From assembly GCA_965246715.1 (NCBI GenBank), contig CBDFFH010000015.1:32001-96000 (forward strand): a stretch of 64,000 nt of DNA. The letters are read 5' to 3'. The translations under genes and the position numbers were made by a program. Under the pieces are notes generated by a model. It saw only the letters and a list, made by a program, of their open reading frames with translations, did no database searches and was not told where the DNA came from. Source of the DNA: Chamaesiphon sp. GTDB lineage: Bacteria > Cyanobacteriota > Cyanobacteriia > Cyanobacteriales > Chamaesiphonaceae. This document shows positions 1-64,000 of the stretch, in pieces. How positions within the stretch are numbered: position 1 is the first letter of the stretch; each line of letters begins with the position of its first letter.

Positions 1-74
1 CCTCCCCTTTATAAGGGGAGGGTTGGGGTGGGGTAAAGGACTACGCAGCAATCCAAGCTACAGATTTATATTTA

Positions 75-608
75 ATGCTTGAATGTATAATATTTGGGTC
101 GATATTCGATCGCTCAATGAAAGTCAGAGTTGCTACTCCCAACGATGTATCGCTAATTGTCTCATTCATCCACAAGAAATCTGAATTTGTTGGCGTAGCC
201 TCTCGGAACGAGAATCGAAACATTGGTGCTTTCTCCGGTATGTTGCAGGTATCTGAAGATAAAGTAAGTAAAACACTTTTCGGTACAATCCCGTTTGCTT
301 ACGTTTTGTTTGCAGAATCTTTAGATATTGAAATTGGCTTTGCACTCTATGAATTTAGATATTCATCATTTATCTGTCAGCCAAGTATCTGGCTTGACGA
401 TCTATATGTAGATGCAGAAATGAGAAGTCAGAGGGCTGGTGCAATATTAATGGATGAACTAGCTAGAATTGCTAAGGTGAATGATTGTAGTCATCTGGCG
501 TGGAATGCTGATGCTCGAAATGTTCGTGGAATCAGTTTTTATCATCGGTTAGGTGCAGAAATTATAGAGCAACATGGCAATCGATGTTTTTTCAAATGGA
601 TTCCGTAG
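75..608 (+). CDS. GNAT family N-acetyltransferase (SSAT/diamine acetyltransferase-like)
   Basis: IWLDDLYV..EMRSQRAGAILM (motif A) and N.RGISFYHRLGA (motif B). The start may be the later Met (MKVRVAT). Carries an apparent 24-nt in-frame insert at 190-213. Confidence 0.85.
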   Translation: MLECIIFGSIFDRSMKVRVATPNDVSLIVSFIHKKSEFVGVASRNENRNIGAFSGMLQVSEDKVSKTLFGTIPFAYVLFAESLDIEIGFALYEFRYSSFICQPSIWLDDLYVDAEMRSQRAGAILMDELARIAKVNDCSHLAWNADARNVRGISFYHRLGAEIIEQHGNRCFFKWIP

Positions 609-609
609 T

Positions 610-843
610 TGTAGGTTGGGTAAAGCGAAAGCGAAACCCAACACTCACAAATAGCTGGCTGAGACAGTTGGGTTGAAGAATGAAACCCAACCTACAGATT
701 TACTGGGGTGCTTCGTTTCGGGAAGCCTAGGGTGCAGAATCCCCTCCTCGGAGGGGTGCCCGTAGGGCGGAGTGGGTAGATCTCCGCATCAATCGAGTCA
801 TTCTAAATCTGGTGCGTCACGCTTCGCGATAACACACCCTACG
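610..843. repeat. Cluster of REP-like GC-rich palindromic repeats between convergent genes
   Basis: GTAGGTTGGGT...ACCCAAC / GTTGGGTT...AACCCAACCTAC pair, CCCCTCCTCGGAGGGG hairpin, GGTGCGTC...ACACCCTACG. Confidence 0.65.
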
Positions 844-844
844 A

Positions 845-2277
845 TTAACAAACCACCCATGTATCTTTGGTACCACCACCTTGAGAGGAATTGACAACCA
901 GAGAATCTTTTTTCAAAGCTACTCGCGTCAATCCGCCGGGATTGATATAGATATCCTTACCATTGAGAATGTAGGGGCGCAAATCGACGTGTCTACCATC
1001 AATACCGTCGGGAAGGAGGGTGGGTACCCGCGATAGACATAGAGTCGGTTGAGCGATGTAATTGCGGGGATTGGCGGTGATTTTGGTAGCGAATTCGCTC
1101 CGCTCTTCAGGGGTGGAGCAAGTACCGATTAACATGCCATAACCGCCTGATTCGCCTGCGGCTTTGACGACTAATTTGTCTAAATTTGCAAGTACATGCT
1201 CGCGTTGCCCATCGTGCCAACATTCATAGGTAGGCACATTGGGGATGATTTGATCTTCGTCGAGATAGTATTTGACGATCGCGGGTAGATAAGCATACAC
1301 CACTTTATCATCGGCTACTCCCGTCCCTGGCGCATTGGCGATCGCGACTTTTCCCGCTCGATAAACATCCATCAATCCGGGTACTCCCAAGGTAGAATCA
1401 GCCCTAAAAGTCAGCGGATCGATAAAGTCATCATCGATCCGCCGATAGACGACATCGACTTGCTGTAAGCCTTTAGTCGTACGCATTTGCAAGAAACCAT
1501 TCGCGATCGTCAGATCTCTGGCTTCTACCAATTGCACGCCCATTTGCTGTGCCAGAAAGGAATGCTCGAAATAAGCGGAGTTATAAATACCTGGAGTCAA
1601 TACTACCACCGTCGGCTCGAGGCTAGATTCTGGGGCTAAATACATCAAAGTTCCAGCAGCCGACTCGCATAATCTTCGACAGGGCGGATCTGCATCTTCT
1701 CAAATAGGCGCGGAAATGTAGACTTCATCACCCGCCGATTTTTCTAGTACATAAGAAACTCCAGAAGGGCACCGGAGATTATCTTCTAAGACATACCAGC
1801 TCCCATCACGATCGCGAATCAGATCCGTACCAGTAATATGACACCAAATCCCCTGTGGCGGTTTTAAGCCCATACACGGCTTGAGAAATCCACTCGCTGA
1901 ATAAATCAACTCTTGGGGAATAACGCCATCGGCGATAATTCTTTCGATCCCCATAAATATCGCTCAAAAACAAGTTGAGTGCGTGGGTACGTTGCTTTAA
2001 ACCGCGCTCTTAACTGCGTCCATTCGCGATCGCAAATTGTGCGCGGAATGATATCAAACGGCAGAATTTTTTCAGTACCAAGATCGTCGCTATACACGTT
2101 GAAAGTTGCACCGATCCTCAACAAGGTACTTTGCGCTAACTGTTGATACTGTTGCAACTCACTCAATGACAAACTACCGATCTTCTCGATGAGCGTCGCC
2201 GCAATCGATCGGGGACTACCATCGGGTAAAAATAATTCATCATAAAATTCACCAGGCTGGTAACTACCTATTTCCAT
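845..2277 (-). pseudogene. Circularly permuted type 2 ATP-grasp protein, split by about 4 single-base frameshifts (pseudogene or assembly error)
   Basis: ORFs 1906-2277, 1700-1954 and 845-1648 carry consecutive family motifs: [72 protein letters not shown]. Confidence 0.8.
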
Positions 2278-2474
2278 ATCATTACACCAGACTAGACAAC
2301 TATTCGGTACCTTCTATCAATTAACTTTTCTCACATAAATTAACTGTATAAGGATATACCACAGCCACCATTAGTACAATTAGCACAGGTGCGAAAATCC
2401 CTGCTACTGAAGAATTAGATAGCAATCGAGCGTCGTGGATAGTAAATAAGTCCTCGCCGGAATAGACTAGCTGA

Positions 2475-3545
2475 TTGGAGCTAGACACCTCGATCGATAG
2501 TAGTTTATTTCTGGAGCGTGGTAAAACCTCCGCTATCCAAGAGACTTTATGCGAAAACCTCCGATTTCTCTTACCAGGGACTACCAAGAAATTTCACTGC
2601 GGGGGCTTGTTTGCTGAGCTAAAAACTGCCGAACTCGCCAAACAGATCTGTCCGATCGAAATCGTCACCTATCGCCAGCGCGAGCCGGATAAGCCCTTTC
2701 TCGACGATCTGTTAAAACAGCCCCCACAACCGGATGCGATCTTCGTAGTGAGTTGGGGGTTTGATGTCCCCAAACTAGTGGCTCGACTCAAGGGGCATCC
2801 GACGATTTACCATGCCCATAGTGCCGAGTATGGCTTTCGACTCCCGGCGGGAATTCCGATCGTCACTGTCAGTCGCAATACGCTAGGTTATTGGGGACAA
2901 CGAGCGCCACACTCATTACTATACTATTTGCCAAATCAAATTTCGGATGAATTTGTCAATCGCCATGAAGATCGATCGATCGATGTCTTGGTTCATGCGC
3001 GCAAGTCTTCTAAATATTTATTAAACCAATTAATTCCCGCACTCGAAACCCATTGTCGAGTCGAAGTTATCGATGGGTTTGTCGATAGTTTGGCAGACTT
3101 ATTTAATCGATCGCGAGTTTATTTATATGACTCTGCCGAGTACTGGGCGACGCAAGGAGTAACCGAAGGATTTGGCTTACAACCTTTAGAAGCGATCGCT
3201 TGTGGGTGTCAAGTATTTTCGAGTATCAATCATGGATTGTCGGATTATTTAGATCCGGGATTTAACTGTCATAAAATTGCTGGTTTTAGTACTGCCTATG
3301 ATGTCGAACGGATCTTAGCAGTGGTTAAATCTTACTCGCCAGTCAATAATATCGAATCGCTGGTTGCTGAATATCGAACAGAGAATATCCGCTCGCGACT
3401 GAATATTATTCTGGCTGAATTAAATAGTTTCTTCGATCGGGTAAATCCAGCTAGTTCTGATATTCCAGAATTGAGCGAGCGGCGCATTACACAGTTAAAG
3501 GTGGCTAAGGTAATTAAGATTATTCAAAAGAAACTCAATCGTTAG
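2475..3545 (+). CDS. GT4-like glycosyltransferase (cyanobacterial)
   Basis: EGFGLQPLEAIACG GT-B motif. The true start is probably ATG 2549 with a 1-nt indel just after it (MRK-LRFLLPGT). Confidence 0.75.
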   Translation: MELDTSIDSSLFLERGKTSAIQETLCENLRFLLPGTTKKFHCGGLFAELKTAELAKQICPIEIVTYRQREPDKPFLDDLLKQPPQPDAIFVVSWGFDVPKLVARLKGHPTIYHAHSAEYGFRLPAGIPIVTVSRNTLGYWGQRAPHSLLYYLPNQISDEFVNRHEDRSIDVLVHARKSSKYLLNQLIPALETHCRVEVIDGFVDSLADLFNRSRVYLYDSAEYWATQGVTEGFGLQPLEAIACGCQVFSSINHGLSDYLDPGFNCHKIAGFSTAYDVERILAVVKSYSPVNNIESLVAEYRTENIRSRLNIILAELNSFFDRVNPASSDIPELSERRITQLKVAKVIKIIQKKLNR

Positions 3546-3873
3546 CTGATACCAGATTTTGGCAAGGGAGCATCTCACTTTTTATTATTTTTATGGATAA
3601 TAAAATTCTCGCGAGCCAGAGATGAGGGACTGTGGCGATCGAGATTATTTTATCTTTAGGGATTTTAAAAAGTGGCATGCTCCCTTTTGGCAATGACACA
3701 GGGCAAAGGGTACTCTGAAGAATACAGTCGGGAAGATTGGTTGAGCTAGAATCGATCGGAGCGAACATTAAGGTTGCGGATTGATATTGCCTAGTGCAAT
3801 ATCAATCGTGATGTCGCTCGATTAGAAATTTAAGGTACGATCGAGAGGTATTTATTCCCTACATTACCAGATT

Positions 3874-4158
3874 ATGGCCGACCCCATCACCCCCGCAATT
3901 AGCGATCGTATCTGTAAGCATATGAACGACGATCATGCTGAAGCAGTTCTCACCTATGCTAAGGTCTATGGTAAATCTCCCACCGCCGAAACAGCAGCCA
4001 TGAGCGCGATCGATCCGCTCGGGATGGATTTGACTGCTAGCATCGCTGGTGAAACAGTCAATCTGAGAATACCATTCGATCGGGAGCTGACGGATTCTGA
4101 AGATGCCCACCAAACTCTGATCGGCATGATTAAGGAAGCTAGAAAAATGGCTGGTTAG
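3874..4158 (+). CDS. DUF2470 / HugZ-like domain protein
   Basis: RICKHMNDDHAEA...IDPLGMDL...RIPFD pattern. Confidence 0.85.
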   Translation: MADPITPAISDRICKHMNDDHAEAVLTYAKVYGKSPTAETAAMSAIDPLGMDLTASIAGETVNLRIPFDRELTDSEDAHQTLIGMIKEARKMAG

Positions 4159-4187
4159 TTATAGAACCCATTTGAGATCTTCTAGTG

Positions 4188-4253
4188 GTGAGGGTGGGTT
4201 TGTTCGATATCGAACAGTAAATTCGATGTTGGCTAGCATAAACCCACCCCTAC
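4188..4253. repeat. REP-like inverted repeat next to the IS110 insertion site
   Basis: GAGGGTGGGTTT ... CTAGCATAAACCCACCCCTAC. It is an inverted relative of the repeat at 7236-7300 (AGGGGCGGGTTTATGCTAG). Confidence 0.7.
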
Positions 4254-4982
4254 AGATCCATAAATTCGGATATCATACATTTTACAGATCGACCGTAGAT
4301 ACTGTCTTGAATGTCAAGGGGTGGCGAGCGAATAATTAGGGTCAAAGGGCTGTTGAGACTTTAAAATGCCAAAAGCCAAATGGACTAATTTACGCATGAT
4401 GGCACCAATCGCCTGCATTTTAGCCTTGCCACGATCGAGTAATCGTTCGCTGAAAGTTTTGAGCAGAGGATTATGACGCATCGAGACTACCGCAGGCATA
4501 TAAAGAGCTTTGCGGAGTCGAGAATTACCAGTACAAGACAACCGAGTTTTGCCATGAACGCTGGTGCCACTAGAGCGCTCAGATGGAGTTAAACCCGCAT
4601 GGGCAGCTAATTGACGAGCATTCTGGTAATCTTCGATCCGACCGATTTCTGCCAACAAGACAGCCGCAGTCTGTGCGCCAATTCCAGGAATTGAGACCAA
4701 CAGATCTCGCTGTTGTTTTAACTCTGGATGTTTGTCGAAATGGTCGCTAATTAATTGTTTAATTAGGGCTTGCTGTTCCTGGAGATAGGTCAGATGAGAT
4801 TGAGTGAGTTCAGCTACTTTGGTGGTGGCTGTTTCCAAGCGATTGTGTTCGGCTGTGACCATTTCCTGAAGAGAATCTAATCGCCGGACCAGGGCTTGTA
4901 GTTCTTTGATTTCAGGGGCTGTTGGTTTCCACAGTTCTGGTTTAATTGCTGCACAAAAACGGGCAATCAATGCTGCATCAAC

Positions 4983-6550
4983 GTAGAAGTTCAGGGGGTA
5001 GTAAAAAGCAGAGAAATCTGATAGGGTAGGGCACATGGAAAAGACAGTGCCAGAACTAATAGCGGCAATCAGCCCAGAAGAGTGGGCACAAGTACCAGTA
5101 AGCGTCCTGAAGCTAATCGAAGAATTAGTGCGCTGGATGGATCGTATTGAGCAAGAAGTGGCAGCATTGCAAATAGAAAATGAGTTGCTCAAAGAACAAC
5201 TAGCCAGAACATCAGCAAATTCATCACAACCACCATCAAAGAATCCTCAAGGGTTTAAACCAAATCGAAAAGAACCGACGGGTCAAAAGCGCGGTGGGCA
5301 AATCGGACATATCGGACACGAGCGAAAACTGTATCCACTAGAAATGTGTCAAGAAGTAATCGACTACTACCCACCGCAATGTGGGAAGTGTGGAGGGTCC
5401 GTTAATGACAGTTTGCGGACTCAAATATATCGACATCAAGTAGTTGAAGTCCTACCAGTACAACCAATTGTTATCGAGCATCGATTTCATCAGATGACCT
5501 GCACTTGTTGTGGGGCAGAAAATCAAGCACCAGAAATGTCTGAAATTATTGGTAAAGGTGGATATGGCGCAAGAGTAGCAGCTTACGTGGGTTTGTTTAG
5601 TAGTCAGTACCGACAATCCTATCGGCAGATCCAAAACATCATGCTGGCGGTGTTTGGGATTGAGATGTCATTAGGTACGATTAATAACCTGCGCACAGAA
5701 GTAAGTGAAGCTGTTAGTGCTGCGGTGACGCAGGCACAAGGTTACGTTCAGCAACAGCCAACAGTAGGAGTGGATGAGACTGGCTTCAAGCAACGCAATG
5801 GAGATGGTCAAAACGCCGCCAAGACTAGTGGCTGGCTATGGGTAGCCGTAACGCCATTGGTCATTTGTTTTCAGGTGATTCTCAGTAGAGCTAGTACTGC
5901 TGCTCAAACTGTTTTGGGTTCAGCTTTTGCCGGATTTATCACCAGTGACCGTTGCCCTGCTTATAACTGGGTGGATGTGGCGAACAGACAACTCTGCTGG
6001 GCACATCTCAAGCGAGACTTCATTCAAATTTCGGAACGAGTAGGAGCCTCCGCTGAGATTGGTGAATCTCTATTAGCTCAAGAAAAGCTCCTGTTCAATC
6101 TGTGGCATCAATTTAGAAATGACCAACTCACTCGCATAGAGTTAGCACAAGCGGTTGAACCAATTCAAGCTCAATTTTCCACCATTTTGATGGAAGCAGC
6201 CGAATTCCAGATTGGTGAACATGAAAAGACCCCACTAGCTAAAACTGTGCGGACGTGCCGTAATCTGTTGAAGCTGTTCGATTCTTTCTGGCTATTTGTG
6301 CGTGAAGAAGGAGTAGAGCCGACTAATAATGCGGCGGAAAGAGCCATTCGTCCGGCTGTAATTTGGCGGCGGACTAGCTTTGGCTCGGATTCTGTTGCTG
6401 GCAGCGAGTTTGTGTCTCGTTTGCTCACTGTTGTCTCTTCCCTTCAGTTGCAAGAGCGCAATATTCTTGATTTTTTGGTTGAATCTATCTCTGCTGCTCG
6501 TTCTGGTACAGTTCCACCTTCTCTTCTGCCTTAGCCCTGTGAACTTCTAC
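4983..6550 (+). mobile_element. IS66-family element, single-ORF (ISBst12-like group)
   Basis: TIRs GTAGAAGTTCA.../...TGAACTTCTAC. 8-bp TSD GCATCAAC at 4975-4982 and 6551-6558. Confidence 0.95.
5035..6534 (+). CDS. IS66 transposase (TnpC-type)
   Basis: Leucine zipper, NSSQPPS, GGQ.GH.G, CxxC zinc finger, DETG, SDR, QLCWAHLKR, TNNAAERAIR. Confidence 0.95.
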   Translation: MEKTVPELIAAISPEEWAQVPVSVLKLIEELVRWMDRIEQEVAALQIENELLKEQLARTSANSSQPPSKNPQGFKPNRKEPTGQKRGGQIGHIGHERKLYPLEMCQEVIDYYPPQCGKCGGSVNDSLRTQIYRHQVVEVLPVQPIVIEHRFHQMTCTCCGAENQAPEMSEIIGKGGYGARVAAYVGLFSSQYRQSYRQIQNIMLAVFGIEMSLGTINNLRTEVSEAVSAAVTQAQGYVQQQPTVGVDETGFKQRNGDGQNAAKTSGWLWVAVTPLVICFQVILSRASTAAQTVLGSAFAGFITSDRCPAYNWVDVANRQLCWAHLKRDFIQISERVGASAEIGESLLAQEKLLFNLWHQFRNDQLTRIELAQAVEPIQAQFSTILMEAAEFQIGEHEKTPLAKTVRTCRNLLKLFDSFWLFVREEGVEPTNNAAERAIRPAVIWRRTSFGSDSVAGSEFVSRLLTVVSSLQLQERNILDFLVESISAARSGTVPPSLLP

Positions 6551-6899
6551 GCATCAACTGAATCAGTTTTCGTCCGTAATAGTTCGCCCTTGGCAAACCC
6601 TTGAATTCGGGCTGGATTGACGACACTAACGGCAAAGCTGGCTGAGTAGAGGAATTCGGCTAAAGCGTCTCCATAGATGCTGGTCGCTTCCAGACAGGCG
6701 TGCATTTGGTCGATCCCTTTTTGTTTGAGCCACTGCTGCAAACTCTCAAACCCTTGCAGATCGTTGGTGAATTTTTTGGATTTTGTTCTCGTCTCTCCCA
6801 TGATTAGTACTACATGAAAGTCTTTTTTGCTGATGTCTATCCCTAAAAAATTAACTGTCATTAACTGCTTACTCCACTCCTAACTATGCTCAAAGAACT

Positions 6900-7064
6900 T
6901 GACAGACTGTTTAACTAACCTTGTGATTGCAGGCTTTTCGGTAAATCGATTGCCTAAGATACTGTCCAGCTTTAGGTGTGTCTGTCATCAGTTGTGGGAG
7001 CTTATCTACGCAGCAGACTAACAATGTTGTCTAAGGGGCGGGCCAGCTTCACCGATTACTGATG
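6900..7064 (-). ncRNA. Predicted IS110 bridge RNA core (target-binding and donor-binding loops); the transcript may extend up to about 7220
   Basis: On the minus strand: CCCGCCCCT (7042-7034), CGTAG (7010-7006), ACAGTATCT (6965-6957) and ACAAG (6924-6920) match the target and donor halves. Closing stems are CATCAGT/ACTGATG and TGACAGAC/GTCTGTCA. Confidence 0.85.
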
Positions 7065-7373
7065 TCCTCACTCTCACTTTCTCGCATCTGGCGATCGCGC
7101 TCTGAAACTGTTATGGTTTCTTTACGCCGATCGATTTATTCCTCTGACTCCCTTGGTTTGTGTCGATCTCTTTGAACTACGTTTGTTCTAAGCATTGTCT
7201 ATATCGATCGATTACCTACCTCTCTTTAAGATACAAGGGGCGGGTTTATGCTAGAAATTCTTGCTTAAGACAGTCATCTATCGATCGAACCCGCCCGTCC
7301 CAGCAATATCTGTTAGATCGCTCAATTGCCGCGACAGTAAATCATCCATAAATTCAGCAATACGAAAAATCCC

Positions 7374-8171
7374 TCAATGCCGATCGAACAGCGCTACATC
7401 TCGATCGTAACTAAGATCGTTAGTATCTAATAACCGATCCCAGAATGTAAAATATAGCCCGTAATGTCGCCGATAACGATGGTGATGGATCGAGTGGTGT
7501 GCTGGGCCGATAAACCACTTACCCAGCCAGTGGTGAGGAAATGATGGGGACAATAGATTGAGACCCAGGTGATTGACTACCGCCCAGACTGTCATCGTCA
7601 TCAGTATGGCAATCGCGGTAATAAAGTGCAACGGGATGACAAAGACGATCGCGATCAGAAACAGTGACTGAACCAGTGCTTCCGGCGGATCGAAAGCAAA
7701 AGATGTCCAGGGAGTCGGTGCGATCGAGCGATGGTGCCCCTGATGAAACCACTTGAATAATTTGGGATGATGAAACAAGCGATGGATAAAATAAAAATAT
7801 GTGTCTTGGAGGATTAAAACTAAGGCATAACTTACGCCTAAATACCAAATTCCATAAGCATGAATATCGCTATATAAACTGGTAATACCACGATCGTAAG
7901 CAGACACGATCGTCGCCGCAGACAGGGCAAAAACCACAGCAGAGCAGAGTGAGAGCCGAATATCGTGCCAAATTGCCTTGTTTGATGGTGGCTCGATGCG
8001 CACCGCTCGCTGGGACAAAAAATTACCACCAGCCGAGTAGAAGTATAGGTGCAAACCACCTGCGATTGTAAAATATCGCGCGAGGATAATGCCGAGAAAA
8101 GCTAATCCGTAAAATATAAATCTATGCCACGCAAATAAATAGTCGATAAATTCCATTTCTGTCGATCGCAT
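7374..8171 (-). CDS. Sterol desaturase / fatty acid hydroxylase superfamily protein
   Basis: His boxes DTYFYFIHRLFH, HQGHH, NHLG, HHSIHH, and YGLYFTFWDRL. Confidence 0.9.
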   Translation of the reverse strand: MRSTEMEFIDYLFAWHRFIFYGLAFLGIILARYFTIAGGLHLYFYSAGGNFLSQRAVRIEPPSNKAIWHDIRLSLCSAVVFALSAATIVSAYDRGITSLYSDIHAYGIWYLGVSYALVLILQDTYFYFIHRLFHHPKLFKWFHQGHHRSIAPTPWTSFAFDPPEALVQSLFLIAIVFVIPLHFITAIAILMTMTVWAVVNHLGLNLLSPSFPHHWLGKWFIGPAHHSIHHHRYRRHYGLYFTFWDRLLDTNDLSYDRDVALFDRH

Positions 8172-8292
8172 TGGCGATCGGATAATTTACGCGAACGGAC
8201 AAGACAACTAAGGATGAGATCCGCTGGGATCTCATCCTCCGTTAGCGAGCGACTTGGAGAGTCACCCAACATGAGACTGGAGTGCGATCGAG

Positions 8293-9762
8293 CTAGGCAA
8301 CACCTTTGGCACTAACCGACACATTTGCTTCGTAGAGCGCGACACTGCGAACGCTAGCGGGAGTCGGTTGAGGCGCTACAGCGATATTGGAGCTGGCGCG
8401 GTGACGCACCACAGTCGATCGGGGATCGAGCAGAGACTGCGCGAGCAGACGACGATAGAGATCGCTGAGTTGGATGGCAACCCCACCCCAACTAAAATGT
8501 TCGCGAACCCTTACTGAGGCTTGATGGCGAATTTTTTGCACCCAGCTATCATCATCGGTCAAAATCCGCCCGATCGCGTTAGCAAAGCCATCGACATCTT
8601 GAGCTGGTGCTAATAATCCAGTTTCTTCAGGAATCACTGTGAATTTCAATCCACCGACAGCCGAGGCTACTACTGGGGTACCGCACGCCATGGCTTCGAT
8701 CGCCACCAAGCCAAATGGTTCGTAGTGGCTGGGAATGACGCAAACATCGGCGGCTGTGTAGTATAACGGTAAGCGGTCGTGCCCGACCATCCCCACAAAT
8801 TCAGTTAGATCGGCCAGATCCAGATCGTTAACGATCTCCTCAATCCGTGCGCGCTCCACACCATCGGCTTCATTGGGGTCGCTACCACCGACTACCACCA
8901 GGCGGAATTTTGGCGACTCGGACTGGTCTGCGAACCGCTCGCGTAAGCGAGCACAGGCACGCACTAGAGTTTCAATCCCTTTCCGAGGGTCGAAACGACC
9001 GACATACAGCACGATCCGTTCGTCTCGATCGAGTCCTAGTTGGTAACGCGCTTCACCTTTAGAAAGGGGGTGAAAATTCTCAACGTCCGTCCCGCAGGGG
9101 ACGATTTCAACTCGACCGGACTGCGATACTAATTGTCGTAAGTCGTCGCATTCTTGAGGACTGGTCGCGACAACACAGTGGGATTGTTCGAGAATATCGC
9201 ATTCCACATTCAACCGTGTTTTGGCGATCGTGGGAATATCTGCAACGGAGCGATATTTGACGGCACCGAGTGAATGATAGGTGTGAATCAGCTGGGCATT
9301 TTGGAGCTGTTTGAGTTGCAACCCGATCCAACCGGACATCCAATAGTGAGTATGGACGAGGGGGTAACTAGTCCCTTCTTTTTGTTGAAATTTCTGAAAT
9401 GCCTCGACGAATGCGGGCATGTATTGAAATAATTCGTCACGCGGGACATAAGTTTCGGGGCCTGCTACCAAGCGGATCGTCCGACAATGAGGCGCGTGAT
9501 GAACGATCGGGGCATCCTCCGGACTACTTTTACGGGTAAACATATCTACTTGCCACCCTAACTTTGCCAGTGCTTCGCCGACTTGACGCACGTAGACATT
9601 TTGACCACCCGCGGCATCTTTCCCGATTTCAGCCGCCGGATCGCCATGTTCGGAGATCAAGGCAATTGCTTGGCGAGCGGGAATTTTGGGTGCAGAAATC
9701 GGGAATGGTTGATGCAGTTGCTTGACGATGTGGGGAGTAAATTGTTTGGTTGGATTAGACAT
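8293..9762 (-). CDS. GT4 glycosyltransferase, MshA / sucrose-phosphate-synthase GT-domain-like
   Basis: ISEHGDP...AGGQNVYV, HTHYWMSG, HTYHSLG, VGRFDPRKG, YEPFGLVAIEAMACG. Confidence 0.88.
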   Translation of the reverse strand: MSNPTKQFTPHIVKQLHQPFPISAPKIPARQAIALISEHGDPAAEIGKDAAGGQNVYVRQVGEALAKLGWQVDMFTRKSSPEDAPIVHHAPHCRTIRLVAGPETYVPRDELFQYMPAFVEAFQKFQQKEGTSYPLVHTHYWMSGWIGLQLKQLQNAQLIHTYHSLGAVKYRSVADIPTIAKTRLNVECDILEQSHCVVATSPQECDDLRQLVSQSGRVEIVPCGTDVENFHPLSKGEARYQLGLDRDERIVLYVGRFDPRKGIETLVRACARLRERFADQSESPKFRLVVVGGSDPNEADGVERARIEEIVNDLDLADLTEFVGMVGHDRLPLYYTAADVCVIPSHYEPFGLVAIEAMACGTPVVASAVGGLKFTVIPEETGLLAPAQDVDGFANAIGRILTDDDSWVQKIRHQASVRVREHFSWGGVAIQLSDLYRRLLAQSLLDPRSTVVRHRASSNIAVAPQPTPASVRSVALYEANVSVSAKGVA

Positions 9763-9863
9763 AGTTGCGTCCGATCGAAAATGATATTTGTTATAAATTG
9801 AAGATATAAATCGCAGTAGGGAGTGGGTAGATGCGAGCTGTCTCCACTAACTGCGATCGTCGC

Positions 9864-10961
9864 TTAACTCAACATGGTTAACTGGACTTGACCAGTTTTT
9901 TTGGAGATCGGGAGGTGACCGTTAGTGGAGAATTTTTTGGCTAAAAGTTCGCGGTAGACGGATTCATACCCATTTACCATCCGATCGATCCCAAAGTGCT
10001 TGCAAACATAGTCCCGCGTGCCATACCGCGAAACCGAGGCGATCTTGTGGACTGCTTCGATACACCCGGCGATATCGTTGGCCACAAATCCACTTCTACC
10101 GTGAGCGATCACTTCAGGCACCGCACCCAGATTCATCCCAATTGCTGGGGTACCCGCAGCCATAGATTCCACCATGACAAGACCGAAAGGTTCGCGCCAG
10201 GTAATCGGAAATAAAGTCGCGATCGCTCTGCCCATGAGATTATTTTTCATGTGATGATCCGCCTCACCCAAAAATTGGATGAACTCGCCATCGACTTGGG
10301 GCTTAATTTCACGCTCGAAGTATTCGACATCGACAGGATCGACCTTACCAGCCATTTTGAGCGGGATGCCAGTTGCTCTAGCAATCTCGATCGCGTGATG
10401 CGGCCCTTTTTCCGGAGAAATCCGACCTAAAAACGCTAGATAAGCTGGGGCATCGGGTTCGGGGAAAAATTTATGACTGGCAACATCGATGCTGTTATAT
10501 ACGGTTGCGACGCAATTTAGCCCCAACCGTGGTTCCCGCTGTGAATGCGAAATACTCACGTAAGGCTGAGCTTTGGCATAGGTAAACATCTTTTCATTGT
10601 CTCTACTGAAAGTTCCGTGCAGGGTATGCACTGTCGGAGTCTTGCTCATCATGGCGTAGGGCAGAGTCGCACAACCCATGTGCGAGTGAATCAGGTCGAA
10701 TTCTGCTGCTCGAGAGTAGACTTGTGCCAGTTGGAGCTGTTCGTAGATCGTACATTCTTTAACTTGTGGATCTAAGCGTAATGCTTGGGAGTGAACTGAT
10801 TCTAATTTCGCTAAAGAGATCGAGTCTCCCGATGCAAATAAAGTCACTTCATGGCCGCGTCTGACTAATTCATCCGTGAGGAGACCAACCACTAGCTCGA
10901 TGCCCCCATACGCTGGTGGGGGAACTCGCTCCCATAATGGTGCAATCTGTGCAATTCGCAT
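9864..10961 (-). CDS. GT4 glycosyltransferase
   Basis: MRIAQIAP..E.VPP..YGGIE, GRISPEKG, W.EPFGLVMVESMAAGTP. Confidence 0.9.
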   Translation of the reverse strand: MRIAQIAPLWERVPPPAYGGIELVVGLLTDELVRRGHEVTLFASGDSISLAKLESVHSQALRLDPQVKECTIYEQLQLAQVYSRAAEFDLIHSHMGCATLPYAMMSKTPTVHTLHGTFSRDNEKMFTYAKAQPYVSISHSQREPRLGLNCVATVYNSIDVASHKFFPEPDAPAYLAFLGRISPEKGPHHAIEIARATGIPLKMAGKVDPVDVEYFEREIKPQVDGEFIQFLGEADHHMKNNLMGRAIATLFPITWREPFGLVMVESMAAGTPAIGMNLGAVPEVIAHGRSGFVANDIAGCIEAVHKIASVSRYGTRDYVCKHFGIDRMVNGYESVYRELLAKKFSTNGHLPISKKTGQVQLTMLS

Positions 10962-11095
10962 TGGAGTTTTTCCTTAACGATCGAGTAAATTTAAATTTTA
11001 AAAGTTGCGAACAGTTATTTAATCGATATAAAACTTATAAGCGATCGATCTAGCTGATAACTGTTCGCAGCTAACTAATTGTTAACTATCCAATC

Positions 11096-11635
11096 CTACG
11101 CACCAACAGCTGCCATTTCGTTGACGCTGGGTTGACCGCCGTTTGCCGTAAATACTTCGCCTTCCATGAAGGAGCGTAACATCCAGGCCATTTTCTCGTG
11201 CTGTTCCATCAAGCCAGTTAAGAAATCCGCCGTTCCTTGATCCTTGTATTTATCGCTACAAGCGTCGATATGCTCGCGTAAATTCCGGATGATTTGTTCG
11301 TGATCTTCAACTAGTCGTGCCACCATCCCATTCGCAGTCGGAACATCGCCTGGATGCTCTTTAATCGAAGCTAGTTCCAAGCAACCAGCCATCGTCCCAA
11401 CTGGATAACCGCCCAGCGTCCGCACGCGTTCGGCAATCAGGTCGAGATTTTCCGATAGAGCGGTATATTGCTCTTCCCAGAGGAGATGTAAAGTGCGAAA
11501 TTGCGGGCCGACGACATCCCAATGATGTTTCTTAGTTTTTACTACTAACAAATAAGTATCTGCTACATCATGATTGAGTAAATCCACAACGCCCATCCGT
11601 TGATCGTGTGTTAAACCGATGTTAATGCTTTGCAT
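11096..11635 (-). CDS. dps: Dps / ferritin-like DNA starvation protection protein
   Basis: KTKKHHWDVVGPQF..LH...EEQY, D.IAERVRTLGG, D.GTADFL...HEKMAWMLRS. Start taken at MQSINIG. Confidence 0.92.
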   Translation of the reverse strand: MQSINIGLTHDQRMGVVDLLNHDVADTYLLVVKTKKHHWDVVGPQFRTLHLLWEEQYTALSENLDLIAERVRTLGGYPVGTMAGCLELASIKEHPGDVPTANGMVARLVEDHEQIIRNLREHIDACSDKYKDQGTADFLTGLMEQHEKMAWMLRSFMEGEVFTANGGQPSVNEMAAVGA

Positions 11636-12253
11636 TTTTTTAATTCCTATAGCGATCTTTACACTGCTACCTAGTATCAAACCAAAAATTATAGTTAACT
11701 GCATCACTCTAAAGCATGAGGCGGCAGATCTACCTTTTGGGAGAAGAGCCGATCTGCTAATATCCCATATATTGCTTAGTCTCAGTAAAATATTTATGCT
11801 TTGAGTACTGAGAAAGTATCGATGATAGCCATCGATATTGTTTGGATGTGTAAGCTAAGTATGAATGTGTTCGGTTTGGATCTAACTGGGTGTCCGAGCA
11901 TCATCGCCGCTGCAAGCGACCGATTTTTAACTCACGTATCTCTCTAGCGCTCGGTTGAAGCTGTGGCAACTTTAGTATGAGAATTACTCGGATTGTCAAC
12001 TTAAAATGTGGATGATTGCGATTGAGTTTTAAATTTTTTAAGATCTTTCGATAAAATTTGGATCGGTACTCGATCGGCCATTTTTTATTAGTAATAGTTG
12101 GTAATTCATACTTCAAGTAAAACTGAAGATGACTACCGATCGACTATTCACTTTGACAGATCGGCTAAACGTGACAATCTTTCGATCGAGTGATGCGATC
12201 TTTAGGCTACTTGATGGACGATGACAAGGTAGTTAATTTGAGACGAAAAACAC

Positions 12254-12403
12254 ATGAAAGTCAATACATCACCCCAAACATCAGAACTAACTCCACCTAA
12301 AAATATCACCCCATCTTCACAAACAGTAATTAGTGGCATCTTGATTTTGCTACCGCTGACTTCACTAATTATCGCTCTTTATAGTGGAGCGATTCGTCCC
12401 TAG
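12254..12403 (+). CDS. Putative 49-aa small membrane protein (below the ORF-track cutoff)
   Basis: ATG at 12254 to TAG at 12403: MKVNTSPQTSELTPPKNITPSSQTVISGILILLPLTSLIIALYSGAIRP, with one C-terminal hydrophobic helix. Confidence 0.5.
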   Translation: MKVNTSPQTSELTPPKNITPSSQTVISGILILLPLTSLIIALYSGAIRP

Positions 12404-12526
12404 GTGGGGGGTGTCCAAATAACCTTTAGCAATGCTCGATCGATTACTACTCAGCATTTTAGAGAATAGCAATCGACCGTCAATCTAAATCTCTAAAAGC
12501 AACCGAGCGTAGGCTCAGGGGAAATC

Positions 12527-15500
12527 ATGTTTGAAGATCTTGCCAGAATTCTAAATTATAGTAATCTTCCGAGCGCGCTATTTAACAAAGCGCCAGCAGC
12601 GCCGCTACCGCCAGCGCACCCCCAAATCATCGATATTGAGGTGCCACTGGGATTCTCTGGTTCGCAGTTTTTAGTCGCATTGGGATCGGGCTTATTAATT
12701 GCTTTTGCCTTCCAATTTTTATTAACCAATCTTTCGGTTGCGTTGGTTGCCACTCCGGGAGTTGCTGATACTGAGGGCGATGCAGATAGCCTCGGCGATG
12801 TGATTCGCGGGATCGAAACCAAAGTTGGTTTCTTTATTCTATCGACAGTGACGATCGCGTTAGCAATCGCGACATTTTTAGCAGTCAAACTCAGCATGGT
12901 TAACAATGCTATGCTAGGTGCGATCGTCGGTGTCACTATTTGGGCGGCGTACTTTTCACTAATTGTCTGGTTGGGTTCGGGCGCAGTCGGCTCGCTCGTG
13001 GGTTCGCTCATCGGCACGGTAACGTCTGGTTTGCAAGGCATCATGGGTACCGCAACAGCAGCTATTGGTGCCAATGTCGCCAAAAACCAAGTAGTTGCTA
13101 CCGCAGAAGATATTACTGCGGCGGTACGGCGCGAGTTGACGGCTGGTTTCAATCCTGACGTTATTCAAAAGACGCTGCAAAGCTCGCTCGGGAAATTAGA
13201 ATTACCAAAATTAGATGTCGATAGTATCGGCAACCAGCTTGAGAAATTATTGAAAGACTCGGATCTCAAGGATCTTAAAGATAGCGATCTACTCAAGAAT
13301 GTCAATCGGCAAACCTTTGTCGATCTAGTTAGCAGTCGCACGGACTTTTCCCAACAAGATGTCAACAAAATTGCCGATCGATTAGAATCGGTGTGGCAGA
13401 AATTTAGTAAGTCCGATAATATCGACGATGCGAAAGGTCAATTGAGCGAATTACTCAAGTCGGTCGATCCCAAAGATCTGGGTTCCGATCGAGTCACTAG
13501 TAAACTCGGTCAACTTATCAAGCAAGCTTCCAGTCAAGGATCTGGCGATGATAGTCTGACTACCCAAGCATTGCGATTGGGCTTTACGGCATTAATGGGT
13601 AAAGTATTGCAGCGTACCGACCTTTCAGATTTGCATATCGAGAAGATTTTCGGTCAGTTGCAAAACTTGAAACAAGACTTACCGGAAACAGCTAAAAAAG
13701 CGATCGAGCAAGTTGCTGGTGGTAAAGACAAACAACAGTTTAATGTCATCAAAGCCGACCTGCAAAACTACTTAGTATCGTCTCCGCCGTGGAAACTCAA
13801 CCGCGAAACCATCAAGCAAGAATTTAAGGATGTCATCTACGATCCTCAAGCTGCACCTGGTAAAGTTCGCCAGCAATTGGAGTCGATCGATCGCAATTAT
13901 TTGGTCGATACACTCTCACAACGTCAAGATTTTACCCCAGAACGCGCGCAAGAACTTGCCGAACAATTAGACGCAATTCGATCGGAAGTTTACGAGACTG
14001 TCAAAACGGCTGAGTCCGAATCGAGTACACAGGAACTCCGAGGCAAGGTCGAAAATTATCTGAAATCCACGGGTAAAGAAGAACTCAATCCTGAGGCGAT
14101 CGAGCGCGAGTTCAAACTACTCTTAGAAGACCCTGCCGCAGGCGTAGACGCACTCGGAAACCGATTGAGTCAATTCGATCGGGATACGCTTACCCAACTG
14201 CTGAACCAGCGTCAGGATGTCGATGCCGACCAGGTAAATGGGATCGTCGATCGACTCGAAAGCACTCGCGATCGGGTATTATCCGAAGCCCAAGATCTCC
14301 AAGCACAAGCGAAAACTAAAACACAGGAACTACGTCAGAAAGTCGAAGAATATCTGCGCAATACCAACAAGGAAGAACTCAATCCTGAAGGGATCCAGCG
14401 CGATTTCCAAACACTACTTGAAGATCCGCAAGCAGGTGCGAACGTGCTCAAAGAACGGTTCTCGCAATTCGATCGGGATACTCTAGTTCAACTGTTGAGC
14501 CAGCGTCAAGATCTCAGCGAGGAACAAGTCAACCAAACGCTCGACCAAATCGAATCAGTGCGCGATCGAGTACTCAATGCGCCCAAGGAAGTTGCCGATA
14601 AAGCCAAAGAGCAATACGAGCAAACCACTACCAAAATCGCCGAGTACCTGCGCAAGACCAATCTGGAAGAACTCGACCCTAAAGGGATCCAAACAGATCT
14701 CACCACCTTGTTCGACGATCCCAAAGCTGGTGCTACCGCACTCCAAGAACGGCTCGGACAAGTCGATCGAGAAACGTTAGTCAAACTCCTTTCTCAAGGA
14801 GATCTGTCGGAAGATCAAGTAAATAACGCGATCGATAAAGTGCAAACCGCGATCGGGAATACGGTAAAAGCACCGCGTCGGTTAGCCAGTCGCGTACAAA
14901 AGCAAGCTGTAGATTTTAAAACCAATCTCGAAGAGTACTTGCGCAATACTAATAAAGAAGAACTCAACCCCGAGGGGGTCGAACGCGACCTGCAACTGTT
15001 GTTACAACATCCACAAGCCGGATTGATGAGTTTGGGCGATCGGGCCTCAGAATTCGATCGGGATACCTTTGTCGCACTATTATCCCAACGTGACGATATC
15101 AGCGAAGCAGAAGCAAATGAAATTGCCGATCGGATCGCATCGACCTACACATCGCTCGTCGAGCAGTTCCAAAAAGTCCAACAGGCCCTACAATCGGCGC
15201 TCGATGGCGTTTTTGGTAAGGTTCGGGATTACCTTAACTCTCTGGACGTACCTGAGCTAAATTACGAAGGGATCCAACAGGATTTCAGCCAGCTCTTTGA
15301 CGATCCGCAAGCCGGATTTGAAGCACTGCGCCACCGTTTGGGTGAATTCGATCGGGATACGCTCGTGGCGGTAATTAGCTCTCGCGACGATCTCTCCACT
15401 ACCGATGCGAACAAAATCGTCGATCGGATCGAAGCTACTCGCGATCGTGTCCTCCATCAAGCCGAACGCATCCAGTCCGAAACTCAAAAGCGGATCGATG

Positions 15501-15646
15501 CGGTCAAAGAGCAAGCCCAAAAACGCGCGATGGCGACGCAAAAGATCGCTGCAGGTGCCGCTTGGTGGCTGTTTGGGACAGGTGTAACTTCCCTGGCTGT
15601 ATCCGCAGCAATCGGCTTTATCGCCGTCGGTAAAGACATCTTCTAA
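12527..15646 (+). CDS. Large uncharacterised membrane-anchored helical repeat protein (98-aa repeats)
   Basis: About 3-4 N-terminal TM segments and one C-terminal TM. The repeat YL..T.KEELNPE.I..DF..L.EDP.AG...L..RL.QFDRDTL..LL.QR.D recurs every 291-294 nt. Confidence 0.85.
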   Translation: MFEDLARILNYSNLPSALFNKAPAAPLPPAHPQIIDIEVPLGFSGSQFLVALGSGLLIAFAFQFLLTNLSVALVATPGVADTEGDADSLGDVIRGIETKVGFFILSTVTIALAIATFLAVKLSMVNNAMLGAIVGVTIWAAYFSLIVWLGSGAVGSLVGSLIGTVTSGLQGIMGTATAAIGANVAKNQVVATAEDITAAVRRELTAGFNPDVIQKTLQSSLGKLELPKLDVDSIGNQLEKLLKDSDLKDLKDSDLLKNVNRQTFVDLVSSRTDFSQQDVNKIADRLESVWQKFSKSDNIDDAKGQLSELLKSVDPKDLGSDRVTSKLGQLIKQASSQGSGDDSLTTQALRLGFTALMGKVLQRTDLSDLHIEKIFGQLQNLKQDLPETAKKAIEQVAGGKDKQQFNVIKADLQNYLVSSPPWKLNRETIKQEFKDVIYDPQAAPGKVRQQLESIDRNYLVDTLSQRQDFTPERAQELAEQLDAIRSEVYETVKTAESESSTQELRGKVENYLKSTGKEELNPEAIEREFKLLLEDPAAGVDALGNRLSQFDRDTLTQLLNQRQDVDADQVNGIVDRLESTRDRVLSEAQDLQAQAKTKTQELRQKVEEYLRNTNKEELNPEGIQRDFQTLLEDPQAGANVLKERFSQFDRDTLVQLLSQRQDLSEEQVNQTLDQIESVRDRVLNAPKEVADKAKEQYEQTTTKIAEYLRKTNLEELDPKGIQTDLTTLFDDPKAGATALQERLGQVDRETLVKLLSQGDLSEDQVNNAIDKVQTAIGNTVKAPRRLASRVQKQAVDFKTNLEEYLRNTNKEELNPEGVERDLQLLLQHPQAGLMSLGDRASEFDRDTFVALLSQRDDISEAEANEIADRIASTYTSLVEQFQKVQQALQSALDGVFGKVRDYLNSLDVPELNYEGIQQDFSQLFDDPQAGFEALRHRLGEFDRDTLVAVISSRDDLSTTDANKIVDRIEATRDRVLHQAERIQSETQKRIDAVKEQAQKRAMATQKIAAGAAWWLFGTGVTSLAVSAAIGFIAVGKDIF

Positions 15647-15664
15647 ATCGATGACTCGCTGTTT

Positions 15665-15699
15665 ATAGAGGCGTGCAGTAGCACGCCTCTATTTATTTT
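15665..15699 (+). terminator. Probable intrinsic terminator
   Basis: ATAGAGGCGTGC-agta-GCACGCCTCTAT followed by TTATTTT, just after the stop codon. Confidence 0.7.
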
Positions 15700-15961
15700 C
15701 TAACTTAACAATCGACCCGCTGTTTTTTTATAAATCATTACAGATGAAACTTCATCGACTTCACCGAAATTCTCAACCGCAACCTCCAAAAAATTCACCA
15801 ACCGATCGCCAAGCAGGATCGCCACCAGAGCGGATCGCCTTAGAAAATATCTGTATAAAGACATATATCGATCGACGATTTTTTCCTGCTAAGTGTGGAT
15901 TGAGAACGCGAAAAAATCAGCGAAGCTAATTAAATTAACTAACCAAATTATTGAAAACTCT

Positions 15962-16840
15962 ATGACACAATCCACCGAATTTCGTCCCGGCCCAGAAGAG
16001 ATCCCGGCACTTCAGTTAGAGTATCCCGCCAGCCAGCGCGAGATGACTCCCCAACCCGACACTGACATGTCCAACTATCAACCCGCAGGTAAACTGGTCG
16101 GCAAGGTTGCATTGATTACTGGGGGTGATTCGGGCATTGGGCGGGCGGTCGCGATCGCTTATGCGATGGAGGGTGCCAAAGTCGCTATTCTGTACAATGT
16201 CAACGATGATGATGCCTACGATACGCGCGCGATGGTCGAACAACATGGTGGCGAATGTCTGATCGTCAAATCCGATGTGCGCGACCCTGAAGCCTGTCGG
16301 TTGGCGGTGGTCTCTACGGTGGCGGAATTCGGCGGCTTGGATATCTTGGTAAATAATGCTGCTTATCAGATGTATCAAGAAAAATTTGAGGATCTCAGCG
16401 AAGAGCAATTCCGGCGGACGATGGAAACAAATGTCTTTGGTTATTTTTATATGGTCAAAGCGGCAATCCCCTATCTTGAGGCTCACAGCGCGATTATCAA
16501 TACTGGCAGTATCGTGGGCAAGATCGGTAAGGAGTTTTTAATCGATTATGCGGCTAGTAAGGGTGCGGTGCATTCTTTTACGAAAGCTCTGGCGCTAAAT
16601 TTGGCAGAACGCAAAATTCGGGTGAATGCAGTGGTACCTGGGCCTGTCTGGACACCGAATATTCCGGCGACAATGCCTGCGGATAAGGTGGATAGCTATG
16701 ATACGGATTCGGCGATGAAGCGTGCGGCGCAACCGGAGGAGTTGGCTCCAGCTTATGTGTTTTTAGCTTCGCAGGATAGCAGTTTTATTACTGGTGCTTT
16801 GTTGGATGTCACTGGGGGTCAGTTGTCTTCGGGTGATTAG
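15962..16840 (+). CDS. SDR oxidoreductase (YhdF/YghA general-stress type)
   Basis: ALITGGDSGIGRAVA, NNAA.Q, YAASK catalytic motif, QPEELAPAYVFLAS. Confidence 0.9.
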   Translation: MTQSTEFRPGPEEIPALQLEYPASQREMTPQPDTDMSNYQPAGKLVGKVALITGGDSGIGRAVAIAYAMEGAKVAILYNVNDDDAYDTRAMVEQHGGECLIVKSDVRDPEACRLAVVSTVAEFGGLDILVNNAAYQMYQEKFEDLSEEQFRRTMETNVFGYFYMVKAAIPYLEAHSAIINTGSIVGKIGKEFLIDYAASKGAVHSFTKALALNLAERKIRVNAVVPGPVWTPNIPATMPADKVDSYDTDSAMKRAAQPEELAPAYVFLASQDSSFITGALLDVTGGQLSSGD

Positions 16841-17328
16841 GTTGAGGTCTTGGTTGTTGCGTTTGAGACCTGAATTCCTTACCCACAGATTTTGGATTGG
16901 TGCTTTCATGAAAATTGCTGGTGGGTGGAACCCGGATCTGGGGGTCAGAACCCCAGACCCCCCACCGAGGGGCGGGACGCACCCCCTCGGACTCCCCATC
17001 GTATGTTTCAATCGCTGACGCGATTGCCGATCGATCTAGCAGCTATAACTGTGTCTGGAAGGGCTTTGTATTGCTGACCGATCTAGCTACAAATAGGTCT
17101 GGAGATGATTTATATGGATCTAATTTAGGGGGTTTAACAAAGTGTATTTAACTGCCACGATCGGGTCGATCGAAGCTGGTAGCAAATCTCTAAAATGACT
17201 CTATCTGCACGGTTTGGTGCCAATAAATCTGAATCTCGATCGCATCTCTGGCACTTAAGGACAATCAGTTATGATATTTTCGATTACTAGATTCCTGACT
17301 ACCTCGAAAATTCAAGTTCGGCGACTGG

Positions 17329-18153
17329 TTGGTGCGATTCGCTATGGGTTGCAGCGCGATCGATTGGAAACTGTTTTTGCGGTGGTTTCAATTGGCTTGT
17401 TTTCTCCCATTTTGTCGGACACATGCCAATAAACGGAGTGCGCCTAGACTCCCGTGGGCGTTTGGCGATCGAGTCTTAGACGGGATCCGCGCGGCACTCG
17501 ATTTGCGATCGGCACTCCTGCCCTACTTTTATACCCTTGCTTGGGAAGCCAACCACAGCGGTGCGCCCTTAGTCCGCCCCCTGTTTTGGACGGCGACAGA
17601 TCGAGTCGATTTGTGGAATGTCGAGGATACCTTTTTATTGGGCGATGCGTTGCTGGTCGCGCCGATCGTGGTTAAGGAGCAACAGGAACGCCAGATTCCG
17701 CTCCCACAGGGAGATTGGTACGACTTCTGGAGCGATCTTAGTTGGCGCGGACAGCCCCAGATTACTTTGCCAGTTACGCTCAATCGTATTCCAGTTTTAG
17801 TCAAAGCTGGCAGCATCTTACCAATGGAAACAGCCCAACGGTCGATCCTCCACTGTTATCCCGATCGCGCTGGCAATTGCAGCAGCACGGTTTACGCCGA
17901 TGCTCTCGATGGCTATACTCCAGGCCGAATCGATCGATTCGAGCTGGTGCATGATAACAGGAAATGGCAGCTAAATTGGGAAGCTACGGGCGATTATCCG
18001 TTTCCTTATGATGCGGTGCGGTTCACTATATATGGGGTGCAGTTAGAGGAAGTCCGTGCCGATAAATGTGCGATCGATTTCACCGAAGGAATTTTCACGA
18101 TCGCACCCTTTCAGTCTGTAACTTTTACTGGTTCGTTGCAGTCGTTGGGATAG
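17329..18153 (+). pseudogene. GH31 alpha-glucosidase, C-terminal fragment only
   Basis: RWFQLACFLPFCRTH, LLPYFYTL, G.PLVRPL, FLLGDALLVAPIV, LP.G.WYDFW, IPVLVKAGSILP. The N-terminal and catalytic-nucleophile regions are absent. Confidence 0.75.
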
Positions 18154-18218
18154 CTCCCCCTACCCAAAGTGGTGGCGGCGATGCCAAAAATCTCCATCCA
18201 AACTTTCTTCTCCTCACG

Positions 18219-19727
18219 ATGAATCAACCCTACGACTACATTATTATCGGCACAGGCGCAGGCGGTGGCACCCTCGCCTACGCCCTCGCCCCCACTGGCG
18301 CAAACATCCTGTTGCTCGATCGCGGCACCTCCATCCCCAGAGAACCCAACAACTGGAACCCCAAAAAAATCTACCAACAAGGACTCTACCAAACCGACGA
18401 AATTTGGTACGACGATCGCGACAAACCGATTTACCCCAACGCCTACCATCGGGTTGGCGGGAACACCAAAGTCTACGGTGGCGCACTCCTCCGGATGCGA
18501 TCCCAAGATTTTACAGCCAGATCGTACTCAACTGGTAGCACCCCCGCCTGGTCGATCGACTACGAAACTCTCGCTCCCTACTACCTCCAAGCCGAGAAAC
18601 TCTATCAAGTCCACGGTAGACGCGGCACCGACCCCTCCGAACCCCCGGAGTCAGCAGATTTTGATTTCCCCCCGTTACCCCACTCACCGCAAATTCAACA
18701 AGTAGCCGACAAGCTCACAGCGGCCGGATTATGGCCATTTCCCCTGCCGATGTCCCTCGACTATCGCGAACCGATGACTGAGACATCATGTATCTTGTGC
18801 AAAACCTGCGACGGTTATCCCTGCAAAATTTGGGCGAAAGCCGATGCCGAAACCTGCTGCGTCCAACCCGCTTTACAGTACCCAAATGTTAGCTTAATCA
18901 CAGGGGCAAAAGTCGATCGATTGGTGACTAGTGCAGATGGTAGCCGGGTAACTGGAGTTATGGCCGAGATCGACGGCGCGCTGCAAACATTTACAGCCGC
19001 TCGCGTCATTGTCTCCTGTGGTGCGGTGAATTCGGCAGCGTTATTGCTCCGATCGGCAACAGATCGCCATCCCGATGGCTTAGCCAATAGTTCGGGGCTG
19101 GTAGGGCGTAATTTGATGAAGCACAATACCAGCAAACTGTATGCGATCGTGCCGGAAGCGCAAACTACCGTCTTCCAAAAAACGCTGGCGATTAATGACT
19201 TCTACTTTGGAGTTGAGGGCGATCCGCGTCCGCTCGGACACATCCACTTAATGGGCAAACACACTGGCGACATGATGCGATCGGATTTTCCCCGCTGGGT
19301 AATTCCCCCAGTTCTAGAATTGCTGTCGCGGCATTCGATCGATTGGTGGACGCAGACGGAAGATTTCCCCGATCCTGACAACCGCGTCACGCTAGATCGA
19401 TCGGGTCAGATCCAGATTCACTATACCGCCAACAATCAATCCGCCCATCAGGATCTCAAAACTAAATTCAAGGCAATTCTGCGTCAGATCGGTTGTCCGG
19501 TAGTATTTGATGTCCCCGTCCCCTTGAAAATTGTCAACCATCAATGCGGTACTTGCCGGATGGGAGACGACCCGAAAACTAGCGTGCTAAATAACGATTG
19601 TCGCGCCCACGATGTCGATAATTTATATGTTGTCGATGCTAGCTTTTTCGCTGCTAGTGCGGCAGTAAATCCCACTCTGACGATCGCTGCTAACGCCTTG
19701 AGAGTAGCCGATCGATTGCAAAATTAG
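18219..19727 (+). CDS. GMC family FAD oxidoreductase
   Basis: YDYIIIGTGAGGG, VGGNTKVYG, C..C.TCDGYPC, ANSSGLVGRNLM.H, HQCGTCRMG, VNPTLTI.ANA. Confidence 0.9.
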   Translation: MNQPYDYIIIGTGAGGGTLAYALAPTGANILLLDRGTSIPREPNNWNPKKIYQQGLYQTDEIWYDDRDKPIYPNAYHRVGGNTKVYGGALLRMRSQDFTARSYSTGSTPAWSIDYETLAPYYLQAEKLYQVHGRRGTDPSEPPESADFDFPPLPHSPQIQQVADKLTAAGLWPFPLPMSLDYREPMTETSCILCKTCDGYPCKIWAKADAETCCVQPALQYPNVSLITGAKVDRLVTSADGSRVTGVMAEIDGALQTFTAARVIVSCGAVNSAALLLRSATDRHPDGLANSSGLVGRNLMKHNTSKLYAIVPEAQTTVFQKTLAINDFYFGVEGDPRPLGHIHLMGKHTGDMMRSDFPRWVIPPVLELLSRHSIDWWTQTEDFPDPDNRVTLDRSGQIQIHYTANNQSAHQDLKTKFKAILRQIGCPVVFDVPVPLKIVNHQCGTCRMGDDPKTSVLNNDCRAHDVDNLYVVDASFFAASAAVNPTLTIAANALRVADRLQN

Positions 19728-19745
19728 ACTATAAATTAGATCTTT

Positions 19746-20519
19746 ATGACACCCAACACTTCCACCCCCCACAAATCGAGTTGGCAGATTGCGACGCTTG
19801 CTGCGATCGGGTTTGCGATTATTTGGAACTTTGTCACCAATATCTTTCCGCCGACGGGAGTGTCGATCGGCGAATTATCCAATACTGTATTTGCTGATGT
19901 CAAAATTATTCCGGCGAATTATGCCTTTGCAATTTGGGGATTGATTTATACGGGTCTAGTTGCATTTGGTTTTTATCAATTAGACCATCGTCGTGCTGAT
20001 AATATTGCCTTACAAAATACTCGCCGCTGGATCGTGCTGGCGAGCGTACTGCAATGTGCTTGGATATTGTTGTTTTTATATCAACAAATGTTCCTATCTA
20101 CCTTATTTATGTTTGGTATTCTGTGGGGATTGATTAACTGTTATCGCAGTCTTCATACCCCGCAAAAAACTGCTCGTCCATTGTCTACGAATAATTGGGT
20201 ACCGAGTGTCTTTAGTTTATACCTAGGTTGGATTAGCGTTGCCACGATCGTCAATATCGCTGCCACACTCTATCTTTGGGGTTGGAATGGTAGCCCTTTA
20301 TCTCCAGAAATTTGGACGCTATCGCTGATAGCGATTAGTGTCGGTTTGGCTGTCATCTTATGGAAAATTTATGCCGATCGGGTATTTGGCGGGGTAATTA
20401 TTTGGTCGATCGTCGGAATTATTATGGCTAATTTAGACTCGCCGGTAATCGGTATCGGTGGGTTAATTGCGCTGGTAATTTTGGCATTATTGCTGTTACC
20501 CCGATCGATCTCCTTGTGA
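19746..20519 (+). CDS. TspO/MBR-related tryptophan-rich membrane protein
   Basis: IPANYAFAIWGLIY, SLYLGWISVATIVN, multiple TM helices. Confidence 0.75.
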   Translation: MTPNTSTPHKSSWQIATLAAIGFAIIWNFVTNIFPPTGVSIGELSNTVFADVKIIPANYAFAIWGLIYTGLVAFGFYQLDHRRADNIALQNTRRWIVLASVLQCAWILLFLYQQMFLSTLFMFGILWGLINCYRSLHTPQKTARPLSTNNWVPSVFSLYLGWISVATIVNIAATLYLWGWNGSPLSPEIWTLSLIAISVGLAVILWKIYADRVFGGVIIWSIVGIIMANLDSPVIGIGGLIALVILALLLLPRSISL

Positions 20520-20958
20520 GAGGATGTTTGAAAAGGGTTTTTGATGTGGCTCCACGCTCCACATCCCCCTAAATTCCCTTAAAAAGGCTACCGGGCGTTG
20601 CTGGATTGGGGTATGACTTACCGACCGCCGCTAAGGCGGCGCGCAAGCTTCGAGTGATATTTTCATCGATCGATTATCGCGAGCGATTGAATATGAAATT
20701 GGCAGTTAATTAAATTTCAGATAATCAAGGAGTAATCTAATAGTCCAATCGATCGAAAATTATCAAAACGAGGCTATAGGGATCGAAGGCTATAGTCTGA
20801 AAAAATCATGAATAACGTCCTCAGATCGCGATCGATTGTTATATTCGGTCAGATCTGGCACTCGATCGGGAATACTCACAGCAACCGATCGTTCGCCCAA
20901 ATGGTAGATTTATCCGGTTTAGATGAGAGCCACCGCAATTTACGCCCCCGATCGATCG

Positions 20959-20978
20959 TATAATGAGAATCATTCCCA
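20959..20978 (+). promoter_or_regulatory. -10 box overlapping a Zur/Fur-type 7-1-7 inverted repeat
   Basis: TATAAT at 20959-20964 overlaps TGAGAAT-C-ATTCCCA at 20964-20978 (cyanobacterial Zur consensus TGATAATnATTATCA), 13 nt upstream of the metal ABC ATPase start. Confidence 0.6.
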
Positions 20979-20991
20979 TACTTAGTCTTTC

Positions 20992-21738
20992 ATGTTAGAG
21001 GTTCAGCAATTAGCTGTCAATTACCGTGGGGTCCAAGGGTTAGACCATGTGAGCTTCAAAGTCGAGCCAGGTCAACTAGTTGGCTTGATCGGCCCGAATG
21101 GAGCGGGTAAAAGTACGCTGCTCAAAGCGATGCTGGGGCTAGTTCCGACGGCTAACGGCACAGTCAAATATTGCACCTGTCCGCTCTGTCAGCACCTCGA
21201 ACGCGTGGCATACGTCCCCCAGAGATCGCAAATCGACTGGGATTATCCGATTACCGTGTGGAATGTGGTGATGATGGCGCGAACGCGGCAACTGGGATGG
21301 TTTCGTCGTCCGGGCACAGCAGCAAAAGCGACCGTCAATGCCGCACTCGATCGGGTGGGGATGTTAGAACTCAAGGATAGGAGAATTGGCGAACTCTCAG
21401 GCGGACAGCAACAGCGGGTATTTTTAGCCCGCGCGCTCGCGCAACAAGCAGATTTATTTCTCTTTGACGAACCCTTTACTGGAGTGGATAAGAAAACTGA
21501 AGGGGTGCTGATTGAAGTCTTCAATGAATTGCGTTCGGCTGGTAAAATTCTGTTAGTCAGTACTCATGAATGGGGTCAGTCGTTGGATCGACTCGATCGA
21601 ATTTTGCTCCTCAATCAACGCTTAATCGCCGATGGCTCGCCCCAACAGGTGATGACCGCGCAAAACATCCAAGCGGCTTATGGAACTGCACTACACTACC
21701 ATAAGCATCAAGATCTGAGTGCAGAATTATTTTGCTAA
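20992..21738 (+). CDS. Zn/Mn ABC transporter ATP-binding subunit (ZnuC/MntA-like)
   Basis: GPNGAGKST, YVPQ...DWDYP, LSGGQQQRV.LARAL, DEP. Confidence 0.92.
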   Translation: MLEVQQLAVNYRGVQGLDHVSFKVEPGQLVGLIGPNGAGKSTLLKAMLGLVPTANGTVKYCTCPLCQHLERVAYVPQRSQIDWDYPITVWNVVMMARTRQLGWFRRPGTAAKATVNAALDRVGMLELKDRRIGELSGGQQQRVFLARALAQQADLFLFDEPFTGVDKKTEGVLIEVFNELRSAGKILLVSTHEWGQSLDRLDRILLLNQRLIADGSPQQVMTAQNIQAAYGTALHYHKHQDLSAELFC

Positions 21739-22042
21739 TAAATTATTGCCATTAATTTAAATAATACATAACAATTTTAAACAAAGGTATCAAAAGATAT
21801 TACCTAAATACACCATGTCTAGAAAAATAGAGAGCTGTAGGATATAAATTTTTTTGATTAGTCTCAAAGCCTGTAGGGTGGGCATTGCCCACCCTACTCA
21901 TTAGAATACTTTATTGTGGCAGCGCTAACCATACAGTAAATATTTACAACTTATGCTCTCAGGGATTTTCTATAACGACATACAATTTTTCCGATTCTAC
22001 AGAGATGGTGTTTTTCTAGATTGCTTAATTAAAGGGGGCGAG

Positions 22043-23553
22043 CAGGTTAAACGCACTTAAATTTGTTATTACTAAAAACTTTGACGATCGAATGAATAAA
22101 TAGCATCTAGAAATCTTGTAATTACTGCTAGGTAATAGTTAGAGCTAATTAACTATGTTAGAATTTAACAAATTTAATTTAACTAAAATGAAGCTGAAGC
22201 CAAAATATAGTATTATAGAACACTTCGAGAGTGTAGAAGACTACAGGACAGAGCGCGGGAAAAAGCATAAATTAATTGATATCATCACCATTACCATTTG
22301 TGCTGTAGTATCTGGAGCTGATACATGGATAGATATAGAAATTTATGGTTTGGCGAAGAAGGAATGGCTAGGTAAATTTTTAGAGTTGCCGCATGGTATT
22401 CCATCACATGATACATTTGGAAGGGTATTTTCACGAATTAATCCTGAAGAATTTCAAAAAAGTTTCCTGAGTTGGGTTAAAGGAATATCTAAAATAACAG
22501 CAGGAGAAATAATTGCACTTGACGGCAAACAATCTCGAAATTCAGGAGATAATACTAATGGACAAGGTGTACTAAATACTGTTAGTGCATGGGCTGTAAC
22601 TAATAGATTAGTATTAGGACAGAAAATGGTTGAGGGCAAATCTAATGAAATCACAGCACTTCCTGAATTAATTAAAGTTCTAGATTTAGCCGGATGTATA
22701 GTTACCATTGATGCAATGGGATGTCAAAGAGAAATAGTAAAAAAAATTGTTGAAAAAGATGCAGATTATGTAATTGCTGTGAAAAAGAATCAACCAAGTT
22801 TATACGACCAAGTAGAAAGGCTATTTAAACAGGCTATTGCAACTGGTGGCGCAGGTTTCAATCTGAGTGATTTCAGGACTAAGGAGATTAATGGGGGTAG
22901 GGAAGAAATCCGTAATTATTTAATGATATCAGATGTTGCCGATCGAATAGATTCATCCCATAACTGGATGAAATTGACTAGTATTGCGATGGTTGAATCA
23001 GTAAGAACTATTGGGGATAAAACCACCATAGAGACTCGTTATTTTATTAGTAGTTTAGCTAATAATGCCAAGAGAGTCGCCGGAGCAATTAGAGGTCATT
23101 GGGGGATAGAAAATTCACTTCATTGGGTACTTGATGTTTCTTTAAGAGAAGATTATAGTCGAATTAGGAAAGATAATGCGCCAGCTAATTTTGCAGTATT
23201 ACGGCACATAGCTATTAACTTAATTAGTCAAAATAAAAGTCGGAAATTAAGTGTGAAAAGCAAGAGATTTCTAGCAGGTATAGATGACAAATACTTGGCT
23301 GAAATTTTAGAAGGTATTTTATAATTTACGAACTATTGGTTGAAATCAAATTACTTCTATAATATATCGACGATTTAAGTTATTCCTTCGATCGACTACT
23401 TTATATTGCATTAAATTAAATAAATATTGCCTTATACTATACATCAGTTCTAATTGAATTCGTCGTAAATGTATTTAGTTCATAAATACTGCTTAAGTTG
23501 TATGTATTATTGAATTCGATCGCCTCATATCAAGTTTTGATGCGTTTAACCTG
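22043..23553 (+). mobile_element. ISAs1-family insertion sequence
   Basis: TIRs CAGGTTAAACGCA / TGCGTTTAACCTG. 10-bp TSD AGGGGGCGAG at 22033-22042 and 23554-23563. AT-rich. Confidence 0.95.
22155..23324 (+). CDS. ISAs1 (H-repeat) transposase
   Basis: GIPSHDTF.RVF, IALDGK, KSNEITA.P, TIDAMGCQ, K.NQP, R.HWGIENSLHWVLDV. The start may be 22188. Confidence 0.95.
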   Translation: MLEFNKFNLTKMKLKPKYSIIEHFESVEDYRTERGKKHKLIDIITITICAVVSGADTWIDIEIYGLAKKEWLGKFLELPHGIPSHDTFGRVFSRINPEEFQKSFLSWVKGISKITAGEIIALDGKQSRNSGDNTNGQGVLNTVSAWAVTNRLVLGQKMVEGKSNEITALPELIKVLDLAGCIVTIDAMGCQREIVKKIVEKDADYVIAVKKNQPSLYDQVERLFKQAIATGGAGFNLSDFRTKEINGGREEIRNYLMISDVADRIDSSHNWMKLTSIAMVESVRTIGDKTTIETRYFISSLANNAKRVAGAIRGHWGIENSLHWVLDVSLREDYSRIRKDNAPANFAVLRHIAINLISQNKSRKLSVKSKRFLAGIDDKYLAEILEGIL

Positions 23554-23847
23554 AGGGGGCGAGGGAGGACTAATCGATCGACAACAAATCCAAGCATGGT
23601 TTTGCAAAGAGGAATTAAAAAAAGGTATTTTACAAGGAACTATAGTCACAAAGGTGAAATAGTTACATTCATGACACCAGGACATTTTGGGAATGGTTCC
23701 TCGATCGACTATGAGGGTAGGTATAAAAATGATTATTTAAGATTAAACTCTTTAGATCACAATACGGGGCGCAACATAAAAGATAAAATATTTGTAATAT
23801 TAATATAATTGACCAACTTCAATAATCCAAAATTCAAAATCGATTTG

Positions 23848-24714
23848 ATGTTAGAAATAATTACCACACCTTGGCATTATGAATTCATGCGCCACGCGAT
23901 CGCAATCGGCATTTTAGTCGGGATTTTATGTCCGGTGGTGGGGAGTTATTTGATCGTGCAACGAATGGCGTTATTTGGCGATGTCATCGCGCATTGTGTA
24001 TTGCCAGGATTGTCACTGTCCTTCTTTTTGGGGATAGATATTCTTATCGGTGCGTTTATTTCGGGGATTTTGGGTGCGGGGGCGATTTCGTGGATTCGAT
24101 CGCAAGCACGGGTGAAGGTAGATGCCGCGATGGCGCTGACGTTTTCGAGCTTTTTTGCAATGGGAGTATTGCTGATTAGTCTGCTGAAAAATAATGTGGA
24201 TCTAGATAGTTTTCTATTTGGCGATATTTTGGGTGTGAGATTGACAGATGTTTATCGAACATCGATTGTCACGATCGGGATTTTAGCAGTAGTGTGGTTA
24301 TTCTATAAGGAATTATTGTTTTATACATTCGATCGAACTGGGGCGACAGCGATGGGGTTGCCTGTAAATGCGATTAATTTGGGGTTTATGGCGGCGGTGA
24401 CGCTGACGATTATCGCTAGTATGAAGGCAGTAGGGGTGATTTTGGTAATTGCGCTATTGGTTGGCCCTGCTTTGACAGCATACTTACTGGTGAAGGAGTT
24501 GCATCAGATGATGCTGGTGGGGGCAATTATCGGCTCGATCGCGAGTATCGGTGGCGTGTATATTAGTTTCTATGTCAAACACGTACCATCTGGCCCCGCG
24601 ATCGTCTTGGTGTCTTCGAGTTTATTTGTGTTGGCGTTATTATTTAGTCCATCTCAGGGGATTTTGACTCGGAACCGCTCGTCCAGTCCGGCGCCGATGC
24701 AGAGCGGGGAGTAA
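23848..24714 (+). CDS. Zn/Mn ABC transporter permease (ZnuB/MntB-like)
   Basis: GD.IAH.VLPG, FLFGDILGV, KEL....FD, VGVILV.ALLV.PA. Confidence 0.92.
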   Translation: MLEIITTPWHYEFMRHAIAIGILVGILCPVVGSYLIVQRMALFGDVIAHCVLPGLSLSFFLGIDILIGAFISGILGAGAISWIRSQARVKVDAAMALTFSSFFAMGVLLISLLKNNVDLDSFLFGDILGVRLTDVYRTSIVTIGILAVVWLFYKELLFYTFDRTGATAMGLPVNAINLGFMAAVTLTIIASMKAVGVILVIALLVGPALTAYLLVKELHQMMLVGAIIGSIASIGGVYISFYVKHVPSGPAIVLVSSSLFVLALLFSPSQGILTRNRSSSPAPMQSGE

Positions 24715-24719
24715 GAGAT

Positions 24720-25934
24720 ATGGAGGCGAGCGAGAAATGGTTATCGGTAATTGGGGTTGGGGAATCGGGGTTGGGGGAGCTGAGCCAAGTCGCGCGGGGA
24801 TTGGTAGATCGCGCCAAAATTCTCATTGGTGGCAAGCGGCATTTAGCGATGTTAGATCTCAGCGATCCTCGCGATTGTATCGTTTGGACATCGCCGATTG
24901 AAGATTCGATCGAAATAATCCTCAAATATCGCGGTGCTCCAGTCTGTATCCTGGCTAGCGGCGATCCATTGTGTTATGGAGTCGGGGTGACGTTATTGCG
25001 CTATATCTCGATCGAGGAAATGACAATTATTCCCGCACCGTCTACATTTAGCCTGATTTGTGCCAGGTTGGGTTGGTCGCTGGCGGCGGTCGAAACCTTG
25101 AGTCTGTGCGGACGTTCGCCAGACTTTTTGACAGGGATGCTAGCACCAGGCGCAAAGTTATTAGTTTTGAGTGCGGATGCCAGTACGCCGCAAATCGTGT
25201 CAGATTTACTCGAAAAACGGGGGTATGGGGACAGTCAGCTGACAGTATTAGAACATTTGGGTGGCGAACGCGAACGATCGATTACCGGAATCGCGAGATC
25301 TTGGTCTAAATCGGATGTAGCGGCATTAAATGCGATTGCGATCGCATGTGTCATTCAGAACGATACCACCCCCTTAAATCGCCTGGCGGGATTGCCTGAC
25401 AGCGCATATCATCACGATGGACAACTGACTAAGCGGGAAGTCCGCGCGATTACCTTAGCGGCCCTTGCGCCGATGCCAGGAGAATTACTGTGGGATGTGG
25501 GTGCGGGGTGCGGTTCGATCGGGATTGAGTGGTTGCGAAGTCATCCTCGGTGCCGCGCGATCGCGATCGAACAACACGATCGACGCTTACAATTTATTAC
25601 TGATAATATGGCTGCTTTGGGTACGCCGCACTTGCAATTAGTGCAGGGTAAGGCACCCGCAGCCTTACAAGCTTTACCGACTCCGGATGCGATTTTTATC
25701 GGCGGTGGTACGACTTCTGAGGGGTTATTAGATACCTGCTGGACGGCATTGCGATCGGGTGGTCGGTTGGTCGTGAACGCGGTAACGATAGAAAGCGAGT
25801 TGCAGCTGTTACAATGGCACCAACAAGTAGGTGGCGAATTAACTCGCATCGCGATTCAACGCACTTATCCCATCGGTAGCTTTCTCGGCTGGAAACCGCT
25901 AATTCCAGTTACCCAACTGGTAGCAATCAAATAG
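24720..25934 (+). CDS. cbiET: Precorrin-6Y C5,15-methyltransferase (CbiE/CbiT fusion, CobL)
   Basis: LASGDPL.YGVG, GQLTKREVR, LWDVGAGCGSIGIEW, PDAIFIGGG. Confidence 0.92.
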   Translation: MEASEKWLSVIGVGESGLGELSQVARGLVDRAKILIGGKRHLAMLDLSDPRDCIVWTSPIEDSIEIILKYRGAPVCILASGDPLCYGVGVTLLRYISIEEMTIIPAPSTFSLICARLGWSLAAVETLSLCGRSPDFLTGMLAPGAKLLVLSADASTPQIVSDLLEKRGYGDSQLTVLEHLGGERERSITGIARSWSKSDVAALNAIAIACVIQNDTTPLNRLAGLPDSAYHHDGQLTKREVRAITLAALAPMPGELLWDVGAGCGSIGIEWLRSHPRCRAIAIEQHDRRLQFITDNMAALGTPHLQLVQGKAPAALQALPTPDAIFIGGGTTSEGLLDTCWTALRSGGRLVVNAVTIESELQLLQWHQQVGGELTRIAIQRTYPIGSFLGWKPLIPVTQLVAIK

Positions 25935-25940
25935 CGATCG

Positions 25941-26165
25941 GCGTTAGCTTGGGATAAGCGGAGTCTGGAGACTAAAGTCTCAGCTCATAATGCGAAGTCC
26001 GCCTACGCGGACTAGGATATTTAGTCCGCGTAGGCGGACTTTGTAACGTTAGCCCCGATTTGCGGAAAGTGCGATCTTGGGGAAACCCCAAGTAGAGCAC
26101 CTTTTCAAGACACAATCGAGGGCGGTACTGGAACGAAGCAAATATCTTTAACCCGAACTGTTGTT
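25941..26165. mobile_element. Degenerate IS982-ended MITE with REP-like doublet and one 51-nt cassette
   Basis: Ends GCGTTAGCTTGGGATAAG / TTTAACCCGAACTG. Colinear with the 62302-62645 element. Confidence 0.7.
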
Positions 26166-26228
26166 GAATCGGCCAACAACCAATCTAATTTCCTAGTATC
26201 CTAATAGATACAACTTATGTAAACTTTC

Positions 26229-27101
26229 ATGAAATGTATTATCAACCGTCGCGCCTTATTTTCGGCAAGCCACCGCTACTGGCTGCCGGAGATGAGCGAA
26301 GCGGAGAACCAAGCAGCATTTGGACTGTGCGCGCAACCATACGGACACGGACATAATTATGTCCTATATATCTCGCTATATGGGGATATCGACGACTATG
26401 GGATGGTATTGAATCTCTCCGATGTCAAGCACGTCATCAAAAAAGAAGTTACTGGACAACTCGACTATAGTTTTCTCAACGAAATCTGGCCGGAATTTAA
26501 ACAAACGCTACCCACTACTGAAAATATCACACGGGTAATTTGGCAAAGACTAGCGTCGCATTTACCCCTCGTCCGCATTCAGTTATACGAACATCCCGAA
26601 CTCTTCGCAGAATATACAGGAAAAGACATGGAAGCATCATTGACGATCGGTACTCATTTTAGCGCGGCGCATCGGTTGGCGTTGGACAGCTTGACGCTAG
26701 AGCAAAATAGCGAAATTTATGGCAAATGCGCGCGGGTTAATGGCCACGGGCACAATTATCATCTCGAAGTGACCGTTACAGGCGAGATCGACGCTCGCAC
26801 GGGGATGATTGTAGATTTAGTTAAATTACACGAATTGGTATCAGAATATGCAGTAGATCCGTTAGATCATACATTCTTAAATAAAGATATTCCCCACTTT
26901 GCTAAAGTCGTTCCGACTGCGGAAAATATTGCTGTCTATATCGGACATCTGCTCGAACAGCCGATCGCAAAAATCGGGGCACAATTACACAAAATCAAAC
27001 TAGTCGAGAGTCCAAACAACTCCTGCGAACTACTTTGGAGTCAAGATTTTAGTACCTTAGCAACTCGTCAAATGGCTACAGTTGCGCTAGCTGGTGTCTA
27101 A
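26229..27101 (+). CDS. Duplicated-domain 6-pyruvoyl-tetrahydropterin synthase / QueD family protein
   Basis: Two FSA.HR...GHGHNY...PT.ENI units. Confidence 0.9.
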   Translation: MKCIINRRALFSASHRYWLPEMSEAENQAAFGLCAQPYGHGHNYVLYISLYGDIDDYGMVLNLSDVKHVIKKEVTGQLDYSFLNEIWPEFKQTLPTTENITRVIWQRLASHLPLVRIQLYEHPELFAEYTGKDMEASLTIGTHFSAAHRLALDSLTLEQNSEIYGKCARVNGHGHNYHLEVTVTGEIDARTGMIVDLVKLHELVSEYAVDPLDHTFLNKDIPHFAKVVPTAENIAVYIGHLLEQPIAKIGAQLHKIKLVESPNNSCELLWSQDFSTLATRQMATVALAGV

Positions 27102-27403
27102 AACTGTTGCGATAAGTTACAAATTTGGCGTTCGGATAAGCGAACACAAGATTTGGAGGCGGTCGTTTATAATCAGGTAAGGATGGCAGTCGATCGCCTG
27201 GTATCAGGCTACTGCGAACGGTATCGATAGTATCGCTGACAACTATCTTTTGGTGTAAATAATCCTACCTCACGCTTTGCCAAGCTACGATTATTTAGCG
27301 ACAACTGATAAAATCGGCAATAGTGTTTGTGGTAAATATAATTTTCACCACACGACAAGCGCAATCTGCTAGCCCTGTTCATTTGCAATAAGGATAAAAA
27401 AAC

Positions 27404-27853
27404 ATGAGCGATACACTAGAATCTACTCAATCCGCAGACACGACCACGATGGAAATTCCAGCAAATCCCCTCGGAATGAATGCTGGTGGAAGTGCGCCGA
27501 TTACTAAAGTTTCTCCCGACCTCTCTTCCGCTAATTTGCCAGACTGGATGAAACAGTCTGCTGACATTCTGGCCGAAGTTCCAGCTTACTTAGGACAAAT
27601 CTACCAAAACAACAAGAGTGCCGTCACGACACTAGGTTTATTTTTTGGTGTAATTGTCGGTATCAAGCTGACCCTTGCAATCCTTTCGGCAGTTAACGAA
27701 ATTCCATTGCTCGCACCAACTTTTGAATTGGTTGGTATCGGCTATACCTTCTGGTTCGTATGGCGCTATTTGCTCCAAGCTTCTACCAGAAGTGAATTGA
27801 CTAGCGAGATCGATGGTTTAAAATCAGAAATTTTCGGTAACCATAAAAAATAA
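27404..27853 (+). CDS. CAAD/CURT1-domain thylakoid curvature protein (CurT-like)
   Basis: AILSAVNEIPLLAPTFELVGIGYTFWFVWRYLL....R.EL. Confidence 0.9.
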   Translation: MSDTLESTQSADTTTMEIPANPLGMNAGGSAPITKVSPDLSSANLPDWMKQSADILAEVPAYLGQIYQNNKSAVTTLGLFFGVIVGIKLTLAILSAVNEIPLLAPTFELVGIGYTFWFVWRYLLQASTRSELTSEIDGLKSEIFGNHKK

Positions 27854-27887
27854 TTAAATTTATCGATTGAATCCAATCGGTTTTTAC

Positions 27888-27914
27888 CCACCTATCGATC
27901 GATAGGTGGTTTTT
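27888..27914. terminator. Probable terminator hairpin built on a HIP1-like core
   Basis: CCACCTATCGATCGATAGGTGG followed by TTTTT, between convergent genes. Confidence 0.6.
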
Positions 27915-27986
27915 CAATAAAATCGAGTTACTAAAAAATGTCGAGTGGGCAACAATCGCCCGCCGGAAATTCGAGCTAAAATTGAG

Positions 27987-28505
27987 TTACTTTGAGAGCG
28001 TCCACCAACCGAATAAGCCAACGATCGTCAGAGCTAAGGCGATCGCGATAAAATTATTATCTTGAGTATCTACTTGGCTCAGATCTATAGGCGCATAGCG
28101 TTCTTCTAACGACTTTTCCTTTTTTGGTTGTGGTGCGATTGGGGGACTAGTCCCACCAGCTTTCCCCTCACGATCTTCTAGATGGGACAAATCGGGAATT
28201 TTAGTCAACCATTCATCTGGACGAACTAATTCAGGCGCTTGCATGATGTACAACATCCGCTTACTCGCTTGACGAGTATCGAGACTGGGATGATTTGTGA
28301 GCTGCTGACATAGTGCCTTTGCTTCCGATCCTTGTCCAGCCGCTTCATATGCCATTGCCAACCAAATTTGGATTTCCCCACCAATCTTTGTACTTGGCTG
28401 TACACGCGCGATCGCACTTAGTAAGTAACTTACTGCTTGGCGATAGTCTCCGCGTTCGAAGGCAATTCGTCCGGCTTGGTAATCGGGATCGAAAGAAGTC
28501 GTCAT
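27987..28505 (-). CDS. TPR-containing protein with C-terminal TM helix
   Basis: AFERGDYRQAV..L, GGEIQIWLAMAYEAAG, hydrophobic C-terminus. Start taken at MTTSFDP. Confidence 0.75.
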   Translation of the reverse strand: MTTSFDPDYQAGRIAFERGDYRQAVSYLLSAIARVQPSTKIGGEIQIWLAMAYEAAGQGSEAKALCQQLTNHPSLDTRQASKRMLYIMQAPELVRPDEWLTKIPDLSHLEDREGKAGGTSPPIAPQPKKEKSLEERYAPIDLSQVDTQDNNFIAIALALTIVGLFGWWTLSK

Positions 28506-28773
28506 GGCGCAATGCGGTGGAGTAAGATGTGTCAGTTTGAGGATGCCTATTATTAGGGTAACGCTGCTGTGAGGAGATTGAAACCTTGTCAGCACAGATA
28601 ATCCTACAAAATAACTTGTAGTTCTAAGATTTCAGATATGCTAGAACTCGAGGGTGCAGTTAGTCGATCGCGCCGATTCCTTCGGCTACCGCTGGTTATT
28701 GCATAATTACCGATCGCTCGAATGAGCGACCTTGGCAATTGATAATTTATAATTCATAATTCCTAATTTATTC

Positions 28774-29346
28774 GTGACTAAGCCAGAATCAACCGCCCCA
28801 ACTCCGCTACTGGTTCAATTATGGCAAAAGTGGGGTGAAACCATCCAGATCTTAGTTCTGGCACTAGCACTCGCTTTCTTCATTCGGACGTTTGTGGCCG
28901 AGCCGCGTTATATTCCGTCAGAGTCGATGTTACCGACTTTAGAGATCGGAGATCGATTGATCGTTGAGAAGCTCTCATACTACTCTCACCCACCCCATCG
29001 TGGGGACATTATCGTCTTCGCGCCACCCCCACAGTTGCAAGAGCAAGGTTATCTGGAAGACCAAGCTTTTATCAAGCGTGTTATCGGCTTACCTGGCGAT
29101 ACTGTCGCCGTGACAAAGGGTCGTGTTTCGATCGATCGGCAAGAACTCACCGAAACTTATATCGCCGAACCACCCAACTATGGGATGTCGCCAATGATCG
29201 TTCCGCCAGGACAACTGTTTGTGATGGGTGATAACCGCAACAATAGCAACGATTCGCATGTGTGGGGATTTTTACCCCAACGGAATATCGTCGGTCGTGC
29301 TTGTTTTCGATTTTGGCCGCTAGAACGCTTTGGTGGTGTTAACTAA
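28774..29346 (+). CDS. lepB: Signal peptidase I
   Basis: IPSESMLPTL..GDRL, IKRVIGLPGD, FVMGDNRNNSNDS. Confidence 0.95.
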   Translation: MTKPESTAPTPLLVQLWQKWGETIQILVLALALAFFIRTFVAEPRYIPSESMLPTLEIGDRLIVEKLSYYSHPPHRGDIIVFAPPPQLQEQGYLEDQAFIKRVIGLPGDTVAVTKGRVSIDRQELTETYIAEPPNYGMSPMIVPPGQLFVMGDNRNNSNDSHVWGFLPQRNIVGRACFRFWPLERFGGVN

Positions 29347-29569
29347 ATCTACATTCCCAACAAAAAGATCGACCTCTAGTTAGCTGAAGATCGATCGAAT
29401 ATGCTATAACCCGGATTTCCCTATCAAGGTGCGGTGATGCGCCCCTGTAAAAAGATATGTTGAATTTTGGCTGCTTAATTGATTAACCTAGATAAGCACG
29501 ACCATCATTCTGCAACCAATTTAACTCGCCTGCGATCGCTCGGGCATCATCCAATTTAAGGAGTTTCGC

Positions 29570-29947
29570 TTGTATTACTTTTCTCAAGATCCGCCATATT
29601 TCATTTTATTTGCTGGGCTATTTGCGGGGATTACCTGTGGTGCTGCTTTTGATGGCGCACTCCGGCAAAATGTCAAGGCATGGAGAGTCGATCGCGCAAA
29701 TATCAGTCTCGCTGAAAGCGACGATATGCCGATTAAATTGCCTTTTCTCGGTATTTGCGTTGGGATTATTTTCTTTCTTTCGGCTGGATTGGAGATTTTT
29801 GGATTCCCGACATTACTGGCTTATGGGATCTCCCTGCCACTGACACTATTTCTAGCCATCTTATTGTGGTTCCAATTGCGGGTCGTATTCAAGCAACTCG
29901 ATCGGGGCGGTTCGCCAGCGCTAGACTTGGATTCCTGGGAAGAGTAA
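29570..29947 (+). CDS. Conserved hypothetical membrane protein
   Basis: AAGGAG SD before the TTG start. About 3 TM helices, DPPYF..FAGL and G.PALDLDS. Confidence 0.7.
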   Translation: MYYFSQDPPYFILFAGLFAGITCGAAFDGALRQNVKAWRVDRANISLAESDDMPIKLPFLGICVGIIFFLSAGLEIFGFPTLLAYGISLPLTLFLAILLWFQLRVVFKQLDRGGSPALDLDSWEE

Positions 29948-30059
29948 CGATCGATGCGGGTTAAATAAACTTCGGCTGGAGATCTAAATCCCCCAACCCC
30001 CAGGGCTGTTTCATTGCTAGCATCCTAGCATGGAATAGCCCCAATATCTCTCTGCATTA

Positions 30060-30743
30060 CTATTCTTGCTCGTCCGACTTGCGTTCGCGCTGCTTCAATA
30101 AATCCACCCCCCACGAAGTACCGATTCTCGTCGCGCCAGCCATAATCATTTCTACCGCTCGATCGTGAGTCCGAATACCACCCGCAGCTTTAATTCCGAT
30201 TTGGTCTTTGGTCAAATCTTTCAGTAACCGCACATCTTCTACAGTGGCAGCACCACTCCAGCCAGTACCAGTTTTTAGCATCCGCGCCCCTGCTTCCATA
30301 CAGATCTGTGCGGCGATGATGCGTTCGGGTTGAGTCAGCAGCGACATTTCTAAAATTGCCTTAACTCCTTGTCCAGTAGATTCGCAGATTTCGGCAATTT
30401 CACGATGCACGTCATCGATCAGCCCTGCTTTCAACCAGCCGATATTGATGACAACATCTAATTCTTGGGCACCATTATCTACCGCCTCCTGAGCCTCATA
30501 CAGCTTGCTAGCCGTAGTCGTGGCTCCCGTCGGGAAACCGATGACAGTACAAATCTGGGGACGTTTATGATGCAATAGCGTCGTAACTTGCCGCACGTAG
30601 CAGGGATTGACACAAACAGCTGCAAAGCCATAGCGATCGGCTTCTTCACACCATTGTTCTACCATCATCGGGGTAGCTGCGGCACTGAGTAAGGAATGGT
30701 CGATAAATGGTGCTATATCTAAATTAGACTCTTCGGTTCGCAT
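30060..30743 (-). CDS. deoC: Deoxyribose-phosphate aldolase
   Basis: [51 protein letters not shown]. Confidence 0.95.
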
Positions 30744-30768
30744 ATATTCACATCGATCGATACAACCA

Positions 30769-31239
30769 CTAGGTTAACCTACCGCCCAACAATCGATCTT
30801 CGATAATGAATACGATTAACTCGCGTGTAGGCTCGGTAACGAGCGCGACATGGCTGGCAATCCCGAGGGGACTAGTGGTACGAATATCTTGTGGGAGCTG
30901 GCGAATGCGATCGATCGGGACGACAACGAGAGTCGGTACCGGATCGGCTGGGATGCCATATAAAGTGCCAACAGCATCTTTAAAAATCGTCCATGCTGTC
31001 GGCACTAATAAACTACTGCCGAAGACCCAGTCGTGAAGATCGAGCAACTCGACATTTGCGAGCGCGCTAAAATCATTACGAGTGTTGGTAATATCGACGA
31101 TCCGTTCGACTCTGCCGAGCGGGAGACCAAACCAGACTTCCTCGATAGTAAACACCAGCAACTCGATCGCTGGGTCGCTTGTGCTAGTCAGATCTGGACT
31201 AGAGTGGTGGATGGAATTGGCATAAAGATGCTCGTTCAC
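30769..31239 (-). CDS. CheW-like protein (divergent)
   Basis: LLVFTI....FGLP...V.RIV, YGIP.D.VPTL. Overlaps the cheA stop codon. Confidence 0.65.
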
Positions 31240-34200
31240 GATTGCTGCCTCATTAGTTCGCCGATAGCTGCTATAAAATCTCGCTCGATGTAAGGTTTAA
31301 TAAAATAATCGCTCGCCCCCAAGTGGGCGGCAAATTGCCGATGTTTGGCACTGCTGCGCGATGTCAGCATCACCACGGGAATATGCGCCAGCGTTGGTTC
31401 TTGCCGCCAGATGCTCAAGAATTCAAATCCGTTCATATTTGGCATCTCGACATCGCAGATTGCCAGCTTTAACTCGCTTGCCTTTTGACGCATCAGCTGG
31501 AGTGCTTCTTGGCCATCCTTAGCCTGGATCGTCCGATAGCCAAATTTTTCTAGAGACAGACACAGGCTCTGCCGCGTAGTTACCGAATCATCGATTACCA
31601 GGATCGACGCGCTAGCGATCGGCTGTTGTAGTGGCTGCGAGATCGGGCGTTTGAGCATACAATGGGGGCGATCGATCGTGACTCGAATTAAGGTATGCAG
31701 ATCGATGACTGGTAGAATCGCCCCATCGCCCAAAATCGTACAGCCATAACTGTAACTAGGGGGGGTAATCCCTTTACTAAACGGAACGATCGTGAGTTCT
31801 TGCTCGGAGATCGAGCGATCGATTTGGAGGGCAAAGTACCGCTCGCCACTCCGAATCATGAGTAGCGGTGCCAGCCAATCTGGTGGGTTATCGATCGTCG
31901 CTTTGAGTGTATGAGAAATAGTGCGTTCGGGAATCGGCACTGAATAGCTGAGCAGATCGCTAAGGTTGTAAATCGCGATGCTAGTACCCTGCCAGTGTAA
32001 GTACCGTTGCGCTGCTCTGTGCTCGATGAGATCGTTCGTGGGAATGACAATCCGCTGGATACTATCGGCGGGGAATGCATAAATGGCCCGACCGACTTGA
32101 CAAATCATCAGTTGGGCGATCGTCAGCGTCAGCGGAATGCGGAGTGTAAAAGTAGTACCACGTCCTAATTGAGAATCAATAAAGATCGTACCTTTAATCG
32201 TTTGAATTTGGGCTTTAACAATATCTAAACCCATGCCGCGTCCGGATAGCTTGGTGACGCGATCGGTAGTCGAAAAACCGGGATTAAAGATGAAATCGAG
32301 GATTTGGCTGTCGGTAGCATTAGCACTGGCATTTGGCAATTCCAGCGCTAATGCTTTGGCTTTGATCCGCTCTAGGTCGATCCCGCCACCATCGTCGCGG
32401 ATTTCGATAACTGTCTGACTACCCTGATGGTAGGCCGTAATCTCGATCGAGCCACGTTCGGGCTTGCCCACCGCGCGTCGGACGGCGGGGGTCTCGATAC
32501 CGTGATCGAAGGCATTGCGGAGTAAGTGGAGGAGCGGATCGAGCAGCTTGTCGAGCGTCGATCGATCGACGAGGACTCCAGCTCCGGTAATTTTGAGATC
32601 GACAGGTTTTTGATACTCGATCGACAGATCGTGAAGCGTGCGTGGAAAGCGATTGAGGATTTCCCCCAAGGGGAGCATGCGCGCCCACATCAGGTCGTCG
32701 CGGAGATAGGACAGGAGTTGTTTTTGTCGTTCGATTTGGCGTTCTGATTGGCTGCTAAATAAGTCTAGATCCTCGATCTGTTCTTCGATTTGGACGAGTT
32801 GCTCGCTTGTTGCTTGGGCGATGTCATGTAATTCGCTATAGCGATCGAGTTCGAGCGCATCGAATCGCTCGGTCAGATCGCTAGCAATCGGCAATCGAGC
32901 GGTAGTAATTGCCGAGGAGCGTGGAGCCGAGATCGAGAGACTGTCGGCCAGTTGTCGCAGCCTATCGCCAATGGCCTGAAACTTCACACATTTGCTCCGC
33001 ATTTTGTGTAAGTTGTCGCGAACTTGCTCGTTATATAGCGCTAAACCATGTCGCTCGATCGCGAGTTCGCCAATGACATTATTCATCCGATCCAACCGAT
33101 CGAGGGCGACGCGTACCGATAATTGTGGCGTGGGGGACAAGGAGATCGGCCGGGACTTCTTGATGCTGCGGGGGATGCTATATATAGGTGGCGGCGCAAA
33201 TACAATCGGATCGCTCAGCGGTAAGTTATCAAAACTATGAGTGAGGCTGGCAACTAGCTCTCGTATTTCGACCCGCCGCTGGTGGATCCCGCTGGGCAGA
33301 TTTACCACACTAGGCATATCGAACAGATCGATTAAATCGTAGCGCAGGTTGACTGGATCGGTTAGCTCTACTACCGATCGACTCGGCTCGGATGGCCGAT
33401 CGAATAGCTCGATTAAGTCAAAGTCCAGGCTTACCAACTCATCACTTTGACGCTCGGGGCGATCGAAGATATCGACAAGATCGAAGCCCAGACTCGCGAG
33501 ATCGTCGCAAGTCGATGGCGGTTGACTCGGGGCAAATATCGGGGCGAATAGATCGAGATCGTGCTGCTGGATTGATTCGTAACGATCGGTAGTAGCTTGA
33601 GGATCGCCCAGAATATCCCAATCAAGCGGTAATTCCTGTAGATCGGCCCGAGTGCTGCTGGACACTAAGTCGAGTGTAAAGTCTCGCTCGAACATCTGTT
33701 CGAGATCGAATAAATCGGCATCACTGGCGATCGCCAGCACATCTGACTCGAACATCTGTTCGAGATCGAATAAATTATCATCACTGACGCTCTCCGCTGA
33801 CTTTGGCGCTTCAGCCAGGAGAAAGGCAAAGCCAGGACTAATCTGGCCACAGTTAGCACGATTATCAGTTAATACGGCATCTAAGGCCTGATAAAAATTG
33901 ACTAGGGCAAAACAACAAATTTCGCGGTGACGGTCGGGATGGCGATCGAGCGCGTCAATGGTAACCTGAGCGAGGTTATTAAAACTGGGGAGGTTGACGA
34001 GTTGAGAGATGCCGATAAATACTTCTGATTGAGCACGAAACTCACCCACAGCAATCCGTTCGCAATTTGGGTCGAGCAAAACTCGTTCGAGTCGGGCTAA
34101 ACTTTGCGCGACATCCACCTCAAAAATCGATTGCGTCAAATCTGTACCAGAGATAATCCCATTGGGTGTTTGGCGGCCAGCGATCACAAAATGACCGATC

Positions 34201-34592
34201 TCCTCATCGATATTTGCCAGTACGATCTGAGTTTGGGTATGAAATCGATCGGGTATCACTTGGCGCTCGATCTCATAAGTCACCAATCGCGCCAGACAGT
34301 CATAGAGCTGAAACAATAACCGTTCCAATTGCCGATCGAATGGCAATTCGGGATGACTGAGAACGCGGAAAATCTCTTCAACTTGATGGGCCAAATCCTC
34401 AATTGCTTCCAACCCAAGACTTGCCGCGCCACCCTTAATCGAGTGCGCAGCGCGTAATAAGTTGTGTACCTTCGTGACGCTGCGATCGACACTGAGGGTC
34501 ACAAGTTCTGTCTCGATCGTCTGTAACAGCTTGGGTACTTCCAAGCTGAACAGTTGATAAACGCGATCTCGTAAGTCAGGGTCGATATACAT
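31236..34592 (-). CDS. CheA-like hybrid kinase (Hpt-HATPase-CheW-REC), PixL/TaxAY-type
   Basis: RAAHSIKGGA, LDRMNN.IGEL, HLLRNAFDHGIE, DDGGGID, SGRGMGLD, C-terminal REC domain (DDS, DVEMP). Confidence 0.93.
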   Translation of the reverse strand: MYIDPDLRDRVYQLFSLEVPKLLQTIETELVTLSVDRSVTKVHNLLRAAHSIKGGAASLGLEAIEDLAHQVEEIFRVLSHPELPFDRQLERLLFQLYDCLARLVTYEIERQVIPDRFHTQTQIVLANIDEEIGHFVIAGRQTPNGIISGTDLTQSIFEVDVAQSLARLERVLLDPNCERIAVGEFRAQSEVFIGISQLVNLPSFNNLAQVTIDALDRHPDRHREICCFALVNFYQALDAVLTDNRANCGQISPGFAFLLAEAPKSAESVSDDNLFDLEQMFESDVLAIASDADLFDLEQMFERDFTLDLVSSSTRADLQELPLDWDILGDPQATTDRYESIQQHDLDLFAPIFAPSQPPSTCDDLASLGFDLVDIFDRPERQSDELVSLDFDLIELFDRPSEPSRSVVELTDPVNLRYDLIDLFDMPSVVNLPSGIHQRRVEIRELVASLTHSFDNLPLSDPIVFAPPPIYSIPRSIKKSRPISLSPTPQLSVRVALDRLDRMNNVIGELAIERHGLALYNEQVRDNLHKMRSKCVKFQAIGDRLRQLADSLSISAPRSSAITTARLPIASDLTERFDALELDRYSELHDIAQATSEQLVQIEEQIEDLDLFSSQSERQIERQKQLLSYLRDDLMWARMLPLGEILNRFPRTLHDLSIEYQKPVDLKITGAGVLVDRSTLDKLLDPLLHLLRNAFDHGIETPAVRRAVGKPERGSIEITAYHQGSQTVIEIRDDGGGIDLERIKAKALALELPNASANATDSQILDFIFNPGFSTTDRVTKLSGRGMGLDIVKAQIQTIKGTIFIDSQLGRGTTFTLRIPLTLTIAQLMICQVGRAIYAFPADSIQRIVIPTNDLIEHRAAQRYLHWQGTSIAIYNLSDLLSYSVPIPERTISHTLKATIDNPPDWLAPLLMIRSGERYFALQIDRSISEQELTIVPFSKGITPPSYSYGCTILGDGAILPVIDLHTLIRVTIDRPHCMLKRPISQPLQQPIASASILVIDDSVTTRQSLCLSLEKFGYRTIQAKDGQEALQLMRQKASELKLAICDVEMPNMNGFEFLSIWRQEPTLAHIPVVMLTSRSSAKHRQFAAHLGASDYFIKPYIERDFIAAIGELMRQQS

Positions 34593-34595
34593 GGA

Positions 34596-34743
34596 TAGTG
34601 AATAGTGAATAGTGAACAGTGAACAGTGAATAGTGAATAGTGTCTCGGACGCGCTTGCGCGTTGTGAACTTGGAGCGATACTTCATCTGCTGGATCTATC
34701 TCAATAAATACCAGCCACTGTTCACTATTTTCACTGTTCACTA
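34596..34743. repeat. Heptamer tandem repeats (TAGTGAA/CAGTGAA)n with an inverted copy
   Basis: About six units at 34596-34640 and complementary CTGTTCACTA units at 34718-34743, in the intergenic gap of the taxis operon. Confidence 0.8.
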
Positions 34744-34750
34744 GAGACCC

Positions 34751-37700
34751 CTAGTCAATCTTGAAGCGATCGATATTAACTTGTAGTTCGCGGGCGAGTT
34801 TGAGAAGATCTTGGAAGGAAGCTTGTACGTCATCAGCACGAATCGAGTTCTTATTAGCGATATTCGCCACTCGATCGATACTTTGAGTGACCCGACCGGA
34901 ATTTTCGGCTTGAAGTAGGGCTGCTTGGGCGATTGCTTCGACCAGTGCACCGATCTTGTTACTGGTGGCCGAAACGCGATCGAGACTCACACGGGTTTCA
35001 TCGACCAAGCGCGTCCCGATCGCGACCTGTTCGATCCCGGCTTCCATGGCGATCGCGACTTCACTCGTCTCTGCCTGAATACTGGCAACTAATTTTTCAA
35101 TTTCCCCCGTGGCAGCGGCAGATTGTCGTGCGAGCGAGCGGACTTCTTCGGCAACTACAGCAAACCCGCGCCCTTCCTCACCCGCTCGGGCAGCTTCGAT
35201 ACTGGCATTGAGCGCGAGCAAGTTGGTTTGGGCGGCAAAGCTACTAATCAGGTTGACGACTTTCGAGATTTTTTGGGAGGATTCACCGAGTCGTTTGACT
35301 TTTTTCCCGGTTTCCGCCACAGTATTGCGAATAGTGAGAATCCCTTCCACCGTACGGTTCATCGCGGTATCGCCATCGCGCATCAGCTGAGCGGATTCCA
35401 TGACAGCAGATTCGGCAATCAAGGCGTTATTGACTACTAGTTGGATCGACCCAGACATATCTTGCAAGCGTTGCAGCGATAGCGCCACATCTTCAGATTG
35501 TTGAAGTGCTTCGATCGAGAGTTCGGCAACAGAAATTTCATTGGTAGTAGTCGTCGAAACTACCTCGCGGGAGACATTTTGAACGTTTCGTACCAATCCT
35601 CGCAAACTTTCAACCGTAGAATTATATGAGTCAGCGATCGTCCCGATTTCATCTTCGGTAACGTGTGCGCGAATAGTCAAGTCGCCTTGACTGATCCGAT
35701 CGACTTGAATCAACAATTCCCAAGCATTTTTTTGGAGTATTTGTCTAGCCGCTTCTTGGCTGGCAGCATAGCGCGACTGTTCGAGACTAGCAGCTTCCAA
35801 TTGGCGCACCAGTTGCGCTTGAGTCAGCGCCGCGCCGATTTGGATGGCGAGTTGCAGCAAGAGTTCGATTTCTACATCTTCCCAATCATGTTGCTGCTGG
35901 CACATCGAGCCGCTAAAGAGACCGAAAAATTTATTGCCGACATAAATTGGCGTGGTGATAATCGACACAATCTGCATCTGCCGCAAGTTATCGGTCAGCT
36001 CGTCACTAAATTCGGACGCTTGGAGATTGGCAAGCTGGATATACGACCCCTGCTCGAAGCCTTGCCCGAGAATTTCAAACATGTATTCTGAGGAGATCGT
36101 CCGCCCCAGAATGCTAAACTCGGCAGCAGAGATCGACTCCGCGATGATTTTACCTTCCCCTTCGCCCAGTGTATCTACTACCAAAATGCTCGCGCGATCG
36201 AGTCCAAAAACTTGGCGCAATTCTGGCAGTGCCAGGTCGAGAATCTCGGTCTCGTCGTTCGATTGCCGCAGTTTGAGCGTGATGTCTGAGAGTAATTGCG
36301 ATCGTCTGGCCGCAGCTTCGCGTTGCTCGATCAGCACGGTTTGGTTGAGCGCAAGTGCCAATTGCGTCGCCAACTGGGTAAATAAATTGATTTCTTCGAT
36401 TTTCCAGGTGCGGGGTTCTTGACATTCATGACCGATTAATAGCCCAAATAATCGACTATCGATCGTAATCGGTACTACCAAATTTGCCCGCACTTGCAGG
36501 CTTTCGAGCATCTGAATGTGACAATCGGTCAAGCCAGCCTGATAGATATCCGGCATCGCGGTAATCTTGCCCTGTTCGTAACCAGCATCTTTGATACAAC
36601 AGTCATCGATCTGTTCGTTCAAGATCGATTTTTTACCAGCTGCAACTGATTCGGTGGTAATCTTACCATTGAAATTGGCATCTAACTCGAAGACAACCGC
36701 CCGATCGAGATCCAATGCTTGGCGGACGAGTTCGACTGCTGTGGTGAGGATATCTTGGCGTTTGAGCGATTGCCGCAGTTGCAAAGTAAAGTTGGAGAGA
36801 ATTTGGGACTTGCGGGCATCATCTTCCCGTTGGGCGATCGATTGCGCCTGATTTAAGGCCAAGCCAATCTGCGAGCCAATCCGTTCGAGCAGCTCGATTT
36901 CGGCTGGTTGCCAGTAGCGAGGGGCATGACACATGTGCCCGATGGTCAAGCCAAACAGTTTATTGCCAATAAAGATCGGCACGACCAAATTCGCTCGTAC
37001 CTGGAGCCGTTCGAGCATCTGGATGTGGCAATCGTTCAAGCTGGCTTGGTAAATATCCGCAATCGCCGTCGTCCGCCCCCGATCGTAACCAGCACCTTGA
37101 GTCAGTTTCAGACAAGTATCCTCGATGACTTCGCCTAAAATAGATCGACTATCTGCTGCTACCGATTCAGCCACGATCGTGCCTTCCCAGTTGTCATTCA
37201 GACTCAGGACGATCGCGCGATCGAGTCCAAAGGTACGGCGAATATTGGCTAAGGCAATATCGATAATCTCAGTGCGGTCGATCGACTGTCGTAATTGGAG
37301 GGTAATTTCTGAGAGGAGATTTTGTCGATAAATACTCGCTTCGCGCTCCAGGAGAGCTTGACGACGATTGAGTGCCAGCCCGATTTGGTCGGCAACCGTA
37401 GCAAATTTGTCCAGTTCTAATAAATCCCACTTTCTGGCCGACCGGGACATTTGACCGATGACCCAACCTAACGATCTCCCTTCAACGATAATTGGGGCGG
37501 TTGCGCGCGCGCGCACTTGAATCCGTTCCAACAAAGCGATCTCTTCTGCGGCTAATCCACCTTGGCGATCGATATCATGAATCCCGCAAATCTGTGCTGA
37601 TTCCTCAGCGCCAACCTGAATTTCACACTGTAAATAATCGGTCATTGCTGCATCATCGATCGGCTGGCAATCTGGAGCGATGGCAGCAGCAAAGACTAGT

Positions 37701-38959
37701 GGTGACTGCCGATCGGTAAGCCCGATGACGAGCGCGCGATCGAGCTTGAACTCTTGGCGAATGCTTTCTACCGCTTGCTCTAGTAGCACGCTCAGCTCGT
37801 CTAAATCGCTGACTTGCAGTGCTTGAGACAACAGATTGGTGCGCCGCAGTTCGGCATCCCGATCGTTAGAAATAGCGATTTGTTCTACAGCCAAAGCGAT
37901 CCGCTGGGCTGCTTGATGGCAAAAATCGATCTCCCAATTTTCCCACTTCCGCTTGCTACTACATTGCTGGAGCGATAGCAACCACACTGGATGGCGCTCG
38001 GCACTGCTCGGCACTCGTTTGCCAGTAACGATCGGTACGAATACCATCGATTTTGCTTTTAATTTGGCCGCGAGTGCTTGGCGATTGGGACTGAGTTTGT
38101 CCCGATTTACATCGTCGATCGTCAAACTGCGGCCTTGATGATAGCGATCGAGTTCGGCAGCGGATTCGGCAAAGTAGATGCCGTCCAATGAGTCAGAAAT
38201 TGTTGGCTTACAATCAACAGCGACACTTTCTGCCACTGTCTCGCCACTGCCATCTGGATTACAACGATAAATGGCGACGCGATCGACATTAAGGATCTCG
38301 TTCATCCCGCTCGTTCCTGCTGCATATACTTGCAGCGGATCGAGAAATTCTTGTGCGGTCAGGGCGATTTTACCAAATAATTTATTGGATTGTGCGGCTA
38401 GGCGTTGTTGCTGGAGCGTGCGATTAAATTTGGTAACTAATTGGTTGAAATTGTCGGCGACTTCTTGAAATTCTGTATTATCGCCAGCTTCGATTTGCGT
38501 GGATAGGTCGCCATTAGCAGCTTCGCTGAGTTTATTAGAAATTCGTTTGAACGACCTCGAGAGCCGATTGGCGATTAGGAGCGCAAAGCTTAAATTGATG
38601 CTTCCCAATACCAGTAACAAGATTAAATCTTCAGCCCAATGTTCGGCAGGTTCGCTCTGAGGTCTCGGTTGCGCAACTCCAGGGAGAGTAGCAGGTTTGA
38701 ACAGCTGCTTGACTGCAATCCATCCACTCATACCGACCAATGGCAGCAAGACGAATGGCAAGATGGTAATTAAAATTTGTTGATAGATCGTTCGATATTG
38801 ACGACTGTCGGTACCGACAACTGCTGAAGTGCGTAGTTTGGTGAAGTTTGCACCCTCTTCGGCGCTCCACACGAATGATGGTTCCGGTGGGGTCTCTGGC
38901 TGCTGCGGTGTTTGCACCAGCGCTGTTTGCTTGGTATCGTCTCGATCGATAGTTTTCAT
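34751..38959 (-). CDS. Multi-GAF methyl-accepting phototaxis receptor (PixJ-like cyanobacteriochrome)
   Basis: 2 TM + HAMP, five GAF repeats, HAMP and MA domain ([32 protein letters not shown]). GAF3 has DTCL...CH and GAF4 has DCCI...CH. Confidence 0.9.
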
Positions 38960-38996
38960 GACTTTACAGTTATCGCTAAAATAAAATTAAATATTG

Positions 38997-39620
38997 TTAG
39001 ATATCAGCATCGAGTTCGGCTCGATCGACGATCGCGAGTTCATCCAAGATCGTTAACTTTGCTCCGGTCGTCGCGATCGCATAACCGGCGATCCACCGCG
39101 ATAACGCCGCATGGTAATGCTCGACTATTGGTGTCGGATTCGGATCTAGTTCGCACCATTCGATATCGGCAATCTCATCGACGACTAAACCGATTGTTTT
39201 CTTCTGCCCGCCACTATCTGTAGCACTACTAATCACGATGGTCGGATAGCGCCGGCGATTGCGATCGAACCGTTGCTCCTGAGATCCCAACACCATTGCT
39301 AGATCTACGACCCAAAGAATTTCACCGCGCCAGTTATAAACGCCAATTACCGCAGGTGGCAGATGGGGGATCGGGACGACTCGATCGCTGGGAATATCGA
39401 TTAATTCTGTGACTCCTTGACGAACGGTCGAAGTAGTCATCTCATTGGCGGAGCCGCTGCGAAAGAGCATCGCGAACTCAGCGAGGTAAGAACTCTCGGC
39501 ACCTGCCCCGCGCACACCTGCTAGATCGAGCTGAAGCTGAAATCTTAACAACTGGCAACCCAACCGCTCGCCCTTGGGTTGTGAAGCTAAAAGAGATTGA
39601 TTTTCGCTAACTAAGCTCAA
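38997..39620 (-). CDS. CheW (PixI-like)
   Basis: VVPIPHLPPAVIGVYNWRGEILWVVDL, IGLVVDEI. Contains a 24-nt insert. Confidence 0.9.
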   Translation of the reverse strand: MSLVSENQSLLASQPKGERLGCQLLRFQLQLDLAGVRGAGAESSYLAEFAMLFRSGSANEMTTSTVRQGVTELIDIPSDRVVPIPHLPPAVIGVYNWRGEILWVVDLAMVLGSQEQRFDRNRRRYPTIVISSATDSGGQKKTIGLVVDEIADIEWCELDPNPTPIVEHYHAALSRWIAGYAIATTGAKLTILDELAIVDRAELDADI

Positions 39621-39677
39621 TTTTGCCGCCCCCTGGATAATTTAAATCTGTAAAAATTAAGTTGACCGAGCGATCGA

Positions 39678-40040
39678 TTATCTGACCAATTTCTGCAATG
39701 CTTCTAAAATGTCATTACGACCGACCGGCTTCGATAAATACATGTCAGCGCCCTGTTTCATGCCCCAAAAGCGATCGAGATCGGTATTTTTAGTCGAACA
39801 AATCACCACGGGGATCTTTTTGGTATCGGATTGAGATTTAATCGCCCGACAAATCTCAAATCCACTTCGTCCCGGCAACACGATATCGAGAAAAACGATA
39901 TCTGGCTTAAGCGTACTCAAATGATTCAAAGCTTCTTCACCGTCGATGGCAACGATAACACTCCATCCAGCTGCTTCTAAGTAACTGGTATAGATCAAGC
40001 GATCTGTCTGAACGTCTTCAACAATTAATGCGGTGGCCAT
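39678..40040 (-). CDS. CheY-like response regulator (PixH-like)
   Basis: LIVED, PDIVFLDIVLP..SGFEICR, CSTK...DRFWGMKQGAD.Y..KP. Confidence 0.92.
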   Translation of the reverse strand: MATALIVEDVQTDRLIYTSYLEAAGWSVIVAIDGEEALNHLSTLKPDIVFLDIVLPGRSGFEICRAIKSQSDTKKIPVVICSTKNTDLDRFWGMKQGADMYLSKPVGRNDILEALQKLVR

Positions 40041-40075
40041 GTTAGTTACTATCTCTTCAAAAACGATCTGAGGGA

Positions 40076-41251
40076 CTATTTGGTAGCTACAGAATTTAAA
40101 TACTTTTGAGCTACTTCGATCACCAATTCTGATTGGACTGGCTTGGTTAAGAAGTCAGTCGCTCCAACAACTTTGGCGCGGACTCGATCGATTACACCGT
40201 CGTTACCTGTCAAAATTACGATCGGCGTATCGCGAAAAGCAGCTACCTTCCGCAAGCGGCTACAAATTTCATAGCCATTCGCATTTGGCATCACCAAATC
40301 TAGAAAAATTAACTGCGGTTTTTTGGAGATCGCGACGGGAATGGCCTTCATCGAATCCATCACGCTAATAAATTGATAACCGACCTCCCGAAAAATCTGC
40401 TCGAGGCGATCGCAGACAAACGGACTGTCATCGATACACATAATTAATGGCGCGGGATTGTTGGGGCCAAACGGGTACTTACTCGGATCGATCGGGCTGA
40501 TAAAATCCGGCAGATCTACTAACTGCAATCTGCCAGCATGAAGATGTGTGAGAAAAGACTGGCCGATCGTCACTGGCGGCTTCCGCGCCCTGACGGCGAT
40601 TTCGCGAATGCTATGTTGCCCGTTTAAGACAAATTGCAGTGCTTGACGCGCAGATGGGGAGATCGTCTGCTCGAAACCCCCTCCCGGCACGATACCGAGT
40701 GCTCGATCGGGTGAAACCTCGTTTAGTCCAGCTTGTTGCCATTGCTGCTGCTGTTGAACGGCTAAACCGAAGGCGCGATCGATATCGATTAGTGTTAGTT
40801 GAGAACTCAATTGCGGCTGAGGACTGCGCTCGAAACTCACTCGCTCGGCTCGAACGACATCAAACAGTACCTCGACGATCGTTCTTTGAATATGCTCGAT
40901 CGACTTACTGCGTGGCACCCGACTTTGTTTAGCCCAGTTCACCAGTAAATAATATTCCCAGCAACTCTCCTTCTCGGTGGGGTTTAATGCCGAAATATCG
41001 GTCAGCGCCTCAATGCGGACCTGGAGATCTTGCGCCGTACTGATGTCTACGCCAGCGATCGTCGAATTTCTCACCCACCGCCGCATTGGATGAGAGCCAC
41101 CACTTGCATACAAAATGCGCCCTAGGTAAAGATAAAGGCACCATTGCTGTCCCACTTGGCTCTTGAGAAAAACACATCCACTAAAGAGTTGATGCTTCAT
41201 CTCACTCAACTGAGTAGCTAACTGATCGAGAGTTATGTATTCAGCAACCAT
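40076..41251 (-). CDS. PatA-family response regulator (PixG-like)
   Basis: PATAN-like N-terminus (W.LYLYLGRILYASGG.HP.RRW.R) plus C-terminal REC domain (CIDDS, DLVMP..NGYE.C). Confidence 0.9.
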   Translation of the reverse strand: MVAEYITLDQLATQLSEMKHQLFSGCVFLKSQVGQQWCLYLYLGRILYASGGSHPMRRWVRNSTIAGVDISTAQDLQVRIEALTDISALNPTEKESCWEYYLLVNWAKQSRVPRSKSIEHIQRTIVEVLFDVVRAERVSFERSPQPQLSSQLTLIDIDRAFGLAVQQQQQWQQAGLNEVSPDRALGIVPGGGFEQTISPSARQALQFVLNGQHSIREIAVRARKPPVTIGQSFLTHLHAGRLQLVDLPDFISPIDPSKYPFGPNNPAPLIMCIDDSPFVCDRLEQIFREVGYQFISVMDSMKAIPVAISKKPQLIFLDLVMPNANGYEICSRLRKVAAFRDTPIVILTGNDGVIDRVRAKVVGATDFLTKPVQSELVIEVAQKYLNSVATK

Positions 41252-41716
41252 TTGATTTGTTTCTGGTCAGCAGCGCTCGTTCGAGATCTGGCTGAGGCTA
41301 ATTGTAAAGATATCCGTACCACTAGTGTTCCCAGTGTCTGCTGTTTTTGCTCACACCAGCATGACGATCTTGTTTGACCGAATCGATCTAGCCCTCTCGA
41401 GCTGCGCTCGCTACTTTTACCGCTGTTTGCTGGCATTCAACCCGCCAAAATTCAAAGATTTGTCAAGGTACCTTGACAAATCTTTGAATTTTGTTCGTGC
41501 TAAGCATTTTCTCAAGCGCTGTATATCTAAACTCGAAAATATTCGAGTCGTTCTTTCTGGAAACCAAGGGGTATACCTTGTATCCCTAAATATATCCCAA
41601 TCGGCAGATCGACATCTTTGTCAAATTATTGTTATGATTGTTAACATAGCGACCCCGAACAGCATCTGTCTCGCACTGAGACATGCTTAACCCAATACAT
41701 CCATGCAGGAGCAATT

Positions 41717-41917
41717 ATGTCTAAATCAGTTAATCTATCGCTGGAACAACAATTTAGCATTCGATCGTTCGAGCACCAAGTTAGAGATATGAGTCGCGAA
41801 CAGGCACAGGAATTCCTCGTCAATCTGTACGCGCAAATGATGATGCAGGAAAATAGCTATAAAAATCTCCTCAAACATCAATGGGGCATCGACGAACCCA
41901 GTCAACAAGCAGCTTAA
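41717..41917 (+). CDS. nblA: Phycobilisome degradation protein NblA
   Basis: LSLEQQFSIRSF..QV..MSREQAQEFL..LY.QMM..EN.YK.LLKHQWG, with an AGGAG SD. Confidence 0.92.
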   Translation: MSKSVNLSLEQQFSIRSFEHQVRDMSREQAQEFLVNLYAQMMMQENSYKNLLKHQWGIDEPSQQAA

Positions 41918-42140
41918 TTAGTGGCTAATTGAACGATCGAGTAATTTACTCGGATTCACTGTCTCAGATTGGCGACCTCCTTCTCTGTTTGGACGATCGA
42001 TAGGTGGGGATTGGGGCACAAACTGTTTGACATACCAAGAGCGTTAAGACCGATATGGTCTCAGCGGAATGCTAGTTGTACAATGGTCGAGATTATGGCC
42101 GATCTGAGCCACGATTTGGAATGTACGAGTAAGCTAGCTT

Positions 42141-43265
42141 ATGTTTGATTGTATTATTGTCGGAGCTGGGCCTGGTGGGGGCAGTGCAGCCTACCATCTC
42201 GCCAAACAAGGGAGATCGGTATTAATTCTAGACCGAGATGTTTTACCTCGGTATAAACCCTGCGGTGGGGGTGTTTCACCCGCGATCGCTCAGTGGTTTG
42301 ACTTTGATTTTAGTCCCGCAATTTCTTGCGAGGTAGACACCTTACGTTACACCTGGAATCTCGAAGACCCCGTCGATGTCAAACTCGAACACCAACAGCC
42401 GATCTGGATGGTGCGCCGCGATATCTTCGACCATTTCCTCGTCCAACAAGCCCAAAGGCAAGGTGCCGAACTACGCGATAATACCGAAGTCACCGGGATC
42501 GAATTTAAAGTCGATCACTGGCAAGTCAATACGGCAACTGGTAGCTTTGAAGGTAAATATTTAATTGCTGCTGACGGTGCCAAAGGCAAGATGGCAACCT
42601 GGTTGGGTTTCAAAGATCGCAAACGCCGACTGGCTGGAGCATTGGAAGTAGAAGCTCCCGCCGAAAATGTGGCAAAAGTAATTAATTTTGAATTTGGGTT
42701 GGTCAAAAACGGTTATATTTGGAACTTCCCCAAAGCCGATGGTTACTCGATCGGGATCGGCACTTTCAAAGGTGGCGAAGCACAAGATTTCAAAAAAATC
42801 CTCGATGTCTATGCCCAAGGAGCCTTTGGGGTAAATATCAATAACTTCAAACAATACGGCCATCCCTTGTGTCTGTGGGATGGGGATCAAAAACTCCATA
42901 CCCAAAACGCACTGCTAGCTGGGGAAGCAGCTTGTGTGGTCGATCCGATGACTGCCGAAGGTATTCGACCCTCGATTTTTTCGGGCATCAAAGCGGCTGA
43001 ATCGATCCACGCTGCACTCGGGGGCACGACAAATGCGCTCGAAAAGTATAGTGAAGTAATGGCTACTGAATGGGGTGCGGATATGAAATGGGCGCAGCGT
43101 CTGGCTGCGGCTTTTTATCAGTTTCCCAAAGTCAGTTATAAAGCGGCAGTCAAACGTCCTTCAGCTAGTATGACCATGGCAAAAGTCCTAGCTGGCGAAC
43201 TCAGCTATTCAGCGATCGCGGGTAAAGCGATTAAAAAGCTCAGTGGCAGCGTATTCGGCAGATAA
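42141..43265 (+). CDS. Geranylgeranyl reductase-family FAD-dependent oxidoreductase
   Basis: DCIIVGAGPGG, PRYKPCGGG, IAADGA, GY.WNFPK, GEAA..VDP.TAEGIRP. Confidence 0.9.
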   Translation: MFDCIIVGAGPGGGSAAYHLAKQGRSVLILDRDVLPRYKPCGGGVSPAIAQWFDFDFSPAISCEVDTLRYTWNLEDPVDVKLEHQQPIWMVRRDIFDHFLVQQAQRQGAELRDNTEVTGIEFKVDHWQVNTATGSFEGKYLIAADGAKGKMATWLGFKDRKRRLAGALEVEAPAENVAKVINFEFGLVKNGYIWNFPKADGYSIGIGTFKGGEAQDFKKILDVYAQGAFGVNINNFKQYGHPLCLWDGDQKLHTQNALLAGEAACVVDPMTAEGIRPSIFSGIKAAESIHAALGGTTNALEKYSEVMATEWGADMKWAQRLAAAFYQFPKVSYKAAVKRPSASMTMAKVLAGELSYSAIAGKAIKKLSGSVFGR

Positions 43266-43347
43266 ATTCGATCGCTTTAAAAAAGGTAGGGGTAATTCAT
43301 GAATTACCCCTACCTTTTTTAAAGCGATAAATCTAATCATTCTGTTT

Positions 43348-43488
43348 TCAATCTAATTGACTTTTGGCTAGCTTGCGCTTGAAGACACTACCAGAGCCTA
43401 TACCAAACAGCGTACCCAAAATCGCCAAGAGTTCGGGCACAGAAGTTGCGGCAGCATTAACAGTACCTACATAGAGATTCCTTATCTC
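43348..43488 (-). pseudogene. Orphan PEP-CTERM-like sorting-signal remnant
   Basis: Minus-strand translation ...AAATSVPELLAILGTLFGIGSGSVFKRKLAKSQLD* gives VPE, a TM helix and a basic tail. It has no start codon or signal peptide of its own. Confidence 0.65.
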
Positions 43489-44364
43489 CTATCCAGCACT
43501 TGAAGACACAACCATCGAACCAGTCCCACTATCAGTAAAGATTTCCAATAGCAGCGAGTGTGGCAAGCGACCATCGATAATATGTGCCGCCCTGACCCCT
43601 TGAGCCAGCGAACGCACACAGCAGGTGAGCTTGGGAATCATCCCCCCACTGACGGTACCATCCTCGATCAGCGTGCGCGCCCCTGGAATATCCAATTGCC
43701 GAATCAAGGTATCGGGATCTTTAAAATCGCGCATCAACCCAGGCGTATCGGTTAAGAGAATTAATTTTTCAGCGCCGAGTGCGGCGGCAATTTCACCAGC
43801 GACGGTATCGGCGTTGATATTATATGCCTGTCCGTTTTCGTCAGCAGCAACACTAGATACGACCGGGATATAGCCACTTTTGACTAGAGTATTGAGAATG
43901 TCTACATTAACATTACTTACTTCACCGACAAATCCGATCCCTTCGCGTCCGTCGGGACGTGCCACGATCAGATTGCCATCCTTACCGCACAATCCAACGG
44001 CCTTGCCACCTGCCTGATTAATCAACGCCACAATTTCTTTATTGACTCGCCCGACCAAAACCATTTCAACTACATCCATCGTGGCCGCATCGGTAACACG
44101 TAAGCCATCTTTGAATTGAGGTTCGATGTTAAGTTTTTCGAGCCAACTATTGATTTCTGGCCCACCACCATGAACTAAGACAGGACGAATGCCAACGCAA
44201 GACATAAAAACTAGATCGCGAATCACTCGATCTTTGAGACTGCTATCCTTCATCGCCGCACCGCCATATTTGACGACTACCGTACGTCCGGCAAATTTTT
44301 GGATGTAGGGTAAGGCTTCACTGAGTACCCGCACGCGGGTGGCATCTTCACTGGAATGACTCAT
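43489..44364 (-). CDS. argB: Acetylglutamate kinase
   Basis: [37 protein letters not shown]. Confidence 0.97.
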
Positions 44365-44451
44365 GGATTACTCGATCGGTGACTATCGATCGATTGTAAA
44401 ACATTCAGTACAACTACTTAGGTACCAAATTTAGCTAATTTCACTTAAATT

Positions 44452-44841
44452 ATGACCGAACTCACCACGTTTACCGGCGGTTGTCACTGTGGCGCAGTCC
44501 GCTATCGCGTTTTGCTCGAACAACTTACAGCTACCGAGTGTAATTGCTCGATCTGCCAGAAAAAAGGGTTCATTCATGTCATCGTGCCAGCGTTGCGGTT
44601 TACCCTCCTCCAGGGCACAAACGACCTCAGCACCTACACCTTTAATACGGCTACCGCCAAACATCATTTTTGCCGCCACTGCGGGATTCACTCCTTTTAT
44701 CGACCCCGATCGCATCCAGACGGCTACGATATCAATCTTCGCTGTTTAGATGCTAATCCAATCGATCGATTCGAGATTACCACCTTTGATGGTGCCGATT
44801 GGGAAAATCAGATCGATCTGATTCAGGGACGGTATTCATGA
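44452..44841 (+). CDS. GFA/CENP-V family protein
   Basis: GGCHCGAVRY, CNCSIC.K.G, H.FC..CG....Y.PRSHP. Confidence 0.92.
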   Translation: MTELTTFTGGCHCGAVRYRVLLEQLTATECNCSICQKKGFIHVIVPALRFTLLQGTNDLSTYTFNTATAKHHFCRHCGIHSFYRPRSHPDGYDINLRCLDANPIDRFEITTFDGADWENQIDLIQGRYS

Positions 44842-44997
44842 GCGGATGCTCCGCAAGAGAGCGTCGACGCTCTCTTGCCTACTTCCAACCTGAGTTCGAT
44901 GAGGCGTAGCCAACGACAGAAAGACTCTTGGCAAGTTTTAAGGAAGTTACGATAGTTCTGATTGCTGTTGGAGCTGAAGTATATACAGAATTAACTA

Positions 44998-45341
44998 ACG
45001 TGAGTTCGGGTTAAGGATATTTGCTTCGTTCAAGCACCGCACTCGATTGTGTCTTGTCGCGCTAAACCCTCGGCAAAGCCGAGGAGCGCGCGCCGCAAAT
45101 CGGTGCTAATAGTGCAAAGTCCGGTTGTTGCCGCGAGCGGCAAAAGCCTGCCTTCGCGGACTAATTATCTAGTCCGCGAAGCGAAAAGTGCGGTCTTGGG
45201 GTTTCCCCAAGTAGAGCACCTTTTCAAGACAGCGACGCGCGCTCCTCGGGTTCCCCGAGGGTTTAGCGCGTCAAGACAGGCGGACTTTGCATCATGAGCC
45301 GAGACTTCAGTCTCCAGGCTATTCTTATGCCGAACTGACGT
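44998..45341. mobile_element. 344-bp MITE with IS982-type TIRs
   Basis: ACGTGAGTTCGGGTTAAG ... CTTATGCCGAACTGACGT, 6-bp TSD TAACTA (44992-44997, 45342-45347). Near-identical inverted copy at 62302-62645. Confidence 0.9.
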
Positions 45342-45376
45342 TAACTATTCTTAATCCTATTCAACAAAAGATTTTA

Positions 45377-46812
45377 GGCTCTTCACTAGTTAGTATGCCA
45401 AATTAATGATTGAAGTGCCAATTAAGCAAGCATCTATTTCGGAAATTCTCAAAATTAGTAAATCCATATGCTGAACGTTTGATTAGTTTTAGCTTGTTAT
45501 TAATTCCCTCCACTACTCCACTAGTTGTTCCATTGTCAAAATAAGCCAGTATTTCATCAAACCATCGATAAATTGTCCCTTGACTTTTGACAAAATATTT
45601 TTGAGCTTTTGACAGCCATTCCCCTAAGCCTAGTAATCCCTCATTCCAGCTTTCCTTTTTCTCAAATATTTCTCGAAAATCCTCTTTCAATTGATGCATT
45701 TTTCCGAGCTGACTTGATACATTTTTTACCTGAGCTAGCTTGTCTTTCTGTTCTTCATTTAAGTCTTCTTCGTTTTTCAATATTGGATACTTACTATTAG
45801 TTATTCCTGCTAATATAGCCGCTTTCTCCGCTTTTTCTTCTGGGGTTTTTGCTTGCTTTATTTCTGCTTCGATTTTTCGCTTCTCCTTCTTTCTTTCTCC
45901 ATCTAATTCTTGATTTATTTGTACCATTATATGGAATCGATCTGCTACTATCTGAGCTTTTGGCATCATTTCTATTGCTAGACTTTTATATCCCTGCCAT
46001 AAGTCTATGCTTACTTCTTCGATTCCTTCTAATACCTCTGACCCCCACTCTCTCAGGACTTTCTTAATTTCTTCTTTGGTTCTTCCCTCGATAATTGCCA
46101 ATAATTTAGAACGATCTATGTCTATTAATACTGCACAATATTTTCCCTGCCCTTTAATCAATGCTATTTCGTCTATCCCTAATCTTTTTAATCCTATTGG
46201 TTTTATTTTTGATAAATCTCCTGATGCATCCTTTAGCATTCTTTCTATTTCTTTCTCTGTTACCTTCCCCTTCTTCGCTACACTCCTAATGTCATCTGCT
46301 AATACTTCTTCTATTATCCGATCTGCTAATCTTTTCGTGTATCTTCTTCTTGACTTGACAAATTCTAATTCTTCGCTAAATGGTTTCTGGCATTTTTCGC
46401 AGTTGAATTGTCTTCTATTTATTTCTAAAAATACCGCTTGCCCTCCCCAATCCAAATCTTTGATTATTTGCCGATGGTTTTGGTGTAACTTGTCGCTTTT
46501 CAAACCACAGCGTTGGCAAACACTTATTTTTTCGCTCGACTCAACTCCTAAAATTATTCCAATTCCTTCATGTTGGTGCTTGGCATTTACTTTTACTCCC
46601 GCTAGATTTAGTACTTCTGTTAGTAGTTGTATTTCCTTTTTGGTGAGCATTTTCTTCTGGTTTGTCTCAAGATCGCTTTCAATTAGATTATACTTAATAA
46701 CAAAATGCCCCCAATGTCAATTATCACTCCACTTTTATGGCAATTTCACATATTGATTAATTTCTATTTGCCACATTTGCTATCGATCGAGCATACTAAG
46801 TAGTGAAGAGCC
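45377..46812 (-). mobile_element. ISL3-family insertion sequence
   Basis: TIRs GGCTCTTCACTA.TTAGTATG. 8-bp TSD AGATTTTA at 45369-45376 and 46813-46820. Confidence 0.95.
45403..46650 (-). CDS. ISL3 transposase
   Basis: CxxC zinc finger, LGIDE, VSIDLW..Y, VADRFH, TSGVVEGINNKLKLIKR.AYG. Confidence 0.95.
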   Translation of the reverse strand: MLTKKEIQLLTEVLNLAGVKVNAKHQHEGIGIILGVESSEKISVCQRCGLKSDKLHQNHRQIIKDLDWGGQAVFLEINRRQFNCEKCQKPFSEELEFVKSRRRYTKRLADRIIEEVLADDIRSVAKKGKVTEKEIERMLKDASGDLSKIKPIGLKRLGIDEIALIKGQGKYCAVLIDIDRSKLLAIIEGRTKEEIKKVLREWGSEVLEGIEEVSIDLWQGYKSLAIEMMPKAQIVADRFHIMVQINQELDGERKKEKRKIEAEIKQAKTPEEKAEKAAILAGITNSKYPILKNEEDLNEEQKDKLAQVKNVSSQLGKMHQLKEDFREIFEKKESWNEGLLGLGEWLSKAQKYFVKSQGTIYRWFDEILAYFDNGTTSGVVEGINNKLKLIKRSAYGFTNFENFRNRCLLNWHFNH

Positions 46813-47039
46813 AGATTTTACAGCTATTGAACTTTCCCAGCGACATTTACACCCGTTTTTCATTGCAATTTGACTACCCGCTCTAAAAATGAGCGAACCG
46901 TCAGTTATTTTGACAATAGAACAACTAGTGGAACAGTAGAAGTAATTAATAACAAACTCAAGCTAATTAAACGTTCGGCATATGGATTTACTAATTTTAA
47001 CAATTTCCGAAATAGATGCCTGCCGAATTGGCACTTCAA

Positions 47040-48569
47040 TCATTGATTTGACATACTAACTAGTGAAAAGCTACATTGCTTTAATCTGGCTAATAACACC
47101 ACAACTTCATCGATGACTTTAACCATGCTGGCTGTCGGTCGATCGTGTTGATTTAAAATAATGCTAAATACTAACGGTGGATATTTAGGTGAATTGACAT
47201 AACCAGATAGACTTACAACCCCACTCATACTTCCAGTTTTGGCTCTAACTATACCTTGAGCGATCGTGCCTTTGAGCCGATTTTTTAGACTACCGCTAAT
47301 ACCCGCAACGGGTAAAGAGTCGCGATAAACTTGCCCTTCTGGTAGTGTCGCCATCGCTGATAATACGCGCACAAAAGCTGTCGGCGCGACTAAATTATGT
47401 CTCGACAAACCCGAGCCATCTCTGAGTAAATACGCGTCGGGATTGACTCCCAGTTCGGTCAGGCGTTGTTTGACTAGGGCGATGCCCAAAGTACTCGTAT
47501 CTTCAGGACTAGTAAAATGTTGGGGATAAGTTCGGCCGATCGATCTCAGTAAAACTTCAGCATAGACATTATTACTTTGCTGATTTGTTTCCTTAATTAA
47601 TTCGCTAATTGGCGGGGAATCGATCGCGGCAATTTCCGGCAGAGATAAAATACTTTGTTCGGCTACCGTTCGCATCATTGCGACACCGATCCCCGCTGAG
47701 TTTAAATTTTGCCGAAATTCGCTCATAAAAGCTGCGGTAGGATCGATAACGGGGAGATCGAGTTGGATCGGCTGAGCGGTTGTGGCTAATTTACCTGTCA
47801 ATTTTAGTGCTGGTTTGCCAAATACCGCGATCGCATTGACGGAATTTTCTAAAGTTGATTCTACGGCGATCGTTTGATTATCGATTATCCAGTTGTATGC
47901 GCCGGGATTTTTCCAAGTATATTGCAATGGCATCCCGAGTCGTTGGGGACTGACAGTTAGAGTAGTAGCATTTTGACCGAGCATCAAACTATTAATTGCG
48001 GGTGCATAATCTGTCGATAAGTCGTCCCATTCCCAATCGCCATTAATTTGCTCGCCCCGAAAGTAACGATCGTCGAAACTAATCCGATCGATCTGACGTT
48101 CTCCACGCTGTTTTAATTGTTGTGCGAGCGATTGTAACCCCATCTTCGTCAAACTCGGATCGCCCCGACCAACTACTAATAAATTTGAAGTATTACCAGT
48201 ATTCGGGAGTCGATACACCGATGTCCGCAAGCGCGTCGCCGCTCCCAGATGGCGCAAGGCGACGGCAGTAGTAATTAACTTGACATTCGAAGCAGGAATG
48301 AATAAGCGATCGCCATCCCGATTATAAAGCTGTGTCGTCGCACCCAATGCCTGCACGACAATTCCCCACCGATACCGTCGCAATTGAGGTCGATCGATAA
48401 TCTCATTAATCGCTGTCGGGAGTTGACTGGGACAAATAGCTGGCAAAGTCGGACTATTCGGCACTGAGCTGGGCGACTGTGCGCGGACGGAAATTGCCAT
48501 CGACTGAATCGCTAACCAGCCACAGAGCGCAATGGCGCGATGGTAGTTAATTAATTTATGCTTCATCAA
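47040..48569 (-). CDS. dacB: D-Ala-D-Ala carboxypeptidase/endopeptidase (PBP4, peptidase S13)
   Basis: PASNVK (SxxK), SNN (SxN), DGSGLSR, AKTGS (KTG), signal peptide. Confidence 0.93.
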   Translation of the reverse strand: MMKHKLINYHRAIALCGWLAIQSMAISVRAQSPSSVPNSPTLPAICPSQLPTAINEIIDRPQLRRYRWGIVVQALGATTQLYNRDGDRLFIPASNVKLITTAVALRHLGAATRLRTSVYRLPNTGNTSNLLVVGRGDPSLTKMGLQSLAQQLKQRGERQIDRISFDDRYFRGEQINGDWEWDDLSTDYAPAINSLMLGQNATTLTVSPQRLGMPLQYTWKNPGAYNWIIDNQTIAVESTLENSVNAIAVFGKPALKLTGKLATTAQPIQLDLPVIDPTAAFMSEFRQNLNSAGIGVAMMRTVAEQSILSLPEIAAIDSPPISELIKETNQQSNNVYAEVLLRSIGRTYPQHFTSPEDTSTLGIALVKQRLTELGVNPDAYLLRDGSGLSRHNLVAPTAFVRVLSAMATLPEGQVYRDSLPVAGISGSLKNRLKGTIAQGIVRAKTGSMSGVVSLSGYVNSPKYPPLVFSIILNQHDRPTASMVKVIDEVVVLLARLKQCSFSLVSMSNQ

Positions 48570-48727
48570 AAAAGTTGGGGGTGAACGTGAGATTTTCCAA
48601 TAATATCGTTAGTCAGCAAAGCTGAGTCTAGGAGATTTTTCAGAGTGTGGATGAGTCAACAGCGATCGCAATCCAAGTAAGATAGAACCAACAACTTTTG
48701 GTGTCTCTTCCTACCCCTCTAATCCTG

Positions 48728-50326
48728 ATGCAGTTACCCGATTTAGATAAACTATCCCTGGCTAAACAAGTCGCTCAAATGGTTGTGGTGAGAGCATCTA
48801 GCCATTTATTCGACCATCAGATCCAGTATCCTGAATTTGGCGAACGCGATCGAGTGACACTGAAACATTGGATTGGCGATCTTGGTGTAGGTGGGGTAAT
48901 TTTTTGGGGTGGGAATGCAGGGGAATTGACGCTGCGGATCCAGCAATTGCAAGCTTGGGCGGAGTATCCTTTGCTCGTTGCTGCTGATATCGAAGAAGGC
49001 GTAGGACAAAGATTTGTAGGAGCTACCTGGTTTCCACCCCCAATGGCGCTAAATGCGATCGCGCGGACGGATTTACCCAAGGCGATCGAATATGCGCGGC
49101 AAATGGGGGCAATTACGGCACGGGAAGCACTGGCTGTCGGGATTAATTGGATTTTGGCTCCAGTAGTAGATGTCAATAACAACCCCGCCAATCCGGTAAT
49201 TAATATTCGTGCCTTTGGCGAAACGCCAGAAATTGTCAGCCAGTTGGCGACGGCATATATCCAAGGAGCGGCAGCTTATCCAGTGCTGACGTGCGCCAAA
49301 CATTTCCCCGGACATGGGGACACGGGCACCGATTCGCATTGGGCTTTGCCTGTAATAACACACGATCGCGCGCGATTGGACTCGATCGAGTTGCCCCCAT
49401 TTCGAGCGGCGATGCGGGCGGAGGTAGATAGTATCATGAGCGCCCATTTATTGATTCCCACCCTCGATCCGGAGTTACCGGCGACACTCTCACACCGGAT
49501 TTTAACGGAGGAATTGCGGGATAATTTAGGGTTTGAAGGATTAATCAGTACCGATGCGTTGGTGATGGGGGCGATTGCCGATCGCTATGGGGCGGATGAA
49601 GCGCCAGTAATGGCGGTGGCGGCTGGTTCGGATATTATTTTGATGCCTGTCAATCCTGAAATTGCAATTAAATCTGTCTGTGCGGCAGTGGCATCGGGAC
49701 GGCTGAGTGCGGAACGGATTAAGGCAAGCGTTGGGCGGATTTGGCGATCGAAACAGAAGTTATTTAGAGAGTGGAGTGGTGTTACCCTGACACAATCACC
49801 TGTAAATATTCCCCCCGGGACATTTATGACTCTTGCCCAACCGAGTTCGCTGGCGATGGCCGATCGAATGTTACAAGATTCGCTAGTTACTCAGGGAAAT
49901 TTTCCCCTTGCTCCAGTTCCAGGGCGAAATATTGTCGTGCTCGAAGAAATCCTCGACACTACCTTTCTCAGCCGTAGTACTCCAGCCGTCATTATACCCA
50001 GTAAGCTAGGTTATAAATTACAACTCATCAATCGCCATAGCTCATCGATCGATATCGCGCCTGACGAACCAGCGATCCTCCAATTATTTATTCGGACTAG
50101 TCCATTTTCTGGCGGATTGGGGATTACATCAGTAGCAAAACAATTATTTCAGCAATTGCTCGCTAACCAGCAGTTACAGGGATTGATTATCTATGGAAGT
50201 CCTTATTTATTGGCAGATTTTGCCCCACATTTACCATCAGAGGTGCCTTGTGTATTCTGTTACGGACAAATGGCGGCGGCACAATCGATCGCTTTAGGAC
50301 GGTTATTTGGTAGTAATGTAACCTGA
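48728..50326 (+). CDS. GH3 glycoside hydrolase (beta-N-acetylglucosaminidase NagZ-like)
   Basis: ADIEEGVG, APVVDVN, KHFPGHGDTGTDSH, STDAL.M.A. The stop codon lies inside the adjacent MITE end. Confidence 0.88.
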   Translation: MQLPDLDKLSLAKQVAQMVVVRASSHLFDHQIQYPEFGERDRVTLKHWIGDLGVGGVIFWGGNAGELTLRIQQLQAWAEYPLLVAADIEEGVGQRFVGATWFPPPMALNAIARTDLPKAIEYARQMGAITAREALAVGINWILAPVVDVNNNPANPVINIRAFGETPEIVSQLATAYIQGAAAYPVLTCAKHFPGHGDTGTDSHWALPVITHDRARLDSIELPPFRAAMRAEVDSIMSAHLLIPTLDPELPATLSHRILTEELRDNLGFEGLISTDALVMGAIADRYGADEAPVMAVAAGSDIILMPVNPEIAIKSVCAAVASGRLSAERIKASVGRIWRSKQKLFREWSGVTLTQSPVNIPPGTFMTLAQPSSLAMADRMLQDSLVTQGNFPLAPVPGRNIVVLEEILDTTFLSRSTPAVIIPSKLGYKLQLINRHSSSIDIAPDEPAILQLFIRTSPFSGGLGITSVAKQLFQQLLANQQLQGLIIYGSPYLLADFAPHLPSEVPCVFCYGQMAAAQSIALGRLFGSNVT

Positions 50327-50580
50327 GTTCGGGATAAGGAAAATCGATTTGCTCCGTTCGAGCACCGCCCTGAACTATAAGTTCGGGCTAATAGCAAAAG
50401 TTCGTTGAAACGAACTAGACAATTTGGTAGTTCTCTTCAGAGAACTTTTGCTATCAGCCCCTGCTTGGTGCGCTAAACCCTCGGGAAACCCGAGGAGCGC
50501 GCATCCGCAAATTCATTTGAGGGCGGTGTAGCAACGAAGCTAGGAGTCATCGATCGTTAATCCTTAACCCGAAATCACCT
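50321..50580. mobile_element. IS982-ended MITE, second internal subtype, with 47-nt cassette
   Basis: ACCTGAGTTCGGGATAAG ... CCTTAACCCGAAATCACCT. Internal sequence is shared with 60216-60466. Confidence 0.75.
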
Positions 50581-50583
50581 TAT

Positions 50584-51183
50584 TTACTCTTCGGCGCGGA
50601 CACCGGTAAAGTATGCTGGCTCGTTACCCGGAATCCATTTGATGTTACAGCCGATGCTGGGGCGTTGATTGGGATTTACCGCTTTACCTGCCAACAGTAA
50701 CTCGATCGCGTGGCGTAAATCTTGCCCCGTGACTGGTTTACCATTAGAAGGACGACTATCATCTAATTGTCCGCGATAAGCTAATGCGCGATCGCTGTCG
50801 AATAAAAAGAAATCTGGCGTACAAGCAGCAGTATAAGCCTTTGCCACGGCTTGATCCGGGTCGTAACAGATCGGGAAATCGAACCCTTCGTCGCGAGCCA
50901 GTGCTTGTTGGTGTTCTGGTGCATCATCGGGATACTTCTCGATATCGTTCGGGCTGATGGCGACGATGCCCAAACCTTCAGCTCCGTAATCTTTGCCGAT
51001 TTGAGCGAGTTGGCTTTGGACGTGTTTGACAAACGGGCAATGAACTGAAATAAACATTACCAATAATGCTTGCTTGTCAGTAAAGGTGTTTAGCGAAACT
51101 GACTTACCACTGACAACATCAGTGAGGTGAAAATCTGGCGCACTCATGCCCAGAGGTAGCATTGTGGATGCAGTCCGTACCAT
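50584..51183 (-). CDS. Thioredoxin-like / AhpC-TSA family protein
   Basis: APDFHL.D, SVHCPFV, YTAACTPDFFLFD, YRGQLDD.RP, SIGCNIKW. Confidence 0.9.
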   Translation of the reverse strand: MVRTASTMLPLGMSAPDFHLTDVVSGKSVSLNTFTDKQALLVMFISVHCPFVKHVQSQLAQIGKDYGAEGLGIVAISPNDIEKYPDDAPEHQQALARDEGFDFPICYDPDQAVAKAYTAACTPDFFLFDSDRALAYRGQLDDSRPSNGKPVTGQDLRHAIELLLAGKAVNPNQRPSIGCNIKWIPGNEPAYFTGVRAEE

Positions 51184-51391
51184 GACGATCTATTCCTGTT
51201 GGATAAAGCTAACGTTTATCAGCGTAGCTCAATCTGCACTAACTATTGCGGGTTACAGCGACTCGTGAGTCCGATCGATTCTCTGGGATTGTTGATGTAT
51301 AGATATGACAATCGACGCTTCTCGATCGGCGAGGCCGAGCCAACGAGATACAATAGCGATCGAGTTAGCTATTTCAAGACACGATCGAGTT

Positions 51392-52588
51392 ATGGAAGCC
51401 ACCCCCAGCCAAATCAGCCAAGCGGTTCAAAATCTCTACGATACATATCCCTTTCCCCCCGAACCGCTACTCGACGAACCACCCCCAGGCTTTAACTGGC
51501 GCTGGCAGTGGGATGCTGCTTATAATTTTTGTACCGGACAGATGCCCAGTCGCCGCGATATCCGGATTCTCGATGCTGGTTGCGGTACGGGCGTAAGTAC
51601 CGATAGCCTCGTCCACCTCAATCCCCAGGCGCAAGTAACAGCGATCGATCTCAGTCCTGGCGCACTCAAAGTTGCCCGAGAACGCTGTCAGCGATCGGGA
51701 GCCGATCGGGTAGAATTTCATCATCTGAGTCTGTTCGATGTCGCCCAGCTCCCAGGGAAATTCGACCTAATTAACTCGGTGGGTGTACTCCACCATACCC
51801 CCGACCCAATTCGCGGGATTCAAGCCTTAGCTGGCAAATTAGCCCCTGGTGGGTTGATGCATATTTTCGTCTATGGTGAGTTGGGACGATGGGAGATCGA
51901 ACTGATGCAAAAAGCGATCGGCATATTGCAAGGAGACAAACGTGGCGATTATCAAGATGGTGTCAAAATCGGTCGATCGGTATTTGCCTCGCTCCCCGAA
52001 AATAATCGCCTCGTCAAACGGGAAAAAGAACGCTGGGCGATCGAAAATCATAAAGATGAATGCTTTGCCGACATGTACGTTCATCCCCAAGAAATCGACT
52101 ATAATATCGAGACTTTATTTGAATTAATCGATGCTTCCGGTCTAGAATTTATCGGTTTTTCTAATCCGGAATTCTGGAGCTTGGAACGATTATTAGGTAA
52201 TGCACCTGAAGCTTTAGAACGCGCTAAAAAGTTAGATATTCGCCAACAATATCGCCTAATCGAACTCCTCGATCCCGATGTCGCACATTATGAGTTTTTC
52301 CTAGCAAAACCACCCCTAGCAGCACCGATCGATTGGTCGCAAGATGAGCTGTTTCTGGCTGCTATCCCCCATCGACATCCCTGTCTGGAAGGGTGGGAAA
52401 GTCAACATGTGTTTAATTGTGACTGGAAATTAATCGAGCTATCTGCTGCTGAATTTGCGTTTATGCAAGCTTGCGATCGGAATCAATCGCCACAATTATC
52501 AGTAGGAGCGCTTTTAAAGAACATCGAACTATCGATCGATAATGTTCGATCGCTCTTGGCGAATAAGTTAATTATGTTGAGTAAGTAA
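51392..52588 (+). CDS. Class I SAM-dependent methyltransferase
   Basis: YDTYPFPP, RILDAGCGTG, FDLINSVGVLHH, FADMYVHPQE. Confidence 0.88.
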   Translation: MEATPSQISQAVQNLYDTYPFPPEPLLDEPPPGFNWRWQWDAAYNFCTGQMPSRRDIRILDAGCGTGVSTDSLVHLNPQAQVTAIDLSPGALKVARERCQRSGADRVEFHHLSLFDVAQLPGKFDLINSVGVLHHTPDPIRGIQALAGKLAPGGLMHIFVYGELGRWEIELMQKAIGILQGDKRGDYQDGVKIGRSVFASLPENNRLVKREKERWAIENHKDECFADMYVHPQEIDYNIETLFELIDASGLEFIGFSNPEFWSLERLLGNAPEALERAKKLDIRQQYRLIELLDPDVAHYEFFLAKPPLAAPIDWSQDELFLAAIPHRHPCLEGWESQHVFNCDWKLIELSAAEFAFMQACDRNQSPQLSVGALLKNIELSIDNVRSLLANKLIMLSK

Positions 52589-52710
52589 GAAGTCATGCTT
52601 AGATTTTAGTGCGTTCTGGAGTTGTGACCCACCCCGTCGCTACGCGCCACCCCTCCTTGGAGGGGAATTATATGCAGAGTTACTAATAACTAATAACTAA
52701 CAACTACCTT

Positions 52711-52953
52711 ATGTCTGTAACCGTTCATTTTTTACCCGATCGAGTCACCGTGGCAGCCGAAGCGGGCGAACCCTTATTAAATGTTGCCGAGCGCGCGGGA
52801 ATATCGATTCCCACTGGCTGTTTGATGGGTTCGTGTTATGCCTGTGAGGTCGAAATTGAAGGCGCAGATAACCCCGTTCGTGCTTGTCTTGCTTCTGTCC
52901 CTACCAGCGAATCCACCCTCATCGTCCATCGTTACGACGACCCCGTGTGGTAA
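52711..52953 (+). CDS. Small 2Fe-2S ferredoxin-like protein
   Basis: GC.MGSC.AC.V...RAC cysteine pattern. Confidence 0.88.
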   Translation: MSVTVHFLPDRVTVAAEAGEPLLNVAERAGISIPTGCLMGSCYACEVEIEGADNPVRACLASVPTSESTLIVHRYDDPVW

Positions 52954-53043
52954 TCGATCGATATTGCTTCCCTGCTTGTTACCCACCTGGAAGGGGTAGG
53001 GGTGGATACCATACCAGAACATCCCAACTAACCAAGAGGTCTC

Positions 53044-55602
53044 ATGTCTACCGAATCGCTAGTTAACTGGTTGGAATCGGCTACCGAGCTAGGCATGTTG
53101 TCGCGTGAGATTTTAGAAACGATCGCGTCCGAACTAGTGGTATCGATCGTCCCATCGGGGCAAAAAGTGACGGTCGAAGATACCCCTGTCACCAATCTAT
53201 ACATCCTAGAATCCGGACAAGCAGAGCGGTATCGCCGTAAACAACCAGGATTGATGTGGGCGACTGGTTTGTTACCTGGCGCGGTAGTAAATTTATCAGC
53301 ATTGCAGCGCGGGCAAGCCACAGATAGTCGGGTAGTAACGCTGACAGAGTGCCAGTTTCAGACACTTGCTGCCGATCGGTGGCAGGCATTAGTCGTTCGA
53401 TACCCAGAAATTACCACCGCCTATGCTCAGCGGTTGGCAACTAAATTAGAGCAACTAGAAGGCGAAATTGTCTACGAACGCGATCGACAAGCCGCGTTGC
53501 GTCCCTATCTAGTCCCACAAGCCAAGCGCGGGATTATCGGTAGCAGCCGTTATGCAGTGAAGTTGCGCCAGCAAATTCGGGCTGCGGCTAGCGACGATCG
53601 TTCGGTCTTAATTTCGGGCGAGCCAGGATTGGAAAAAGATAATATTGCCGCGCTGATTCATTTTGGTTCCAAGCGTCGTCATCAACCGATAATTACCCTC
53701 AAAAGTGCCCTAATTACGCCCAATGGCGCAGAATTATTCGGGCGAGTGGGTGGTAAACCTGGATTATTAGAATGGTTGGGTGAAGGGACGTTAATTTTAA
53801 ATGATGTTCAACAATTATCGCCTGAATTAATCCCACAGATCGAGCGATTGCTAACTACAGCTACCTATACCCCAGTCGATCGATCTGGGCGAGACTCGAT
53901 CCCCCATCGACCGAGTAATGTGCGGCTGATTCTGATCTCAGAGCGCGTACAACCTCGATTGAGTAAAGCGATTGGTCGCAAGATCGATGTCCCTGGATTG
54001 CGGGTGCGCAAGGCCGATTTGGAGGCACAGGTGAGTTACTATATCAATATTATTTGTCGGCAGAAACAAATCCCTAAACCCCATGTGACCCCAGAAGCAA
54101 TTCGCCGCTTGCAAGCATATGATTTTCCTGGCAATCTCCAGGAATTACAGGGGATGGTCGAGCGCGCATTAGCGCAAGCACAGGGCAGTAATTTACTCAC
54201 CGAAGAAGTATTTTGGGTACAGGGCGCGAAGAAGCAACTATTTCGATTAAATCTATTAAATGCTTATCCATGGTTGCGGCAATTGTTACGTAGCGATTGG
54301 TATCCCGATCGGATTAATTATGGATTTACGGCTTGGGTATTTCCGATTGTCGTAGCCATCTTATTTATCGCCCCACAAGATCGCCAACATAACTTTGCAC
54401 TAAATTTATTTTGGGCGTGGTGGTGGCCGTTAATTTTATTGCTATTCCCAATAATCGGTCGGCTGTGGTGTGCTTTTTGTCCATTTATGATTTATGGCGA
54501 AATAGTTCAAAAACTATCGCTGAAAATCTGGCCGCGTACACTCCAAAAATGGCCGCGCGAACTTGCCGAAAAGTGGGGTGGCTGGTTTCTATTCGGGTTA
54601 TTCTTCCTGATATTTCTCTGGGAAGAATTGTGGAACTTAGAAAATACTGCTTATTTATCTAGCTGGTTATTGCTGCTAATTACTGGTGGAGCGGTAGTTT
54701 TTTCACTGATCTTCGAGCGGCGATTTTGGTGTCGTTACTTATGTCCGATCGGCGGGATGAATGGGTTATTTGCCAAACTCTCGATCGTCGAATTACGCGC
54801 CCAACAAGGTACCTGTGCGGCAGAATGTACCACTTATCACTGTTATAAAGGTGGAGTAGGTTTTGGCGAAGGCGCGACCACTAATGGCTGTCCGATTTAT
54901 TCGCATCCAGCGCAACTTACCGATAATAAAGACTGCGTATTATGTATGACTTGCTTTAAAGCTTGTCCGCATCGATCGGTAGAATTAAATCTGCGTCCGC
55001 CCGGAATCGAACTTTGGACGACACATGTCCCGCACGGCTATGAAGTGGCTTTATTATTTTTATTACTCGGTGGTGTCTATTTACATCGCTTGCCAGAAAT
55101 CAACAAATTATTGAATTTACAAGTAGATTTAACTCAATTTTCGCCGCATTTAGGACTGTCGATCGCGGCAATAGTTGTCCCCGCAACCATTCCCTGTCTG
55201 GCTTATGGGGTAATGCAGGGGGTAGCCCTGCTGGGACAGTTAGAATTTATCCCAGTTAAAATCGCTAAGTTGCCACCATTTATCGACCTAGCCTATGGAT
55301 ATTTGCCGTTAGTTTTAGGGGCTAATTTAGCTCACTACTTTAAGTTGGGGTTGACAGAGGGCGGACAAATTATCCCTGTTACATTTGCAACCTTTGGACA
55401 GTTTGCTGCCGATCTGCCTAGCTTTAGCGTGCATCCCGCCGCGATCGCCTTTTTACAAGGGCTAACTTCGATTTTTGCCCTACTGGTGACGATCTTTCTG
55501 ACTCAGAAAATTGCCAAACGTCCGCTGCGATATCTCTTACCACAACATCTAGCGAGTATTTGTTTGACGGTAAGCTTATGGTATCTAATCATCGGCAATT
55601 GA
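53044..55602 (+). CDS. cNMP-binding + degenerate sigma54-activator-type AAA+ + membrane polyferredoxin (4Fe-4S) fusion protein
   Basis: N-terminal CRP-like domain, GEPGLEKD, L..YDFPGN.QEL, TM segments with GRLWCAFCP and FWCRYLCPIG, CVLCMTC.KACP. Confidence 0.85.
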   Translation: MSTESLVNWLESATELGMLSREILETIASELVVSIVPSGQKVTVEDTPVTNLYILESGQAERYRRKQPGLMWATGLLPGAVVNLSALQRGQATDSRVVTLTECQFQTLAADRWQALVVRYPEITTAYAQRLATKLEQLEGEIVYERDRQAALRPYLVPQAKRGIIGSSRYAVKLRQQIRAAASDDRSVLISGEPGLEKDNIAALIHFGSKRRHQPIITLKSALITPNGAELFGRVGGKPGLLEWLGEGTLILNDVQQLSPELIPQIERLLTTATYTPVDRSGRDSIPHRPSNVRLILISERVQPRLSKAIGRKIDVPGLRVRKADLEAQVSYYINIICRQKQIPKPHVTPEAIRRLQAYDFPGNLQELQGMVERALAQAQGSNLLTEEVFWVQGAKKQLFRLNLLNAYPWLRQLLRSDWYPDRINYGFTAWVFPIVVAILFIAPQDRQHNFALNLFWAWWWPLILLLFPIIGRLWCAFCPFMIYGEIVQKLSLKIWPRTLQKWPRELAEKWGGWFLFGLFFLIFLWEELWNLENTAYLSSWLLLLITGGAVVFSLIFERRFWCRYLCPIGGMNGLFAKLSIVELRAQQGTCAAECTTYHCYKGGVGFGEGATTNGCPIYSHPAQLTDNKDCVLCMTCFKACPHRSVELNLRPPGIELWTTHVPHGYEVALLFLLLGGVYLHRLPEINKLLNLQVDLTQFSPHLGLSIAAIVVPATIPCLAYGVMQGVALLGQLEFIPVKIAKLPPFIDLAYGYLPLVLGANLAHYFKLGLTEGGQIIPVTFATFGQFAADLPSFSVHPAAIAFLQGLTSIFALLVTIFLTQKIAKRPLRYLLPQHLASICLTVSLWYLIIGN

Positions 55603-55832
55603 GTGCAGGATAAGCAAATCGATCGATTAACCTTATCTGCTTGAATCTGTAGATGAATAGTTATTATCTTTACACAAAGTATCAGCTCATGAGGCACCCC
55701 AGCCGCCACAGTCGATTATGTGTATCATCCGGAAGGCCGAAGTTAGCATCAATGAGTTGCTAGTAAATTAACGACAAGTTATGATTACCTTGAGATTTTC
55801 CGATTATCACTGTCTTAACCTTCGATCGTCAT

Positions 55833-56021
55833 ATGTCTGAAGCAACTACCACTTGGTACATCGTCAAAATCGCTAATAGTAGCTGTCAGATCGTTACCCA
55901 AGATGCACTTGAAACTGCCGATCTTGAATTTATCGAGCGGTGGGGGCCTTTTCCGTCCCGGTCGGAAGCCATCGCCAAACGCGTAGGACTAATCCGCGCG
56001 GGCAAATGTCAACCGGTCTGA
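55833..56021 (+). CDS. Conserved small cyanobacterial hypothetical protein
   Basis: WYIVK...CQI...WGPF.S..EAIA.RVGLIRAGKCQP. Confidence 0.7.
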   Translation: MSEATTTWYIVKIANSSCQIVTQDALETADLEFIERWGPFPSRSEAIAKRVGLIRAGKCQPV

Positions 56022-56081
56022 CCAGATCCCCCGAGCTTACCAGCTAGTAAGCTGCGGGATCCAGTGGAGCGATTAAGCGAA

Positions 56082-56324
56082 CTAAATTACACCAGTACGA
56101 GTCAACCCAAGAATCGCACCAGTACCGAGAATGTGCCCGAAACACGCACCGCCGATTAGTTGAGCTGCGGTAAAACCACCAACTAGGGATGGGCCAGCTT
56201 TTTTAGCGACAGTTGCCGCCAACAACCCTAGCACGTTAGCTGCCAGCATGACGATCGCAATTGTTGGCGACCAAGCTTGACTCATCGTTACGGGTACAAT
56301 CGCGAACAAAGTGGTATGTAACAT
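56082..56324 (-). CDS. psaK: Photosystem I subunit PsaK (divergent paralog)
   Basis: WSPTIAIVML.AN...FGHILGTGAILGL...G.I. Confidence 0.85.
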   Translation of the reverse strand: MLHTTLFAIVPVTMSQAWSPTIAIVMLAANVLGLLAATVAKKAGPSLVGGFTAAQLIGGACFGHILGTGAILGLTRTGVI

Positions 56325-56482
56325 GGTTTACTCCTAAGAATTAACAATCTCAAACGGTCTGAAGTATTATATCGAAATTAGTTGGTATATTTGGCGATCG
56401 ATAAAAATCGAATCGTACTGCGAGGGATCGATTGTCGTATCGATTACACATTGGCGCTACTTGGCAATAAATAACGCGAAGG

Positions 56483-56749
56483 TCAGATCGCACCGGCATT
56501 AGTCAATCCCAAGATCGCCCCAGCTCCGAGAATATGCCCAAAACTCATGGTTGCGAGTAATTCAGGTAAGTTAAAATTCCGAAACAGATCTGGTTTGCCA
56601 ACTGGCAGATCTGGCCCACCGCCAGGATTGGCAATCGCAAACCGACCGATGACGATCGCGATCGCATTACAAACAATCATTACTATTGCAGTACTAAATC
56701 CCCAAGGTTCGGTATGAGGAATAGCTGCCAAGATCGAGTTGTACAACAC
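56483..56749 (-). CDS. psaK: Photosystem I subunit PsaK
   Basis: W...AIVMIVCN..AI.IG.FAI..PG.GP.LP...PELLATMSFGHILGAG.ILGL.N.G. Confidence 0.92.
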   Translation of the reverse strand: MLYNSILAAIPHTEPWGFSTAIVMIVCNAIAIVIGRFAIANPGGGPDLPVGKPDLFRNFNLPELLATMSFGHILGAGAILGLTNAGAI

Positions 56750-56985
56750 AGATTAGGCTCCTGTACTTTCAAAAATTATTTTAAAACTTGTCTAAATAAG
56801 TATTAGCTAGCAAACACCCCAAACCAACTTTTTGACCGAATATTTAACAAATATTGGCAAAACTAGATACATTTCTTAGTCAGTAGTTGTTAGTGGCTAG
56901 TAAAAGTTTGACTTCTTTCGCTCCGACTTAAGGAATAGGTTCCTGTCACATAAGATATACTGCCCATGAGGCTTGCTGAAAACTG

Positions 56986-57615
56986 ATGCGAATTAAAATT
57001 TGTGGAATTACAACTATCGAGCAAGCGATCGCGATTGCCGATCTGGGTGCGACAGATTTAGGTTTTATTTGCGTGCCAAGTTCGCCCCGCCATCTGACTT
57101 TAAATCGCTTGCAGCCTATTGTCGAGGAGTTAGCGGGTCGGGTGAATACAGTAGGTGTATTTGCAGATTTTTCCGTTACCACCATTTCGTTTGTAGTGAC
57201 ATTGACAAATTTAGCTACCGTCCAACTGCACGGTACCGAGTCGATCGAATTTTGCCAAGAGTTGCGTCAATTACTACCAGAGACGGAAATTATTAAGGCA
57301 TGGCGCGTGCGTAGCCCAGCGGATCTAGATATTATCCAAACTTATCACGAGGTTGTCGATGGTTTGCTCCTAGATGCTTATCATCCCGCTGCACTAGGCG
57401 GTACGGGGCACAAGCTCGATTGGGAGCAGTTGGCGGCATTTAAGCCCTCGATCCCGTGGTTGCTAGCTGGCGGTTTGACCCCAGATAATATTCGGCTGGC
57501 ATTGAGCCAACTGCAACCGGATGGGATCGATCTCTCTAGTGGGGTAGAATCCTCTCCAGGTCATAAAAATTTAGCGTTGGTCGATTGCTTATTTGCAAAC
57601 TTGCAGGGAATTTAA
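56986..57615 (+). CDS. trpF: Phosphoribosylanthranilate isomerase
   Basis: IKICGIT, SPR, VGVF, VQLHG.E, LLDA...GGTG..DW, LAGGLTPDN, D.SSGVE. Confidence 0.95.
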   Translation: MRIKICGITTIEQAIAIADLGATDLGFICVPSSPRHLTLNRLQPIVEELAGRVNTVGVFADFSVTTISFVVTLTNLATVQLHGTESIEFCQELRQLLPETEIIKAWRVRSPADLDIIQTYHEVVDGLLLDAYHPAALGGTGHKLDWEQLAAFKPSIPWLLAGGLTPDNIRLALSQLQPDGIDLSSGVESSPGHKNLALVDCLFANLQGI

Positions 57616-57673
57616 ATGCTAAAATATTTAGCGAATAGAGGTCGAACTATGTCACAGTTCGATCGCCGATCGA

Positions 57674-58537
57674 ATGGATAGTAGTAAAGTCATGAATGTC
57701 GATCGACAGTCACAGTTAGATATAGCCGACGTTAATCTCGTTACCCTTCGGACTGAAAGTCTCGCGCAGATCGAGCGGCTACAAGCAGATTTAAGTAACG
57801 CTCTCAATCTTGACATTGAAGAAATTCAAGCTCGACTGAGCAAATCGTTTCGCCACTTTCTGTTGGAGAAAGAACAGGAACGGATGCCATTTCTACAACG
57901 GGTCATGACTTCGCATATCGAAAATATGGAAGACGAGCGCGGCTTTCCACCCCGCCATCCAGTTCACTGGTTTAAATCTAAATTAGAATTTAGTTCTACA
58001 GGTATCTTAGAGTTCGATTTCAAAAAAGATGCCGAAGCATTTATGGAATCAGCGCTAGCCTATATCGAAAGCGATATCAAGGCACAATTAAGCACGAAAC
58101 AACAAGCCACCACTGAAATTGTCGATCGGCAGATTCGCGAATTACAGCAGAATTTAGCAACCCAACTTCAACCCGTTGCTAAAGCTAGAAAGATTATTAG
58201 TACCGAATATGTCAATAGTTTCATTCAAACTGGACGCATGATTTTAAAGGCTGTCGATCGCTTTTACTTTGTAAGTATGGGCGCACGATTTGATGCCAAA
58301 AAAGAATTGATTTATAGTGAAGTTTGCGTCCGTCCGACAGGATTTTTCGATCGATCTAAAAATGACGATAATCCCACCCAACTAAAATATGCAATCTCAT
58401 GCGATCGATTGCTAGATGTTGTCAATGAATCGATCGCTCGCTCGGTCGGACAGATCGACGCACAAGCCGTAGCGTATCTAACAGGCGAACTCATCCCCCA
58501 GATCGATAACTTATTTCAAGGATTAGAATCTAACTAA
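57674..58537 (+). CDS. Hypothetical helical/coiled-coil protein
   Basis: 287-aa ORF with host-like HIP1 content and no recognisable motif. Confidence 0.6.
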   Translation: MDSSKVMNVDRQSQLDIADVNLVTLRTESLAQIERLQADLSNALNLDIEEIQARLSKSFRHFLLEKEQERMPFLQRVMTSHIENMEDERGFPPRHPVHWFKSKLEFSSTGILEFDFKKDAEAFMESALAYIESDIKAQLSTKQQATTEIVDRQIRELQQNLATQLQPVAKARKIISTEYVNSFIQTGRMILKAVDRFYFVSMGARFDAKKELIYSEVCVRPTGFFDRSKNDDNPTQLKYAISCDRLLDVVNESIARSVGQIDAQAVAYLTGELIPQIDNLFQGLESN

Positions 58538-58577
58538 TCCAAATTGCTACCTAGAAACGCCTACGATTGTGGCTATA

Positions 58578-58636
58578 GTTACAAAGTTCGCCTTTGCGGA
58601 CTGAAGTATTAGTCCGCGAAGGCGGACTTTGCATCA
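58578..58636. repeat. REP-like doublet
   Basis: AAAGTTCGCCTTTGCGGACT..TAGTCCGCGAAGGCGGACTTTG, the same doublet found inside the MITEs. Confidence 0.7.
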
Positions 58637-58693
58637 TTAGCAGCGGTTTCTAACTGCTGCTATTATCGGTAGCTGTCAGGCTGGGAGATGGCA

Positions 58694-59722
58694 CTATCCT
58701 TGCCAATTAGCCCAATCTTGAGGCTTGAGAAACGTATTATACAGCTCGGCTTCTGGCGAATTAGGTTCGGGTGTATATCCATATTCCCACCGAACTAAAG
58801 GTGGTAACGACATCAGGATCGACTCGGTACGCCCGTTGGTTTGCAACCCAAAAATCGTGCCGCGATCGTAAACTAGATTGAACTCCACATAGCGTCCGCG
58901 CCGATAGAGCTGGAAATTGCGTTGATGTTCCCCATATTCTGTATTCCGACGACGTTCGACAATCGGGACATAGGCAGGTAAGAAGCTATTAGCACAGTCC
59001 TGCGAGATCGCGAATAATTGCTCCCAGGTGCGGGGTGCCGGAATCCCGATCGAGTCACTATATCCAGCGGCAGGGCCTTGCGGATCGGGGCCGCGATATA
59101 ATGCTCCTTGCCCATCTTGATAATCAAAGAAAATCCCGCCCACTCCGCGAGTTTCATTCCGATGCTTCAGATAAAAGTACTCATCGCACCATAACTTGAA
59201 GGTGGGATATAGATCGGGACTATGTTTGTCGCAAGCGTCCTTGAGCGTATTGTGCAGATGGCTGGCATCTTCAGCGAATGGATAGTAAGGAGTCAGATCC
59301 AAACCACCCCCAAACCACCAGACGGGGCCAGCTTCAAAGTAACGATAATTGAGATGAACTGTCGGAATATAAGGGTTGCGGGGATGCAATACCATCGAGG
59401 TGCCCGTCGCAAACCACCGATGTCCAGCAGCATCGGGACGCTGACTTAAAATTGAAGGTGGTAAATGGTCTCCCCAAACTTCCGAGAAATTTACGCCACC
59501 TTGCTCGAATACATTACCTTCTTTCATCACCCGCGATCGACCGCCACCACCTTCGGGGCGATCCCAGCTCTCTTCTTGAAACTTACCGCCACCATCCACA
59601 GCTTCTAAGCCCTGACAGACGCTATCCTGAAAGTCTCGCATAAACTGCACGATCCGCTGTTTGGCATCGGCAGGTGGCAAAAAAGCATCATTTATCTTAC
59701 TGTCGGTGGAGAAAGCTGTCAT
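58694..59722 (-). CDS. hemF: Oxygen-dependent coproporphyrinogen III oxidase
   Basis: [52 protein letters not shown]. Confidence 0.97.
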
Positions 59723-59924
59723 ATCCGCAAGGTGAATGAGGTTAAATTAAAAATATTTGTAAAAGCAGCCGTTGGCGACTATCTAGCAAAGTAGCATATC
59801 CAGGCGATCGACAGTCGATCGTTGTTACGGGAAATATACAAATTAGGGAGTCAGTGAATAATAGTGTTGGAGATTGAAAAAATTCTTTCTATGCAGGTGT
59901 TGTCGTATGTCGGAGGTTGCGGTT

Positions 59925-60026
59925 ATGACTGCTGAGGAGTTGTTGGGGCGTTATGCGGCTGGGGAAAGAGATTTCAGTGGAGTTGATCTTGAAGGTGTGG
60001 ATCTTAGTAAGAAATGCTTACTGTAG
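59925..60026 (+). pseudogene. Pentapeptide-repeat protein N-terminal remnant
   Basis: GGAGG SD, then MTAEELLGRYAAGERDFSGVDLEGVDLS, ending at a REP-like GTAGGATGGGC. Confidence 0.65.
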
Positions 60027-60215
60027 GATGGGCAAACTGAGAACTAGAATTATCGATCGAGCACAAGAATATTTGCCCATCACCATCAGCTTAATGTCTA
60101 CAAATCGATCGACATGTGACGCTCTCAATTGGAAATGGTGGGCAAACGCCCTAGACATTTTTCTCGATCGAAAGCAAGCAGTTTGCCCACCCTACTCGAC
60201 CTTATAGCTATGGTA

Positions 60216-60466
60216 ACGTCAGTTTGGGGTAAGAACAATTGATTTGCTCCGTTCCAGCACCGCCCTGAACTATAAGTTCGGGCTAATAGCTCAAGTTCTC
60301 TTCAGAGAACTGCCAAATCTATTAGTTCGTTAAAACGAACTTTTGCCATTAGCCCCTGCTTGGTGCGCTAAACCCTCGGGGAACCCGAGGAGCGCGCATC
60401 CGCAAATTCATTTGAGGGCGGTGTGCAACCGAAGCTAGGAGTCATTGAGCGGAAATACTTACCCCG
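60216..60466. mobile_element. IS982-ended MITE (subtype 2), right end truncated
   Basis: ACGTCAGTTTGGGGTAAG ... CTTACCCCG. Colinear with 50321-50580. Confidence 0.72.
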
Positions 60467-60567
60467 CTCGATCGGCTATAGGCTGAGCGAGTGGCACTTT
60501 GGAGTAATGAGCGAGCCGTAGCATAGATGATTTATTGTAAAATAGAAAAAATACCTCCTGTGAAAAA

Positions 60568-60771
60568 ATGTTTACAGCAGTTGAAGAGATTGAATCGGCA
60601 ATTCTCAAACTCTCACCACAAGAGTTAGGCAAACTTGCAGAATGGGTTTTAGATTTAGACGAACAGAATTGGGATAAACAAATCGAACGAGATGCTGCCA
60701 CCGGAAAACTAGATTTCCTTGCCAAAGAAGCATTGGCAGAACTGGAAAGCGGCGAGAGCCGGATGCTCTAA
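60568..60771 (+). CDS. Putative type II antitoxin
   Basis: EIESAILKLS..EL..L.EW.......WD.QIE.D...GKLD.LA.EAL.E. Its stop codon overlaps the toxin start (TAATG). Confidence 0.75.
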   Translation: MFTAVEEIESAILKLSPQELGKLAEWVLDLDEQNWDKQIERDAATGKLDFLAKEALAELESGESRML

Positions 60772-61022
60772 TGCATTATACAACTAAGAGATTCTGGAAA
60801 TGCTATGACACTTTGCCAGCCGCCGTTCGGCAAGTAGCCGACCAAAACTATGAATTACTAAAAACTGACCCATCTCATCCTTCCCTGCACTTCAAGAAGG
60901 TTGGAGAATTTTGGTCGGTTCGGGCGGGGAGAGGCTATCGAGCTTTGGGTGTAGAAACAGCAAAAGGCATTTCGTGGGTTTGGATCGGTACACACGCAGA
61001 ATATGACAAATTAATTGGCTAA
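60771..61022 (+). CDS. RelE/ParE-superfamily toxin
   Basis: T..FW.CY..LP..V...A...Y.LLK.DPSHPSLHFKKVG.FWSVR....YRALG...W.WIG.H.EYD. Confidence 0.8.
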   Translation: MHYTTKRFWKCYDTLPAAVRQVADQNYELLKTDPSHPSLHFKKVGEFWSVRAGRGYRALGVETAKGISWVWIGTHAEYDKLIG

Positions 61023-61186
61023 AACCTTTGTTGACTCGGCAGGTAATAGCGATCGTGTATTTAGGGCGAGAGTTCACTTAAATACTCCCAATCCTCATGT
61101 TGCGATATAGACTATTCCCAGTTAAGATGCCGACGGTGTGATTTAGGCTATAGACTAAATCCATAGTCGAAAATATATAAATACTG

Positions 61187-62236
61187 ATGTTAGACTGCAG
61201 TGCTGTTTTAGAAGTCCTCAAACCAGTTCAAGACCCGGAGCTGCAAAAGAGTCTGGTCGAACTGAATATGATCCGCAATATTCAGGTAGATGGAGGGGTA
61301 GTGAAATTTACGGTAGTGTTAACGACCCCCGCTTGCCCCTTACGGGAATTTATTGTCGATGAATGCAAACAGGCAGTAAAAACGCTCTCAGGCGTAACGG
61401 ATGTGGAAGTCGAAGTAACTGCTGAAATTCCCCAACAAAAGGGATTGCCCGACCGGGTAGGCATCGATCGCGTTAAAAATATCATCGCGATCTCCAGCGG
61501 CAAAGGTGGTGTGGGTAAAAGTACCGTAGCTGTCAATGTCGCCGTCGCGCTGGCTCAATTAGGTGCGAAAGTCGGACTGGTAGATGCCGATATTTATGGC
61601 CCCAATGCACCATTAATGTTTGGGTTGAGCGATATTAGGTTGGTGCCAACGGCAGATGGTAGCCTCGAACCTGCTTTCAATCATGGGGTCAAACTCGTAT
61701 CGATGGCATTTTTGATCGATCGCGACCAACCAGTAATTTGGCGCGGGCCGATGTTAAATGGGATTATCCGTCAATTTCTGTATCAGGTTAACTGGGGCGA
61801 ATTGGATTACCTGATCGTCGATCTGCCGCCAGGAACTGGCGATGCTCAGCTTACCCTCGCCCAAGCCGTACCGATGGCGGGAGCCGTAATTGTCACCACA
61901 CCTCAAAACGTCGCCCTCGCCGATGCGCGCAAAGGCTTGCGGATGTTTGAGAAATTTACAACGGTCTTGGGAGTAGTGGAAAATATGAGTTATTTTATTC
62001 CCCCAGACATGCCCGATCGCCAGTATGATATTTTCGGTTCCGATGGCGGCGAGAAATTTGCAACCGAACTAGGCGTACCATTACTAGGTCGAATTCCACT
62101 AGAAATTCCCGTCCGCATCGGCGGAGATAGCGGCATCCCGATCGTTATTGCCGAGCCAGAGTCCGCTTCGGCTAAAGCGTTGGTTGCCATCGCCAAATCG
62201 ATCGCGGGTAAAGTTTCGATCGCAGCTTTGGGATAG
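61187..62236 (+). CDS. mrp: Mrp/NBP35 (ApbC) Fe-S cluster carrier ATPase
   Basis: V.DPEL, TTPACP, SGKGGVGKST, DADIYGP, WRGPM, DLPPGTGD, VTTPQ, ENMS. Confidence 0.93.
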   Translation: MLDCSAVLEVLKPVQDPELQKSLVELNMIRNIQVDGGVVKFTVVLTTPACPLREFIVDECKQAVKTLSGVTDVEVEVTAEIPQQKGLPDRVGIDRVKNIIAISSGKGGVGKSTVAVNVAVALAQLGAKVGLVDADIYGPNAPLMFGLSDIRLVPTADGSLEPAFNHGVKLVSMAFLIDRDQPVIWRGPMLNGIIRQFLYQVNWGELDYLIVDLPPGTGDAQLTLAQAVPMAGAVIVTTPQNVALADARKGLRMFEKFTTVLGVVENMSYFIPPDMPDRQYDIFGSDGGEKFATELGVPLLGRIPLEIPVRIGGDSGIPIVIAEPESASAKALVAIAKSIAGKVSIAALG

Positions 62237-62301
62237 GGATTAGGGGTTAGGCTTTAGCATTTGCAGCTAGCTTGCTAACTATCTCGATCGTAATTAATTT
62301 A

Positions 62302-62645
62302 ACGTCAGTTCGGGATAAGAATAGCTTGGAGACTGAAGTCTCGGCTCATGATGCAAAGCCCGCCTGTCTTGACGCGCTAAACCCTCGGGGAACCCGAGGA
62401 GCGCGCGTCGCTGTCTTGAAAAGGTGCTCTACTTGGGGAAGCCCCAAGACCGCACTTTTCGCTTCGCGGACTAGATAATTAGTCCGCGAAGGCAGGCTTT
62501 TGCCGCTCGCGGCAACAACCGGACTTTGCACTATTAGCAACGATTTGCGGCGCGCGCTCCTCGGCTTTGCCGAGGGTTTAGTGCGACAAGACACAATCGA
62601 GTGCGGTGCTTGAACGAAGCAAATATCCTTAACCCGAACTCACGT
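62302..62645. mobile_element. 344-bp IS982-ended MITE (inverted copy of 44998-45341)
   Basis: ACGTCAGTTCGGGATAAG ... CTTAACCCGAACTCACGT. Confidence 0.9.
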
Positions 62646-62647
62646 TA

Positions 62648-63615
62648 ACGTGAGTTCGGGTTAAGCCGAAGGCGGTAACACCCACTCAAATCCAAGAGAG
62701 GGCTTCTTCGGCTGATGGCAATAGGCAATTAAACCACACAAAACATTCACACAAAAGTTGACGGGGCTACGATGACGAGAATGTTCGACTTGGGAAATAT
62801 TTTTGAGCTGGTCAATAATCGTTTCAATAATTGAACGTTTTCTGCTCAAAAATTTGTCATTTAAACGCATTAATTTGTTCTTCATATTTCGCTTCGGTTT
62901 AGCGAAAAATTCTATTCCCTCATCTTCAAATAACTGTGTTGCTAATGATTGAGACACATAGCCCTTGTCAGCAAAAATCTTACCAAACAGAGATGAAACT
63001 AAGTTTAGGACTGGCTTGCGATCGTCAATATTACCAGGGGTCAGCATGATATTTAGAAGTTCACCGTTTTCATTAGCTACTAGATGTAACTTAAAGCCAA
63101 AGAACCAATCCACAGAGGTTTTGCCGCGAGCCGCCAGATTTTTAAAAACTTTATGTCCAGATATCCGTCGATTATGGCAGACTTTTAAACAAGTGGAATC
63201 AATAAAACTAATCCCTGTGCAAGCACCAAAGCACTGCTTGAGATAAACACATAAGGGCATCAGTGTCTGAGGTATCCATTCTACAAACCGTTGATAGCTG
63301 GGCAATAGGGGAAAAGCATCTGCCCAATAAACACTTACATGGTCGATGTAATAATGCTTGAAATTTCGGTAATGGTGCTGATGAAATGTTATCAAAATCG
63401 TCATGATTTCACTCAAACAGAGGCTTTTGGCTCGGCGACGGGTTTTGCTCCCATCGGAAATGAGCTGTAAGTGCCAGCTCGGTTCAAACTTTTGGCAGAA
63501 ATTGTCGATATCACAGAATAATGCATCTAAACTATTCATAGGAGGGTGTGCTAAATCGTTGATAGTAATACCTTTTAGCTTAACGCCCCCTCCTTTTCTT
63601 AACCCGAACTGACGT
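62648..63615 (-). mobile_element. IS982-family insertion sequence
   Basis: TIRs ACGTGAGTTCGGGTTAAG / CTTAACCCGAACTGACGT, about 970 bp, single transposase. Confidence 0.92.
62661..63539 (-). CDS. IS982 transposase
   Basis: SEIMTI, PSYQRF, IDST, WFFGFKLH, N.DD, ADKGY, R..IET....LK. Confidence 0.93.
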   Translation of the reverse strand: MNSLDALFCDIDNFCQKFEPSWHLQLISDGSKTRRRAKSLCLSEIMTILITFHQHHYRNFKHYYIDHVSVYWADAFPLLPSYQRFVEWIPQTLMPLCVYLKQCFGACTGISFIDSTCLKVCHNRRISGHKVFKNLAARGKTSVDWFFGFKLHLVANENGELLNIMLTPGNIDDRKPVLNLVSSLFGKIFADKGYVSQSLATQLFEDEGIEFFAKPKRNMKNKLMRLNDKFLSRKRSIIETIIDQLKNISQVEHSRHRSPVNFCVNVLCGLIAYCHQPKKPSLGFEWVLPPSA

Positions 63616-63630
63616 TAATTTAGACCGATA

Positions 63631-63676
63631 ATCCCCAATCCCAATCCCCAATCCCCAATCCTCAATCCCCAATCCC
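63631..63676 (+). repeat. STRR-type heptamer tandem repeat (CCCCAAT)n
   Basis: About six imperfect ATCCCCA units. Confidence 0.8.
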
Positions 63677-63683
63677 TAGAAAG

Positions 63684-64000
63684 ATGTACAGTAAATACTC
63701 CCGTCGAGCATCGCCGTTGCAAGATTTATTTATCCATTGGCAGCAAATGGATTGGTGGCTATTGCTAGTGGTGCTGGGGTTGACCTTTTTTGGCGGGACG
63801 ATGATCCGCAGTACGGAGCTAAGCCAACCCATAAATCATTGGGTTCAGCACTGGTTATTTGGTGGGATCGGGCTGACGCTCGCCTTATGCGTAGCCCGCA
63901 TCTCTTACAATTATCTGCTGCGGTGGCACTGGGTGACTTATGGTTTGGCAAATGGATTGCTGATTGCTGTAATGGCATTGGGAAGTAGTGCCAAGGGCGC
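63684..64000 (+). CDS. rodA: Rod shape-determining protein RodA (SEDS family), 5' part running off the window
   Basis: Manual translation: MYSK...WQQMDWWLLLVVLGLTFFGGTMIRSTE...WVQHWLFGGIG...Y...LLIAVMALGSSAKGA. Confidence 0.85.
   Translation, partial: MYSKYSRRASPLQDLFIHWQQMDWWLLLVVLGLTFFGGTMIRSTELSQPINHWVQHWLFGGIGLTLALCVARISYNYLLRWHWVTYGLANGLLIAVMALGSSAKG

Follow-up and report, generated by a model that had tools for sequence, protein, structure and literature searches.

We analysed a 64,000-nucleotide stretch of a Chamaesiphon sp. contig (the window), in which an IS110-family element on the minus strand separates a fatty acid hydroxylase/sterol desaturase family gene from a convergent DUF2470 gene (Table 1). 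The recombinase gene of the element is split by an IS66-family insertion, an interruption absent from the initial annotation of the locus. Terminal inverted repeats and an 8-bp duplication are shared with the IS66 family (NF033517; 300 bits for the transposase, cut-off 180), and the insertion is a passenger that breaks the IS110 gene and forms no part of the promoter discussed below. Its transposase gene is directed antisense into the 5' half of the IS110 element and the bridge RNA.

Table 1. Features of the IS110 element and its surroundings in the window (positions in nt).
Feature	Position	Strand	Remarks
DUF2470 gene	3874..4158	+	convergent with the IS110 element
Right flank, remainder of the dispersed palindromic repeat	4158..4296	.	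multi-copy across the genus
Right CT core	4297..4298	-	identity among five copies stops there
IS110 right end, 15 nt	4299..4313	-	identical in 5/5 copies
Left donor arm inside the right end	4305-4299	-	a left-end guide matches it
AAG half of the 3-nt subterminal inverted repeat, right end	4308-4306	-	
-35 box TTGACA	4312..4317	-	from sequence; overlaps the recombinase stop codon TGA (4316-4314)
3' part of the IS110 recombinase gene	4314..4982	-	PF02371, catalytic serine region
8-bp duplication around the IS66 element	4975-4982 and 6551-6558		
IS66-family element, 1,568 bp, terminal inverted repeats	4983..6550	+	inserted in the recombinase gene
IS66 transposase gene	5035-6534	+	opposite strand to the IS110 recombinase
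5' part of the IS110 recombinase gene	6551..6861	-	interrupted beyond the fourth acidic residue of the DEDD RuvC domain (PF01548)
IS110 left end, 374 nt	6862..7235	-	variable leader, then bridge RNA
Right donor guide	6920..6927	-	5-nt exact match 6924-6920; bulged extension taken from IS621
Left donor guide	6957..6966	-	10/10 match to right end plus core; varies with donor in L027
Right target guide	7006..7010	-	reverse complement of core plus 3 nt of right target
Left target guide	7034..7042	-	9/9 match to left target arm plus core; varies with target in relatives
Predicted transcription start, A at left-end position 15	7221	-	from the IS621 register
-10 box TATCTT	7228..7233	-	from sequence and IS621 comparison
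TG between left core and -10	7235-7234	-	from sequence
Left CT core	7236..7237	-	identity among five copies stops there
Left target arm, part of the dispersed palindromic (REP-like) repeat	7238..7250	-	
Fatty acid hydroxylase/sterol desaturase family gene	7374..8171	-	co-oriented; ends 138 nt before the left end

Five copies of the IS110 element, with 11 variable positions among them, were found in the 55 contigs of the genome. Four are 1,361 bp each and carry an intact 323-residue recombinase gene. The window copy measures 2,937 bp owing to the IS66 insertion, its ends lie about 2.9 kb apart, and its recombinase is reduced to a RuvC fragment of 104 residues and a detached 3' portion. All five copies are bounded by the same CT on both sides while their flanks all differ, so the ends did not have to be guessed. 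The IS66 element occurs once in the genome at 100% identity, alongside one full-length 90% relative on C36 and shorter remnants, and a form of the IS110 element free of IS66 is present on a contig from run X2. Because the IS66 element splits its recombinase, the window copy is, judged from its genes, non-autonomous, and would be mobile solely in trans through the enzyme of the four intact copies.

The intact recombinase scored 244 bits against NF033542 (cut-off 140) and aligned end to end with that of IS621, with D9, E58, D100, D103 and S239 at the catalytic positions. A DEDD RuvC domain is joined to a Tnp domain with a catalytic serine (split by IS66 in the window copy). Both ends carry a dinucleotide core, a 3-nt AAG/CTT mirror replaces long terminal inverted repeats, a long left end of 374 nt contrasts with a short right end of 15 nt, and the left end holds a bridge RNA with target and donor guides in two loops. 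The 7-17-bp subterminal inverted repeats and the bridge RNA in a long right end that mark the IS1111 group are absent. By every feature testable in sequence the element therefore belongs to the IS621-like group and not to IS1111. Named close relatives of the recombinase came from Chamaesiphon and other cyanobacterial genomes.

Likeness to E. coli IS621 (PDB 8WT6 set) extends well beyond the enzyme, which has the same DEDD and Tnp architecture (E 1e-75 to 8WT6, about 43% identity). IS621 (L062) has the same CT core and an identical 14-nt donor, and reads TTGCAG, 13 nt, CT, TG, TATTAT. As in the window element, its -35 box thus stands 13 nt before the core and its -10 box 2 nt after it, with a 17-nt spacer. 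In both, the bridge RNA is located in the left end and insertion is at CT/AC of a palindromic repeat. The right end of the window element is only 15 nt and the -35 overlaps the stop codon, whereas that of IS621 is 105 nt with the -35 far from the stop; the window element combines a consensus -35 with a weaker -10, and IS621 the reverse. The left end, 374 nt with a variable leader, compares with 191 nt in IS621. The target guide, the cyanobacterial host and the IS66 interruption also set the window element apart.

In the joined form of the element, the spacer between the -35 and -10 hexamers consists of 13 nt from the right end (4311-4299), 2 nt of core (CT) and 2 nt from the left end (TG), 17 nt in all. 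The initial annotation had reported this TTGACA-17-TATCTT arrangement with its coordinates and its overlap with the recombinase stop, all of which proved exact. Split over the two ends, the hexamers come to lie 16-18 nt apart solely after joining, the sequence pattern of a junction promoter (Pjunc). When 40+40-nt segments of this genome were joined at random 100,000 times, 0.22% of the joins were spanned by a promoter match of 10/12 or better, and in 0.03% the -35 of such a match was perfect. When the donor and -10 were kept constant, 0.11% had a perfect -35 at a distance of 16-18 nt and 1.8% one of at least 5/6. The start was predicted from IS621, whose guide at bridge RNA position 50 equals left-end position 64, placing +1 at left-end position 15. 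The -10 matches consensus at merely 4/6. The TAT within it doubles as part of the right donor arm, and its CTT is the left half of the subterminal inverted repeat and mirrors AAG, roles described in PMC11208160 and PMC11208158; because of this overlap, much of the -10 conservation is explained without transcription.

Conservation was assessed in 31 two-ended elements. Their ends were located from the donor and core motifs, with no use of the -35, and further loci of an element already included were omitted. Among 33 loci, seven lacked a donor motif beyond the computed stop (L012, L015, L016, L032, L033, L035 and L036), of which the insertion-bearing L012 showed TTGACA on the stop when rechecked; another seven had a right end alone, all with TTGAC[AT] 13-14 nt before the core. 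Four of nine plasmid loci were unparsed (L065, L066, L069 and L070). In L069, TTGACT is kept 13 nt before the core even though the stop is upstream of it. Four broken ORFs were omitted from the tree. A TTGA-type -35 (at least 4/6) sits on the TGA stop in 26/31 elements, 17 nt (19 elements) or 18 nt (7 elements) from the -10, counts that are not independent because the elements are kin. Spacer letters vary among these 26 while the 17-18-nt length stays. The codon before the stop is CCT, TCT, GCT, ACT or AGT, ending in T in every case; T-TGA-C closes 20 of 2,479 long ORFs in this genome (0.8%). The -35 is thereby conserved across relatives beyond coding need, as expected of a Pjunc. All 26 of these elements have the final T of the -10 (19/19 after setting aside seven rows selected on that T), whereas it is missing in all four elements with a decayed -35 slot (L028, L029, L064 and L068). 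These four occupy three separate branches of the tree and three of them keep the mirror A; L028 and L029 retain TTGAC on the stop, at 25 and 24 nt from the -10. The fifth exception is IS621 itself, with 3/6 at the -35. The four decayed elements are candidates for another expression route, as in ISPpu9.

Metagenomes were searched with a 20-nt pattern spanning the join and excluding the -35, which returned 13 rows at 12 loci on 11 contigs; the same pattern had no match in viral contigs. Seven of the matching contigs encode an IS110 recombinase 45-48% identical to that of the window element. Six contain a true right-end/left-end join, and in 6/6 TTGA[CT]T stands on the stop at 17 nt, against 0/5 of the other matches (four without a recombinase, and one a left end after unrelated donor-like DNA). 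Four of the six are closed circles of 1,207-1,213 bp with terminal overlaps of 121-127 nt, one carries two junctions 1,210 nt apart, and one further contig is partial. Public metagenomes therefore hold free 1.2-kb IS110 circles (L073, L074, L080, L081 and L078/L079) whose junction is identical to that of the window element over 20 nt. At L082 (584-603), an IS110 left end is preceded by donor-like sequence in place of a target arm, possibly an insertion into a donor-like site.

Joined ends of the window's own element were absent from its own assembly, and none occurred among the joints listed for six runs (X1-X4, X21 and X22), which are assembled contigs that drop rare forms. Joints from about 4250 to 7236 were considered as excision sites and rejected, being other copies of the palindromic repeat. 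One X21 contig (depth 3.8, about 92% alike) comes from a relative and runs from the target loop to the beginning of the recombinase gene, but an assembled contig of this kind carries no information on strand, start or RNA origin. No match to the element was found in the X22 contigs.

All four guides are present in the left end, in the order LTG-RTG-LDG-RDG. A two-hairpin consensus fold of 11 relatives shows compensatory change in 16/33 pairs, and guides vary along with the target in L009, L025 and L048 and with the donor in L027. A single-sequence fold of the region was no better than shuffles (z 0.43), and no Rfam family matched it. The first guide lies 180 nt past the predicted start, compared with 50 in IS621. 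Left ends in nine elements of the clade range from 335 to 515 nt, and the leader between the -10 and the bridge RNA is barely alignable. Tandem repeats of 18-23 nt (2.4-9 copies) fill it in five of the nine (L009, L022, L023, L024 and L034); that of the window element (7070-7220) has none. A variant in run X4 lacks 68 nt of leader, and a short hairpin motif near 7125-7105 looks conserved.

The target is a dispersed palindrome with many copies across the genus. Five perfect 11-nt target sites remain unoccupied in the genome. The same palindromic arms flank a Y1 transposase gene on both sides (L085 1040-1850, own genome C34), which scored 77.3 bits against a cut-off of 80 for the REP-associated NF047646; one of these arms extends for about 18 nt like the IS110 left end, as would a lone left-junction remnant. 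In the relative L090, the same desaturase/DUF2470 gene pair encloses an intergenic region (1284-1510) with no IS110 and a different palindrome, and the repeat itself therefore turns over at this site. Elsewhere in the window, a 43-nt imperfect inverted repeat lies between the glycosyltransferase and DUF2470 genes (3564-3686), and a run of three minus-strand ORFs at 845-2277 (123, 84 and 267 aa) resembles one circularly permuted ATP-grasp-type gene in pieces, possibly frameshifted. The motif GCGATCGC, which we take to be of HIP1 type, counts 5,606 on both strands of the genome and, together with the cyanobacterial relatives of the recombinase, marks it as that of a cyanobacterium.

The genome also holds a second IS110 family, about 56% identical, in four copies (L005, L006, L007 and L001; own genome C47, C43, C22 and C15). 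It has the same donor, a TTGACT-17-TATCCT layout and a different target guide. Two of the four copies carry G at -12 with the guide unchanged, one has a 220-nt insertion in its left end, and one has an intact first-family copy as its back-to-back neighbour. A gene-less mini-element of about 100 bp at C54:20149-20249 has both ends of this second family and may be a non-autonomous derivative.

Junction promoters are already known from IS621 and IS110 circles (PMC11208160, PMC13626964 and PMC12288879), as the initial annotation had stated. The junction of the IS621 circle is the promoter of the bridge RNA, with RNA-seq evidence, and recombination in cis is lost once the -35 is removed (PMC11208160). 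Read-through gives the linear form of IS621 a low level of transcription on which excision depends, since a terminator placed before the left end prevents excision; expression is afterwards raised by the junction promoter, and insertion is favoured (PMC13626964). Two earlier statements about the window element have to be narrowed in this light. That the promoter exists only when the element circularises holds for the two-box promoter; it does not hold for expression, given the weak transcription of linear IS621, the tandem repeats that likewise create the junction (bioRxiv 10.1101/2025.10.25.684509) and the existence of cyanobacterial promoters with a -10 box alone (PMC2758279). That expression is coupled to excision is overstated, since in IS621 excision itself depends on transcription of the linear form (PMC13626964).

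The features legible in the DNA (ends, cores, four guides, spacing, conservation, and circles in relatives) are consistent with a cycle modelled on IS621. Weak read-through from an upstream host gene would supply the first RNA and protein, and rare excision by bridge-RNA-guided recombination at the two CT cores would make a circle. This would bring the boxes 17 nt apart and give a burst of junction promoter activity starting near 7221. The burst would favour re-insertion into the palindromic repeat at CT/AC, and insertion would separate -35 and -10 again. A co-oriented ORF lies 17-234 nt upstream of 4/5 copies, a proportion not significant at five copies; for the window copy, the desaturase-family gene is a possible read-through source. 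Its circle would be 2,939 bp, carrying IS66 and formed with the enzyme of the four intact copies, and its junction promoter would drive merely the 104-residue recombinase fragment and the intact bridge RNA. Cut or copy excision is disputed, with copy-out, single-stranded circles and occasional tandem repeats reported in two preprints (10.1101/2025.10.25.684509 and 10.64898/2026.08.31.748434). If excision is by copy-out, the promoter would need second-strand synthesis and could also arise in tandem copies.

We consider the IS110 junction to be very probably a working promoter in this family, because of the exact geometry, the published IS621 junction promoter, the conserved -35 and the assembled circles of relatives. 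The same geometry, conservation and circles back the earlier reading of an IS621-type promoter aimed into the bridge RNA and recombinase. Two counterpoints are the G at -12 in half of the copies of the second family, and ISPpu9, whose circle forms no promoter (PMC12288879), so that an IS110 circle need not form one.

The motifs might instead be kept for recombination, with TGA serving as the stop, TAT read by the donor guide, CTT mirroring AAG and TTGAC acting as a protein-binding site; the promoter look would then be a by-product and the real start would lie elsewhere. TAT and CTT do hold second roles, L028 and L029 keep a TTGAC that is wrongly spaced, the long 374-nt left end with its first guide far past the start leaves room for an internal promoter, and ISPpu9 uses a native promoter (PMC12288879). 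This reading is nonetheless very unlikely. Against it, the spacing holds at 17-18 nt while the spacer letters differ, and the -35 and the last -10 T have decayed together in three branches, although 3/4 of the elements concerned still have the mirror A. An internal promoter in the left end or leader was found neither by the motif scan nor in the alignment of nine leaders, which shows no conserved motif, and in IS621 the same register is an active promoter.

Both remaining alternatives concern the integrated element. In cyanobacteria, group 2 sigma factors recognise promoters that consist of a -10 box alone (PMC2758279), and some basal activity of TATCTT is therefore possible. The -10 could on this basis work largely alone, or as a weak hybrid with the upstream repeat, and circularisation would alter expression little; the copy on C34, with a 4/6 match in the -35 slot at 18 nt, lends this some colour. 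We regard it as more improbable still, since the -10 is weak (4/6) with no TGn extension, the left-flank -35 slots reach at most 3/6 in 4/5 copies, and the opposite end of the element conserves an almost perfect -35, which makes sense solely in the joined form. The initial annotation had further noted that the integrated -35 points outward toward DUF2470, as indeed it does, and its pairing with a flank -10 would drive antisense RNA over that gene. The -10 slots at 16-18 nt from TTGACA score only 0-2/6 in 5/5 copies, and this outward hybrid promoter was rejected for want of a -10 partner in any of the five flanks. The scan lists one 9/12 site across the right junction (4308-4279), but that site uses another hexamer, and the region holds four such sites against 5.4 expected by chance. 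The target is moreover a fixed repeat, so that a hybrid is not created at random. Outward transcription is barely credible, and an antisense effect on DUF2470 is unsupported by the sequence.

The preferred reading thus remains a split promoter of the IS621-like type, with the -35 on the stop codon at the right end and the -10 in the left end, whose assembly in the joined circle likely raises transcription of the bridge RNA and recombinase. Circles of IS3, IS21 and IS30 involve DDE transposases and terminal inverted repeats, unlike the join of the window element, which would come from RNA-guided recombination at a 2-nt core. Their Pjunc likewise takes the -35 from one end and the -10 from the other, and junction promoters are described for IS621, ISPpu10, several other IS110 and IS1111 elements, IS3, IS21 and IS30 (PMC12288879). 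By description, Pseudomonas putida ISPpu10 is a close parallel, its circle forming a strong hybrid promoter over a weak native one, and ISPpu9 of the same species inserts into REP repeats but forms no hybrid promoter (same source). The junction promoter is accordingly a known IS110 mechanism, found here in a new cyanobacterial member and in a disabled copy. The -35-on-stop layout in a 15-nt right end is common to many of the relatives analysed. A literature search covering few subscription papers returned nothing on this cyanobacterial IS110 clade or on an overlap of -35 and stop codon, though the clade may be included among the thousands of IS110 elements tabulated in the supplement of PMC11208160.

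The leader is the sole lead here that might be new. As a doubtful proposal, the switch of the clade may lie wholly within the 15-nt right end (the stop codon as -35, the donor arm and inverted repeat as -10), with the hypervariable leader of about 100-280 extra nt, often tandem repeats, between start and bridge RNA acting as a length-tunable control or processing region and natural cargo slot. Lineages losing the -35 register would also lose the -10 and turn to other bridge RNA expression. That the leader has a function at all is rather unlikely on present evidence.

For the family, the locus shows the IS621 logic intact in a cyanobacterium, one more example of an established mechanism. The element also appears to be a recent multi-copy bridge recombinase system with a readable target, and thereby a useful orthologue for cyanobacterial genome engineering. 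Its natural variants, namely the IS66-broken copy, the -12 variant, the lineages with a decayed -35 and the variable leader, are suited to testing how far transposition depends on the junction promoter.

What the first reader, a model, noticed from the sequence alone, without database searches (positions are those of the whole stretch)
62365..62593. Nested 47-nt and 51-nt hairpin cassettes that insert into palindromes without TSD
Seen: cassette A (47 nt, TGTCTTG..GCGCTAAACCCTCGG..CCGAGGAGCGCGC..CGC) occurs at 62365-62411, 62547-62593 (rev), 45050-45096 and 45232-45278 (rev), with a TGCTTGG-starting variant at 50462-50508 and 60357-60403. Cassette B (51 nt, TGTCTTGAAAAGGTGC..CTTGGGG..CCCCAAG..GCACTTTTCGC) occurs at 62412-62462, 45181-45231 (rev) and 26062-26112 (rev). 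A and B share ends and a bulged-hairpin fold but not internal sequence. The same site CGATTT^CAATCG holds B in the 25.9-kb MITE and A in the 62.3-kb MITE. The REP arm that is uninterrupted at ~26006-26013 holds A+B in tandem at 62365. Inference: an independent class of ultra-small, structure-targeted mobile elements, possibly moved by a HUH/RAYT-type enzyme. I know of no described family matching them.
Basis: partly seen in the sequence, partly recalled or inferred. Interest (0 to 1): 0.7.

Follow-up and report, generated by a model that had tools for sequence, protein, structure and literature searches.

The report
Fifty-base hairpin inserts without target duplication
About 150 copies of a 47-51-base DNA hairpin, in 17 sequence groups that share one fold, sit as clean insertions without target duplication inside repeats and genes of this cyanobacterium, and they are likely moved by a single-strand cut-and-join enzyme that has not been identified.

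Summary
Confirmed and larger than reported. All nine copies sit at the stated coordinates. The genome holds 151 intact copies (controls 4 and 2) of one fold: a TGTCTTG-type head, two covarying 7-bp stems around an internal loop, a purine triloop and a CGC tail. They fall into 17 sequence clusters. An exact empty allele exists for 85 of 105 contexts, and congeneric genomes lack the unit exactly at three further sites. C^T is the cut in 28 of 49 host-site classes; the next base is never G. Hosts are REP-like palindromes, heptamer tandem repeats, other cassettes and genes (in frame). A covariance model hits 31 of 150 genomes in 13 families of the order. A sister class with other ends shares the fold. 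'Structure-targeted' is only partly true: loops are enriched twofold, but 36 of 93 cuts lie in stems. No enzyme gene flanks the cassettes, and Y1, reverse-transcriptase and IS4 genes do not track them. HUH action in trans fits the T...C ends and C|T cut best (about 45%). The closest described kind is Elhai's 21-27-nt SDRs (paper not readable here). The scan noted similar shorter units on other DNA.

The parts
62365..62411 (+). Cassette A (47 nt): head TGTCTT, 7-bp basal stem, internal loop, 7-bp apical stem, GAA triloop, tail GC; 5' member of the A+B tandem in a REP-like loop
62412..62462 (+). Cassette B (51 nt): same fold and ends, 46% internal identity to A; abuts the CGC end of A at a regenerated C^T
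62547..62593 (-). Cassette A variant (47 nt) in the CGATTG^AAATCG hairpin loop, a G^A target
62301..62646 (+). Host MITE-like unit with AACGT(C/G)AGTTCG ends, built of REP-like arms; carries A+B and A as passengers; absent at the orthologous position in G364
44997..45342 (-). Second copy of the same host MITE (98% identical), with cassettes at 45050-45096 (+), 45181-45231 (-) and 45232-45278 (-)
26062..26112 (-). Cassette B in CGATTG^AAATCG of a related MITE; also present in G364, where the triloop is in the usual orientation, so the loop flipped in place after insertion
26003..26004 (+). Empty GTCCGCC^TACGCGG site, the unfilled counterpart of the site that holds A+B at 62365
50462..50508 (+). 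TGCTTGG-head variant of A at GCCCC^AAATTC (a C^A target), in the REP-like arm type that also flanks the Y1 gene at G000:C9:115803
60357..60403 (+). Second copy of the TGCTTGG variant, carried by a sibling MITE (83% identical)
62647..63616 (-). Adjacent 970-bp unit with the same outer ends, carrying an IS982-family transposase; context, not part of the cassettes

Best explanation
The 47-51-nt cassettes are gene-less inserts with one conserved fold that lie in many unrelated sites without target duplication, and they are likely moved as single-stranded DNA by a HUH (Y1, TnpA-REP/IS200-like) enzyme acting in trans. Shown: the fold, the fixed T...C ends, the precise insertion, the C^T > N^T/N^A target rule, and repeated independent filling of the same sites. 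Inferred: the enzyme would bind the folded single strand by shape (apical stem, triloop, internal loop), cut at C|T on both sides, join the ends into a tiny dumbbell circle whose junction (CGC|TGT) is again C|T, and reinsert it at a C|T-like site in exposed single-stranded DNA, mostly near REPs or other cassettes. This regenerates C^T at both junctions and so explains tandems such as A+B. Host MITEs and REPs then multiply the copies as passengers. Which enzyme does it is not shown.
For: TnpA-REP cleaves ssDNA at C|T (a group 3 enzyme also at CA), the attacking 3' base must be C, and stem bulge and triloop are recognition elements (PMC8266576, passages and section 17). An excision-circle-integration model with insertion near resident REPs is published (PMC3333891, passages). 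Here 146 of 151 copies start with T and 150 of 151 end in C, partly by the descriptor's design. C^T is 58 of 102 contexts against 6.1 expected, and +1 is T or A in 98 of 102 against 45.9 expected. After collapsing kin, C^T is 28 of 49 host classes and +1 is T or A in 46 of 49. Independent sets agree: C^T in 46 of 70 contexts in named genomes and 9 of 15 in metagenome contigs. Empty alleles occur at offset 0 in 85 of 105 contexts against at most 6 at any other offset. 87 of 102 sites lie within 100 nt of another repeat, against 29% of random intergenic positions. Several host repeats are the ones that flank this genome's own Y1 genes. The apical loop is a triloop, out of register for an RNA GNRA tetraloop (inference).
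Against: No cassette lies within 0.5-1.5 kb of any of 6 own and 57 foreign Y1 genes. No gene family recurs next to cassettes in 20, 103 and 33 loci. There is no GTAG or other obvious guide tetranucleotide. PF01797 is present in 36 of 38 genomes, carriers and non-carriers alike. Close homologues of the C14 Y1 protein are missing from carriers G396, G359, G326, G328, G200 and G044, and present in non-carriers G002, G095, G305 and G089. Complete genome G200 has four copies at four different sites but a single IS200-like Y1 match. The base before the cut is not C in 31 of 102 contexts. Basal-stem mismatches are A.C 17 against G.T 2 on the T...C strand, which hints that the other strand may be the folded one; that would make the C|T match a coincidence. 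Strands are interleaved along the G364 chromosome (18 + and 17 - among the 35 listed, counted by eye), so no lagging-strand bias is visible.
Confidence: 0.45

Rival explanations
1. The mobile form is a small structured RNA that is copied into DNA by a reverse transcriptase (group II maturase, retron or DGR type) or spliced into host RNA and then fixed by recombination.
For: Strong covariation of both stems fits RNA as well as DNA. The A.C excess on the T...C strand equals G.U wobble on the other strand. The genome has group II-type and retron-type RTs, and RVT_1 is present in 39 of 40 genomes. An RNA route was, as I recall, suggested for SDRs (recalled, paper not seen).
Against: No orientation bias to co-directional genes, 42 same and 44 opposite, though host spread could scramble this. 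No Rfam match at E<=0.5 in 13 loci, and only chance hits in the window. Carrier G044 has no RVT_1 match, but it is a 120-contig assembly. No cassette lies next to an RT gene. I know of no RT route that gives exact, tail-less, TSD-less inserts without an intron ribozyme (own knowledge).
Confidence: 0.22
2. An unrecognised dedicated or moonlighting ssDNA transesterase (not Y1, not RT), shared by all SDR-like classes, does the cutting and joining.
For: Several TSD-less module classes with different ends coexist in this genome (22-25 nt at HIP1-internal sites, 24 nt inside B). A sister class with the same fold has different ends. None of the four families tested tracks the cassettes.
Against: No candidate was found. 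The C|T rule is already explained by a known chemistry.
Confidence: 0.17
3. No enzyme is dedicated to them: host replication and repair (template switching, gene conversion between repeats) copies the hairpins around.
For: Many copies are passengers of amplified REPs or MITEs: 151 copies collapse to 72 lineages. In-place loop inversion is seen between orthologues. Hosts are mostly repeats.
Against: Conversion needs flanking homology, but the same subfamily sits in unrelated hosts (A in 35 contexts, B in 17). Exact ends occur at sites without any such homology. Covariation across 17 clusters implies selection on shape.
Confidence: 0.1
4. An IS110-family bridge recombinase moves them through a CT core; at C^T sites 'no TSD' is formally the same as a duplicated CT core.
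For: The genome has 11 IS110 matches, and one family inserts into the same REP hosts at a CT core.
Against: 44 of 102 targets are not C^T, yet the unit keeps both its T and its C. The circle junction does not resemble that IS110's donor ends (by eye). A 47-bp double-stranded circle is implausible (own knowledge).
Confidence: 0.06

Closest known systems
Small dispersed repeats (SDR1-8) of cyanobacteria, Elhai et al. 2008, Genome Res 18:1484 (PMC2527708, not held; seen only through citing passages)
   Same: Very small, gene-less, precisely inserted modules; SDR5 (21 nt) inserts between bases 3 and 4 of HIP1. Recalled, not seen: shared fold despite little sequence similarity, residence in heptamer repeats and minitransposons, nesting. 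SDR5-like 22-25-nt modules occur in this genome too.
   Different: Twice as long, with two stems and an internal loop; fixed T...C ends and a C^T rule, not HIP1. Found in 13 families of the order, whereas PMC5861425 (passage) says no SDR-like repeat was found outside Nostocaceae. The sister class is on a Nostoc punctiforme PCC 73102 plasmid, so the 2008 paper or its supplements may already show relatives; I could not check.
REP/REPIN/BIME elements and TnpA-REP (RAYT) (PMC8266576, PMC3333891, PMC6006769, PMC3733652; passages)
   Same: ssDNA hairpin with a bulge and a conserved triloop; C|T junctions; no TSD; intergenic and enriched between convergent genes (44 of 144 intergenic copies, against 17% of intergenic length).
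   Different: No 5' GTAG or CGTC tag; not paired as inverted doublets; not found beside a Y1 gene; inserts into REPs rather than being one; exact unit ends.
PATEs, the non-autonomous derivatives of IS200/IS605 (recalled)
   Same: Transposase-less, hairpin-bearing, TSD-less units thought to move as ssDNA.
   Different: PATEs keep two subterminal hairpins and a fixed 4-5-nt target; here there is one hairpin, no fixed tetranucleotide and no matching IS end in the genome.
Rickettsia palindromic elements (recalled)
   Same: Palindromic units tolerated as in-frame insertions in proteins; here in MutS2 and a MazF-like gene.
   Different: RPEs are about three times longer (recalled); no sequence link was tested.

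Membership tests
SDR (Elhai 2008) | Dispersed, gene-less repeat with presence/absence at orthologous sites | tested here: met
SDR (Elhai 2008) | Length 21-27 nt (range recalled; SDR5 = 21 nt) | tested here: not met
   47-51 nt in 151 of 151 (the descriptor allowed about 37-47 to 53 nt, and the unbiased indel scan also peaks at 47-51)
SDR (Elhai 2008) | Fold conserved by compensatory change across dissimilar sequences (recalled) | tested here: met
SDR (Elhai 2008) | Embedded in heptamer tandem repeats, minitransposons and own copies (recalled) | tested here: met
SDR (Elhai 2008) | Sequence match to a published SDR consensus | not testable with these tools
   paper and supplements not held
REP/REPIN | 5' GTAG or CGTC tetranucleotide at the foot of the hairpin | tested here: not met
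   head is TGTCTT or TGCTTG
REP/REPIN | Flanks a cognate RAYT/TnpA-REP gene | tested here: not met
   0 of 6 own and 0 of 57 foreign Y1 loci; the foreign loci were the best-scoring matches, not all Y1 genes of those genomes
REP/REPIN | Junctions at C|T (or C|A) without duplication | tested here: met
REP/REPIN | Bound and cleaved by a Y1 enzyme | not testable with these tools
   needs biochemistry
IS200/IS605 PATE | Fixed tetra/pentanucleotide 5' of the insertion, and ends shared with an autonomous IS | tested here: not met
   position counts; half-cassette search
MITE | Terminal inverted repeats plus TSD | tested here: not met
   asymmetric ends; empty allele at offset 0 in 85 of 105
IS110 derivative | Obligate core dinucleotide in every target | tested here: not met
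   44 of 102 targets are not C^T
Known structured RNA (Rfam 15) | Covariance-model match | tested here: not met

The most novel reading that the evidence does not exclude
These are the larger members of a bacterial world of shape-only mobile elements: 45-51-nt dumbbells whose sequence is free but whose geometry and ends are read by a transesterase not yet linked to transposition. One fold carries at least two interchangeable end codes (TGTCTTG...CGC and the sister class), spreads between families on phages and plasmids, and writes itself scarlessly into DNA, including in frame into genes. Finding that enzyme would explain the SDRs and give a minimal scar-free DNA writer.
Probability: 0.3. Interest if true: 0.82.

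Novelty: new variant of a known kind. Interest (0 to 1): 0.6.

Why it matters
How very small cyanobacterial repeats move has been open since 2008; a 2026 paper still calls the function of SDR5 unknown (PMC13756078, passage). This class makes the question directly testable. It has exact ends, a two-base target rule, a covariation-supported fold, 17 natural sequence variants, hot-spot targets and a short list of six Y1 genes in the same genome, so oligo substrates can be written down today. It also extends SDR-like elements well beyond one family, shows that they add 16-17 residues to proteins in frame, and shows that an IS4 element in turn targets their apical hairpin.

Tried and rejected
Looking for an autonomous partner: half-cassettes with long interiors in the genome gave only nested cassettes, small modules, one MITE and an IS4 element. 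ORFs between cassette pairs within 4 kb looked like housekeeping genes apart from one IS110 transposase, judged from their first residues. Neighbour clustering in 20, 103 and 33 loci gave no recurrent mobile gene. Two hits inside tnpB 3' ends are at different places and of different classes, so I read them as insertions. IS4 as mobiliser: rejected; it makes an 11-bp TSD and was not found at E<=1e-40 in carriers G364, G320, G359, G328, G194, G200, G044 and G288. The Y1 protein of C14 (subclass 1.2-like by its Y-x3-Q-x2-HH motif) does not track. PF04986 (IS91-type Y2) gave 0 of 5, but no control rang, so this is uninformative. Bulges as bridge-RNA-like guides: rejected, because one site takes at least five subfamilies and one subfamily takes 35 contexts. 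IS608-type guide pairing with the head: no fit, by eye. Phage collection: no match. Viral contigs: 6 hits, 3 real in HIP1-bearing phage contigs and 3 copies of one unpaired look-alike. Sequencing runs: no RNA holder listed. Contigs of 4 runs show 51-52-nt skips at 26061/26113, but these come from paralogous repeats and add nothing on the locus. Literature: 9 searches found no description of a 45-51-nt class; the key 2008 paper, its supplements and older tRNA-Leu intron papers could not be read, so absence from print is not shown. PMC4476775 (passages) and PMC6513891 (passages) added nothing. The three exact cross-genome empty sites are not spanned by an ORF over 200 aa, so I do not call them coding. 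Dropped rows: 5 of 156 descriptor hits, and weak single hits that I did not verify.

Full report
1. Observation. The window is G000:C15:32001-96000 of a 6.1-Mb, HIP1-rich genome with 2789 GCGATCGC sites. They fold as bulged hairpins; 6 of 7 folded strands have z between -3.5 and -3.8. They are not nine events. The MITEs at 45.0 and 62.3 kb are 98% identical, and those at 50.3 and 60.2 kb are 83% identical, which leaves about five insertions in the window.

2. Anatomy. A descriptor (head, 7-bp stem, 5' bulge, 7-bp stem, 3-nt loop, 3' bulge, CGC tail) finds 156 hits in the genome, against 4 and 2 in Markov controls. I removed 5 look-alikes, leaving 151 copies of 47-51 nt in 98 distinct sequences and 17 clusters at 80% internal identity. 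Because the descriptor demands pairing, I retested with a pairing-blind pattern. Among 55 distinct own sequences, variable columns pair in 274 of 330 cells (basal stem; shuffles mean 133, maximum 162) and 256 of 275 cells (apical stem; mean 135, maximum 164). The 63 distinct sequences from other genomes behave alike. On a 25-sequence alignment, 11 of 13 pairs show changes on both sides, and the covariation score is 0.654 against 0.198 shuffled and at most 0.178 for slid structures; relatedness inflates such figures. The triloop is purine-rich on the T...C strand in 137 of 151 copies. Inverted loops are decay in place: G364 has the usual loop at the orthologue of 26062.

3. They are insertions, without TSD. 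Joining the flanks gives a sequence found elsewhere in the genome for 85 of 105 contexts at offset 0, and for at most 6 at any offset from -4 to +4. An unbiased indel scan also recovers the 47-51-nt class, in 46 contexts. Between genomes, three sites with no own empty allele lack exactly 48, 48 and 51 nt in G364 and G396, in G396, and in G415 (four queries were aligned, the fourth being the window MITE). In the variable linker of mutS2, 25 congeneric loci were compared. Cassettes of different subfamily or orientation sit in frame in G000, G290, G404 and G411, and G364 has the empty host site. A 48-nt copy lies in frame in a MazF-like gene in a metagenome contig.

4. Targets. After collapsing passengers there are 72 lineages in 49 host-site classes. 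C^T accounts for 58 of 102 contexts (6.1 expected) and for 28 of 49 classes. The base after the cut is T or A in 98 of 102 and never G. Named genomes give C^T in 46 of 70 contexts, and metagenome contigs 9 of 15. Hosts are REP-like palindromes, including those that flank the genome's Y1 genes; heptamer tandem repeats such as TAGCCAC, AAAATCC and TATTCCC; and other cassettes, nested or in tandem. 87 of 102 sites lie within 100 nt of another repeat, against 29% of intergenic controls. Hot spots are refilled independently: CGATTG^AAATCG is empty 163 times and holds at least five subfamilies. Structure matters only moderately: hairpin loops in 34 of 93 against 101 of 558 controls, stems in 36 of 93. 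There is no orientation bias to flanking genes, 42 to 44.

5. Range. A sequence pattern hits 20 of 301 genomes of the phylum. The 3 hits outside the order do not form the hairpin by eye, nor do 2 single hits inside it. The covariance model hits 31 of 150 genomes in 13 of 32 families of the order; single weak hits were not verified. A scan of the species collection for the shorter B-like forms gave 103 stretches; the 80 listed are all cyanobacteria, mostly Nostocaceae, with one Moorena and one Chroococcales record. Copies occur on cyanobacterial plasmids and in 3 phage-like contigs, which offers a route for spread. A sister class with the same fold and often the same inner sequence, but ends reading ..CG(G/C)CAG and CTG(G/C)CTC, is found in 7 of 40 genomes (up to 80 copies; 6 of the 7 also carry the TGTCTTG class). 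It is also on plasmids of Nostoc punctiforme PCC 73102, Trichormus variabilis ATCC 29413 and Gloeothece verrucosa. Its exact ends are not mapped.

6. Mechanism. T...C ends, a C|T circle junction, a C^T target, no TSD, and a bulged hairpin with a constrained triloop match what is published for TnpA-REP: cleavage of ssDNA at C|T or CA, an obligatory 3' C for strand transfer, and a model of excision, circle and integration near resident REPs (PMC8266576, passages and section 17; PMC3333891, passages). I therefore favour HUH action in trans, at about 45%. The evidence against is real. No cassette lies beside 63 Y1 genes. Y1 genes are in 36 of 38 genomes whether or not they carry cassettes. The C14-type Y1 does not track. 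G200 has four copies but one IS200-like Y1. The base before the cut is not C in 31 of 102 contexts. An A.C over G.T excess of 17 to 2 in the basal stem leaves the active strand open. RT genes are equally uninformative (39 of 40). An IS4 element that splits cassettes at their apical hairpin is a parasite of them: it makes an 11-bp TSD and is missing from several carriers. IS110 fails on non-CT targets.

7. Known kinds. It works like the SDRs of Elhai et al. 2008. I could not read that paper. Citing passages give SDR5 as a 21-nt module inserted precisely in HIP1, of unknown function, and not seen outside Nostocaceae. The 21-27-nt range, the nesting and the heptamer hosts are recalled. The cassettes fail the length criterion and have a different target rule, so I file them as a new variant of that kind, not as a member. 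They are not REPs (no GTAG, no cognate gene), PATEs, MITEs or Rfam families. Nine literature searches found no description of a 45-51-nt class, but relatives exist in the genome that the 2008 study surveyed, so its text or supplements may mention them. Earlier notes of this scan report 18-, 20- and 35-nt units of similar behaviour in other phyla; I did not test them.

8. Verdict. A real, well-defined and widespread class of ultra-small TSD-less inserts with a mapped fold, ends and target rule. The enzyme is unidentified, and HUH chemistry is the leading hypothesis. Interest 0.6.

Noticed in passing
G000:C49:86932-88412 (L201); also C40:38978, C9:142612, C9:58708, C37:16326, C47:165715, C44:43069, C55:146815: A 1481-bp IS4-family element (DDE_Tnp_1, 457 aa) inserts into CGGG-N3-CCCG palindromes; 6 of 11 paired copies have an exact 11-bp TSD. 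Most intact copies sit in the apical hairpin of cassettes or SDR-like modules. An IS that preys on these tiny elements.
   Followed up: partly
G000:C2:91190, C22:21221, C44:125566 and HIP1-internal sites listed: Other TSD-less hairpin modules of 20-25 nt: a 24-nt unit nested in B and in itself, and a 22-25-nt unit at CG^ATCG like SDR5.
   Followed up: partly
window 62301-62646 and 62647-63616; 122 units genome-wide: A family with AACGT(C/G)AGTTCG ends and 4-5-bp TSDs (63 with 4 bp, 22 with 5 bp, of 122). The same ends enclose unrelated cargo: REP-like arrays, an IS982 transposase, and ORFs that look like IS1 and ISAs1 proteins (those two labels recalled). Its transposase was not identified.
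   Followed up: partly
G000:C43:14000-31000 (L282): About 17 kb with 31-41% GC and almost no HIP1 inside a cyanobacterial contig. It holds a Ty3/gypsy-like polyprotein (protease, RT, RNase H, integrase) between 523-bp LTRs that are 99.2% identical. Most likely eukaryotic DNA joined into the assembly.
   Followed up: partly
G000:C22:94339, C47:100512: An IS110 family inserts at the CT of the CTAC end of GTAG-type REPs, the same repeats that host cassettes.
   Followed up: no
L224-L248 (mutS2 linker in 25 congeneric loci): The linker varies from 83 to 248 nt, always in the same frame, and is rebuilt from different tandem repeats, REPs and cassettes in each genome.
   Followed up: partly
G000:C14:4559 (L199) and C9:115803 (L200): Two short Y1 proteins with the Y-x3-Q-x2-HH signature of subclass 1.2 are flanked by abundant hairpin repeats, although PMC6006769 (passage) describes that subclass as generally lacking typical terminal structures.
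   Followed up: no
L297: A phage-like contig carries a head-to-tail pair of near-identical B-type cassettes.
   Followed up: no
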